64,000 nt of DNA from Mytilus californianus (Eukaryota). The translations under genes were made by a program, and so were the position numbers. The notes under the pieces were generated by a model. That model was not told the DNA's origin. It saw nothing but the letters and a program-made list of their open reading frames with translations, and made no database searches. The stretch spans positions 88,722,001-88,786,000 of the forward strand of contig NW_026262745.1 of assembly GCF_021869535.1 (NCBI RefSeq), in the 5' to 3' direction. Shown in pieces: positions 1-64,000 of this stretch. Numbering within the stretch: the stretch's first letter is position 1; the number at the start of each line of letters is the position of its first letter.

Positions 1-20
1 TCTGTAAAACTATTTACTCG

Positions 21-960
21 GGTAGTGTAAATAACCATATGTAGATTCTAAAATACTCTTAAGAACTTCTGGATAATTTTACATCTTGATCGTTTTCTTT
101 AATAAGTTCCATCAAAACATTAGATTTTTCAACCCTGTATACAAGCATTCCCAATGTGAAATTGAAAAATCGTCTAAAAGAAATAATCCACAATGCTTTT
201 CAACTTAGAAATGGTAGCATACGATAAAATTTATAATTTTGGGATACCATACGACATTTTTTGTTAATAATGAACAAAACAGGCTACACAGAGGAACAGG
301 TGATCAGTAAAACGGAGTTTCTTATTGACAACATATTTGTTGAATTTGGAGATAGCCTTTTTCAACAAATTGTCGGCATTCCTTTGGGAACGAACTGCGC
401 GCCGCTCCTTGCTGACCGCTTCTTATTTTCATATGAAATGGAATTCCTTCATACACTTGTCAAAAACAAGAATATCAAAGCACAAGATCATTTAATTTCA
501 CATTCAGATCTATTGATGAGGTTCTTTCAATTAACAATCCAAACTTTTCTGATTGGGTTCCATTAACATATCCCCCAGAACTAGACATTACAGAAACAAC
601 AGACACGGCTTCCTCTGTTTCATCTTTAGACCTATACTTCGAATTTTACATACGTGGTCATCTCAGTACCAGAATCTATGACAAACGAGACGATTTTAAT
701 TTTGAAATTATCAATTCCCCCACCTTAGTAGCAATATACCAACTTCACCTGCATATGGGATATACATTTCCCGACATATTCTGTATTCAAAAGCTTGCAG
801 CTCCTACGCAGACTTTGTAAAACGTCACCAGTGTCTGAGCAAAAAGTGGATGAACCAGGGGTTTGTCAAAGGATGTCTCGTCTTTGTTCTAAAAAAGTTC
901 ATCGGAAGGTACCATAAATATTATGTATCAACTTCACAAATAGTACACGATGGTCTTGAA
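21..960 (+). mobile_element. Penelope-like element (PLE) reverse transcriptase remnant, with stops and frameshifts
   Basis: Manual translation across frames gives SIKTLDFSTLYTSIP (RT motif A), FLIDNIFVEFGDSLFQQIVGIPLGTNCAPLLAD (ORF 261-566), FRSIDEVLS (decayed YIDD) and RIYDKRDDFNFEIIN...SSNIPTSPAYGIYIS. PLE clade not determined. Confidence 0.85.
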
Positions 961-1231
961 GTATAGATATGTGTACTGACGTTGTTTATCATCTTAATAA
1001 CGTGTTATAATACTCTATATTTGTCTTTATGAATATTTCTTTTACTGTTTAGTCTGGGTTTTTTTTTTTGTGATATTCATTTGACGTGGCACTGCACTTA
1101 TACATCCCGTCATTGTGTTATTGTTTTATGGTATAATTTTTGTATGCTTGTCTTTCATGTTTGTTAATGTGCTATGTCTATATGCCTTTTTCTGTTTATT
1201 TGTTACATATGACGTGGCTCTGTCTTTATAA

Positions 1232-1540
1232 TGATTAAGATTATAACACAATGTTGACTGCTGTACCCCTATTTTTGACATGTTTACCTATTATGTCTGT
1301 TTGTTTTGTCAATATAATGTAATTTTATGCGACTGTCATACAAGTGACAGATTTAACTAGCTATAAAACCAGGTTTAATCCACCATTTTCTACATAAGAA
1401 AATGCTTGTACCAAGTCAGGAATATGACAGTTGTTATCCATTCGTTTGATGTGTTTGAGCTTTTGATTTTGCCTATTGATGAGGGACTTTTTTGTTGAAC
1501 TTTCCTCGGAGTTCAGTATTTTTGTGATTTTACTTTTTTG
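1232..1540 (+). repeat. Dispersed interspersed repeat, family unassigned
   Basis: The segment accaagtcaggaatatgacagttgttatccattcgtttgatgtgtttgagcttttgatttt recurs as a reverse complement at about 15090-15215 and 26040-26120, and in decayed form at about 33110-33200 and 37075-37190. Confidence 0.6.
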
Positions 1541-3762
1541 TAAACTCTTGTCTCCCTGGCAAGACAGTCATAACATTACTATCTGGAATACAACGTAAGA
1601 ACACATGTGAAGCATTTTCATTAAAACAAAAATATGACATACAAACGTTGGTGTTTTATTTATAAACTTAATTTACTGTACCATTAGGTATTTTCTTTTA
1701 CAAAATATTGTGTTGGTGTTCATATATCAATTATACTCCAGTTCTACAGGTAAATTGAAACTGAATAGACAATTTGTTGAATTTTGTTTAAACATTTTAC
1801 AAAATGACTAGCTATTCCTATTCAGTTTGTTTGCCTGTCAAGGTTATGCGTTTTGTTAAGTGCCTAAGAATTCAGTCATTTTACGAAATGTCTGTAAAAT
1901 ATACAAATAAGAACATTTGGTATAAAAACCAATGTGGCAACCATCTAATTTTAAAACATTATTAGTTGGATATTACAAAAACTTAAATTACCGTTTGTCT
2001 TTTAGCCAGTAGCAAATCATAAACCGTAAATTAAGTTATAAAAAGAACAGACAAGAGCAAATTATAAACAATTAAAAGAAACAAAAAACCTGCTCTAGGT
2101 TAAAACAATAAAACAGATAGACGGCAACAAACGACTACCAATGAATAACAAACTCCACACCTGGGACAAACACATCAAACATGTGGCAGTCTTTTAAATC
2201 TTTGTTTAGGCAGAACCTTTCCAAAGCTTCAGACGTCGGTGTTATAGCACACATATTATCAATTTGCGGCATTTACATCTTGACTTCTTTTTTGTCGAGA
2301 AAAACAGAAGGATTGAAAAAATGGTTTTCTGGTTACAATTGCATGGTCAAAAGTCACAAAGGTGTTCAACCAATCAACGACAAGATCTCATATACGTTAA
2401 AGTAGACAAGTATCATTGAAATTTAATTCTTGACACAACGCTTGGATACGTTTATATGTCTTAAAAATAATCGAATAAAATAATGTTAAAAATATACATT
2501 AAAAACACAATAGTGTAATGTAATATACATTACCAGCCATTTTGTTTTACAGTATTTGTTTACCTTGATAAATGAATAGGGACTTTGCCCATTATTTGGT
2601 TGTCACCTATCTATTAATAGTCAATGTGAAGTAGATATAATTAGATAAACTTTACACTATTATGGCCTTATTTTATCTCAAATTTACCTATTTATATTAC
2701 TGCTGAAATTATATTTATCTTTAATACTATGTTAGAACTGTTTGTTTTTATGTTTTATCTGATAATGTGATCATATGTCGGTGTATCGATCTTCATTGTT
2801 TCGAACAAATGTTAAGCTTTTTGTGGTCATTTCCTTTTAATTTGATAGCAATGAATTGTTTTCACAGCTCAAGCAGATTGTTTTATGCTTTGACTTATCT
2901 TTCATATTGATAAATCAGTAGACGAGAGTTCAACAACTCATTGGTATCAAAAAATTTGAAAATCAATTACGTTAGACAAATAATAAAAGATTTTATGTTT
3001 CGTATTGGCAAACGATAAAATTGGATTTAAAAATTATAGGCTTCAAATCACTGACAATTCTATTTTTATAAGCACATTATAGGAACTCAAGTTTGCTTTA
3101 CCATATCATTATAACACTGTTACATAGGGATAGGTTCTGTAAATACATTTTAAATTTTAGGATGATAACATACATGTATGTTAAGGTTAGTTTATGATAT
3201 TCAACGTATTGGCAATGCCAATACATTTATAAGTTGTGTTGTAAAATAGTATTTTTTAGTAATCATACAATAGAATGTTTTTAAATATTTTTTAAACCTC
3301 TTAATGACTTTTCTAACATATATTCATTGGTTAAAGTAAGATGATACTAGATTGTTTATCTTTTAAATACAGGTAGTGTACACATTGTTGATAAATCTGA
3401 TTCATTTTTGTTTTTGAATTTGCACATTGGAAGCTGGTAAAAGTTATTTATTCTGACATATATCTCTGCACCAGGAGATTTGAGATTTAGTTTGTGGAGT
3501 AGCCAGGAATCCTGTTAGTAATAATTTCAATTTCATTTAGCTTTCAGAATTAACTTTGATGACTGATATAATTCGGATACATGAAAACCCATTATGAGTA
3601 TTAAGATACTCATTTACGGAGAATTAAAGTACGAGCACATTAACAAAGCATTTTATATTTAAAAATTATCAAATTGACGAATTTTAACTTATAAGGTATA
3701 ATTTGTAAAAATTAGACCTTTGTAATTTTCAATAATAAGTAAAAAAAGGGAACAAAATAATG

Positions 3763-4641
3763 AATTAAAAACCAATTGTTCCCTTACAATTGAAGGTCTT
3801 TCCACCCATAAAGATCAATTTTGATATAGAACTATAAAAATTCAGTTTGATATATCATATCCAGCGTCAAATGATAGCTTATTGTACACTGATTCCAAAA
3901 ATATATGGTTTCTATACATTTTTTTCTAAATAAGGGAGATAAATTGTTACTTCCGGTTTGAAATATGTCACTTCCGGTTGTATTTGATAATTTACTTGAT
4001 ACTGATTCCAAAAAATATATGAATCAATATACTTTAACATTTAATAAGTACAAAAACTCCAATTTAATGTTAGCGTACCCTTTCAACCAAAATGTATGTG
4101 TCACGACATGTCGCAACTTACAATATAGTAAAAATATGTTGTCGATATCTTATACGGTTTTTGAAAAGAATTGAAAATAAGCCAAAATCAAAATTTAAAA
4201 TATGACCTTGACCTCTGACCTTGACCTTATTTTCTTATTTTTGGATCAAGGACCTCAAATCAAAAGATCCTAGGTCTCTATCACTTATGGTTTACAACAT
4301 AGAAATGCATATCACTTATATCAAATGCATAAGGGGAAATAAAGGACTCATATGGAGTGTTCATATCGCTTCGGTCAAAATAGGACAAATCATGCAAAGG
4401 GTATAACGAGCAATTTTAGAAAATAAATTTGTCGCTTTCTTTTATGGTTACGGAGGAGATGCAGTCACAAAGGAAAACAGTGTTCAGGGAGATAACTCCT
4501 ACAAAGAAAATTGTTCGGCTTAGAAAGGGTGAAAATTAAAAGCGCATAAACTGTATGATACTATATAAGAAATATCTAAGCGACATCTTGCGAAACAAAA
4601 ATTGTACGCGAGAACAAAATTAGGCGGAAGAAAAAAAAAAT
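3763..4641 (+). mobile_element. Non-autonomous Helentron-like element (HINE-type), copy 1, lacking its 3' hairpin
   Basis: Starts aattaaaaaccaattgtt...caattgaaggtctttcca. Body is collinear with 4642-5910 and runs directly into the 5' end of that copy. No coding capacity. Confidence 0.55.
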
Positions 4642-5910
4642 AATTAAAAACCAATTGTTCAGAGAACAATTGAAGGTCTTTCCATCCATACAGATCAATT
4701 TTGAAATAGAACTATGAAAATTCAGTTTGAAATATCATATCCAGCGTCAAATGATAGCTTATTGTAAACTGATTCTAAAAATATATAGTTTCTATACATT
4801 TTTTTCTAAATAAAGGAGATAAATTGTTACTTCCGGTTTGAAATATGTCACTTCCGCTTTTATTTGATAGTTTACTTGATACTGATTCCAAAAATATATT
4901 GTTCAATACACTTTACATCAAATAAGTACAAAACAAAGCTATTTCCGGTTTACACAAGGTCACTTCCGGTTGGCTTTTCAAGGTCATGTAAATTGCAACC
5001 TAATAAAAAAAGTCCCATGGCTTTATCGTGTTTAAATATGAAGTTAAAGCAAAGGTCAAAATCTAGAACATCAAATTTAACTTTGACCTTGAGCTCAATT
5101 TCAAGGTCATACACCAAGGACCTTTAATCATATTACCCTAGGTCTTTATTATACTTGGTAAATGAGTTATACCACCATACATGTAATTTTAAATATAAAA
5201 AGGGAGAAAACTCTCTTTTACGGTCAACGTACCCTTTCAACCAAATCATGTGTTACGACATGTCGCAACTTACAATTTAGTAAAAATATTTTGTCGATAT
5301 CTTGTACGGTTTTTGGAAGTAAGTGAAAATAAGCCAAAATCAAAATTTAGAATGTGACCTTGACCTCTGACCTTGACCTAATTTTCATTTTTTTGGACCA
5401 AGGACCTCAATTCAAAAGACCCTAGGTCTCTATCACTTATGGTTTACCAGTTAGAAATGCATATTACTTATATCACATGCATAAGGGGAAATAGCTCTCA
5501 TATGGAGTGTTCATATTGCTTCGGTCAAAATAGGACAAATCATGCGAAGGATATAAAGAGCAATTTTATAAAATAAGTTTGTCGCTTTCTTTTGCCGTTA
5601 CGGAGTAGATGTAGTCACAAGGAAAACAGTGTTTGGGGAGATAACTCTTACAAAGAAAATTGTTTGGCTTAGAATGGGTGAAAATAAAAAGCGCATAAAC
5701 TGTATGATACTATATAAGAAATATCTTAGCGACATATTGCGAAACAAAAATGTTACGCGAGAATAAAATTTGGCGGAAGAAAATAATAATAATAATCAGA
5801 ACAAAAACAATAGGTCTTTCCACAGAAAAGTGGAAAGACCTAATAATAATAATAATAATAATCAGAACAAATACAATAGGTCTTTCCACAGAAAAGTGGA
5901 AAGACCTAAT
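4642..5910 (+). mobile_element. Non-autonomous Helentron-like element (HINE-type), copy 2, complete
   Basis: 5' inverted repeat CAATTGTTC-aga-GAACAATTG (4652-4672) followed by subterminal AGGTCTTTCCA. 3' stem-loop AGGTCTTTCCAC-agaaaa-GTGGAAAGACCT occurs twice (5812-5841, 5878-5907) next to (TAA)n. Subterminal inverted repeats plus a 3' hairpin is the established Helentron/DINE-1 layout; the family assignment is inference. Confidence 0.6.
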
Positions 5911-8900
5911 TAATCTGCGATAGTCTTGGTTTAAATTGTGAGATTGGAATACATATTTGTTTTATCAAAGAGTCTTTGTGGAAGTAATATGGACAGCAGC
6001 TTAGCTATATGTGGAGAGTAAATATAAAAAAAACCTAAATCATATAAATATGATTTTTTCACACAATTTTTAGTTATCTGCTGTTTTCTATTTTGCATCG
6101 GACAAATTGTTGGGAGAAGACTTATGCCTTCTGTGTCCAGCGTATTAATGCATTAGGGGTACCAGATGCAGCATCGGTGATTACGATTGATTGTAGATTG
6201 CAGTATGTTTATACAAAAATACAAACGCATGAGCAACACTGATCTTCTTTTCTCTTAGAGTTACCAACCTATGTGATTAATATTTTTTGCTGTATTATAC
6301 TTGTATTGCTTTATTTATTTTTTTTGTCCCCAGCATTCATAATAAATATGCAGTAAAATCGAACAAGTATCGTTCCATAATCCTTACCATAAAAACATAG
6401 TTTTGATTGCAATTGCTTGTTTAAGCCTTCATCATTACTGATATTTACCTCCATAGACCCTCAAATAGTAATATGGCGTAAAAATATTTCCTTGTAATGG
6501 TTATTCATCTTTGACTTATAATCGTGTAGTTGTCGTGATAAAAGAGATGGAAAGCAGCTATATCTATCAACTGTCTCCATCACACAGTGCTTCACTTTCA
6601 TGCATTACCCATATACACCTTTATGTTGTCAATATACTGTGAACATTGTATCTATTTATTACGTTCTTGCTTATTACTTTTAATCTTGCATATCTTACAC
6701 TTATTACTTTGGATTTTTGATACTTGAATTTGAAGATTACGCTTCCTCGGAGTTAGGTATTTTTGTTATTTTACTTTTTATGTTGATAAAAATTAAAATG
6801 ATATTGACGACTGTGAAAAATCTCTCGTTCAAACATAATTGATTATGAAAGAGACAAAATGTGTTATTTGAATATAATGTGTACCAAGTGTACAGTGTGA
6901 ATGTTCTTCATTTAGTGTTGATGTGTGTCAATTAGAGGATGTTTTGTGTTTGTTTTCTCTGTAATGTTTTTTAAACTGTAGTTTATGTTTTCATTGTTTT
7001 TTTGTTTTTTGTTACCATGGTGCTGTCAGTTTGTCTTTGACTTATATTCTGTGTTTGAATGCCTCCTGTTTACTAAAACAACATATGAAAAAGTTCAAGA
7101 AACATGTTTGTGTTTATCAAGTTAACGAATAAAAAAACGTAGATTTTCGCTATTCACTCTTGTACATATACATATTAATCAGTTCCCTCAGTAGTTTTGA
7201 CAAGGAGTTACCAACAAGACTGGTTTTAATTAGAATCTTTAAATCGTAAGCCTTTCGCAGAATTCAAAATTTTGTATGAAAAAAGATATGGCCATCTAGA
7301 GAGATAAAACAGCTAAACACTTGAGCTTAATTTCATGCTAGTTACGCGCCAATTTGCCAAATGGGTTATTTATATTCCATCTTATTGATTAGGATTGCAA
7401 AGTTCACCCATCCGTATTTGTAAATCTATGAATCTTTTTATTTCGCCTTACAAGAAATATTTCGTATCACACTTTATGATGTGTGATATGAATAAAGGAT
7501 GCGAAGAAAGTGGTCTCTTGGTTTTTCTATCCCGCCATATTGAGTTAAATTTCCTACATTTCTATTTACTATCCGATAAGTGAATGCTGACTTCCAACGG
7601 TCACATACTGCTTGAATTACATTACATAGCAACAGATATGCGATGTGTTAATCAAAGTACAAAGCACTCGCACTTTTCAGTTCAAATTTTTTTTTTTTTA
7701 TTTAGATTCTATTTTAGTCTGAACTGTAAAAAAAAGGCTTTTAAACGCACGATGTTACTGTTCGATAATCGAAGCTGACCTATGACATCAAATTGTGTAT
7801 TTGTGGGGGTGGGTGAATGAGCAATGATTCACAGAATTCTCATGTCTAACAATATTTAATTGTTCAAAAGTGCACATTTAACAATTATACAATAAAATAC
7901 AGGGTTTCGACAACTTGAATGACTTCTATATAAGTCCGTCTCCTCTAAGAAGATGGCAACATTGAAAACACTGTGTTGAGAAACCGGCCATAGTATAAGT
8001 TTACTTTTTATATTTATTCGGTGGTTTCTCTTTTTCATATGTACACAAAAGTCAGTTTGGTCGAAAGTAGCGATAAACTCATTTGTAATATTGTAATTGT
8101 GGCTGTGAATATGTTCCACAATTTTTTTAAATCTAAATAGAATTAATAGAAAAATGATTTTTGCCATAACAGAAACGGTCTCAAAACGTCATGAGAATTA
8201 GATATTGCTTAACAGCAACTCACAATAGGGTCGCTTATTGCTGTTAATAAAATCAAATTGAAACCTCTAGCTTGCATTTTTTAAATAAAGTTGTTCAACA
8301 AAATACGCCTCTCGTTGTGATATATATATAATATTCAAAGATATTTGGTTTTGTTCACCTACTGGTTCCCTGATATGATCATTATGTTTCATCTCAATGA
8401 AAACAGCTTGGGATTTTACCAAGAAAAAAAATGCATGTAGATTTTTACCAAATTAAATTCTGGTGAATATCAAAAGTGAAGGGAGATTTCAGTATTTTAG
8501 TAATAGTTTAAACTCTCAGAATTTCGAGGCATATAAATGTAGAAAGCATGCCTCACATCCCTATATTTTGACCAATGAAAAATATAGTTGTGCATATAAA
8601 GTTTTTGGCTGAACAGGAGAATTTGACTTGTTTGTATTTAAAAAAGTGCAACCTATAACTAGCTGTAGTACAGTACGTATTATTCATTGAAACATAATCT
8701 TTTGATGTTTAGGCAACAGTTTTATAATATCTTAGTAACATGCTACATGTCAAAGGAAACCAGACCTGGGGTAATTAAAATGTAATTGTAATTAGCTGTA
8801 ATTAATTACAATTTTGAAAGTAATTCACTGTAATGTGTAACGACCATATTTTCAATTACTTTGAAATACATTTAAATATTTTCATGGAAATTTCGGCTTT

Positions 8901-9719
8901 TCTGATGAAACTTGTAAATATATTTTTCCTTCATTTTGTATGCACTGTGAACTTTCATTTTTCTTTATACATTTTAAACATTTATCATGATGAAAAAATA
9001 TAACATGTCTCAAATTATTCTATCGAGCATTATTGTATGCATAATAACCATTATGTGTATTTAAATCAAATTTGTTTCACATGTTAACATAATAAATCTA
9101 AATAATAAAAATTATACCAATTTATTTAAATCAAATTTTCAAATATCATGTTGTTCTAACAATTAAAAAAAATCTTACCCTCAGGTTATTCCTCTCACTT
9201 AACTAATCGTTACGTACAAATTTGTCCTAGGTTAAAATGTCAAAGGCAATGCTTTTTAAACCATCATTTTTATTTATTAAAATCTGTACCGATGGATATT
9301 ATTTAAAAACTTTCTACAAAATTTAAAATACAGTCAAACCATACAAGAATAAAGTCCAATATAATTGACAATTTTGACACATCATAAAACAAGTCTTGAA
9401 AATGCTACCCTTACTCTTCTGTAATAAGTGGAAGCTTTAAAGATACTTCAAGAAACATGATGTGCATAAGAAAGCCTTCAAGATATAAATTGACATTTTA
9501 AGAAGAAACTTAAAATGTTAAGAAAACAATTCTAAGAAGAAAAAACATATTAATCTAGATCTTTAACTGTATTCATGTAAATCTTTATAAATTGTTTTCC
9601 AATAAAAAAAAAGAAATGCAATCTAATAATCAGTATTCAAAATCTAATGGTGATCAAATGTATCAATGACGTAAGAATTTTTTTCAAACAAATCTTGTTC
9701 AAATGTTTTCATCGTTAAA

Positions 9720-10195
9720 AATGGAACCTAATGGTATATATGTAAATCTGGGTTTTGAAACAAATGCTTGCCTTGCTGTTTCTATGTCCCCTAATAGCTG
9801 AAAATGTACTACACGGATGTTGTATGATAAAGCTTTCTCGTAGGCATTAGCTATAAAATTGTCTTCCTGTATAGTTAATTGTAAATCTTGCAGAAAATAC
9901 CGACATTGAATGATATTATTGTAATGATACTGGCAAATAAAACAAAGAAAATGTGCATATACAATATTATGTATGGCATCGTTTTACTTGGATTTGTTAT
10001 TCATCGGGTAGTAATGTACACTTTTTCTACAACCATATGTTATCTATCAACAGCAATTTCGACAACTGACCATTCGTCATCTGCCTAAACAAATTCTAAC
10101 TGAATATTTCAAAAAATGAATCTGCTACAAAGTCATACCATGGTAAAGAGTATATTGCAATATGGCAAGAGCTATTTTGTTTTGTATTGTAAGTT
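9720..10195 (-). pseudogene. Decayed paralog of the C-terminal (TPR-like) region of the neighbouring cGLR
   Basis: Minus strand 9965-9762 reads IVYAHFLCFICQYHYNNIIQCRYFLQDLQLTIQEDNFIANAYEKALSYNIRVVHFQLLGDIETARQAF versus cGLR VVYAHSLRFLCHYQLNNICQCQHSLKDLQLTIEEDYFIAEDSEKASSYNILGIIFHLVGDRASARQVL. Upstream fragments IALAILQYTL and NLFRQMTNGQLSKLLL also align, with stops and frameshifts. Confidence 0.88.
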
Positions 10196-10201
10196 AGAGT
10201 A

Positions 10202-10409
10202 CTGTGGTTTCATTTATTTTCGTGGGTACCAAATTTCGTGGATTAAGGAAAACTTTCATGTTCGTGGATATTTAATTTCGTGGCTTTGTCGAAGTCTGCA
10301 TACAAGCCTATAGGAAATTTGGCATTCGTTGAACATCTAATTTCGTGGCACACCTGTACCCACGAAATCTACGAAAATTGGTATCCAACGAATAATAATG
10401 AATCCACAG
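10202..10409. mobile_element. MITE with about 40-bp imperfect terminal inverted repeats and TA target-site duplication (Tc1/mariner-type)
   Basis: TA(10200-01)|CTGTGGtttcatttattttcgtgggtacc...ggtatccaacgaataataatgaatCCACAG|TA(10410-11); 208 bp, non-coding. Confidence 0.8.
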
Positions 10410-10419
10410 TATACTGTTG

Positions 10420-10665
10420 ACCTCTTTTTTTTCTTTCTAAGAAGTTCCTGTATGAAATCAGCCTCATAAGAAAAAAAAATGAACAAGTCGGCAAGAAGAG
10501 GGCCACAGATTGTTTCTACGGGAATGCCGATTGTTTGTTGAAAAACACGTCTTCAAAAGGTAACAGATATGTTGTCAATCAAGAAATCAATCATCTTGAT
10601 TATGTCAGTTTCAGAGAACATTTTGTTCGAATCAGAGTGATTTTTTACAAATTAGGATTTGTCAA
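10420..10665 (-). mobile_element. Penelope-like RT remnant (not in the ORF track)
   Basis: Minus-strand translation DKS*FVKNHSDSNKMFSETDIIKMIDFLIDNISVTF*RRVFQQTIGIPVETICGPLLADLF...SYEADFIQELLRK matches the same RT segment seen at 261-566 and 31400-31530. Confidence 0.85.
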
Positions 10666-10818
10666 TAACAACTAGTAGGATTTATCATTACAAACTAGCC
10701 GCCACGAAATAACCATTGTGTTGACTTGGTGTTAGATAAGAAAATATCAATCAATCATGTACATCAGACTGTTGTCACCTTCAAATCAGCATCATCCGTT
10801 TTCACAATGAAATATTCG

Positions 10819-11495
10819 CAACACCAGTCTACGTGAAATTGGACCGATTAGACTGTTTGTAATAAGGAGAAGTTCTACATTGTACATCATAAATTCGAAG
10901 CAAGACAGTTATGTCGAAGTTTGTTAAAGTTTGGCTTAATATATCTGTATGTCTTGGTGTGCTTTTACTTTTTTTCGGCTACGATTTTGCTGTCGTTAAT
11001 GCACTAAAAGTCAAAAGATAAGTGTAATCTAAATTTACAAACCTGATTATCTACCATAACGGGATGATGTTACCCTCAGGGACAAAATGTACACCATCAG
11101 TGGCATTGACTAACATCTATCAATGATACCACTTCTATGTAAATTATAAAGTTATACTCGCAACACCAGTCTACATGAAATTGGACTGATTAGACTGTTT
11201 GTAATAAGGAAAAGTTCTACATTGTACATCATAAATTCGAAGCAAGACAGTTATGTCGAAGTTTGTTAAAGTTTGGCTTAATATATCTGTATGTCTTGGT
11301 GTTCTTTTACTTTTTTTCGGCTACGATTTTGCTGTCGTTAATGCACTGAAAGTCAAAAGATAAGTGTAATCTAAATTTACAAACCTGATTATCTACCATA
11401 ACGGGATGATGTTACCCTCAGGGACAAAAAGTACACCATCAATGGCATTGACTAAAATCTATCAATGATACCACTTCTATTTAAATTATAAAGTT
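10819..11495. repeat. Two-copy 342-bp tandem duplication
   Basis: Units start caacaccagtctac at 10819 and 11161; only scattered substitutions between copies. Confidence 0.95.
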
Positions 11496-12102
11496 GGATT
11501 GCATTAATGATGTTTTACAAATAGACAGTGCTAAAAGAGTACTAGTACACTAAATGGTTGTCGATAATTGCTGTGAAAGATAAGATAAGTCGGAGATAGA
11601 TAAAAATGTCTAAACAGGAAAGTCGACCGATAGACCAACGACGGCAAAACACCAACTTATTTGTATTTGCTTAAAAGGACGCCATTATACCAGTTTTCGG
11701 TTTGCTATTAGAAATATAGTTGATAGTTCGATCTTGATAAAAAAGAATGACACGGGAGAAGTCAATGTTTTCAGCAATTCGTGTTGCTGGGTCTTTAGTG
11801 GTTTCGGTCGTGTTACAAGAACATTAATTGTCTTTGTGTTCGTGTTTTATCGTGTAGTTTTGACTCCTGAAAAAATATTGTTTTTGCCTGTCCCTCTTGT
11901 ATCATATGAATTTTTGAAATAAGGTGTGAATTTTTTTCTTATATCATATCTGAATTGTGTGTTTTTTATTTGGGGTTAATATATTACATTAGTTTGCAAA
12001 TACCTATATCAACACGATAAATAAATCAAAACAAAAACACACAAATCAGATTTAATTTCGCAAAATACACCTCACTCACTAAAATACATTATCATACATA
12101 AT

Positions 12103-14045
12103 TCAACCTATTAATGGCAGCATCCGGTACGCACTATTACAATCTACATCTTGGTATATTTCTATAGATTTCATTAATACTTGTCTGGCTGATGCTCTGT
12201 CTCCAACTAAGTGAAAAATTATACCTAAGATGTTATATGAAGAAGCTTTCTCAGAGTCCTCAGCAATGAAATAATCTTCCTCTATAGTTAATTGTAAGTC
12301 TTTAAGAGAATGCTGACATTGACAGATATTATTAAGTTGATAGTGACAAAGAAAACGAAGGGAATGAGCATAAACTACTGGTGGTATTTGAAAGCCTGTC
12401 GTATTTTTTCCAATAAGGAGTTCATTCGGTGTGAACAATGAGTTTTCAATAAACAACACTTCATTTACTAGCAGCAATTTTGTTAATTGAACTATACTCA
12501 TCTGCATAAACAAATTCAAACGGTATATTTCATTATGAATATTTGAAACATCAAAGTCATTGTAAATTTTTTCGGGTGAACATTTTAGTAATGAGTACTG
12601 CAGGATGTCTAGAGCTATTTGAAACTGTTTAGTCTTATAGAAAAATGAAGCTAACATCAGCCATCCAGATACAGCATCTTCACGTGTATTTAGTAATACA
12701 TGACTTATACACATTTTGTACTGTTTATAGAAAGATTTGTTATTGTCCATTACATCAAACGGTAGTACCTGGCATCTATTATGACACATTTTTGACATAT
12801 AGAACGAACAAAGGTATTTTATATTTGAACTCTTAAAAGACTGCATCATGTGAACCTCTTTTTCGAATGAAGAAGGAGTGCTTGGAATGAAACCATCTCT
12901 CAAAAAAGCAGTTGGAGATACTACTATTTTCAGACTATTATAACATGTATAATATAACGTTGGCGTTTCTGATTGAATTTGAAATGATAATTTATTGATT
13001 TGATTTGAAAATAAGATACATTTCCATCCATAACTATTTAGAGACTTCAGCTTTTTCAAAAGTGTTTCTTGTGCGTGTCCTTTCATTTTATTCTCAAATA
13101 AATTATTCTCAGGAATGAAGTAATGTGGACAATCTGAGTTTTCAACACAATATGTAAGTCTCTTCATACACTTTATAAAATTAGATATTAGGTTAGCTGG
13201 GTGCCAGGTTGTGAGTGGTACTTCCTCAGAAATCCAAAACAAAATTGTTTTCATGAAATATGTGCATAGCATGTCCTTACTTTCTAAGTCATTCTCTATT
13301 ACGTCTTTGAGAAGAATTTTCATCAGAGCATAACACAGTAATTGTGTATGTGTAAAGGCATAGATCAGTAGTCTTTCTCCAACGGAAAATGATATTCGCC
13401 ATTCTAGATCTTCTTTTGAAGATCCCTTAACACCTATTGGTACAAATAGAACACCATGTGTTATAATAGACTGTTTAACATCGTATCCCGGCCATGCATT
13501 ATTTGAGCGTTTTATCCACTGATGTGCTTGTCTTATCCATGATTTACAATGTAAGCAGTAGGCAATATCAAAGACACCTTTCTTGTCGGATGTACACGGT
13601 CCATGAATTATTGGAGCAAATTCGTTGATGAATCGTTGCTTTATACGAAAGTTTGAACAGTAGTATTCACCTCCAATCTCTTCACAAATTTCCAAAATGT
13701 TTAACTTTTTATTACAGTGTTTATTTTGCAGATGTAATTGAGTGTATCCCGGTTGTATTTCGTCTGCTTCAATGATAAAATATGCTTTATCAGGGTTTAA
13801 AGGAACATTATTGTCCTCGCAAACTTCAATATATTTCATTGCAAACATAAGATCGAGATCACTTCCTCGCATCTCGAGTCCTTCTCCAAAACTTCCACTT
13901 GTGATTATTGATTGGTTGTCATCGCTTTCTAGATAATCCCTTACAGTGTTCATCATTCTTCTTGCTTTAACATTTTCCTCTGACCCGACAATTTCCTGAC
14001 AGAGGTACTGATATAGAGCTATTGATGCGTCTTGTGTTGCTGGTT
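12103..14045 (-). CDS. cGAS-like receptor (cGLR; Mab-21/CD-NTase family) with TPR-like C-terminal extension, about 647 aa, one long coding exon
   Basis: 617-aa ORF 13956-12103 with SGSFGEGLEMRGSDLDLM (GS motif plus catalytic DxD), third acidic residue in VFDIAYCL, and Mab-21 motifs FVPIG, EWRISFS, TYFMKTILFW, CPHYFIPENNLF. The frame stays open 5' to a splice acceptor (ttttttacag, AG at 14047-14046), adding PATQDASIALYQYLCQEIVGSEENVKARR. The upstream exon was not located. Confidence 0.92.
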
Positions 14046-14594
14046 CTGTAAAAAAAGTTAATTAAAAGACATAGAATACGCTTCTTACACTTTAATGTCT
14101 GTTACCTCAATGCACAACAAATGGTTTATGCGGAAGTTACATTAGTATATACTAAGCTTCTTTAAATTTGATTCTGTTTTTTTTAACACAATCGAAAAAG
14201 GAAAAATAACAACAGGGAAAGATAAATTATCCATTTTGGATGACATTTTTGTGTAGAGTTACCTTTCAAAACGGACATACCTATATGTTAGAAAGGAAAC
14301 TATTGCTGTTTAATTTGATTTATATAAAATAATATAAAAACTAGAAGATATTGTATGATTGCCAATGATACAACTATCCACCATAGTTCAAATGTAGTGA
14401 ATCATGCAATGATAGGCAAATTTATGGTCTTCAACAACTGAGAAAAAAACAATATCGCATCGAATGCTATAAAATGCCCCGACGTAAAGAATATGGATAG
14501 AATTGGATAAATGTTTACGTGGATTTGCCAATTACCTAGTTTGATCTCTTACGCTATGGTTACAAATCAGTTGATATTTGATTGAGACAACAAC

Positions 14595-14850
14595 GTTTAC
14601 CCACTATGACTTTGATTCTTTCCATTTTGAATTGTTTCTATTGTTTCTATTGTATATTTGTTAATTTATTTGTATTTTGGTTGGCCGATTAAGAATGATA
14701 TAAATGACACCTCAATGAAATGATATGTCCTACTGAAATATGACTCCACAGATTATTTACTGTGTTAGTTATATGCGAATATTTTTGGTTTTAAATTTTT
14801 CATTGTTTTTAAATCAAAGATCTAGGTTTCAGCATCACTTGGAGGGAATA
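14595..14850. repeat. Direct repeat, copy A, upstream of cGLR (copy B at about 16460-16710)
   Basis: Diverged ~250-bp copies sharing an identical 47-bp core at 14704-14750 and 16557-16603. Confidence 0.85.
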
Positions 14851-17559
14851 CATGTTTGATAAATGCACACGTGATACGAACATTTAATAATGGGAATGTG
14901 TATAGCTAGTAGTCTTAGTTAATATAATATATCAATTTGATTACGTTTTTTAATTTACATGAAATCAAACAAGAGATTTTGATTTGAACAATCTAGTTGA
15001 TCTGTAACGGGATAATGTATTTATAATTGATCCTTCACATAGAAGTAAAATAACAAACATTTCAAACTTCATTGCGAGTCTCTTATAAATTGAAAAAGCA
15101 AAGCTCAAACACATCAAACGAATGGCCAACAGCTATCATACTCATGACTTGGTACATGCATTTCCTAATTATGTAGAAAATGATGGATAATACATGGTTT
15201 TATAACCATCTAATCATCTCACTTGTATAACAAATTATCTTACCTTGGTCTCAAGTGCGAAACCAAAACGTACAATAGAGGCATCCAAGATAAGTATTTA
15301 CTTGTAAATTTTGTTATTATTACATGCAATATTACCATGATGCTGGTTCATACAAACATTTCTCAGATACTTTTTTTATTTTATTTTCAAGTATCATTTA
15401 AAATATAGGATCCATGGTACAGAAACACATTGCAAGACCAGAAAGAGTGCGAGTTATACATCTGAACGTTGTTGTAGCTAGAATTCAGGTTATCGTTCGT
15501 GTTAAAGTTTGATTCGGAGTTTCACTTCGTGATGAATCTTTAGTAGGAACGAGAATAAGACTTTTAATCTTAATGAACCCTGCGCTCGAGCTACCTAATT
15601 GAATTTTGAATGAAAATAGTTTATCACTATATTATCAAAGGAAAACATCGTGTACATGAAGGTAGAAATGTTTATTTCACATCGTGTCGCTGTATCCAGA
15701 CACACAAATTGTAACTATTAGTAATTCTGATATAACCTGGTAAACAACTTATGTAACATATGATCATTAATTATTTGTTTACAGATTGTGGCCTTTTCAA
15801 GATAGTGATGAAACAAGTTTCAGTCAGTATTCTGAATTATAAGTCAATCATATTGTTAATCAAAAGGACTGAAAAGCAGAAGGACAACATATGTTTTTTC
15901 CTCAGTGCGTTCGTTTATTTGTGTTAATTACTCTGAAATAGTGACATCAGATATGACCGAGCTCATCGACTCTTTTGACCTATAAGGTACAAAACTGAAT
16001 TTTTCGAGTCTGAGACGAAAGTCACAAAAGTGAAACATTGCGACCCTATACTAAATCGTCTTCTCTTTCAATATTTAGCTGCAGTGTTATATCAAAACAA
16101 GCTATTACTATATGAAAACCAGTTGTTGAACGTGTATCAAGATATTGCACGGAAACAACATAAAATGGCAAAATTGTGCAATTAGAAAAAGATCATATGA
16201 TAACAGGAATTGCTTACACAATGCCATAATTTTCGTAACAAAAGTATACTTAACTTATGTCCGTAGTAAAACTCAGAATTCAGTTTTAGATATACATCCC
16301 AGAAAACAAAAAAAGTATAAAATAGTACTAACCTTCCATTTTACTTTTGTGTACACTTTTATGTGCATGGATACGTTTACGTGGAGTTTCTAACAACCTT
16401 GTTGTTTTTTTTACTAAGTTATAGTTAAAATTTGTTGATATTTAATTAAAACAAAACGATTGACCCACTATGACTTGTTTCTTTCAATTTCAAAATAGTT
16501 CCTATTGTATATTTATTAATTTCATTGTATTTTGGTTGACCGATTAAGAATTATAGATGACACCTCAATGAAATGATATGTCCTACTGAAATATGACTCC
16601 ACATATTTCGTTTCGTGTAAGATAGTAGGCAAACAATATTGGTTTTAAGTGTTTTATTGTTTCTAAATCAAATATAAAGGTTTTAAAAGTATCACTTGAC
16701 GGGAAATAAAGTTTTAAACCAGACAAATATCAACCTATCTGCTCTTTGGTTGATGAACAGAATAACGTTTTTGTTCATTTCAACATTTCTTATGAGATAG
16801 CATTACAACTACACTGAGGATACGACAAACTAGACATACGTCAATCAAAGACATTAACTACGGAAATAAATCTACACCGGACGGCAACCAGTTAAAGTGT
16901 CAAAATCAAGCTTGGACTGCCTATCCAGTTCGTTCAATTGATAAAAGAATATCATATAAGAAATATGAAATAATTTAAACACATAATTAAGAGAAAAATA
17001 GTGTTATTCAATATTATTTACCTGCCATTTTGTTGTACACTTACTGTTGACTTGGTTACATACGGGGATTACCCCGGAACATCTACTTTCGTTTTTTTTA
17101 AAGGTATTGTGAAATCGATTTTTAAATCAGATGTATCGTACCATGACTGTGTTTAATTCAAATTTTGTTATTATGTGTATTTATGTCTGTTATACAGAAC
17201 TGATATATTTGAATAAAGTGACCAACTATTATTATTAATATAATCTACCTTCTGATATAGGTTTTTTGTTTGTTTCACGACTTATTGAAGGGATTTTTGG
17301 CTAATGATGTCCTTCAGTGATAAGATTTTCCCATTCACCCTGTGTAACCGAACACTTATTCTTATAAGTGTTATCTCCCTGCGTCCCGTTTTTCTTGTTA
17401 TTTTTATATCTCTTTAAATGGAAAAGATATCAACAAACATTAATTTCAAAATTGTTCGTCTACTCTTAAGAATGTTTTGGTTAAGTTTAACAGATATGAT
17501 CCATTAATACCTTATGTTATTTCCCTTTAAAAAATTATCATAGATGATATTTTGAATTA

Positions 17560-18247
17560 ATTTAAACACTATCAGCCATAGAGGCCTTAAATCTTTCGAT
17601 ACAGTCCCTGGTCAACTTGGAGGAAATTAGGGTCAAGGTAAAAGAGCAAGGTCATGTCCTTAATTTTGAATTTTGTTTGTTATATTTATTCCCAAAAAAA
17701 CAGTGAGAGTTGAAGATGAGATGTGTGTGTCAAAAAACTGTTTCCGACATGAAACAACTTCAACGCATTTCAGTTGAAGTGATTCGGTAATCGCTTGTAT
17801 TAGTTCTCTCCCCTTATATATTTAAAATCAGTATAACTGCTCAACCATACAAGGGAATAACCTTGACTCTTTCGATATGAGATCACTGACCTATTACCTT
17901 AAAATTGAGCACAAGGTCAAAGGTCAATTTGACATTCTAGATTTTGAACTGTGCATGAAGTTCATACTTGTTCATTGAAAACCCATCTGGTTTTTTGCAT
18001 GAGATTGGTAGACGCATGACCTTAAAAATTTCAAAAGGAAGTGACATTATTCTAACCGGAAGTAGTCATTTTCACACTAATTTAATGAAAAAGTACCTTG
18101 AAACCTTAAATTTTTAGAATGAGTTTGAAGTCCTCAATCATATAAACACTAAGTAACGTCTTCCTACGATTTTTAATGTAATCCTCTATTATTGAAAGTT
18201 ACGGTGTAAAGGCCTTCAACTGTTCTCTGAACAATTGGTTTTTAATT
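17560..18247 (-). mobile_element. Older, diverged copy of the HINE-type element; 5' end at 18247
   Basis: 18209-18247 is the reverse complement of the 5' terminus at 4642-4684; internal ggtcaaaggtcaatttgacattctagatttt matches 5065-5100 in reverse. Left boundary approximate. Confidence 0.5.
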
Positions 18248-19449
18248 AGGTCTCTCCACTTTTCTGTGGAAAGACCTAGTGTATTTGTTCTGATTATTAT
18301 TATTATTATTATTATTGTTTTTTTTTTCTTCCGCCAAATTTTGTTGTCGCATAAATTTTTTGTTTCACAATATGTCGCTTAGATATTTCTTATATAGTAT
18401 CATACAATCTATGCTCTTTTTATTTTCACCCATTCTAACCAGTTTCTTTGTAAGAGTTATCTCCCTATTCACTGTTTATCATGTAATGTTATCTTCGTAA
18501 CCAAAAAAGATATCGACAAATTTTTTTTCTTGATTGTTCGTTACATCCTCAGAAATTTTTGGCTCATTTGGATCGAAGCGATTCGATGAAATTTTATAGG
18601 AGTTATCTACCTTTACCAAATAAATTTGTCGGTATGTTTTTTTAACTCATAAACCTTTAACCGTATAACCCAGGAATCTTTTTATTTGAGGCCCCTAGGT
18701 CCTTACTTAGAAAATGAGGTCAAGGTCAAAGGTCAAGGTCAAGTTCTCAATTGTGACTTTTCCTTGTTTTGGCATTTTCTCCAACACTTGTAAAGATATA
18801 TATAAAAGAACGAGCGCAAAATGTTTGCTTTATTGTTATGAAGATTTGTTACATTTGGTCTGATACAATCTTATGGCATCTTATAGGAGTTAGTGCCCCT
18901 GGAATGTCTAATTATAAGGTTAATTGAATATAACTTCAATTTGGTTCATTATAAAGCCATATGACCTTTTATAAAAGGTTAGGTGACATATGACCTTGAA
19001 AATTGACAACCGGAAGTGACCTTGAGAAAACCGGAAAAAGCTATTTTTGCACTTTTTTCATGGAAAAGTACTCAGAATCCGTATTTTTTGTAATAAAGAT
19101 ACACACACTTCTCACTAATGACCACAAGTGACTTTCGATCAACCGGAAGTGGCCAATTATATCCTGTTTAACATGCAAAATTATATAGAAACTATATATT
19201 TTTGGAACCAGTGTGAAAAAAGCTATCTGATGAGATCGGGAGTAACATTTAATTTACCGGAAGTAGCATATTATCTCCCTTAAAACTAAAAAAAAATAGA
19301 AACCACTTATTTATCGCATCAATATGAAGACACTTATGATTAGATGCCAATTTAAACTTTGAGTACACAGGAACTAGCTTCTTTTCAATAACTTTGAAAA
19401 TTGATGTGGAAAGACCTCCAATTGTTCTCTGAACAATTGGTTTTTAATT
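18248..19449 (-). mobile_element. HINE-type element, complete copy in reverse orientation
   Basis: 3' hairpin at 18248-18277 followed by (TTA)n; 5' terminus gtggaaagacctccaattgttctctgaacaattggtttttaatt at 19406-19449. Ends are reverse complements of the 4642-5910 termini. Confidence 0.6.
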
Positions 19450-20216
19450 ATAAACATTTTTCTTTTTCCGACAAACTTTGACGAAGTTAGCAGCCTTAAC
19501 AGTAAGACAAGTAGCTTTCACAACAACCAACCATTTTAGTTGTAAACTTGTGTCTGTCCTGATTTGTCTGCCTTAAAACCAAAACACTTGGTATCTAAGA
19601 TGCTTCTATAAAATGTCAAGGGTAAATACAAATGATTACTGTTAGAGATGTTTATTAAATTTGTGAAAAATCGCAATGTTTTGAGTACCCATAGCTCTAC
19701 TCCAGCCGAACAAATAGTTTCTCTCCTTTCACTTGTCATTGTACTTGTAGGAAAATTGATAAGTTTAAACATACACTTGGAATGCTGCAAACTGTATCAC
19801 AAATTAATGACGCATGTACACATCTCTATGTCCTCTCAAATTTTAATGAATTGACAATATTGTATATATATATATATCAATATAAATTGCAGGATATTTG
19901 AGCTTTCGATTATTCAGTTTTTTCGTGTCAACTGGGACTAAAAGAGAGGAGAAAGATATCAAAGGGACATGTACAATCATAGGTCGAAAATAAACTCACA
20001 AAGACATGATGTAGGAACATTTATTCACCTAGAACTGTTTAAATAAAAAAAAAAAGTGGTGGATAAAAAATAAACAAACTCGTTTAGTGAAAATGATTAC
20101 AATAAAGTTATGATTCAGAGAAAACAAACACAAAGAAGCCGTGTTAGAACTCACGTTTGTGAACGACATCAATATATTTCTGAAAAAAACTGAAAAGAAA
20201 ACGTCATAAATTTTAT

Positions 20217-20425
20217 GCGTCCAAAGCGCTTTTCTGGGTTAATCTTCATCAGTAACCCCAAAAGTCAAATATTTGAACCTAAGTCTATCTAAGGTCAACC
20301 TTTTCTAATGGAGTTGAAACCTTGTTTTCTTGATGATTTCAAAGTTAATAAATGAAAGCAATACGTTTATAACTTTATGTGTCAGATTCGCTTTTCTGGA
20401 CAATCTTTTATCAGGAACGCTCGAC
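20217..20425 (-). ncRNA. Two tandem decayed hammerhead-like motifs (family B), about 163 bp apart
   Basis: Minus strand: CTGATGA-agattaaccca-GAAA-AGCGCTT-t-GGACGC (20217-20257) and gcgttc-CTGATAA-aagattgtcca-GAAA-agcgaatc (20380-20421). Stem mismatches in both. Confidence 0.55.
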
Positions 20426-21601
20426 GTCGAACATTTAAAAGCCAAGAATGAAGCATTTGATTAGCTGTCTGACAAAAATAAAGACATAAACGAAGCTAAA
20501 TTCAAATCGGTTCTAATCTACCTGAGGGAGTAGAACACTAAGTTTCTTTATAATTACAAAATTTACAAACGATCTATAGCTATTTAAGACTACTTCTTAA
20601 GTCATTTGGTTTTCTTTTTGAACATGTATAATGAGAGTGAACTATAAAAAGACATGGAAAATATATAGGAACATGAATATTTTTCATAATTTAAATGATC
20701 CATTTACGTAAAAAATGAGGGCTGGCATCGAAACATGATTGTCATCTTAAATGTGATTAATATCTCGAATGATTACACTCAAATCAAAGTTAGAATTATC
20801 TTAAATATTGGCAGTTGGTTTAATCAGATTATAACTTTCAACCATGGCACAACACAATCAGTTATCAAACAATTGAAATTGTAAAATTTATTTTAACTTA
20901 TGTAAATTCAAATTACGATTAAGTACACTAACTCAACATTCTATACTTTCTCCTGTATATATATCCTATTTCAATATAACGTCTTTAACTTAAAATAGTA
21001 ATTTGAATGAAAAGTATAAATAGGCAATGAGATTAGTTTTCAACTTATAATATAATAAGCTTTTGTTTCAATGAAAATGAAATCTGTCCGCCATAACCGG
21101 ATATCAAAATATGTGTGCCCTATAATTTTGTAACATAGCAGAGAAAGAATCTTTATATAGTTTTCCACTACTCAAAACGATTTAGAAATCATAAAATAAA
21201 ACAGAATAAACAAGAGTGTATGCATTTGTATGGTATGTGATGCACGTGAAACAAAACACTTGCAATACCTCAGATGTTGTTGAAATTGTCAATGAGCGTG
21301 TTATTTAAATTGATAAACGAAGTTTATTCCTGTAGCTGAAATATCAATTTTGCATTTTATAATTATTGACAAGCTATGAATTTCAAATGAGGTGGATGAC
21401 AAATATCCGAATTGAGTGAATAGCAGGGAATATAGACTGAAAGGGAAAATAGAGAGGTTGCTTCTATCGTTACATGACATCAAGCATAATTGTTTAATTG
21501 AAAAGATTAAATTAAATTGGCGTAAATATTTTCAACGTAAGCAACTATTTGCTGAAATTTAACTTTACTTGATTAATTTCACAATGCAAAAAAACATTCG
21601 A

Positions 21602-21817
21602 TAAACAAGTAATTTCTTCCTTGGATAACCAATGAACTTCTTCCTTGAATAAACAATTATCTTCTACTTTGAATAACCAATTAACTTATTCCTTGTATAA
21701 ATAATTTACTTCTTCCTTGGATAAACAATTAATTTCTTCCTTGGATAAACAATTCACTTCTTCTTTGGATAAACAGGTACATTTTTCTTGGATAAACACA
21801 TAACTTCTTCTTTGGAA
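21602..21817. repeat. 24-bp minisatellite, about 9 copies
   Basis: Unit aaacaattaatttcttccttggat with variants; one 23-nt unit. Confidence 0.9.
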
Positions 21818-22070
21818 TCCTGTTTAATTTTGGATGACTTATTTTACAAGAAAACAGTCATGGATATTCATATTTCTCATGCAATCAGTGGCAGAAATTA
21901 CGAATTAATCTCAAGATTTTTGTTTTGTTCGTAATAATATACACGAAAGAATATTTTATGTTAAAATAATATACACGAGTGTCTGAATGGGGTTTACAGA
22001 ATAGAGAATAATGGACAAAATGGGTAGAATAAAGGGCACATAAATTAAGGAATATAGATAGATAAACATT

Positions 22071-22218
22071 TTGGGGCCTTTTATTATAGCTGAATATGCG
22101 GTATAGGCTTTGCTCATTCTTGAAGGCCATACGGTGACCTATAGTTGTTAATGTCAATGTAATTCGGTCTCTGGGGAGAATTGTCTTATTGGTTATCATA
22201 CCACTTCTTCGTTTTTAA
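22071..22218 (+). mobile_element. SINE-like dispersed repeat, 3' part
   Basis: gaaggccatacggtgacctatagttgttaa...gttatcataccacttcttc recurs at about 45700-45825 (+), 14335-14450 (-) and 33645-33770 (-). Family name not assigned. Confidence 0.5.
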
Positions 22219-22498
22219 ACATATAAATTAGAAAAGTTAGACTTGATATAAACAAATTGGAAATATTAAATAATGAATCATTAAAAAAAAAACACACAAG
22301 AAGAATTAAAACCGTGCGTTTTGACAATTAACCGCAAGAAAGGGATAGTATACGAGCAGCATAGTTAGGATAAGTAAGAAAATCAATTTGAAAAACATTG
22401 TCATTTTAAATTGTAAATTGAGATGTCTGCTCATAGAAATCTAAGATAAATGCAGAATTGCTCTGAATCTACTTCCGCCACACAAACCCTATTTTGGA

Positions 22499-22542
22499 GC
22501 GTCACTGATGAGTCTTATGAAGACGAAACGCGTGTCTGGCGT
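22499..22542 (+). ncRNA. Minimal type I hammerhead ribozyme (family A), core intact, solitary
   Basis: GCGTCA-CTGATGA-GTCT(tatga)AGAC-GAAA-C(gcgt)GTC^TGGCGT: stem I 6 bp with G-U pairs, stem II 4 bp, 2-bp stem III, GUC cleavage triplet. Confidence 0.85.
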
Positions 22543-23887
22543 ATTAAATTATAAGCCTGGTACCTTTGATAACTATTTGACTACACATGGATATTATGCA
22601 ACGATTTTAGTTACACAAGTTACATTAAGGTCTCGAAGTGTTTTCTAAAATTAAAAAAGACAGTATAAATGGAAGTAACAATGGAGCGGAATAGATTTTC
22701 ATAAAAAAAAACTCCAAGTATGTATTGTTCGTTGTAAATCAATTCAACCAATATTTAAAGAACCAAAACATATATTGTGAGTTATTCAAAACAAATGACA
22801 CAACTAAATGCATTATTTCAAAGTTTTAGAAATAGTAGTTGTAGGTATTTTTTTCTGCTTAAGTATATGGTAAAAAGATTTTTACATACATATACTTTTA
22901 TTTCGTATTTCTTTATATAATTTCGTTTTAATGAAAATGGTTGCAATACTAGGACGATCGTTCAACAGCTTAAGTAACCAACAGTTTTAAATAAAATCAC
23001 ATACAAAGAATACAAACCATCGAGTAATTGTATTTGTTTTTGATCGTTCATTTCAGGGACTAAACGTGTCTTAACTAAATGTTTGCCAGATATTGGGAAT
23101 CCTCTAACTTTATCCATGTAGTGTCATTAAAATGGTTTTAAATTAAACCACATAGAAAAGAAAACAAACCGTCCAGTAATTTTATTTGTGTTTGATCGTT
23201 CATTTCAAGGACTAAACGTGTCTTACGGATGTTCGCTCCTCTTAGTTCGAATTTTTGCCAGATATTGGGAATCCTCGGGTTTTATCCATATAGTGCCACT
23301 AAAACTTTTTGCCCACAAATCCCTACTTTTCTATGCATAACTTGATTACATATAGTTTAAAATACCATCTTTGAAAATCTTATCAAATCCTTGTTGATTT
23401 TTCGTACTTTTTGACAGAAAAAAGGTACCAATATTAGATGTATGTGAATCTAGAGAGAATCATTCCCCGTCAAATTTTCAATGGCTTATATCTCAAAAAC
23501 AAGCTCACGCACCATTCATTTTTTTTGTTTTTTTTTATAGTTCCTTTATTTATATACTATCAATTTATAATAGTCTTTTTAAACGCTTGTCATTTTGATT
23601 CAGAGGAGCAAACATCCTTAAGGACGAAACCAGTAAATTGAAAAATTCACTTTCGAAATACATCGATGATTTTGTTCATCCTTTTTAATAATTCAGATCC
23701 GTAATAGTCATTTTTTTAAACGTTATATATTTGATGATTTACATAGACACATTCTGCTAAAAATCATTATTTGAAATTGTACAGTTACTTCAAACCACAA
23801 TGATTTTAACATCATGCTGAGTACGAGATTTAAATAACAGTTTGTGGAAGACGTTAAATTCAGCTGTCATGCTAATCACCAAGTTAT

Positions 23888-23948
23888 ATGGATATATATT
23901 TCAAAACCCGTTTCCTGTATATGATTTCTTTCTTGAAAACATATTCTG
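23888..23948 (+). pseudogene. FAMeT-PAN paralog 1, first coding exon (signal-peptide-like MDIYFKTRFLYMISFLKTYSG)
   Basis: 61 nt from ATG to g|gtaagt donor; acceptor at 23784; homologous in sequence, length and phase to 37579-37639. Confidence 0.7.
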
Positions 23949-26900
23949 GTAAGTAGTATTAATCAAACTTTTCATTTTCGGTAACACATACATTTATTTA
24001 GAATAAGTGTAAATTGTTCAGAGTACACAGTAAATGTACAAAGATTGTGTTTTTTTCTTTTTTTTTTTTTTTTTTTTCGTTTTCGTTTAATTTTTACAGT
24101 CTGATTTACACCTTCTTTTGAAAAAAGTGTTTATTTCATATAATTGGTATATTACCAAAATGCTAAGCAAGAAAATATGTTAATTCTGGAACAATAAATG
24201 TGTAAAAAATTGTTTGTGAACCCTCTTAATCAAAGAGTTCACAAACAAAAACAAAAAAAGAACCCGCACCCAAAAAAAATCTTTTTTTATATTTTGTGTT
24301 ATAAATATTGACAAATATCTACATAAAAAATTTGTATTTGTCTTTTTATCATTTCGAGTTTTCTTTTTTTTTTTTTTCCTTATCCATGGGTCGATTTTGT
24401 ATTTTTAGTTTTCTATTGTTTTTTTTTTTTTTTTTTTATCTATTACCAAAAATCCTTTACATTTAATCGGATAGAAGTATTGAAAAATTCAATTTCGGAC
24501 AATTGTTTTATGGATAATTCGAGGTTTATAGTTTTAGCCCTGACAGTGGAATATGGAATGAAGTTCAATGTTTTATAAATATCGATATATTGAATATAAA
24601 AGTTAACAAAATGCACTCCATATAACTTCGGAAAAAAATAAGCACAAATATAATTTGGAAATTTGATATACGAACTATGAAGGAAAATGTTCTTTTAATG
24701 ACAATTTGGAGAACAGTAGATTTGTATAATTTTTGTATATACATGTACCCAGGCATAGAGAAAAATAGATTACTTTGAAAAAAAGTTCGTTTTAACTTTA
24801 TTGTTAAACCAACAAAAGACGATAAATGAACTAGCTTTTCGGAAACATAATATTCATAAAATAGAAATGTACTCTGACACGTATAACAGCATCGTCCGTA
24901 GCGAAGACAGGAACATCGCCAAAATAAAAATAAAACATTTTTGCACACTACTTTTTGAAATGGAAGACAAAGAAATATGCAAAATGATTATTATAATTTC
25001 AAACTTTGGTTCCTTCTAATGGATTCAAACATAAACAAGTTCGATCTGATCGCGACTGAAATTGACTCGGTATGCATACGAATAATTTTATAGCAAGAAT
25101 ACAGCAGAAAAAAGTTTGGTCTGACGTACACCGAAATCCTTTAGGTACGCTGTGGTGAGCTGGTCTTTAAAAATGTGTTTTAGTTATAATAAAACAGATG
25201 TGTGTCACATTATGCAATTGTTTGTAGGTTCATAAAACCGGTTGAAGGAGATAAGTATCATAATTACGTTACGTAATTTAAATATGCGAACATGACAGTC
25301 CGAGGAATTATTATTTATAAGGAATTGATATGTAAAGTGCATTTTATTTGCCATTTGATTCCGAAGAGACACAATATGACCATAAATCATGTAAAATTGC
25401 TCACTGTATCGAATTTCAAATATTTATTTCATGGCAGATCAGACACTAAACTACTCCAATTCATAAGAAATTAAAAGAACAGTGTAAGGATAACTTCCAA
25501 GAACATATACAAAAAAAAATGTTATTTTAGCAAAGGAGTTTAACTTTTTAAGTGTGATTGCACGTGGTTTTGGTTAAATATAAACATATATAAGAAAAGT
25601 CTGTCTTTAGTCAACTTTATTGCTACACATTACATGCATTTGGAAGTCCCTATGATTAAATCGTTCCATCCAAAAACAAATTGTTTAAAATATATACATG
25701 TTCTTTTTCAAATTTTACAAATAGTAAGCAGAAGATTATTTATATATCTAAAGCATAATAATAAAACAGAATAAAACTGAAGTTAAGTACCTGTTTTCCC
25801 CGTTTAAAACAGTCGTGCGACAAGGATATTTTATCTAGTAAAAACATATTCAGCGAAATCGTACATAAGGATGGATACTCCAAATAATATCCCACAAAAT
25901 TATCATTTTTATTTATTCAATAAAGTACATATAGTTTATGGTGTGCAAAGGTTATGTCAGAAAAATGCATGTTTTATAATAAAAGAAATATGGGAAAATT
26001 ACTTTTTTATGTAAAAGTAAAACAAATACCGAACCCCAACACATATTTAATCGGAAGTAACCTATCAAATGGAAAAATCAAAAGCTCAAACTCATCAAAC
26101 GATTGGAAAATAACTGTCATGGATTATCATGGATTTCGAACCATATAACTGTGAAAGTACTTTCATTCGTCGGGTACGAATTTTCGTGGTTTTAGTGGAT
26201 TGCTTTATCTACGAACTTGAATGTCCAATGAAACATAACAACTGATGTCAATATTAAGACATAGATTAAAGTTTCACTTCATGGATACGGGCATTATTGA
26301 TTTAATCTAGAAAATACAACTTATATGAGCAAAACACTTTAATAAAAAACTACAGAGATGATTTTACCCATTTAATCCCCAAAGAACCCCGAATTGTCCG
26401 ACTTTGAACCATTAAATTCTAACAAAAAATATAGTTTTGATCAATGAGAGTTATATTTCCGGTGATGATATACCGGATAATATATGAAAGTGCTAAACAA
26501 TTCTCATACGAAAAATCTCATGTTGGGCTTGCTTTTCAAATTTCAAACGAATTAAGTTTTACAATCCAAAGTAAATTTTGTAGAACTATTTTTATGTAAC
26601 TGTTTTCTTTATGTAACATGTCTATGGTCCAATTAATACCTTTGATGATCGCTAGTCTGTTGATCTCAAGTTAATTAGTGTCATCCCTTCTGATTTCTCG
26701 TATGCAACATATAAATGTTCACTTTGTTATATTCTTAAATCGAGACATAACTTTGAGCATAGCTTATATCCGAAAGCAATTATTTTATTAAATATTTAAT
26801 GAATGTTGTCATTAATAACAGACGAACCAGCAAGTGAAAGTGAACACCTTAGTTTTCAATGTCCCAAAAATCAATATAAAACAACAGTTAGTTATATTCA

Positions 26901-27570
26901 AGACGCCTGATTGGGAAAGATGAAATCTGTTTTTTTTTTCATAAGAAGCTTAACAAATCACAAAGAACTACAAAGAACTACACATGCTATAGTCGATGGT
27001 AGATACCGGCAATTTGTTAATCAACTATAACTATAAAAGTTAAAAGAGACAGTATAAATGGAAGTTACAAAAGAGCGCAATAAATTTTCATAAAGCACTC
27101 CAAGTATGTATTGTTCATTTTAATATCCATATGAATATACCATATAATAGTAAAAGCGTAGCATTTTAAATTTATCATCCCTGCATATAGTGTATATTGT
27201 ACAGCATGTTTCAACTTTAATGGGTTATGTGATATATTGTAAAAGTCGCGTAAGAAATTCAATTGCATACATATTTTGGAGAGCCCCCCCCCCCTTTTTT
27301 TTTTCTTTTTTACAAAAAAGGGCAACGTTGAAAAATGCATTTAGAATTTTTAGCATTGCACACATGCTATAGATCAGTTTCGACTAAAAAAAAAATATTT
27401 AAATATCTTATTACAAGATTTGTATTAAAAACATGAAACCCCAGAGCTGGAAACCCCTAATAAGAAACAATAAGTCTGTTCTTTCGTGTGTATGTAAAAA
27501 ATACTTGCAGGTATATTTAAAAAAAAATGTCGTTTATAATGATCTTTCAAAAATGATAACAAAACTTCAT

Positions 27571-27608
27571 AGAGGCGCTTTTCTGGGCAAACCTTCATCA
27601 GAAACGCT
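27571..27608 (-). ncRNA. Decayed hammerhead-like motif (family B)
   Basis: Minus strand GCGTTT-CTGATGA-AGG(tttg)CCCA-GAAA-AGCGC-CTC; 3' arm of stem I lost. Flanks to about 27760 resemble 20430-20560 and 43650-43800. Confidence 0.55.
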
Positions 27609-28180
27609 TAAACATTGTTTTGTCAAAGCTGAACATAAGAAAGCCAAGGATGGAAAAGAGCTGACAAAGTTGAAACGCTTTATAACCGAAAATGATATTA
27701 AATAATAACCAAACGAATTTGACCAGAGGGAGTTAAAACCTTCAGCGTTTTAATAAATTATAAATCTATAAACATACAATTGAAGAAAATTAAGCTATAA
27801 ATCATATCAGGACTAAAGTACAACAATAATGAAGAGCGTTCACAGTATGGATAAGTAAACCGACAACTAAATTATTCTTAAGAGTATAACGAAATACTTT
27901 CTATATTCTTTAGAAGCATCACACTATATAGCTTTTTATAATAATAAATCGTTATAACTTAAAGCTGTTCGTAATGATAATTCATTATATCATACAATCT
28001 ATTGTAATCTTATGTATCGACAATAATAAACGTTCAAGATTATGACATAACGTTTGAAACGTAACTAAACTTTTAAACAGTATTTACAATTTTTTCCACA
28101 CATAATACCTTCATATTGTACCCAATACGTCATTTTGAGGGCGAAAAACAAAAAAAAAAACATTCTAGTAATACGATCGA

Positions 28181-28370
28181 CACTAGAATGTATATAATAA
28201 TTGTCAACAAATCATGTGTCACTTTTAAGTGGTCGCAAAACATTGAACTTTTCGAAATACTAAGGGTGGTCTACCCACTAGAAGGTATATAATAGTTGTC
28301 AACAAATCATGTGTCACTATTAGGTGGTCGCTAAACATTGAACTTTTCTAAATACTAAGGGTGGTCTACC
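28181..28370. repeat. Two-copy 95-bp tandem duplication
   Basis: cactagaa...taagggtggtctacc starts at 28181 and 28276. Confidence 0.92.
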
Positions 28371-28480
28371 TTAAGAATATATTACCTTATAAGTATTTTG
28401 CAAACATTGTTTTGTAATATTCGGTCTTCATCAGTCCTTATATTTGTACACTATTTGCCTTTTTTAGATATTTTAAATTT

Positions 28481-28515
28481 GCGTGTCACTGATTAGTCTT
28501 TTGTAGAAGAAAGGC
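28481..28515 (+). ncRNA. Decayed family A hammerhead remnant
   Basis: gtgtca-CTGATTA-gtcttttgtagaa-GAAA: core G8 mutated, stem III lost. Confidence 0.5.
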
Positions 28516-28596
28516 TCCTCTTGGGATGCGAACTTTTCCTCACTGTCTACTAAAATAACAAATATAATGTAAAATAAAGAACATGTTTTTTTTAAG

Positions 28597-29112
28597 GTTT
28601 AATGGTTGATTTTTTACTTACAACCACCGATAATGGAAGAAAAGTTCATTCCAGTTCAACACTTGATATATTAGGTTAATCTGAGCATTTGGACAAATAT
28701 GGCATCGAGGGTTCAAAAATCATTTCTTTAAAATTTAAAGTGAAAGCTAGCAGAGATGCAAATGTATATTTATCCAGCTCTGTCACTATAGATAGCGCAA
28801 TGCCATTATACGATGTAAACTTTGGTGCACATGATAATACCAAAACACTGGTGATACGGCGCAAAGATAACTTATTAACCACACCATTCACAATGTCTTG
28901 GAATACTGTAATTGATCGTCATTGTCTAAATAGTTCGGAATTCAGAGATTTCTGGGTTATTTGGGATAGAGGAATTGTCAAACATGGACGAGGAACTGTG
29001 ATTGGTGATGATCTGATTGGTGAATGGACAGATCCAAACCCGTTTCCGGTTAAAAGTATTTGCGTTTTAAACAGCTATAATTCTAAAGGCGACTGGATAA
29101 TACACGCTACAG
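28597..29112 (+). pseudogene. FAMeT-PAN paralog 1, exon encoding a farnesoic-acid-O-methyltransferase-like (Methyltransf_FA-type) domain; in-frame TAA
   Basis: 516-nt exon (ag|...|gtaatc). Motifs FKVKASRDANVYLS, YDVNFGAHDNTKT, EFRDFWVIWDRGIVKHGRG, EWTDPNPFPVKSI. TAA at 28677-28679 where paralog 2 has CAT. Confidence 0.8.
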
Positions 29113-29651
29113 GTAATCATGCATGCAAAGTGACTAAAAAAAACCAGAAAATTATATGACAAAATTATCTGCTGATATAATTTGTACTTAATCTAGCAAT
29201 ATGAACTAACCTACGAGAGTTCTTATGTCTAATTATATGCGTAACTATCTAAAATTCCAACTGTTTCTTTATTCTCATACAATGTTATCATAGATACATA
29301 TGAACATATACACTCCATGAAAAAAACACACATTTCTGGCCTTAGAATGTATGCAGTATGACTGAATGTTTTAAGACAATTTTTACTTTATTCTCATGTT
29401 TTGATCGCATATCACACTGACTGTGTGTGCAATAAATAAGCAAATAATACTGATTGTTTACAGTTTATTTAATTGTGTATTTTAAAAAGTGGGTTTTTTT
29501 TTGTTATTTTATGGATATGTGTTAAAAAAGGACTCTTTATTCCGACATATAATCGAATGACACAATTATGCAAGTCGTTGCTGTAATATGGTTGTTGCAT
29601 ATTGAATTATGGTAGAAAAAGATTTAAAATCAAATCATATTTCTTTTGCAG

Positions 29652-29811
29652 TTTATGGAAATGCATCTAACCATTTCATCAATTACAGTCCACCGAACGT
29701 GAAAGTTGACCTTAACATATATAAACCAGTGATGATTTTTTCTGTATCGGAGTGTGCAATAGAATGTAAGACAGATGAACAATGTATGGGGTTCAACTTC
29801 AAAGATAACAA
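29652..29811 (+). pseudogene. FAMeT-PAN paralog 1, PAN/apple exon 1
   Basis: 160-nt exon between ttcttttgcag and gtatgt; SECAIECKTDEQCMGFNF is a PAN/apple CxxxC...CxGFNF pattern. Confidence 0.8.
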
Positions 29812-29943
29812 GTATGTTGATTTTATTTTAAAGAAATGCAGAAAAAAAAAGGAAAGGGTGCACGATAACACATTTCAGAATCAACATACACATCACAAAG
29901 GCGTTTTATTGGAATCTGAAAATTATCATAAACTTGAAATTAA

Positions 29944-30402
29944 CATGGGGAGTGGGATCTGCTTATCCTTTCGGAGCACATGAGATCACCCCTGAGTTTT
30001 TGTTTGTGTTACTCAGTCTTTAGTTTTTTATGTACTGTTTTCACTATTATGTGTATGTTGGTCATTTTCTTTTTAGCCATTGCGTTGTCTTTGTATTTTC
30101 TACTATGAGTTTGAGTTAACTTTTTGATTCTGTCGCCTCTTTTGATGATAGTTATCAGCCATAAAATCTTAAATTTACTTGAATAAAACAATTTGTGGTA
30201 GAAGAGGGGCGAAAGATACCAGAGGGACATTCAAACTCAGAAATCGAAACTAAACTGACAACGCCATGGTAACAAAGAAAAAACAAACAGACAAACAGTA
30301 GTACATAAACAAAACATAGAAAAATAAAGCAACCCGAACCCCACCATAAACTTGTGGTGATTTCATGTGCTCCGAAAGGGTAAGCAGATCCTGCTTCACA
30401 TG
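29944..30402. repeat. Inverted pair of a ~200-bp dispersed repeat inside an intron
   Basis: 29944-30140 (ggatctgcttatcctttcggagcacatgagatcacc...) and 30203-30402 (reverse complement), about 60-bp spacer. Decayed relatives at about 19925-20000, 34075-34220 and 36010-36130. Confidence 0.85.
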
Positions 30403-30682
30403 AAAGATGTCAACAAATATATATTATATCTAGCTTTTGATTTGAATTGCATGTACAATATGATTTCGGTTCAACTGATTTAAAAAAAAATAGAATTTTG
30501 CTATTGTGTTCACCTTTTTTTGTTGGTTTATCCCTTAAATATCTTCTGTTTTTGTTCTGTTTATATCATTGCTGTTTTTGTAGGTATTTCATTTTTTTTT
30601 TTTTTTCTATAAAACTTATTTTAGGGTTTTCATACATTAAGCAATATGTTTCAGAAACTGATTTTAGTTTTGTTTTTTACAC

Positions 30683-30806
30683 TTGTGAACTGCTATCATT
30701 CGGACAAGATGTCGTCACTGCTATTCCTAAGATATCGAAAACTGGATGGAAGTTTTTTACCAAGTGCTATGTACAGCAAAACGCATGTCTTGATTGTTTA
30801 TTGTGA
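30683..30806 (+). pseudogene. FAMeT-PAN paralog 1, last exon; splice acceptor mutated
   Basis: CELLSFGQDVVTAIPKISKTGWKFFTK...LL*; 124 nt like paralog 2, but preceded by ttttttacAC instead of ttttacAG. Confidence 0.8.
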
Positions 30807-31399
30807 TATTGTGAAGCAATTACAAAAAAATAAAAATATTATGTTTGTTTATGTGTTATATGTTATGATGTTGATTATTATTCTGTTTTTTAACATGCAT
30901 AATTTTAAGTTTTAATTGTAGAATGCGTTTTGAAAAATATTTTGTACTTCTCTACAAAACTCTGAAAATATTTTAGACGGGCATTGTAAAGGTGATTTAA
31001 GTTCAACATATAAGGACTCCTCACTTGGGACAGGCTCATATATACAGAATGTGGCGGGGTTAAGTATGTTAGCGGGATCCAAAACCTCCCCCTATCACGG
31101 GGCAGTGGTAAGTTATTGAACAAATATATTTGTATCGGTAAAATCTGTGTCGTTCACTTAAAGTACCTGCAGAGTATTAAGATTGGTCATTTGTTTTTAA
31201 GAATTATAACAGCTTGATAATAATTCTGCTTGTCGTGTCATATAATATTACTTTTACTAAGGAATGAAACAAAAAAGACATGTGGTTGTAATGTTAGTAA
31301 CCGTTTTTGAATTTTCTTCTAGACAAGCTCTAGAAAACTATCACTTTCAAATATTTGAGGTTTTCTCACATGAACAAACTTATTGTTCTCATAAGAACG

Positions 31400-32075
31400 T
31401 TCTCGTAAAAATCGATAATATATTTGTTCATTTTGGAGGATTGATATTTCAACAGACAGTCGATATTCAAATAGGTACTAACTGTGCACCCCTACTGGTT
31501 GATTTGTTTTTGTACTCGTATGAAGTATAATTCATTCAGAACCTTCTAATAGACAACATATAAAGTACCTTGCGAAATTCTTTAATTTTACTTTCAGATA
31601 TATTGATGATATCCTATCACTGAATAACCCACATTTCAGCCAATACTCATGATACTTACATATCATATATCCCAGTGAACTTGAAATTATGGATACTAAT
31701 GATTCTAGAAGGACTGCTTCATACCTTGATATTTTCCTCAATATTGACACAAATGGACGACTTTACACTAAAATCTATGACAAACGGGACGATTTCAACT
31801 TCCCAATTATCAATTTGCCATTTCTCAGCAGTAACATACCCTTTGTCCCTTCGTATGGTGTTTACATATCTCAGTTGATACGTTATGCTCGTACATGTAC
31901 ATGTTCACACTATACGGAATTCATATACAGGAGTGTTCTCCTTACACAGAAACTGCTCCAACAAAGTTATATGAGGATGAAAGATTAAAAATGACACTCC
32001 GTAAATTTTATGGACACCATTGCAAGTTGATTGATCCATACGATGTGTCCTTGTCTAAACTAACTAAGGACATTT
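31400..32075 (+). mobile_element. Penelope-like RT remnant
   Basis: IDNIFVHFGGLIFQQTVDIQIGTNCAPLLVDLFLYSYE, FRYIDDILSLNN (YIDD at 31599-31610), KIYDKRDDFNFPIINLPFLSSNIPFVPSYGVYISQLIRYAR; stops and frameshifts. Confidence 0.9.
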
Positions 32076-32695
32076 TTTTCACGTCTTATATTCTGGTTTA
32101 GCTTTACTTTTAAGTACCGAACGTGACCTATTCTCGATTGACACTGTTTTGCTGAGTGTAAATTTGCATTGCTATAAGACGTGTCACGATATTTTGTTAT
32201 CCAATATTCATGTATTTAGTTTTGATGTTGTATTTGTTATATTGATCGGATATTGTTTAATGTTTCATCGTTTATAGTTGTAATTCAATTTTTTTTTTAT
32301 TTTCTATTCGTGTGTGAGGGTAAAGATAATTAATCACCAATTTCATTTATAATATTCAAGTTTGGGGCAACTAAACTTACACGGTGTATTCGGTTTACAG
32401 TTTGATTTAGGAGAAATACCATTATAGCTAGATAATACAATTGATTATCTAATTAATAAAACAATTCTATTATAATAGTATTGTAATTTTCATTATTATC
32501 AAATACATCAATTAGCATTAAAGCAAACCTAATCTTGAACTACCCCGGTATATCCAATTTTTTTGAATTTTTTTAGAGATTTATCTGTGACGTTGCTTTA
32601 ATGCGTCGATCTAGTCGGGTGCCATGCCATGCGTTTTTCGGCTGTGATGTTTTTGTGTGCTGACCTAGGTTGTTTTACGTGTTCGTTTCTATTCT

Positions 32696-32973
32696 GTGTT
32701 GACATGTATATCAATTGTATGGTCATTTTTAATAGATTTTACTGTTTGCAGAAGTACATGTATGAATTATTCTAAATACTAAGGAATTTCTTATCCCAGG
32801 CAGATAACCTTAGCCGCATTTGGCACAACTTTTTGGAATTTTGGGTCATTTTTGCTCATCATCTTTGTTTGTCTTTCTTTACTATATTGACATGAGTGCA
32901 TTGGTGAGTCTTATGTAGACGAAACACGGGTTTGGCGTTTTATATGATAAGCATGGTACCTTTAATAACTATT
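32696..32973 (+). mobile_element. Family A hammerhead-bearing repeat unit, decayed
   Basis: Reverse-complement homolog of 60789-61083; ribozyme remnant ttggtgagtcttatgtagacgaaacacgggtttggcgt at 32901-32938 with mutated core. Confidence 0.75.
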
Positions 32974-35900
32974 AGCATGTGGTAAGGTTATATTTATTGT
33001 TAATTTGTGTATTTCCCTATCCTGAATGTTTTTCCATTTATTTGTATTGTAGTCCTGTCATGTAATGTTGTCATGTTAGTGTTATATTTAACATTGCAAT
33101 GAAAGCTGGAGGTTTGGCTAGCCACAAAACCAGGTTCAACCCACCTTTTTTTCTTAAAATCTCCTGTACAAAGTCAGGAAAATGGCTATTGTTAACTTAC
33201 AGTTCGTTTCTGTGTGTGTTGCATTGTCGTTTGGTTTTTTTGTTGCACTTTAGTATTTTTGTTGTTTCGTTGTTTTCGTCTTATATTTGATGTGTTTCCC
33301 TCAGTTTTAGTTTGTAACCCAAATTTGCTTTCTCTCAATTGATTGATGACTTTCGAACAGCGGTATACTACTGCATGTTGCCTTTATTTGTTTGTTTGAT
33401 TCTTTTAATCATTTATAAGTATTTCATAGATTTGCTGTATACATTATTTGCTATTTATCATTTGTACAAAACTGTCTATAGTATAGTTCACTTTGTGATC
33501 CTTTACTTATGCTTATTAAAAAAAAAGGAAAATCCATATACTTTTTTATTCATTAGCCTAACAAACAAAGATACATTGTATAATGTATATAAAAAACTGA
33601 ATGGATTGAGAACTATTACAAATATCCTACACACTATTATGAAAATAAGAAGATGTAAGATGAATGACAACAGGGATGATATGACGTAGAAATGATCAAC
33701 TATATCATATATATGTCATCGTTCGACCTTCAACAATTAGCAAAACCCGTATTTCACAGCATGCATATCAAGCTTTACAAGTATCTGATATGGCAAATGT
33801 CAAACAAATAAAACGAGAAACTATATTAGAAATAAAAACATGATATGCAGCGAAAAAACGACAACCACTGAACCACACGATCATCACTTATTCTGTCATT
33901 CTTGTTGTTAAAGGAGAAAGTGGTGAGAAAACGATAGTGATTGTTTCTAAACAACAATGACATGTATCCTCAGTTTCAGGCATGGAATCAGAAATCAGGA
34001 GAATATCTTGAATTGGCGGTTAATATCAAAACTTTGCAACAAAAGGGATGATTCCACCTTCTCAGTGAGGAATAAGAAAGAAGGAGGCGACATATACTAA
34101 AAGGATATGCTAACTCTAATATCATCAGATAACGATTGTATGGCTAAAAAGAAAGAAAGAAAAAGAATATACATACAGCAGTACACAAAACATAACTTAC
34201 ATGTAGCATTCGAGCAGCGCCAGGATATTGAGTATATTTCTCCCAGTTATTGAAATATTCCATGGCTTGCTTCTTCTATTACAATTTCCTTAAAAGATGT
34301 CTATATGTAGAGGTTTATTAAATACTTTCAATCTTCAACAAAGGACATGTTAGTATACAAAGCGTTAAGTGCTTTAACTTTACTGAATATAAACGTTGTA
34401 ATTGTAACTCAAATATATCATATTATATATAAAACTGTTTCATTTTTCCATTCTGCTTTCTATGCACCATTTAAACAGCAGAGTTTTCACGTGTAAAATA
34501 TAACGTTTTCACGTGTAAAATATATTTTTGGTTTTATCTTTTACATACTTTTAACATTACTTCCATTGTCTTCTATTATCTCAGATTTCAAAAAACTAGA
34601 ACTCGAAATACAGAACATAGCTAATCATTAACTGTTTGAGCAGAATTTGAGCAAGATGTTAATAATTCGTAACAATTTCGACTTTATAATTTCACTCAAA
34701 AGTTTTGTCCAATGCGTTTTATTCGTAATAATAAACATTCATCTAAGTCTGTTTAACTTGAAAATATTGTTAGTATTATGGAACAAAATGTCCGTTGCGT
34801 AATTCCTGTTAATGACCTGTTGTCAATGATTGTTTTAACAGTACTTAATTGTTTGCAAGCAAACTGTCTGAACAGTACTGAACTAATTGTAGTAGATAAG
34901 TCTGAAAATTGACTGAAAAGCAAAAATGACATACTTTTTATTGTTCTTTTTTACAGCTGTTTGGATAAAAATTACTGTTTCAGATCAAATTCAGTTTACT
35001 AGACGTGTGATTTAACACTCAGACTTTGTGCCTTGAGTATCAAATGTTAAGCCTCGTATCTATTCAGAGTAAATTTAATGTTATAAGATCGTACCAGGTT
35101 TATAAAATTTTATAAAATTTCAATAAGAGAACATTTCAATACAGTGACTTCGGGTATGATGAGCTATGGTTACCATAGCAACTGTTGCTGGATTCCAATC
35201 ATAGCTTTACTTCACATAAATCTGGAAACTTTTCCAAGCAGTTCAGTATAATCATGCATCATATAATGAGGATTTGTCTTTTGTTCTTTAATTTTGACTT
35301 TATTTAATACATATATAGAGAGTAAACCAATTATAAAGGAATGGACAGATCTATAAGAACATGATTATTTGATAAATGTTTGAAACTATCTTTCTAATTG
35401 ATCTGCATGATATATGAGGAATGGCATCGCACCATGACAGTAATCTTAAGTGATAAATGAAATTATTTCTAAAATGAATGCACAAAGATCAAGGTGAAAA
35501 TATATTAACAATTCATTTAGTTGGCTTTTAATTTTTATGCATGATATAACAGAAACAGTTTTCACTTAATTTGATTACAAATCTCAGTTTGTTTGGTTTT
35601 TTTTTTTTTTATCTTTTTTAGTGCAAAAAAATATTACTCCAACCCTTTGCCCAATAATTGCTTTGTGATAAATATCTAATTGCAATCTCATTATTTTATT
35701 TAACTACAAAGGAGTTATTTCGAAAATTATTTTAAATATGTAATGGAAAATAAGTTTTCAACTCAGCATATCAAAACTTATGTGTCAATACACCTTCAAG
35801 AACGAAAATGAGGAGATTGTTTCTATAGTAACATATAACATCAAGAAAAAATTCCACCTAAACCAGATTTAAATATTATGATAAGATATGTGTCTTTTTA

Positions 35901-37578
35901 CATTTTATCAGGAAATGCTATGTAGATCAGAGATAGTAAAGCGGACATGAACAAATAGCATTCAAAAAGGAAGACGTAACCACAGGGAAAGCAAAACCAA
36001 ACTTGCACTTTAGCCAGAACAATGAAAAAAGACAGATAAACAACAGTTCATACATTACTATTTGAAATACTGAAGCATGGGAATCTCGAACGCATCAAAT
36101 CCTTGGTAAACTAGGTAACTACGTAGAGTTAGATTTGTCTGTCCCAGTAGGGACATCCGTCGCTTTATCCATTGTTGAGAGAATTATCGAATAGAATAGA
36201 TGTCGCTCTTTAACTCAACACGAAGTTGATACATCAGAAGCATGTTTATGTTATCTGTCGATAAAAAGGAGACCGAATGTGCAAGTTTAAAGTGACAATG
36301 ACAAAAACAGTCAAAACACCTAAACTTGCAAAAACAAATACACCAACATAAAAAAAAATTATTCAAAAAGACGAAAATATGAAGGCAGGTACTCAAGAAG
36401 GGTAAATAAATAAGACGCATAGGTAGGAATTCTTGTATAACGATTATTAATTTACAAATCGATATAAGAAAAAAATTCCGAAAAAAATTAAACCGTGTTT
36501 TCTGAGACTCAGGCCAAGCAATGATAAAACTTTAAATTATTGTGACTATGGTTTATCTTAAATCAATTTGCTTTTTGAATAGTATAAACTTACCAGTATG
36601 GGTTTGAACAAAAGTTCATCAAAGATTTCCTGTTAATATTTGTGCAAACCTGACATTTTGACTACAATAGAATTATCAGAGACGCTGAATCATATCTAAG
36701 TGCATCATTTGCTTAAAATTCGTGCATGGACTACTAGTACTTGTTTGAGACTTTTGAATACTTTTCAAGTTTATGTCACTTTTAACGTTAAATAATCAGT
36801 TGATAATGACATTTTTCTGCTCTTTGATCAGGTTGTTGTCTCTCTGACACATTCACCATTTCCATTCGCAATTATGTTCTTATATGTGGCAGTAGTAAAG
36901 CTCAATACAATATATATATTTGAAATAGAGCAGTCATTGAATATAGATTGATATCGAAATTTATTCGGTTTATTGTTGAACGATGATGGTCAATTCAAAA
37001 ATAAGAACATAACAATTTCTAACAAAGTACAATAGTTTTTATAGTGCATATACGTCCACCATTTTGTGTTGAAATGCTTGTACCAAGTCAAGTGTATGAT
37101 ATCTGTTTTCCTTTCGTTCCGTTTGTTAAATTCATAAAGTCTTACATTTGATTTTGAATTTATCTTGACTTTCGCTATTTTATTTTAGTTAATACGTTTG
37201 AAGAACATATCATACACTTTTATTTGGTATTTCTTCATATACATTCATGTTTGACAATACTAGGAGATCAAGTAAATCAAGTAACTAACAGTGAGAAATT
37301 TATTTAGTTTTTGTTTGTTCCTTTAAGCGTGTTCTCAGGGGAGCCAGTGAATTATAATTACAACTTTTAAAATACACTAATAATTTTAATCAACCTTAAT
37401 ATCAAACTTTGTATTGTAATAGTATTGAGGATTAATATAAAACTTATTTCGATAACAGATCAATATTTCAAATCTTACAGTTCCTATCATAACAGAATTA
37501 TGCTATCATGCTGATTACGGGATCAAACAAACAATTTGTGAAAGTCGTTCAATTCAGATGTCATTTTAGTCATGTGTT

Positions 37579-37639
37579 ATGAAAATGTATTACAAAAACC
37601 GTATTTTGTATATGCTTTTTTTCTTGAAGACATTTTCTG
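37579..37639 (+). CDS. FAMeT-PAN paralog 2, first coding exon (signal-peptide-like MKMYYKNRILYMLFFLKTFSG)
   Basis: 61 nt from ATG to g|gtaagt; acceptor at 37480; phase 1 joins exon 40399 in frame. Confidence 0.7.
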
Positions 37640-39884
37640 GTAAGTAAAATATTTCTAATTTTACTTTTGTTGAAACGCATATTTTTTTTAGATTAAATTT
37701 CATAATGTTCAAAATGTTTCTGAAATATTTTCCTGGTCGTCATGCAAATGCGATGAGATATAATTGTACATACGTTCCTGTTTGTTTTTCTTTGGGTTTT
37801 TTAACAGTCTTTTCAAATAAAAATCTTAAAAGAGATTCGTCTACATTATTTTAAAGTTAACCAAACTGTTTAAAACATAAACATAATTGATAAGTTTTGA
37901 ACAATGCATGGTGAAAAAATCTAAATTGAAGATTACCTCAAGTGAAAAATGAATTGTAAAAAGAAGTTCCATTTCAAAATTTCTTATGATTATTGATAAA
38001 TTTGCATGCATTAGTGTCTTTTTTTATCATTTCATTTCGTGTCGTCTTTTACCGAGTCTTAAATTTTGTTTTTCTTTCTAAAAATTTTGGTAATGAAGAA
38101 TTCTAGGACCATTTTTGAAAATAATTCAAATTTACAATTACAAGTTTGACAAGTGGTTCAAATTTTATTTTGTTTCCAAGAAATATGCACATTAATAATG
38201 TTATATATTAACAAAGAAGGCAACTCTCAATTACATGACATATTTTTTTAGCAGTAAATTCAACTAAATATAACACATTATAAATACAAATAGATTAATT
38301 TAAGCACAAACTAATTTTTAACTTAATTGCTGAACAAACAAAGTGTGATCAACTAGCTTTTCTGAAGAAGAAAACAAAAACATATCTGGTAAAATTTCAT
38401 GTATTACGCTATGTCGTGTATTACGGTATCTTCCATTCAAAAAATAAGTTCATCGTCAAAATTTTTTAAAAAATGCGTAATTTGCACATTAGTTTTTAAA
38501 ATTACAATAAATATGGAAAACAAAGAAATATAAAAAAAAAGTTTGTTGCAATCTCAGTTTAACGCCAAATATATAGCATATATCAAACGGGAGAGAAAAA
38601 AATTAGGAAAGATAAGATGTATATCCTGATACATTTGGCTCCGTATTATGGAGTTTAATATCAGAAGGATTGCCATGCGAACTTTTGCAATTGATATTGT
38701 ATGTATGCGAATCGATAAAATAGCTAGAAGACAGCCGGAAAAAAACCACCGGTAGTTTTGAACTTTCTTTTATAATTTTGGTCCAGCTAACTTTCGCTCG
38801 GGTACTTTTGGCACCATGGACTTTGAAATATCTTTCAAAAAAGTTCCCTTATCTTACCAAACAAATATTTAGTAAAAAAAAGTAACTTTTTGTAGTTTCA
38901 GAAAATATCAGGTTCATTAAACCAGTTAACAGGAACAAGTGTCAGAAAACCCAGTACGTCAAACTCATTTGTGCCGCTTGACAGTTTGGCAATTGATAAT
39001 TTAACATATTAGAGATGACAAGTATCTTTAGTTGGACACACGATGCCCTCGAGACAGCATTTGACAGATTATATTATGAGAAGTGTTTCATTGTATCGAA
39101 TTGCCAATCAATAACTGATAAAATCTTAAATGAACAATAGTATTTGTAAGATTTAACTGTCCACCTGAATGAACAAACCCGAGTAGGAAATATGATTTCC
39201 TATAGTAATTAATATTTCATTGGAAGTTAAAAGCATAATTCAGGGTAATAGAAGTCAGATCCTAAAGATAATGTGGACATTAAACTACTGGTGAAGACTG
39301 TATGATGAACGCTAGACGTTTTCATATTATTTTAGTTTGACTGGTATCAGTCTCGTCAAAGTTTATTTTACAACACATTTTATGTATACATTGTATCGAA
39401 CACAATCAACATTCTCACACTCTTGTAATCATGTTTTACTAAATTATTAATACGATGAAAATTTATCAATAATAGTAATTGTTTTGATTTGTTGGAAAAT
39501 GAAAACTTTAATCAATATTATTTTATTGGTAAACTTTACAATATGTGACAGTGTCCTGAGGTAAAAATGTTCATCGCTTTTTATATAAATATATTATATT
39601 ATACAGTTATGCAAACTAGTTATCATGTCATATTTTGTTTCCAAATCTAGTGTTTGCTTTCGCATTCTTTTCTTTATATAGTGCATATTGAATTACATTA
39701 AAAGTAAAAAAGAAACTCATCATAGATAACTTGATTAATTGTGTACACCAGACGAGCATGTCATCTACAAAAGAGTCAGCAGTGATCGACACTCGAAAAA
39801 TAAAAGATGGTTTGAATTTTTGAACAACAGTTTAACTATTTTTGTTGAAAGATTTTTTGTTTTACATATTCTTCCGTATAAATC

Positions 39885-40065
39885 CCGCATGTTGCAGGTG
39901 CTCTCCACTCCTATCTTAATTGACTTGTATTGTCAGTTTTCCCACCAAAGGTCGGTGATTCTCTTCAGGCATTTCGACTTACTCTACCAATAAAAAACTG
40001 ACCGCCACGACACAGCACAATATTGCTGAAGTAGGTTTGAACACCAACCAATCAATCAATCAATC
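39885..40065 (+). mobile_element. Decayed SINE remnant, possibly Deu/Nin-domain type
   Basis: ggtcggtgattctcttcaggcatttcgacttactctaccaataaaaaactgaccgccacga...aacacc followed by an (ATCA)n tail resembles, from memory, bivalve SINE cores; not verified. Confidence 0.4.
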
Positions 40066-40398
40066 CTTATACATCATCCTAAAGAAGATTAAGCAGGTAA
40101 TACGATCGCGACCATAATTTTAAAACGCTTATTGAAACGGCTAGGTGAATAACGTGTACTCTCATTCGTTTGACCATTCGCATTTAGCTATTTGACTACA
40201 CTTTCAGAATAATACATCAACCGTTCATGGTAAACATTTGAAAAGTAACAAAACACAAAAAAACTATTAGCAAATATAAACCATAAAACCAAAAATGGCT
40301 TGAACACTAAAGTAATTGGTACCGTTTATACTAAAACCGCAAAACACACTTTTCTGTTGCAGTTGCTTTGATAACAATTTAATTTTAAATTATTGTAG

Positions 40399-40914
40399 GT
40401 CTGGTAGTAGAATTTACATTTTCTTCCACCGATGATGGACAACAAATGACATCTGGCTCAACACCTGATATATTGGATCATGCTGTGTATTTAGATAAAT
40501 ATGGCATCGAGGGTTCAACAATCACTTCTTTCACATTTCAAGTTAAAGCTAGCAGGGATGAAACTATATATTTATCAAGCTCAACCACTATGGATAGCAT
40601 AATGCCGTTCTACGATTTTAATTTTGGTGCACATACTAATACAAAAACACAGCTGGTGCGGCGCAAAGATAATTTATTAACCACACCATTTTCAACGTCT
40701 TGGAATGCTGTAATCGATCGTCATCGTCTGAAAGGTTGAGAATTCAGATATTTCTGGGTGAGTTGGGATGGTGGAGTTATCAAAAATGGACGAGGATCGG
40801 TTATTGGTGATGATATTATTGGTGAATGGACAGATCCAAACCCGTTTTTGGTGAAAAGTATTGGCGTTTTAAACAGTTATAATTCTAACGGCGACTGGAT
40901 AATTCAATCTACTG
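40399..40914 (+). pseudogene. FAMeT-PAN paralog 2, FAMeT-like exon with one in-frame TGA
   Basis: 516-nt exon; ORFs 40446-40739 and 40758-41153 share a frame and are separated by TGA at 40737-40739, where paralog 1 has TCG (Ser). Confidence 0.8.
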
Positions 40915-41362
40915 GTAATTATGCATTTAAAGTACAAAATGAAATAGATATTTATATTTCAATACAGAATTGTCTGTCCATGATGATCAAAGTCAAATTT
41001 ATTTTTAACTTATTTTCAAAATATAAACTTAAAGAGCTCGTCTATCTAATCCTATACGTAACCATTCCTAATTCCATCCGTATCTGCTTACATATATGCG
41101 ACTTTATCTCATTACAGTTGCATGGTGATATTTTCATTATATTTCGTTCTTAATATGTATGCCATCGTTTAGCAAACAATGATTTATTAATTTTCATTCA
41201 TTTTTAGAAGTTTTGATTAGATTTTTCGGACTATTTTTATGGAAATGTTGAAAACTATATGTATGGGGCCAAGTTCAATATTTTACTTAAACAACACATT
41301 AAGCTTGTTTCTCTTTGAATTTTGAACAACATTTCAACTTAGTATTTCTATTTCTTTTGCAG

Positions 41363-41522
41363 TTTATGGAAATGCGTCCAACCATTTTATCAAGTGCGGT
41401 CCATCCGACGAGAGGGTTGATCTTTACGTTTATAAACTAGTGATGCAGCTATCCGTAAAGATATGTGCAATAACATGTAAGACAGATGAAGAATGTATGG
41501 GGTTCAACTACAATGAAAACAG
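41363..41522 (+). CDS. FAMeT-PAN paralog 2, PAN/apple exon 1 (not in the ORF track)
   Basis: 160 nt, ttcttttgcag|...|gtaatg; VYGNASNHFIKCGPSDERVDLYVYKLVMQLSVKICAITCKTDEECMGFNYNEN. Confidence 0.8.
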
Positions 41523-42099
41523 GTAATGTGGTTTTAGATATATACTTGCAGGGCAACAAATAAAGGAAAAGGTGCTTTTTTTTATTCTCTTTTTTTTTCC
41601 ATTTTTATATTTATATTGATCTGTATACTCTTTTTTCAGTAAGTTAAATAATCAATAAGTTAAGATTAAGTTCTAGTTGCATAATTCTTTAAAAATTTAC
41701 TTTCATGAACATAATGAAGTTAAAAAACAAACGCAATGAAAGTTAACAAAGCACACGTACTATGATTAACGCTTTATGGTAAGCTCGTGTACTATAAAAT
41801 TTGAGACCTAGCTTGAAAATTTGTTTTTCCTCCGGGCAGAATTAACTTTTCTTTGTTTTATTGTTTATTTAATAACTTGTTGTAAATTATTTCTCAAGAA
41901 ATAAGGCAAAAGTCAAAAGGTTTCGGCCAAACAATCGAAAAAGCCATACCGAATCGTACATTTATGTCAATTTAGTCGTTTATTCTCTTTTGTTTCATTT
42001 TAAATTATTGTGTTTTTGTTGTTATTTTTTTTTTTTTTTTTTTTTTTGTGATATGATAAAGTGCCATTGTTTTGAAAATAATAGTGTATTGTTTTACAG

Positions 42100-42223
42100 T
42101 TGTGAGCTGCTTTCTTTCGGACAAAATGTCGTGACTGCTATTCCCAAGATGTCAGAAATTGGATGGGGGTTTTATACGAAGTGGTACGTTGAACGACATG
42201 CATTTCTTGTTTGTTTATTGTGA
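42100..42223 (+). CDS. FAMeT-PAN paralog 2, last exon
   Basis: Intact acceptor gttttacag; CELLSFGQNVVTAIPKMSEIGWGFYTKWYVERHAFLVCLL*. Confidence 0.8.
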
Positions 42224-43605
42224 AGCAACTACAAAAACTTTTACAAATGACATGCTTGGCTTCGCATTTTGTGCTGCCTCCGCTATCCGATTGTTATTCT
42301 CTGTAACGTATCATTAGCTTGATAGCTAGTGCTTGTACAATATCAGGATAGTACTTTGATGCAAATACGATAGATGTTTTCGTTTATCTAAACATCTAAA
42401 ACTTATATTCATATTGTCGTCAAGATGCACAGATATTTGGACGGCTTTTTGTTGGTTTTTGTTATAGTTTTTTTCCTGAACAGATTTTTATGCATGCAGA
42501 TGTCATATATTTCATATATTTTTCATATATTTCCTTTTATTTCGAACACATCTGATAAGAAAACCCTGAATAGTATTTGTTACAATACTCACCTTCTATA
42601 TAGATTACATGAAAAACAAATGTTAGGGAAATATCAAAACATGAAAAGAAAACATGTTACCTATAAAGTACTTTATATGAGCATATGTTTTGTCAGCAAA
42701 AATGCGTTTTTTCCTAGGAAAACAAAACATTTGATTACAAAAATAACTAAAATATTAAAGCACGATAAGCGTACATTGTTTAGCAGTTGTTGTTGGCCAT
42801 ATATGTCTGTAATTAAAATTCAGTGAACCTTACCAAACGTGTCTCTTCCTGGGTTAGGAGACTAAACGTGAATATGTCAAGTTATATCCATATTTTTTTA
42901 CAATTTTTTTTTATTTCAATTTGGCTTTCATGAAAATAACATTCTATCAATTTCGTCGATGTAGACGCTTTTCTGAATTGACATTGATCAAAAAGCTCAA
43001 ACCATGGGGTTCGTCATAATCTTTTTTTGCAAATATGGTCGTATTTACATGACAAATTTTACAATTAATACAGACATATTTGTGCACCTTTTAAGTTTTG
43101 AGGCAGGGGAGGAACTTCATTATCAGAATATAAATGCATTTTATGTTTCATAAATATCAAAACTTTCCTGGATTTTATAATGATATTTCTCGTTTCAACA
43201 GAAGGTGCCAATAAACTAAGTGTGCATGGTTGTTTGGGATGATCTGTAATAATTGCAGTAAACTGTATTGACTGACGGGGGGAATAGAGGGGTAAAAGAT
43301 AATGTACAACCATATGTTATCTAAACTGTATAAATGAGTGGACCGCATCAATGAAACACAGTTGTTTATTTTGGCACCTACTGTGGACGAATAAAAAAGA
43401 ACCTCAATCTTTGTTATTTATTTTCAGAAACGTAAAATGCCTTTGATATTTAACTATCTAGTTCCTGTTTTGCCTTAAATCTTTTCCAGTTTCACAGGTT
43501 TTTCTGTGTAAACACAACAACTTTTGTTTAATATATTCTGATGAATGTAATATGTAACAAATGAGAAGCTAGTGGTATTGACCCTATGCAGGTTAATGAA
43601 AATAT

Positions 43606-43925
43606 CGTCCAAAGCGAATTTTCTTGATTGACTTTCATAAAGAACGCTTAAACCCAAACACTTGAAGCCTAGGATGTATGAGACCTACTCACGTGAAGAC
43701 CTATACGACCAAATAGAATCTAAAAAATATCCGAAGTCATCTAAGTTCAATTTTTCCTCCAGAGGGAGTTTTAACCTTAGTTTCTTAATTTAACACGGTA
43801 AATTTATAGAAAACATTCAATTTGTTAAAAATTAATATCAATACCGAAGCACGGACTAATGATGTGAAGATACATTTGTACCCTTGGGGACAATAGTTCA
43901 TCAGCAGTTGTATCTATCCATTGCT
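43606..43925 (-). mobile_element. Decayed family B hammerhead repeat unit
   Basis: Motif remnant cgtccaaagcgaattttcttgattgactttcataaagaacgc (43606-43648), body similar to 27610-27770, then the shared module at 43838-43908. Confidence 0.55.
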
Positions 43926-44924
43926 AGTAAATGAAAATAAATTCGTAGAACTTAAGATTTTACTAAGTAGTTTTGGTGATAAAAGTATTTTTGCTCAAAT
44001 GTTATTTGTTATGTTTTTTGTCTTTTTAAACAAATAATGCATTATATGAAAAAATGATAACAACTATGATACCAAATATCACATCATTCGTTTACATTGA
44101 GACTCATTTAAACAGAAGAGAGAACGGAATGACAGATGATTAACGTAACTGATGGCAGATAGCGAAAAACTCAGTTACTTTTCTTTTCTTTTGTGCATAG
44201 TGATTTTGAGTCATGAACTATTATTCCTGGACCTTTACTTTTGCTAAATACATGTATATGATGACATTAAATATATTTTAATCTTAGTATTGAGACAGCA
44301 AACAAAAGATAAAAATCACCAACGACAACTAAAGGTCATCAAATGACAGCTGTCCCGATCTATTTCCATAACAAATTATTTAAAAAACTGAATTACTAAA
44401 CTAATTTTAATGTAAGTATTGTGACAGCAGGTCAATCCGAAAAGTCACAAATACAATGCAGATTAAAGTTGTGCCTAGAAGGAATTCTTTGTGGTATTCT
44501 CTGTGCTATATGGAAAAGCATCATTTTAGCAAAGACATAGGAATATACGATATGGAAATTTTAAGAGCGTACAACCCGTTCCTTTAGTAATATTCAGCTA
44601 GTATCAAAAACCTCAAACGAGATTTACAGTATAATAGACACTTCATCGTTGATTTCACGAGAAATGATTGCACAGGCACAACATGCATGTGCATACAGTG
44701 CATAACAATTGAAAGTACCAGTTATTAACTACTTTGACAAGACGAAAACAAGTTGAAAGGAGAAGCTGGAAAACATTTGTTTTTTAATCTCAGCATGCAG
44801 ATTGAAGACCAGAGAGTGCACACTGAAATATTTCGCCTGTTTTACTTATCATTGCATTGATATAAAAAATTCTGTAATATAAAGGGTTTACCACAAGTAT
44901 CACATAATCAATATTCTATGAAAC

Positions 44925-46260
44925 TGAGGTCAAGGCCAGATGAACCATGCCAGGCAGACATTTACACATTAGAACCATTCCATACAGCAATTATAGTGGT
45001 CCTATCCTTAATAGTACCCGAGAAACAGATCAAACAACAAAATTCTGCTTTTGATATCTGATCAACCGACTAAATTACGAAAACTTATCAATAAAAGTGA
45101 GGTCATGTTCATATCAACCCTGCCAGACAGATATGTACACCTTACAATTGTTCAATAAACTGAATATGATTGATTATAATATTTGAGAAAAAGAACAACA
45201 AAAACTAAACCTGCTCCAATGAACCATGAGGTCAGGGTCAGACGAAAAAAAGGTAAGATTTGTCGTTTAGACACTCTTCCTACATCTTTTTTAATACTAC
45301 TTGTAATATCTTTATTATATAGGCACCTACGTTTCAAAATTGTACTTATATTGTGTCCTAGATTAAACTCGTTCGTTCAGTGTATATCTACTTGTTTTTG
45401 TTTAAATTTCTTTTTAATCGAGTCAAGCCATTACAATTGATATTTTTTAGTGTGCCTTTCTGTGTTGTAATGTTACACTACTGTCTCAGGTTAGGGTGAA
45501 GGATGATGACTATTAGAACTTTTAAACCTGATGCATTAATATGCAACTGTCCTAAGTGAGGAGCCTGTTGTTCGGTGGTTTTTGTTTGTTGGTGTGGTTC
45601 ATATGTGTTTCTTATTTCTCGTTTTTTATATAAATCATACCATTGGTTTTCCTGTTTGAATTATTTTACACTAGTCATTGTACGGCCTTTCAAAGCTTGC
45701 TGTTCCATGTGAGCCAAGGTTCCATTTTGAAGGCTGTACTTTAACCTATAATTGTTAACCTTTGATAAATTGTGACTTGAATTGAGAGTTGTCTCATTGG
45801 TACTAATAACACATCTTCTTATTTATATGTACACCTTACAATCATTTCATATACCAAATATAGTTGACCAATTGCTTTTAGATCTGATAAACTCAAAACA
45901 ATTAAGAAAACTTATCATTGAATAATGAACCATGAAAATGAGGTCGAGGTAAGTTGAATCCTGCCAGATGGACATGTACACCTTATAATCTAAGAAACAG
46001 ACCAAACCACAAAAACTAAACATTGTCCAATTAACCATGAAATTGAAGAGAGTTAGATGAAAACTGCCAGTCAGACATGTACATCTTACAATCATTCCAT
46101 ACACCAAACACAGTTGAACTTATGCTTATAGTATCTGAGATACAAACTTGACCACCTAACTTTATTCTTGACCACTGATCCATGGAATTAGGTCGAGGGG
46201 TCAGGTGAACCCTAACTGACGGACATGTACATGTTGCAAGGAACCAATATACCAAATGCA
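44925..46260 (+). repeat. Degenerate satellite-like array (about 130-170-bp units) interrupted by a SINE-like insertion at about 45300-45825
   Basis: Recurrent gaggtcaaggtcaga...gacatgtacaccttacaatcattccatacacc...atagttga blocks near 44926, 45099, 45228, 45828-45990, 46075 and 46190. Confidence 0.7.
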
Positions 46261-46697
46261 TTGTGGTTCATTGTGTCGTTTTGGTTAATTTCTTGCCATG
46301 TTTTGGGCCTACTAAATATATTCTTACATCATGTCTAAATTCATATTAACATATCGAAAAATTTCAAATTCAATAGATCATAACTGAGGGGTAAAGGCCA
46401 AATAGTATCTATGTATAAACTAATAAAACTGGATAATAAACTTCATTGACTTTCAAATACATAATAGTTTCCTACAGGCTGAACTAATCACAAACTTGGA
46501 CACGTCAATGACCACAATGCTGCCTCCACTCCAACTGTCACCTGTGAGAACACTACAGTTATAACTTTCAGTGTCGATGCCTCTGCTGGTGGACTGATAG
46601 TCCCCGAGGGTATCACCCTCCAGGTAGCCACAGTTCTTAAGTACTGGCATGAAAATATCACTACAAACCATTGAAAGTCTGAAATGGCCTATATTTG

Positions 46698-46955
46698 TAC
46701 TCGACTGTACTGAATTTTACTCGACCAGTCTGAATTGGTCTGAAATTAAATTGATTATACTCGACTGTAGTCTGAACCATACTTAACAGTCTGAACTTGT
46801 ACTCGACTACACTCGACCAGTACTTAACCATTTTATTTGCGTCTGAGCCATGCTCGACCTAGTCTGAACAATGCTCGACCTAGTCTGAACCATACTCGAC
46901 CTAGTCTGAACCATACTCGACCTAGTCTGACCCATACTTGACCAAGTCTTAACCA
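46698..46955. repeat. 20-21-bp minisatellite
   Basis: Core unit agtctgaaccatactcgacct, cleanest at 46841-46955. Confidence 0.9.
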
Positions 46956-47699
46956 ACCTAGACATATTTTTTGTATCTATCTATTGTATTTCATCAATTT
47001 AGGAACTGTTTTTAACAGCTTTTTCCCCTGGCTAGAAATTTGAACAACAATTTGAAATTTAAAATGTATTCAATATTGCATTGAAACCAAAATTTCACAA
47101 TAAACATAATATAAATTCAACACCATATTCATCAACACTTACATATATATATCACCTTTAAAATAAAAATAAAACAAGCTGATCCAATAATCTCAAAACT
47201 GAATTGTGACTAATATTCAATGTAGGACAAAAAGTCACAGGACAAAAAGTCACGGGAAATAATATATACCCGATTGAGACTGATAAAGTCCAATTTACTG
47301 CATTATTTCTAAAGGTTGTACACATATATATTTAAATAAAGTTGCAAATGCTGTCAAAAAGATTGCCATTTATTATTATTCAGAAGCGATAATACATTCA
47401 ATTGTTATGTAAATATTCCTTGTTAATTTATTGTTCTGTTACTTCTCTCTTTTGAACAAAAACCACTTTTGACATCTGAAACATATGATTACATAGTAGG
47501 ACATACATAGATACTAATATTTTATAGTTGTTTAAACATTTTCAAACTCCACTTTTCCTTTGAGTTATGAAGAAAACGTAGCATATTTCTATCTTTTACC
47601 GGCAGATAAGTTGTATGTATAAACAAGGACAGTAGCTTGATTATTTTGTTCTCGTGTAGTACATAAAACACTTCAACATTAAATGCCTATTTTCGGTGT

Positions 47700-47772
47700 C
47701 TGACAAAACAATACACACTAACCTTGTGTTGAGGCATTCATGAATTGCGCGTAGTGTGTATTGTTTTGTCAG
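47700..47772. repeat. Perfect 21-bp inverted repeat with 31-nt loop
   Basis: ctgacaaaacaatacacacta (47700-47720) / tagtgtgtattgttttgtcag (47752-47772). Confidence 0.92.
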
Positions 47773-50700
47773 GACATCCCAGAATTTGTATTTTTAAAGA
47801 ATTTAATGGGATTTAATCATATTGATCGAAATGTCAAACCCAATGCTTAAATCAAATTCCTCATAGAAAACGTGAAGAAAAAAATGCATTTCTTTTTCTA
47901 TGATAATATATAGATTAGATATGTTAAAGATTCGTGTCACCATCTGAATAAACTACTATTTGTTATACCCAGGTAAAACAATGTATCAATCTGTTAATGG
48001 TTGTTAATTACCCCGCACTTGAAAAAAAGTATTATATACGTGTAGCATGAAAATCTATGATTTAATTAAAATAAACGACAGGAATCATAAAAACAAAAGC
48101 ATTATTATAAGACATTACGTACGAAATTAATATAGATAATATTAACACAGATAAATTTAAAAAAAAGGGCGAATACACACAAATATAAAATAAATTTACC
48201 CACAACTCGAACAGTCGCTGAAATTTAGGAATATTTATAGGTATAAATAAAGTATAGTATTTCATGCACATCATAACTTGCCACTCAAATTACGTATAAC
48301 TTTTCATTCAGATTTATAAATTAAGCTTGAACCGTGAAGAAAAACATACTTATAGTTTACCACTGAAAAACATAACTTTATATTGTATCCTTGATTTTTG
48401 TCCTTTGTGATGTTAACGTCCCTAAACGTGTTAATGTTGTAAAACATAATGTGTTACTTCTTATTAAATATGACTTATGTGTTATTAAACTAATATTAGT
48501 TCAGTATTACTGAAGTCAATATAACTTAACGATTTGTAGATTTTCTATTTGTTATCTACTTTTTTTATATATAAATATAAAGCCTTCTTATATTTAATCA
48601 TGATCAGCTTTTCTTGTTTACCGACATCAAATCAGAATGTTTCAATTTCAAGATTGCTTCCTAAACTGTAATGACGAGAAGAACCAAAGCGTATAAGTCT
48701 AGAGTTCGATTACTATCTGAATTGTGTGGTCACTGTTTTTTTGGAACCTTGATTTTGACTTTGGTTTTTCTTTGGTTTAATATTTAGCTATGCTCTATTG
48801 TATGGAAAATACATCGTTAATGTTTATATATATACAAACTTACAACGTGTTTCCTTGGCCACACCAACTGTAAGATACAACATGAACATGATCTCGATTG
48901 TTATGGAATAAATTTGCATATTATTCGTTAAAATGTATTGTTTTTCGAATTACTAATATACATATATATCTTTATATCTGTGGTACTGAGGGCACGGCTT
49001 CTCATTTTACTGTTTAGAATTGATATTGTGTCACCATATATAAACTTATATATAATTGCTTGGTTAATTAAAAGGTTTTTAGTTTGTTTGTACAACCAAT
49101 GCTTACTAATGTGCCTGTTCAGTGTTGAAAAATTTGGCCTAACATATTGATTTTTACGCGTGCTCATCTATTAAGCAAATGGAACATTTTGTTTGAGGGT
49201 TTTCATTTAACTTATGCACAGAAAAAGCAGAAAGAGAATGGTTGTATTGAAATGTTTCAGACATAAATAAAGACAGTGTGTTTGAAGAGTTTGAGTATAA
49301 TTATCACACAAAGATTATGTTAAACATCAACATACAATCTTCTACAATAAATGGAAGCGAAAACTATATGTTTAGGTTCACGTAAGACTACCATATACAT
49401 GCAGTGAATTTCGTCGTACATAAAACACAATACAATAGATAAAATTGGCTTTCGTTAAACATGTTAAAAAATAAAAGTAAAATTGTTTTCAGTTCAAAGA
49501 TTTCATCATCAACATTTTTTTTACAAAGAAAAAGAGTTATAAACCCTGTACCCACAGACACATGTCTTGCCTTTATGTAAAATAGTACGTTATCAATTGT
49601 GACACAAACTTGTGAGCTTCTTTTTCAAATTCAGAAGATAACAACGACACATCCATGCAGTGAATTTCGAACATACTAATTTTGTCGTACATAAAACACA
49701 ATATAACAGATACAATTAGCTTTCTTTACAATATAACAGTAAAATATGTATCGTTTTAAAATCAAATACATCATCCAAAAAAGTTTGTTTTGAAAAGGAT
49801 TAATAATAACTGATACCACAGACATAAGTCTCAACTTTATGTAAAAAGTATAAAAAATATATCGAACTTCAAGACAATTTTGATAATATAATATAATGCA
49901 AAACTTTGAAAATCAATGAACCATGACTAAAGGTGCAGTGTCAAATAACCTGCATCGAAATAAAAACTACAGATGCTCATAAAACCGAATACTAAATACC
50001 GTTGACTTATCAATAAGTGGTTCCGTTTTAACTAACACAAACAAAAACTTTAATTTGCAACATATGCACAGATTTCAGAGTCAATGAATCATGATAAGGG
50101 GGGTGGCCATAAAATCTCCATGGAAACAATTTCCTGCTAATAATCAACGATAAAATGTTTAGGTGTTAAAATATATGTGTATGAAATTCATTGAACGTTA
50201 ATTATTTATGATTTTCAAGATTTGCGATACTTACCTCGGATGACTGAAATAAAAAAAAAACACAAAATTAAAGAAAATTATCAGTTTCTTCAAGCGATAA
50301 GAGTACAATTACATGTAACAAACAGTACAGTGAAATATTTACAAATGATAGAATGTTGATATTAATTTGTGTTAAAAAAAAGACTGTTTGGTTTAAATCT
50401 ACAAAGTTATACATAAATAAACGAGACAAATCGATACAAAAACTAAACTAGTAATACTTAAAAGTACAACGTTTCTGATATGCATGTAGATAAAAAAGTA
50501 CAGTATTTACGAAAATGAGACAGCCCATCAGAACACGGCAATACACAGAAAAAGTATCATCATCAGATGCTGTGAATTGCAAAACACTGAATTACACAAT
50601 TTCATTATGTTAATCATGATAAGAACATCTTTAAGTAGTATTTACTGAAAAACAGCTTATTATACATGTATAATAATCATGTTTAATGTGATATATAGTT

Positions 50701-50776
50701 CGGTATGGCAAGGAATTTCATATTCAATATATGAATATACAATGGAAAATAGGTTTAACTTTAAAGAGACAACAAC

Positions 50777-50780
<4 letters not shown>

Positions 50781-50824
<44 letters not shown>
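50781..50824. repeat. (TA)22 microsatellite abutting the 540-bp array
   Basis: Direct reading. Confidence 0.97.
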
Positions 50825-50827
<3 letters not shown>

Positions 50828-51177
50828 AAGTCTAAATTGAAAACAACGTTCAAACCTATAGTTGCGTTGGATAAAAACCGCAATTTTTATACGTGTGCAT
50901 GCAAAAACAAATTTCTTGTTAGAGGGGTCTAAATACAGCACAAACAACATTTTCCAAAAGACCAAAAAAGTGAAAAGTATATTTTAACAAAACGCATTTG
51001 ACTAACAGGTCGAACAACAAATGTTCTTTAACCCCGCTGACTGCCATTGGCGATTGCCAAATAAACGGATCACAAGGTGTAATAAATGGATCTTAATTAA
51101 AAATTTAATACCAAACAGAAAACAATAAACTTGCGGCAAAGATGGTATACCGCAAACAAAGGTGCAAAGATTTTTGT

Positions 51178-51221
51178 ACACCATATCCGGATTTCGACAA
51201 TTAATGTCTCTTCAGTGATGT
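51178..51221 (-). ncRNA. Minimal type I hammerhead ribozyme (family C), unit 1
   Basis: Minus strand ACATCA-CTGAAGA-GACA(ttaat)TGTC-GAAA-T(ccgg)ATA^TGGTGT: complete CUGANGA/GAAA core, stem I 6 bp, stem II 4 bp, palindromic ATCCGGAT stem III, AUA triplet. Confidence 0.9.
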
Positions 51222-51717
51222 TAGGAATCGAAACAGTATTTGGAAGGCCATGTAATTTACCTCAATTTAGGATAGACTCTCGAATTTTGAGGAGTCAAAT
51301 TAGGATGAACGGATCATATCAACCCGAAGGCAAATATAATACAAGCCCAAACGAAAAAATATAAACAAGTCTAAATTGAAAACAACGTTCAAACCTATGA
51401 TTGCGTTGGATAAAAACCGCAATTTTTATACGTGTGCATGCAAAAACAAATTTCTTGTTAGAGGGGTCTAAATACAGCACAAACAACATTTTCCAAAAGA
51501 CCAAAAAAGTGAAAAAGTATATTTTAACAAAACGCATTTGACTAACAGGTCGAACAACAAATGTTCTTTAACCCCGCTGACTGCCATTGGCGATTGCCAA
51601 ATAAACGGATCACAAGGTGTAATAAATGGATCTTAATTAAAAATTTAATACCAAACATAAAACAATAAACTTGCGGCAAAGATGGTATACCGCAAACAAA
51701 GGTGCAAAGATTTTTGT

Positions 51718-51761
51718 ACACCATATCCGGATTTCGACAATTAATGTCTCTTCAGTGATGT
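51718..51761 (-). ncRNA. Minimal type I hammerhead ribozyme (family C), unit 2
   Basis: Identical to 51178-51221. Confidence 0.9.
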
Positions 51762-52257
51762 TAGGAATCGAAACAGTATTTGGAAGGCCATGTAATTTAC
51801 CTCAATTTAGGATAGACTCTCGAATTTTGAGGAGTCAAATTAGGATGAACGGATCATATAAACCCGAAGGCAAATATAATACAAGCCCAAACGAAAAAAT
51901 ATAAACAAGTCTAAATTGAAAACAACGTTCAAACTTATGATTGCGTTGGATAAAAACCGCAATTTTTATACGTGTGCATGCAAAAACAAATTTCTTGTTA
52001 GAGGGGTCTAAATACAGCACAAACAACATTTTCCAAAAGACCAAACAAGTGAAAAAGTATATTTTAACAAAACGCATTTGACTAACAGGTCGAACAACAA
52101 ATGTTCTTTAACCCCGCTGACTGCCATTGGCGATTGCCAAATAAACGGATCACAAGGTGTAATAAATGGATCTTAATTAAAAATTTAATACCAAACAGAA
52201 AACAATAAACTTGCGGCAAAGATGGTATACCGCAAACAAAGGTGCAAAGATTTTTGT

Positions 52258-52301
52258 ACACCATATCCGGATTTCGACAATTAATGTCTCTTCAGTGATG
52301 T
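52258..52301 (-). ncRNA. Minimal type I hammerhead ribozyme (family C), unit 3
   Basis: Identical to 51178-51221. Confidence 0.9.
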
Positions 52302-55300
52302 TAGGAATCGAAACAGTATTTGGAAGGCCATGTAATTTACCTCAATTTAGGATAGACTCTCGAATTTTGAGGAGTCAAATTAGGATGAACGGATCATATA
52401 AACCCGAAGGCAAATATAATACAAGCCCAAACGAAAAAATATAAACAAGTCTAAATTGAAAACCTATGATTGCGTTGGATAAAAACCGCAATTTTTATAC
52501 GTGTACATGCAAAAACAAATTTCTTGTTATATTACATGTATAAGAATGATAGACATCACTTACAGACAAACAAAAGTTAACGCTACACAGAAAACTGATT
52601 ATTGAGAAAAATAAACACCAACAAAAACCTATGAGAACATGTTAAGGAAAGACACTACGATTGACCCTCGTGTAGTCGCATCTTTCGAAATCAAGATGAA
52701 AGGTCTTAATATATCTTTACAAAATAACGTTTTCAATCTATAATATAAACTGATTAACCATCGAGTTTTGCTCAATCACAATGTCTTGGAAAACACAAGT
52801 GCTATAGCTTCAATAAAATCAATCTCAAATCGACCTTATTAATAGTTCCAAAACACCAATAACAATGAAGTATGTTTTGTTCATATTATTTAATCTTTAA
52901 TTGTTACTTGTTATAGGACATTATTTAATCGGATTCAATAACACGAATCGCTATATTTGATACGATATGCAATACATTACAAAAACAGTATCCTGGTTTC
53001 ATGACTTGATAAGTGTCGAAGAAAAACACAGCAATAGGTCAAGGTGACCTATATGTACTTGTGTAATGCAAATCAGAAGATAACTAAAACGATGCCTTGT
53101 AACCATGACAAGTCAAAGATGCTAAAGATTCATGTGGGAATCACCTTTGCTAGCTGATTATATATACAGTCCTCCAGATTTACCATACACAGATGAAAAG
53201 TGTTGTATTCGAATGAAGTTTACATCTGTGTTATCTATCATACGTCTTCACAATATCTTAAAATCGCTTATCTTAGAAACTAATTATATGAAAAATAAAT
53301 GTGTACACGTTTACAGAAGTTAATGTTTTAATTGAAATGGCATGTTGTAAAGTCAACTATATGTTTTTAACTGAATTGATAGGTTTTACATATGATTCTA
53401 ATAAAATACAATACATGTATACTCACAGTACACTAGGTTTCTGTCTACAAAACAAAATGCACATTAAAATGATTATGCCTTTCTAAAGTCTTTATAAACA
53501 CAAACATAACAAAGAATGAATGACAAATTCTGAACAAATAGTACTGTCATGGATTGAATACACTAGCAAAATATTGCTTCTGATTTTCATGGTTACAATT
53601 AATAAATGATCATTTTTTTAATAGGATATTGTAGATATTTACTGATACTTACTCAGAATTTTTTTCTTCCCTGAAAAGCAATAGAAAAGTATCTTTTGTA
53701 AAAGTATTTTTATTCAGACTAAATTTCTCAAGATCAATCGAATTCATTTTAATATATACTTTTGAAGCCATTCTTCTAAATAATGTCATCATCTATTATC
53801 TCGGGTTAAACAATTATTTGCATAGGAATGAATATAATCTTGCAAAGTATATTGTTTCCTTTCGTATTTAGCATATTTGATTAGAATTAAACAATGCGAT
53901 TATAAATGAGTAATTTGTTGTAGTTTTCATATGTTCTCTCATTTTGTGGTTTTGTAAGACAATGTTCTCCCATCGTTATATCTTTATTCAATCATTTTTT
54001 TTTCTCTTGTCGGTCTGACTTGTGATTCATGATTTTTTTAATCATTTATTCTTAGAATTGATTTTTTGTCAGGTTGTTGCCTTTTTTTATCATCTCATAA
54101 TTATGACCCTTAGTTTTAGTACGTTCGTGTTGTGCAGAGTTTTTTTCTTCTTCTAAGTATATCAATATTTTTTCTTGTCATTATCTGGGCTTACACTTCC
54201 GGTTATTCTTCAAACGGGTGGTTTCTCATAACACTTTGTCATATATAAACACCTCACATTTAACATCAACAAAAGCTTAATCTTACGAACAATACATGCA
54301 TGCGTATCTGTATAGTGTCTTTGTTAACTGTTCCCTGAAATAAGAGATGTGGAAATACAAACTGATTAAAGTGAAACTCACGAAAAAAAGAAATATTAAA
54401 TATGCATATCAAAATGTGAGTGTCTTTTGTGATATTTGTTCAAATATTTATAATGTATGTCGCACAATGATTCACAAATAGTGTCCGTATGATTTGTTTC
54501 TTCTCTAATGAAAAGTTCTACTACAATACATACATGATGCAATTCACAACTTCGTTGTTATAAACATATTCAACTGTAAACCTTAAAACCATTTATACAG
54601 GGACTGAACTTACATAAATAAAAAGGCTGTATGAATCAAATTCAAAGTGGGTGGTATTTGCCTCTTTTGTATTAAACTGAATTACATTGCACCACTTGTC
54701 AACAAATAAGTTTGATAGGAGGTTTTTGATGTTTAGATTATCCTTAATCAAATAAGAAAACCAAGATGTGTTCATGAAATGCAATCGTATCCTTTGTGTA
54801 AAAGAGAAAACATTACAATTGGTTGTTCAAGTGTTTATTATAAAAACGTGATTGCAGGTGGTATTTGGCCAGAGCATGCATGACCTGCTTCATAGTTAAG
54901 GCAAAATTATGTCATTTAAAATGTCCAACAGTTATATCAATTTAGACCAATTTTAAACATTTTTTTAATCACACTTTCGCTTAAAGGGTAGTTATAAGCT
55001 ATCAATATCGATTTAAATGAGAAAATGCTACTGTTTAATATAAGTATTTTCTTCGAATCATAGAAAGGTTAAAAGAACATATATAAGGTATTGAATGAGA
55101 AAAATGTTAAATTTGCTGCAAATGAAAATAGGAAATCCATCTTAATTTGACTGCTATTAACTAGAAAGAAAAATCATGAACAAAGTATACTAGAAGCACA
55201 ACGTTTTGCTGGTTCCAATATAGAATTAGCCAAAGAAAATTAATTAACTAACACAGTAATTTATAAAATGAAGATAAGCAATACTAATATACATGATAAT

Positions 55301-56238
55301 ACTGCAAAGAAGAACCAGATTTTGGAAATTTTGAACATTTTGAATTGCCTTTGCTATCAAAAATATTTTATTTTGTAACTTTGGTATACAAAACTATATT
55401 TTGCTCAACATTGTCCTCACAAAAAACAATACTAAACAACACAAAATTACAAGAAGTCTTGGCAAACTTAAACATGTTAAAATGCTTTTCAAAATTATGA
55501 AAAGAAACCACTGAACTTTAAAAAGTACATTTCACTTGAAAACCTCTCTGTAGATGAATATAAAAAATACTAGAGTCCCCGGTTCTCCAATATAGACTAC
55601 CTTAAAAGTATATGACTAAGCATCCGAATTTCTACCAATTTTTAGTGAGCTAATGTCTCTGTGCAAAGTGAGAATATCCTGTTTTGCTATGTTCGAATGA
55701 AAGTCATTGAATAAGCGTTTATACAGATATGGATATAATCAACAAACAACCATTAAGTTTTGTATCAAATGCAATATCGGTAGTTACATTCATATATGTA
55801 TTGAATTAGCCCCCTATACAATCACGCTGAACTGCAACAAATGAATATGAAATACTTACAATAAAACCTGTATTTCTTCTTAATTTGAATGTTGTATTTA
55901 TTGACGCATTTGAACAAGTTATTTGTTTTAGATACTTCTCAGTTATAATATGACTGATGTCACTTGCAAGCACTCCCAAAGAACCTTCCTTCGTTCCCAT
56001 ATGTATATGGTGGAGTGCCATGTTGCTCAATTTATTAAATTAATGCTTACAACTGAAAATGGAACTTTATGTATGATCCCAACATCAGTGTAGCTATTTC
56101 GCCAATTGCATATTGAAACGCATTTGTTACGTTCCATATCTTGTTCAAACTTTATTGTGAAATCCAAAAACCAAGCACATAATAAAAGGATTGTTTTGTT
56201 ACGAAAGTAGGAAGCATCTTATAAATATAAGGGAATAC

Positions 56239-56283
56239 CTGGTCTTTTTCTTTGACGTCTGCTCTTCACTGTAAACTATTTCT
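56239..56283 (-). pseudogene. Candidate 45-nt second exon of the TRIM-like gene
   Basis: ttttcag|A GAA ATA GTT TAC...ACC AG|gtatt; phase 2/2 fits the donor at 58279 and gives QEIVYSEEQTSKKKT. Splice-signal evidence only. Confidence 0.45.
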
Positions 56284-58279
56284 CTGAAAAATAGCAAAAC
56301 ATGCAGATATTTATCGGTATTCCTATTTCTTCTCGTACTACAATTATATAAGTTCATGGTATATAATGAAAACGCATTCAATCTTTCACGCTAAAAACCG
56401 CTACCTAAAATATTTTCAAAAAAATATTTCCAGTTTACTGCATGTGCGGTAATCATGTTTTATATGTATTTTGCTTGTGTGTGACCTTATCGTGTCGCAT
56501 ACAGCGTGTTCGTTTATTAGCGACTGTGTCCTTGTTCATCATATAATGCGCTTCTGTGGAGCGTGTTTCTGTGATTTTTAAAACAGTGTGCAACGAGTGA
56601 GTTAACTTTATTCAGTATTTGTTTACACTGTACCCCATGTGATGTGTTCTTGTACACACTTGGTGTACCGTGTACAAAGTGTGCATTAGCTACATGGTGA
56701 TTTTAAGTGTATTTTTAATGTAGCATGCACAACTTGTCAGTGTACAGATGAGTCGTGTTCTTATTTATACCTTTGTATGTGAACGAGAAACGAGAAACAC
56801 TTATGAACTACATCAACAAACGACAACCACTTAACATCAGATGCCTGACTTAGGACAGGTGCAAACAAATGCATCGGGTTTAAACGTTTTAATGGGCGCC
56901 AACCTTCACCCTACCTTGAACCAATAGTATAACATCATAACATAGAATGACACACTATAAAATATCAATTAAAATGGCTTAACGCAATCAAAAGACATAT
57001 TAACAAAAACAAGTGAACATACGCTGAACGAATCAATTTGATATATGACACAATGTTAATAAAAAATTAATAAAAAAGGGGTGAGATGTAAAACAATATC
57101 AGAAAGACAACCATAACCTTGGATAAAATGCCGCCAAATAAAATAACGTGCACAGGTAAGTAAAAATAATTTAGTTGTAAGGTATACATGGGGTACGGAA
57201 ATATTTTTTACAAAATAAATAATTTTGTTGTTCATAGTACGAGAACAGAAGTGAAAATTAATAGTCATACCAAACACTTATCAAATGTGGTGTATATTAA
57301 AAATAGTGAGACGAGATATAACAATAGAGAAGTAAGCATTAAATAACAAAAATGTATTACAAATTGTATCAACAGGTCAAATTAAAAGTATCGACAGGCT
57401 GTAGGATAGTTAGGAGTTAACCTTTTAATAAATATGTATAATGAAAAAATATGTTTACACCGTAAAATTGAGGTAATCTTGTGATCACACACATTTAACT
57501 TCAAACTTAAAAAAAAAAAAAATAGATAGTAAATAAACTTCACTTAATTATTAAATTCTTGTTTTCAAAATTCTGAATAAAGTTATCTTACTGTTATTTC
57601 ACTAATTGTCTTTAAAATGATAATGTGATTACTCATTTTCTTTAAGATAATTACAAATTACATTCAAAATTATAGAATAATAAATGTTTTGTACAATGTT
57701 TTAATTCGTGTTTTTTTTTTTTTTTTTTCTGTTTTACACAGTATCATGCGTGTATCGTTATGCTTCTGGTATTAGTTTTTTGGATTTACATTACTTTCCG
57801 TAAGTCTGTGTCCTAATGATTAAAATACCGATCATGTGTCCACCCTTCACTTTTTTAATGATTCAAACCTTGCAAAATGTATTTGACTAATTCACTTATA
57901 ACTACTAGAACAGAAACTAGAACGGAGTGTTGTCAGATCCTTCTAAGCAAAGAGTAGACCAATGATCGGTATGAGCGTGGTTGGTATCATGCATACGTGT
58001 AAATACCTGGTCGTGTAATTGCCTTAATTATCACTTGATGCTATTGTACGTGTGCCTTACTTGTTACCTCTAGTTCATCTGCGTGTAACATGGAATGCAT
58101 GTGAATACAACGGTAGATGCGTTACGACGAGATACGAATTTCAAATATATAATATTAACCAAAACATTTTAACTTATACATGTTATAACAAAAGTAATTT
58201 ATTGGTAAATTAATAATCACCTGAATAGGTGAAAACACACTATTGGCATTATAACACTTGTCTAGAGTTAATAACTTAC

Positions 58280-59047
58280 TGGAACGATATGTCTCCAAAT
58301 AGATTGAATATTTCTCGCTCTGATACATTCTTTTTGTTATATGTCATAGTCGGCATGACTGGTGGCTGCTTTTCTCCTTCAACATCTAACTCGGATTGAA
58401 TATTTATCAATTGTGTCATAAGTTTAGTAGCATCGGCAACTTTCTGGCTTTCGGTAAAGGCAGACTGACATTTCACGAACTTTCCTAAATCATTTTGAAA
58501 CCCAGTTCTAATTGATTGAAAGACCTTCAGGTTTGCTGTCTCTTTTTCTTCTAATGATGTAATTAGGGCTTGTACTTTCTTGTCAATCCACTGCTTCATC
58601 TGTTTCCCATCTTCTTTAATAACACGAATGGCTCCTTTTATGTCGCTTTGGTACTTTCCTGTGCCTTGTTCAATTTTATCTAGATTTGTTTTGATGGATT
58701 TAATCTTCGAGTCAATGACCTTTTTCACTTCAGTCTGTAATTCCTGTGTTGATTCGTTGATTTCAGACATATAATGTTTTTTTATGTTTTTTGACGCTGC
58801 AAATTTTGCATATTGGCATGTCACAATCAATGCAGTAAAATATGAAGTTTTCGTCGCGTTCTTTGCAAAAAAGTTTTTCTTCCGGATTGATATTTGACCC
58901 ACTAAGAAATGTATGATTTCTACATATTTTTTACCTTAAATGTAAAGTTTTACAATTTTCACACATCCATTGATCGCATTGCTCACAATAGTTACGCCCT
59001 GGTCCACTCATACAGATGTCGCATGACGTCGAAGCGGATTGTGCCAT
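58280..59047 (-). pseudogene. TRIM-like B-box1/B-box2/coiled-coil gene (no RING), disrupted
   Basis: ATG at 59047: MAQSASTSCDICMSGPGRNYCEQCDQWMCENCKTLHLR*KICRNH (TAA 58933-58931), then LFCKERDENFIFYCIDCDMPICKICSVKKHKK, a +1 frameshift in an A7 run (58783-58777) into the coiled-coil frame of ORF 58276-58902; exon ends at CA|gtaagt. Confidence 0.85.
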
Positions 59048-60788
59048 TTTTTGTTGTTTTCTTTTAAGTCACCTTGACACAGGCTATGTCTAATCAATAA
59101 TCGACATCGGACAAGTAAAACGGAAAGTTACAGAAATTGCAACCATATCTGGATTTTTCAAACTTATTTACGCACATGATTAGAATGATAGTTGTCAATG
59201 AAATTGTTAAGGTTCGATTGAGTCTGATTCAAAATACAAAATGTGTAAGCAAGTTTGTAACGTTTGTTTACTCTTAAATGTGTACTATTTATAGATATTT
59301 TAATATCCATACCTGAGTTCCGACGTGCACGGTATCTCATCTTATTTATATTCAGTTAAAGTAGGTAGAGTATTTAAATGTCCATACCTGAATTCCGAAG
59401 TACACTGGATCTTATTATAATCAATATTCAATTCAAGATGATAAATTATTGACTTAACTGGATAACTAAATACACTTATATCACCAATTTAAACAAATTA
59501 GAGGTTATTTTTTTCCCCAGTTCAAATGTTTGTATATGTGCCAAATTAAGCTACACATATACATGTACGTTAAACAGTACACATTCTCATTTTTGATATT
59601 CGTATATAAGTGAATTTCAAATAATGGCGTATTAATGGATAATTTAACTCCGTGTCATATATAACCTTTTTAATAATATTTTATTTCTATATTGATTAGA
59701 ATATTATTGCACAATTGAAAAAGGATAATAGTTATTTTTTTGTGCATATTTTTTACCTAAATACATGTAATTGCATTTGGATTGAGTAGCCTGTGTTATT
59801 CTAATCAGGAAATGGTATCTTACATTTCTCTTTCGTAAATAGTATATAGACAAAAACTGTTTTGTGTCTTTGAATATCAGCTATAATGTAAAAGGCTAAG
59901 AAATAGGTGTAATGCGAGCTGATATTTAAGGACACTTAAAAGGTCTTATCTTTATCCTGCAATAAAGTTCGAGCCGAGTACAAATACAGCTGATATTTAA
60001 AGACACTAAAAAGTTATTATCTTTATTGTGTAATACATTTTGTTTATTGTTTTTGCTTTGAAAGACAGAAAAACTCACGTTTATTGCATGTATTTTCGAT
60101 TTACAATTCTTTCAGGCCCGCGTAATAATATTAAAAAAGAATCACGCAATCAGCTGATTACCGGTACGCCGAAAAGAATCTCGCATGGTCAACAATAATA
60201 CATAGCTCAAAGTTAAAAATTATTTATAACATAACAACTGGTTTCAACAGTAAAAAAAAAATGACAAAACTTTGTCCGATTTAATACAAAAGAGTTTGAT
60301 TTGTCCTACGCTTCAGAATTTCGCACTGTCCGTGCATTCACTGATTATTGACATTGTTGCATGGTTGATTTTTTGTGTTACATATTAACACATTCTACTT
60401 TTGAATTTGAAGATTTGCGCCGTAGAAAATAGAGTTAATCATACTGTTCATGTTTGTCAATGAGCAGGAAGTAGGTTGCAGATCGGACACTAACACTTTA
60501 ACATACGGAGCAATACGTCATTGGAATGCGATTGCATTACACATTCTGAGGTCACAAAAGTTCATACAACAGCAATACACAAAAATAGTCCGGCAGTGGG
60601 CGTAGCTTTAAAGCAATATCTGTATAGTATACAAATACAGGCTAGCGATATTTGTTGGGCTGTTAATGTATGACAGACACCCTGCAGGATACAGGTTTGT
60701 CTCCTTCTTATCTAGTGTAATGACCCAAAGCATGTGTTTCTATAATAATTTTTCAAATAATTTTCACGCTTTATCATTTCATAGGTAT

Positions 60789-61083
60789 AAATAGTTATCA
60801 AAGGTACCAGGATTATAATTTAATACGCCAGACGCTCGTTTCGTCTACATAAGACTCATCAGTGACGCTCAGATCAAAATAGTTATAAAGCCAAACAAGT
60901 ACAAAGTTGAAGAGTATTGAGGACCCAAAATTCCAAAAAGGTGTGCCAAATACGGCTAAGGTAATCTATTCCTGGGATAAGAAAATCCTTAGTTTTTCGA
61001 AATATTCAAAGTTGTGTAACAGGAAATTTATAAAAATGACCATATAATTGATATTCATGTCAACACCGAAGTGCTGACTACTG
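60789..61083 (-). mobile_element. Family A hammerhead-bearing repeat unit (295 bp, solitary)
   Basis: Homologous to 32696-32973 and, over the ribozyme and tail, to 22499-22577. Confidence 0.8.
60825..60868 (-). ncRNA. Minimal type I hammerhead ribozyme (family A), core intact
   Basis: Minus strand GCGTCA-CTGATGA-GTCT(tatgt)AGAC-GAAA-C(gagc)GTC^TGGCGT. Confidence 0.85.
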
Positions 61084-63059
61084 ATAAAAGATAAGAGATT
61101 TATCTAATATTTGTTATTCAGTGTAAGGTATGTATGTTTGATAATGTTTTCACATATGGGTATATTCACCAATCACTCTGGGTATTCATTGAAGAAACTG
61201 TAACATTAATTATAACACAATTACATCCTAAAACTTTTCATAGTGAAAATAGTATCTAATACTAACCTACAAGATCTACATTCCTATATGTACATTGTAT
61301 TGTGAGTTGTTGTTTTTTTAAATTAAAACAAAAGAAAACGAATGCAGCTATGCGTTTTTCTGCCATTATAGATAAACAAAATATGACGATATTATTGATG
61401 TGTTATGTTTATTTTTGTAAACATATTTAAGTTTGATATTACACCAAGATTTGTGTTATCCAAATCTTAATACAACGATATAGTGACAAGTTTATCCCTC
61501 TCTGGTATAAGTATTCAATACTTTCCTGCCGTACCAATATATATTTAAACGGTACGCCTCTGAGTATTATCATATAAAACGCAGTTATGAGAGAAAGGTT
61601 CAAATTGTTAAAATCATTTGATGTTTGTTAACAGTTTTTTCTGCGACCTTGACAATATAATCGGGAGGAACTCACAGTAACCAGCGAGAACCACCAAACA
61701 TTACAAATTGAGATCAAAAACCGTGAAAAAAGCTAAACAAAAGGTTATGTATGTGTATAGCTTCATTTTTTAATTTGATGTACGATAAAGGTAGAGGTAA
61801 ATTTAGACAGAAAAGCTATATCAGATTTGCTTTTTCTCAATACATGTTTTCCAAACATATATAACATGTATTTGAAAAAACAAAATCAGCTCCCTATGAA
61901 CGTAGTTTCTAGATTCATTTCTTATATTTATTACACCTCACTACTTTCTTTCATATAAAAAGTATAAATCAAAATTTTATAGCCGGTTTTCTTATTGATG
62001 TTCAAAAAACAGAGACTGATTTCAATATATATCACTTTCGAATGACCATTAAAATATGTATTTGATAAAAATATATGAAAATAACGAGACAATATTTTCA
62101 AGAGGTTCTACTGATTTGAAAAAAAGAGATCAGTTTTTGTCAGATGAAAAAATAGTTTTTACTTATCGATAGATTCTTTTTTATTATATTTAGCATGTCA
62201 TGCCTTTGGTAATGTATTCAATATAACTTATGTATCCGATTGTCAGCCAGATGTCTAAAAAACTAGATTTTACAAGTTTAATTTCTCTTTAAAAAACGTT
62301 CCAGAAATATGATACATTTACTAGATTCTACCATGTACCACACTCTATCTGTGTGTTTACACGTGTATTTTCATAGTAGAAATAACAAAGCAATATAAAA
62401 ACACTCATTTACTCTAAGAAAGACCATGCAATATATTTTTTCAATTGAAATAATAGCGCGTTTGTACTTGTAATATATTATTCCAATTCTATTTTGTTTG
62501 ACCATTCTGTCTATTAGTTGGTTGCATTGCCTTTGCTGAATATGCCATTATACTGTTCATATGGGTAATTGATAAATGCAGGAAGACAAAATTACCCGGT
62601 ATTTTATGATAGTTTGAGTATTCCCTTTTTTTATCTTTGTTAATATTCTCTCATATGTGACATATATATTAAAAATATGCATCTAGACAAGCAAATATTT
62701 TTTGTATTGATATATCCCCACAGGAATACATAACAAAAGTTCATAATGAATACAAAAAAGTCATCTCCCCTTCAAATATCTCCAACGCGCGGTGCATCTT
62801 CCTTTGAAACGTTCAACGTACCTACAAATTGCAAATAATTTGCGTGCTTGGAGTGTTGAGTGTGTAGGTGTCTGTGTACGGTGTGTGGACTATGTACAGC
62901 AATGTTATTATTTGCTTAGGTTTTCTGACAAAAGAGATAACTCTGATATGCTTTATACATTTAAAAAGATAATTAAATGAGGCAGTTATATTTTATATTT
63001 GTGTTCTTTTACCTTATTCTCGTGAATGTTAAAAATACATTGTACTTCAACTGCCAAAT

Positions 63060-63250
63060 TAGAATAAAATGTTTGTCATCGATATTAACACATATGGAGG
63101 CCTTCAAACCAGAATCTATGACAAACATGATGATTTCGAATTTCCAATTGTCAAGTTCTCATGTCCCAGCAGTAACATAATCTCCGCTCAATCGTATGGC
63201 GTTTACATTTCTCAGTCAATGCGTTACGCTCGTGCATGTTCTACTATACG
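63060..63250 (+). mobile_element. Penelope-like RT C-terminal remnant
   Basis: GGLQTRIYDKHDDFEFPIVKFSCPSSNIISAQSYGVYISQSMRYARACS matches the 31689-31988 segment. Confidence 0.82.
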
Positions 63251-64000
63251 AACTTCACTTAGAGGGATGTGCCCCTTTACAAAAACTGAGTTATAAAGAA
63301 GAACAACTGAAATCAACATAATGTTTACGGCCACAGTTCGTGATGAATTGGATAATGATACTACATTTCGGTATCTCAACTCAATACCAAACTGTTTTCG
63401 CGGTCTTAGATTTCTATAAACCAATATAGTCGTCTAATCTGTAATTTAACCAAGTGTGTCCTATTCTCGACTGTAATAACAATACTGAGTGTCTATTTGC
63501 CTTGCAGGAAACGCGTACAAATAAAGAAACGCATACGACTCCGTCGGTGCAGGCAGTTTAAGCTCCCTGTGTAATTCATGGGATTCTCTCAGTTTCTGTT
63601 TGTTACCTTGATTTGTCTCTTCCTAACCGATTTACGACTGTCAATTAAAATGTATTAATTTATAATTCTAGATTGACATTTAACTACTTGTAGATTTGAG
63701 TAAATTAAGGAATAACAAACATACTTAATTGACATCAGCTGTTATGTGTTGTGCAAACGTGGTTGAGATTGCCGATAAAAGGAGGAGAAAGGACAAATTA
63801 CTACATGATTGACGATATGTTTTATTGACAGTGAAAACAAACCAACCATTTTAGTAATAAAAAGATCTAATTGTATTTGTAATACTCTTCAGTGACGCTT
63901 GAGAATAACATAATTAAAAATGCATAGCCTTTAAAAACGTTAAATAGCTGATAAAAAGCACCAAAAATGTTAAACCCGGACAAGCCACCATACTATATAG

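What the first reader, a model, noticed from the sequence alone, without database searches (positions are those of the whole stretch)
12103..14045. Catalytically intact cGAS-like receptor fused to a ~280-aa helical TPR-like tail
Seen: GS and DxD motif (SGSFGEGLEMRGSDLD), third acidic residue (FDIAY) and the Mab-21 lobe are all present. The segment WRISFSVGERLLIYAFTHTQLLCYALMK lacks the H-x5-CC-x6-C zinc-ribbon insertion of vertebrate cGAS. The C-terminus has TPR-like patterns (GWLMLASFFYKTKQFQIALDILQYSL; SSYNILGIIFHLVGDRASARQVLMKSIEI). Established: cGLRs are nucleic-acid-activated enzymes making cyclic dinucleotides for STING and are strongly expanded in bivalves. Inference: the tail may be a ligand-sensing or autoinhibitory module, so activator and product may differ from characterised cGLRs. 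The ORF track misses about 30 N-terminal residues behind a splice acceptor at 14046-14047.
Basis: partly seen in the sequence, partly recalled or inferred. Interest (0 to 1): 0.7.

Follow-up and report, generated by a model that had tools for sequence, protein, structure and literature searches.

The report
Mussel cGAS-like enzyme with TPR tail
This is an intact, probably expressed California mussel gene for a cGAS-like immune enzyme joined to a helical-repeat (TPR-like) tail; it is one of several hundred similar mussel genes, the design is already catalogued, and what the tail does is untested.

Summary
Window 12103-14045 (minus strand) is the main coding exon of Mytilus californianus LOC127715997 (649 aa, 100% match). 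A 7-nt coding start (ATGGCAG|gt) lies at 17028-17022, across a 2,976-nt intron.

Residues 9-354 model as a complete cGAS catalytic domain (Z 26.9, rmsd 2.6-3.0 A over about 295 residues). The GS motif (S52-G53-S54), D65-x-D67 and D162 are invariant in 64 paralogs. The cGAS-like W-R-x-S-F-S-x-x-E nucleotide-pocket motif is kept, and the vertebrate zinc ribbon is absent.

Residues 454-649 match solved TPR domains (Z 10-12.4). 22 of 29 paralog tails hit Pfam TPR models, but this copy is below threshold. Contigs 100% identical to the exon, in what look like transcriptome assemblies, cover the exon only.

The gene is not unusual. At least 561 relatives share the layout, and every named one is from Mytilus. 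cGLR-TPR fusions are listed as a domain architecture in Li et al. 2023, without biochemistry. The scan has already met this family on the same chromosome (s1-287937).

The tail's role as sensor or autoinhibitor remains inference. Verdict: a new member of a known kind, of moderate interest.

The parts
17022..17028 (-). Coding part of exon 1: ATG GCA G, followed by a GTAAAT donor at 17021-17016. It supplies Met-Ala and the first base of Glu3.
   Evidence: This is the only ATGGCNGGT match upstream of the gene. It reproduces the annotated N-terminus MAE of P0001. No RNA read across the junction was recovered.
14046..17021 (-). Intron of 2,976 nt (GT...AG). It contains dispersed repeats.
   Evidence: Donor and acceptor sequences are. 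There is no contig depth here apart from a 40-nt high-copy repeat at 14353-14394 and two small repeat pieces. A ~320-nt direct repeat pair lies at 14513-14829 and 16375-16683.
12103..14045 (-). Exon 2: the last two bases of codon 3, codons 4-649 and the stop codon (12105-12103).
   Evidence: 100% identity to LOC127715997 isoform X1. Contigs of runs X1-X3 cover 12107-14043 only and stop at the exon edge.
12991..14028 (-). cGAS/Mab-21 nucleotidyltransferase domain, residues 9-354.
   Evidence: VIA-align gives Z 26.9, rmsd 2.6-3.0 A, ~295 residues aligned and 22% identity to mouse and human cGAS, covering the whole catalytic domain. Foldseek E 1e-10. Pfam Mab-21 and Mab-21_C.
13852..13899 (-). 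Active-site motif hG[GS]-x10-[DE]h[DE]h: S52-G53-S54 ... D65-L66-D67.
   Evidence: Translation. S52, G53, S64, D65 and D67 are invariant in 64 paralogs. The AlphaFold model places strand 47-52, then the loop, then strand 66-78.
13567..13569 (-). Third catalytic acid, D162.
   Evidence: Translation. Invariant in 64 paralogs. It aligns with the Asp of the V-D-L-T-L strand of Sp-cGLR1, PDB 8gjy.
13372..13401 (-). W218-R219-I-S221-F-S223-V-G-E226-R: the counterpart of the cGAS W-R-L-S-F-S-H-x-E-K nucleotide-pocket strand.
   Evidence: It aligns column for column with mouse cGAS WRLSFSHTEK. W218, S221, S223 and E226 are invariant and R219 is nearly invariant. The motif is present in 187 of 193 full-length relatives. 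The role of these residues in cGAS is from memory of the cGAS literature.
12694..12990 (-). Helical linker part of the tail, residues 355-453. It is hypervariable and has the lowest model confidence.
   Evidence: pLDDT 55-79. Column entropy is 2.7-2.9 bits at 361-405 and 2.65 bits at 421-435, against 0.6-1.0 in the C-lobe.
12106..12693 (-). TPR-like module, residues 454-649. Two canonical TPR motifs (about 461-493 and 603-635) and one TPR-like helix pair (558-592), interrupted by a variable ~65-residue insert (491-556).
   Evidence: VIA-align wide gives Z 10-12.4, rmsd ~3 A and 113-133 residues aligned to TPR domains such as TSK, HOP TPR1, LGN, Sgt1 and KLC1. Atlas TM 0.50-0.55 to bacterial TPR proteins. 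Pfam TPR_2 in 22 of 29 paralog tails, best 7.2e-9. Translation of TPR1.
11965..11970 (-). AATAAA, a candidate polyadenylation signal about 133 nt after the stop codon.
   Evidence: Read directly from the sequence. Not confirmed by reads.

Best explanation
This is an intact, transcribed member of a very large, Mytilus-centred family of cGAS-like receptors (cGLR-TPR).

Shown: a complete cGAS-type nucleotidyltransferase domain whose metal-binding triad and nucleotide-pocket motif are under strong purifying selection across paralogs. It is followed by a ~295-residue helical tail whose last ~200 residues form TPR-like repeats. Two different predictors pack the tail in a fixed position against the enzyme domain.

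Inferred: the enzyme makes a nucleotide second messenger, most likely a cyclic dinucleotide, for one of the several mussel STING receptors. The tail gates this activity. Its conserved core (451-495, 556-585) is the part that packs on the enzyme. Its hypervariable segments (361-435, 496-555) give each paralog its own ligand or partner. The family would then work as a diversified receptor repertoire maintained by birth-and-death evolution.
For: Identity: 100% match to M. californianus LOC127715997.

Fold: Z 26.9 to cGAS over the whole catalytic domain, with full-length model pLDDT 82 and pTM 0.78.

Catalytic residues: S52, G53, D65, D67 and D162 are invariant in 64 paralogs that are only 43-61% identical overall. 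The cGAS W-R-x-S-F-S-x-x-E strand is conserved.

Tail: TPR-like by structure and, in paralogs, by Pfam. A profile of the tail found 1,167 cluster representatives. All ten full-length ones looked up by name were Mytilus or unnamed, and seven of those ten scored Mab-21 in front of the tail.

Fixed domain arrangement: an independent ESM model of a paralog superposes over 641 residues at TM 0.82.

Variability pattern.

Expression: contigs 100% identical to the exon, in three ~60-70 Mb assemblies, cover the exon only. Stranded RNA reads lie on the exon with the first mate on + only, as expected for a minus-strand RNA in most stranded libraries. The nearest known paralog is only 61% identical in protein, so these cannot come from paralogs.

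Pathway context: Li et al. 2023 count 218 cGLRs and 9 STINGs in M. galloprovincialis and list TPR fusions as a cGLR architecture. One M. edulis paralog carries an N-terminal TIR domain.
Against: No enzymatic activity, product or ligand is known for any member of this family, and no Mytilus name appears in the supplementary files held for Li et al.. Human MB21D2 and MAB21L1 also keep active-site residues without a known product, so intact motifs do not prove activity.

This copy's own TPR score is below the Pfam threshold. Its tail is the least basic of 64 paralogs (pI 6.8 against a median of 9.0), so it may differ functionally from its relatives.

The enzyme domain is acidic (pI 5.7-5.9). By the pI trend in Li et al., this argues weakly against classical nucleic-acid binding by the enzyme domain.

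I had no model coordinates, so where the tail sits relative to the active site is unknown. No read spanning the exon 1-exon 2 junction was found, and the three assemblies are RNA only by inference. Helical-repeat Z-scores of 10-12 are within the range a common arrangement can give (note).
Confidence: 0.6

Rival explanations
1. Pseudo-enzyme or scaffold. The protein keeps the Mab-21 fold and motifs but makes no second messenger. It would act through protein-protein contacts of the TPR tail, for example as an adaptor or chaperone-linked regulator, as is suspected for MAB21L1 and MB21D2.
For: MB21D2 (Z 25.8) and MAB21L1 are among the closest structures. MB21D2 is the second-best sequence match in the single-sequence PDB search. 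TPR domains are classically protein-binding. The enzyme domain is acidic.
Against: The whole triad, the GS motif and the W-R-x-S-F-S-x-x-E pocket strand are invariant across 64 paralogs at 43-61% identity. That is hard to explain without catalysis. The best sequence match by profile is an active enzyme, Sp-cGLR1 (E 2e-19).
Confidence: 0.2
2. A functionally redundant, dispensable copy. It would be a young product of birth-and-death turnover that is still open but on its way to loss, with no specific role of its own.
For: There are hundreds of paralogs, at least 15 of them on the same 99.9-Mb chromosome record. The best match in any other species is only 61% identical, so there is no close ortholog. 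A decayed 3' fragment of a paralog lies 2 kb downstream. An earlier scan note reports a nonsense allele in another family member. Depth in the RNA assemblies is low, at 2.6-11.
Against: The 649-codon frame is intact with all family-invariant residues present. Exon-restricted transcripts, some 100% identical, are seen in three samples. At 61% identity to its nearest paralog it is not a recent duplicate, so it has stayed open for a long time.
Confidence: 0.12
3. The tail, not the enzyme domain, is a nucleic-acid-binding module in the manner of the TPR protein IFIT. The protein would then still be a nucleic-acid sensor, built differently from cGAS.
For: In 62 of 64 paralogs the tail is basic (median pI 9.0), while the enzyme domain is near neutral or acidic (median 6.3). 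It is established knowledge that IFIT proteins bind RNA 5' ends with TPR repeats.
Against: This copy's tail has pI 6.8, the lowest in the family. No IFIT structure appears among the top 50 structural matches of the tail. No binding data exist.
Confidence: 0.08

Closest known systems
cGLR-TPR fusion architecture catalogued in Li et al. [quoted passage not shown]
   Same: A cGAS-like catalytic domain with a complete active site, joined to a tetratricopeptide-repeat module. It occurs in a bivalve with extreme cGLR radiation. The paper counts 218 cGLRs in M. galloprovincialis and 119 in M. coruscus.
   Different: The paper only lists the architecture and gives no activity, ligand or structure for a TPR-fused cGLR. 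I could not confirm by accession that this Mytilus family is in their tables, because the stored tables are cut. M. californianus is not named there.
Vertebrate cGAS (for example mouse cGAS, PDB 4ley, 5xzb)
   Same: The same catalytic-domain fold over its whole length (Z 26.9, rmsd 2.6-3.0 A). It shares the GS motif, the acidic triad, the W-R-x-S-F-S-x-x-E strand and the H-Y-F-I-P-x-x-N-L-F motif.
   Different: About 22% identity. No zinc-ribbon thumb and no basic N-terminal extension. The catalytic domain is acidic, and a ~295-residue TPR-like tail is added.
Sp-cGLR1 of the coral Stylophora pistillata (PDB 8gjy). It is activated by dsRNA and makes 3'3'-cUA according to Li et al. 2023.
   Same: The best sequence match among solved structures (profile E 2e-19). 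It is an invertebrate cGLR without a zinc ribbon.
   Different: It is a single-domain enzyme of 376 residues with no tail. Only the C-lobe aligns at sequence level.
Human MB21D2 (PDB 7lt1)
   Same: Second-best sequence match in the single-sequence search (1.2e-13). Structural Z 25.8, with the alignment running on to model residue 380, into the first tail helices.
   Different: It has no known product or ligand and no TPR module.
TPR sensor or adaptor modules of other immune proteins (IFIT RNA-binding TPRs; TPR sensor domains of STAND NTPases such as PDB 6mfv)
   Same: A helical TPR-type solenoid attached to or acting with an immune effector. A STAND-TPR structure is among the tail's matches (Z 10.3).
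   Different: No sequence relationship was shown. Here the effector is a nucleotidyltransferase rather than an NTPase switch. The comparison is an analogy only.

Membership tests
cGAS-like receptors (cGLR; Mab-21 / CD-NTase superfamily) | cGAS/Mab-21 bilobed nucleotidyltransferase fold | tested here: met
   VIA-align gives Z 26.9, rmsd 2.6-3.0 A and ~295 aligned residues, with model 9-354 matching mouse cGAS 146-507. Foldseek E 1e-10. Pfam Mab-21 and Mab-21_C are above their cut-offs.
cGAS-like receptors (cGLR; Mab-21 / CD-NTase superfamily) | hG[GS] motif followed after 9-13 residues by [DE]h[DE]h | tested here: met
   T-S-G-S, then 10 residues, then D65-L-D67-L. Invariant in 64 paralogs. It lies on the strand-loop-strand element of the model. 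No residue-level structural superposition was available.
cGAS-like receptors (cGLR; Mab-21 / CD-NTase superfamily) | Third catalytic acidic residue on the neighbouring strand | tested here: met
   D162 aligns with the Asp of the Sp-cGLR1 V-D-L-T-L strand and is invariant.
cGAS-like receptors (cGLR; Mab-21 / CD-NTase superfamily) | Synthesis of a nucleotide second messenger on ligand binding | not testable with these tools
   This needs recombinant protein and TLC or LC-MS.
cGAS-like receptors (cGLR; Mab-21 / CD-NTase superfamily) | A cognate STING-type receptor in the same organism | not tested
   Li et al. 2023, Table S5, lists 9 STING genes in M. galloprovincialis and 8 in M. coruscus. M. 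californianus itself was not searched.
Vertebrate cGAS orthologues | H-x5-CC-x6-C zinc-ribbon thumb between the lobes | tested here: not met
   The mouse cGAS Cys-rich segment aligns to a gap in the family profile. The protein is therefore a cGLR, not a cGAS orthologue.
Tetratricopeptide repeat (TPR) proteins | Match to a TPR sequence profile above the curated threshold | tested here: inconclusive
   This copy scores TPR_12 at 18-20 bits against a cut-off of 30.1. Of 29 paralog tails, 22 match TPR_2 at E <= 0.01, with a best value of 7.2e-9. Residues 461-493 and 603-635 fit the W4-L7-G/A8-Y/F11-A20-A/S27 pattern when read by eye.
Tetratricopeptide repeat (TPR) proteins | Right-handed solenoid of helix-turn-helix pairs | tested here: met
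   Tail residues 454-649 match many solved TPR domains at Z 10-12.4 and rmsd ~3 A, with TM 0.50-0.55 to bacterial TPR clusters. Caveats: such Z values are not decisive for helical repeats, and the tail-only model has a mean pLDDT of 61, with good confidence only in the last ~100 residues.

The most novel reading that the evidence does not exclude
The hypervariable segments of the rigidly attached TPR tail (361-435 and 496-555) are ligand-recognition surfaces. The several hundred Mytilus cGLR-TPR paralogs would then form a diversified repertoire of receptors. Each would couple recognition of a different, possibly non-nucleic-acid (protein) pathogen signature to synthesis of a nucleotide second messenger. 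This would be an animal counterpart of TPR-sensor immune proteins of bacteria, using a cGAS-type output.
Probability: 0.15. Interest if true: 0.8.

Novelty: new member of a known kind. Interest (0 to 1): 0.35.

Why it matters
cGLRs are an established class of animal pattern-recognition enzymes, but the ligands of most of them are unknown. No cGLR with an appended repeat domain has been characterised in the literature I could search. Mussels carry hundreds of cGLR-TPR genes. These genes have an invariant catalytic centre, a conserved tail core and hypervariable tail segments.

If the tail proves to be the sensing or gating element, the family would show how a cGAS-type enzyme can be re-targeted to new ligands by a modular repeat domain. 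It would also help explain the unusual immune-gene radiations of bivalves.

This particular gene adds one intact, expressed example with precise coordinates and a clear set of residues to mutate. It does not by itself change what is known.

Tried and rejected
1. Folding the tail alone gave a weak model: mean pLDDT 61, with residues 1-120 under 50. Only the TPR part could be searched. The helical linker 355-453 remains without a fold assignment.

2. I looked for the family in the supplementary tables of Li et al. 2023 by accession and by 'TPR'. The stored spreadsheets are cut before the relevant rows, so inclusion of this family in their catalogue is inferred from the species counts only.

3. 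RNA evidence for the exon 1-exon 2 junction: no joint was reported in four runs. Exon 1 rests on the annotated N-terminus and the splice signals.

4. Organism of the unnamed relatives from ENA, JGI and Logan: the look-up of encoding contigs gave only a sample code. A second protein search from a divergent unnamed member (P0189) again returned only Mytilus names. I therefore call the family Mytilus-centred and cannot say whether other mytilids have it.

5. Literature searches for a characterised mollusc cGLR-TPR or Mytilus cGLR found only the Li et al. catalogue.

6. Rfam scan of 11000-17500: nothing.

7. Considered and rejected: a vertebrate-type cGAS orthologue (no zinc ribbon), a pseudogene (the frame is intact and all invariant residues are present), and a secreted or membrane protein (no hydrophobic N-terminus by eye; not formally tested).
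Full report
**What is there**

The window is AT-rich animal DNA, 27-34% G+C. The minus strand between 12103 and 13956 holds by far the longest ORF of the 64 kb: 617 aa, against 208 aa for the next. The frame stays open upstream of the first ATG as far as a polypyrimidine tract and an AG at 14047-14046.

The translation from 14043 to 12106 is 100% identical to residues 4-649 of Mytilus californianus LOC127715997 isoform X1, 649 aa. The annotated N-terminus is Met-Ala-Glu. It needs a 7-nt coding piece, ATGGCAG, followed by GT. The only such site upstream of the gene is at 17028-17020, with a GTAAAT donor.

The gene model is therefore:
- exon 1 ending at 17022
- an intron of 2,976 nt (17021-14046)
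- exon 2 from 14045 to the stop at 12105-12103

An AATAAA lies 133 nt after the stop. The "about 30 missing residues" are in the same exon, and only two and a third codons come from exon 1.

**The enzyme domain**

Pfam finds Mab-21_C (5e-17) and the Mab-21 nucleotidyltransferase domain (1.4e-7), both above their curated cut-offs. Among solved structures the best sequence matches are:
- the coral cGLR Sp-cGLR1, 8gjy (5.7e-14 with the single sequence, 2e-19 with a family profile)
- human MB21D2
- cGAS

An AlphaFold2 model built on 64 paralogs has mean pLDDT 82 and pTM 0.78. Its residues 9-354 superpose on the whole catalytic domain of mouse and human cGAS at Z 26-27, rmsd 2.6-3.0 A, about 295 aligned residues and 22% identity. 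Foldseek gives E 1e-10.

The motif T-S-G-S, ten residues, D-L-D-L (13899-13852) fits the hG[GS]x9-13[DE]h[DE]h signature of this superfamily. It sits on the strand-loop-strand element of the model (strands 47-52 and 66-78). D162 (13569-13567) aligns with the third catalytic Asp strand of Sp-cGLR1.

In the 64-paralog alignment the sequences are only 43-61% identical to the query. Even so, S52, G53, G56, E57, G58, S64, D65, D67 and D162 are invariant.

The strand W218-R-I-S-F-S-V-G-E226 aligns column by column with mouse cGAS W-R-L-S-F-S-H-T-E-K. From my knowledge of the cGAS literature, that strand carries nucleotide-contacting residues. W218, S221, S223 and E226 are invariant and R219 is nearly so.

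The Cys-rich zinc-ribbon segment of mouse cGAS falls in a 12-13-residue gap of the family profile, so there is no zinc thumb. Sp-cGLR1 aligns through the same region without an insertion, so this is not a peculiarity of the mussel protein. By sequence and fold the protein meets every testable criterion of a cGLR. Activity cannot be tested here.

**The tail**

Residues 355-649 are almost entirely helical in the model.

*TPR-like part (454-649).* In the full-length model this part has pLDDT of about 70 to 96. When folded alone, it matches a long list of solved TPR domains: TSK, HOP TPR1, LGN, Sgt1, KLC1, PP5 and a STAND-TPR sensor. These matches are at Z 10-12.4, rmsd about 3 A and 113-133 residues. 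The Atlas's own model gives TM 0.50-0.55 to bacterial TPR clusters.

The tool warns that such Z values are not decisive for helical repeats. Sequence profiles help here. This copy reaches only 18-20 bits for TPR_12 against a cut-off of 30.1. But 22 of 29 paralog tails match TPR_2 at E <= 0.01, with a best value of 7.2e-9.

Read by eye, residues 461-493 and 603-635 fit the canonical TPR pattern: W/Y at 4, L at 7, G/A at 8, aromatic at 11, A at 20, small at 27. Between them lie a variable insert (491-556) and one more helix pair (558-592). "TPR-like tail" is thus a fair description of the last ~200 residues.

*Linker (355-453).* This part is helical but poorly modelled (pLDDT 55-79) and has no fold assignment.

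**How the two parts relate**

A shape search of ESM Atlas representatives found a model of a 695-residue paralog cluster. It superposes on my AlphaFold model over 641 residues, with TM 0.82 by the query and 0.77 by the match. Two different predictors, on different paralogs, therefore place the tail in the same position relative to the enzyme.

The tail folded alone is much less confident than in the full-length context, although its alignment was also shallower (29 against 64 sequences). I take this as moderate evidence that the tail is a rigid part of the enzyme and not a flexibly tethered adaptor. I had no access to coordinates, so I cannot say which face of the enzyme it covers.

**Conservation pattern**

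| Region | Column entropy (bits) |
|---|---|
| C-lobe of the enzyme, 196-345 | 0.6-1.0 |
| Tail core, 451-495 | 0.9-1.2 |
| Tail core, 556-570 | 1.1 |
| Linker, 361-405 | 2.7-2.9 |
| Linker, 421-435 | 2.65 |
| Insert, 496-555 | 2.0-2.3 |

A conserved scaffold with two hypervariable patches is what a diversified receptor family would show. It is equally what unconstrained loops would show. Codon-level tests are needed, and I did not have the paralogs' DNA.

**Charge**

The enzyme domain is acidic here (pI 5.7-5.9) and near neutral in the family (median 6.3). The tails are basic in 62 of 64 paralogs (median 9.0), but this copy has the lowest value, 6.8.

Li et al. report that nucleic-acid-responsive cGLRs tend to have a high pI. 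By that rule of thumb the enzyme domain is not an obvious nucleic-acid binder. The basic tails of most paralogs leave room for an IFIT-like reading, but this copy fits it worst.

**The family**

The word-index search found 561 relatives at E <= 0.001. The best 120 are nearly all 600-660 aa with the same layout, and every named one is from M. californianus, M. edulis, M. galloprovincialis or M. trossulus. M. coruscus appears among the relatives named. At least 15 are on the same 99.9-Mb record as this gene.

A profile of the tail alone, searched exhaustively against 1.84 billion cluster representatives, found 1,167 proteins at E <= 0.001 and 184 at <= 1e-30. I looked up ten full-length ones by name. 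All were Mytilus or unnamed, and seven of the ten scored Mab-21 in front of the tail.

A second search from a divergent unnamed member (P0189, at most 38% identical to any named protein) again returned only Mytilus names. Oyster, scallop and zebra-mussel proteomes did not appear, so the family as defined by this tail looks Mytilus-centred. Whether other mytilids carry it cannot be told from unnamed records.

The best match outside M. californianus is only 61% identical (P0003, an unnamed ENA record), the same as the closest paralog within the species (P0005). There is therefore no close orthologue, as expected for birth-and-death evolution.

A decayed 3' fragment of a paralog lies 2 kb downstream on the same strand. 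It corresponds to residues ~489-633, is 37-59% identical, and falls in two reading frames with stops (9735-10128).

Variants exist, if the gene models are right:
- P0056 of M. edulis has an N-terminal TIR domain above the Pfam cut-offs.
- P0110 has a C2H2 finger.
- P0002 has a second nucleotidyltransferase piece.

**Expression**

Three assemblies of 57-73 Mb hold contigs that cover 12107-14043. They are labelled "RNA?" by the tool and are most simply transcriptomes. They hold nothing in the 600 nt downstream. In the intron and upstream region they hold only a 40-nt high-copy repeat and two small repeat pieces.

Several contigs are 100% identical to the window, for example 410 nt at 13233-13642 in X3. 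Others differ by 3-4% and are probably alleles. Two contigs end exactly at 14043, the exon edge.

A true stranded RNA-seq run, of which 6% was read, placed a few reads in six exon bins. All had the first mate on the plus strand, as expected for a minus-strand RNA in most stranded libraries. All were 95-99% alike.

The nearest paralog is only 61% identical in protein, so none of this can come from paralogs. I conclude that the gene is transcribed at a low level. The splice junction itself was not seen.

**What is known already**

Li et al. 2023 (doi 10.1101/2023.02.22.529553) make these points:
- They define cGLRs by the fold and active site.
- They report extreme radiations in bivalves.
- 87% of cGLRs are single-domain, and some carry tetratricopeptide or ankyrin repeats (Figures 1C and S2A).
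- M. galloprovincialis has 218 cGLRs and 9 STINGs, and M. coruscus has 119 and 8.

No Mytilus name appears in the other supplementary files held, including the list of synthesised enzymes. Five literature searches found no study of a TPR-fused cGLR.

The scan has therefore found this family before.

**Verdict**

The identification as a cGLR with a TPR-like tail is well supported. The tail's function, whether sensor, autoinhibitor or adaptor, is inference.

The gene is one ordinary, intact and expressed member of a catalogued but biochemically unexplored architecture. I class it as a new member of a known kind and score interest at 0.35. That value reflects the open, directly testable question of what the repeat tail does in a cGAS-type enzyme, not anything singular about this locus.

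Noticed in passing
window 9735-10128 (-): Decayed 3' fragment of a cGLR-TPR paralog, corresponding to residues ~489-633. It is 37-59% identical to family members, split over two reading frames and contains stops. It lies 2 kb downstream of the intact gene on the same strand.
   Followed up: partly
window 14343-14399 (inside the intron): A ~40-nt stretch (14353-14394) with summed depth in the thousands in all three assemblies: 1,700-2,600 averaged over its bin and over 10,000 at one position. Many RNA-seq reads run on into unlike sequence on both sides. It is a very abundant transcribed repeat or motif of unknown kind, with no Rfam match.
   Followed up: partly
window 14513-14829 and 16375-16683: Two copies of a ~320-nt dispersed repeat (73-89% identical) in direct orientation within the intron.
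   Followed up: no
P0056 (M. edulis, 824 aa): A family member annotated with an N-terminal TIR domain (residues 19-134, above the Pfam cut-offs) in front of the cGLR-TPR body. If the gene model is right, it joins a TIR module directly to a cGAS-like enzyme.
   Followed up: partly
P0110 (M. trossulus, 790 aa) and P0002 (M. edulis, 855 aa): Other N-terminal additions in annotated family members: a C2H2 zinc finger in P0110 and a second, partial nucleotidyltransferase palm in P0002. The gene models were not checked.
   Followed up: no
window 12106-12990 (tail of this gene) compared with alignment A1: This copy's tail has the lowest isoelectric point of 64 paralogs: 6.8, against a median of 9.0, with 62 of 64 above 8.
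   Followed up: partly
window 28689-29983 and 40758-41153 (+): ORFs with farnesoic-acid O-methyltransferase-like (Methyltransf_FA, 8e-19) and PAN domain matches. They are probably exons of one or two neighbouring genes unrelated to the cGLR.
   Followed up: no
window 58279-58902 (-): A 208-aa ORF with a weak, sub-threshold match to the TRIM coiled-coil region.
   Followed up: no
I did not examine it.
   Followed up: no
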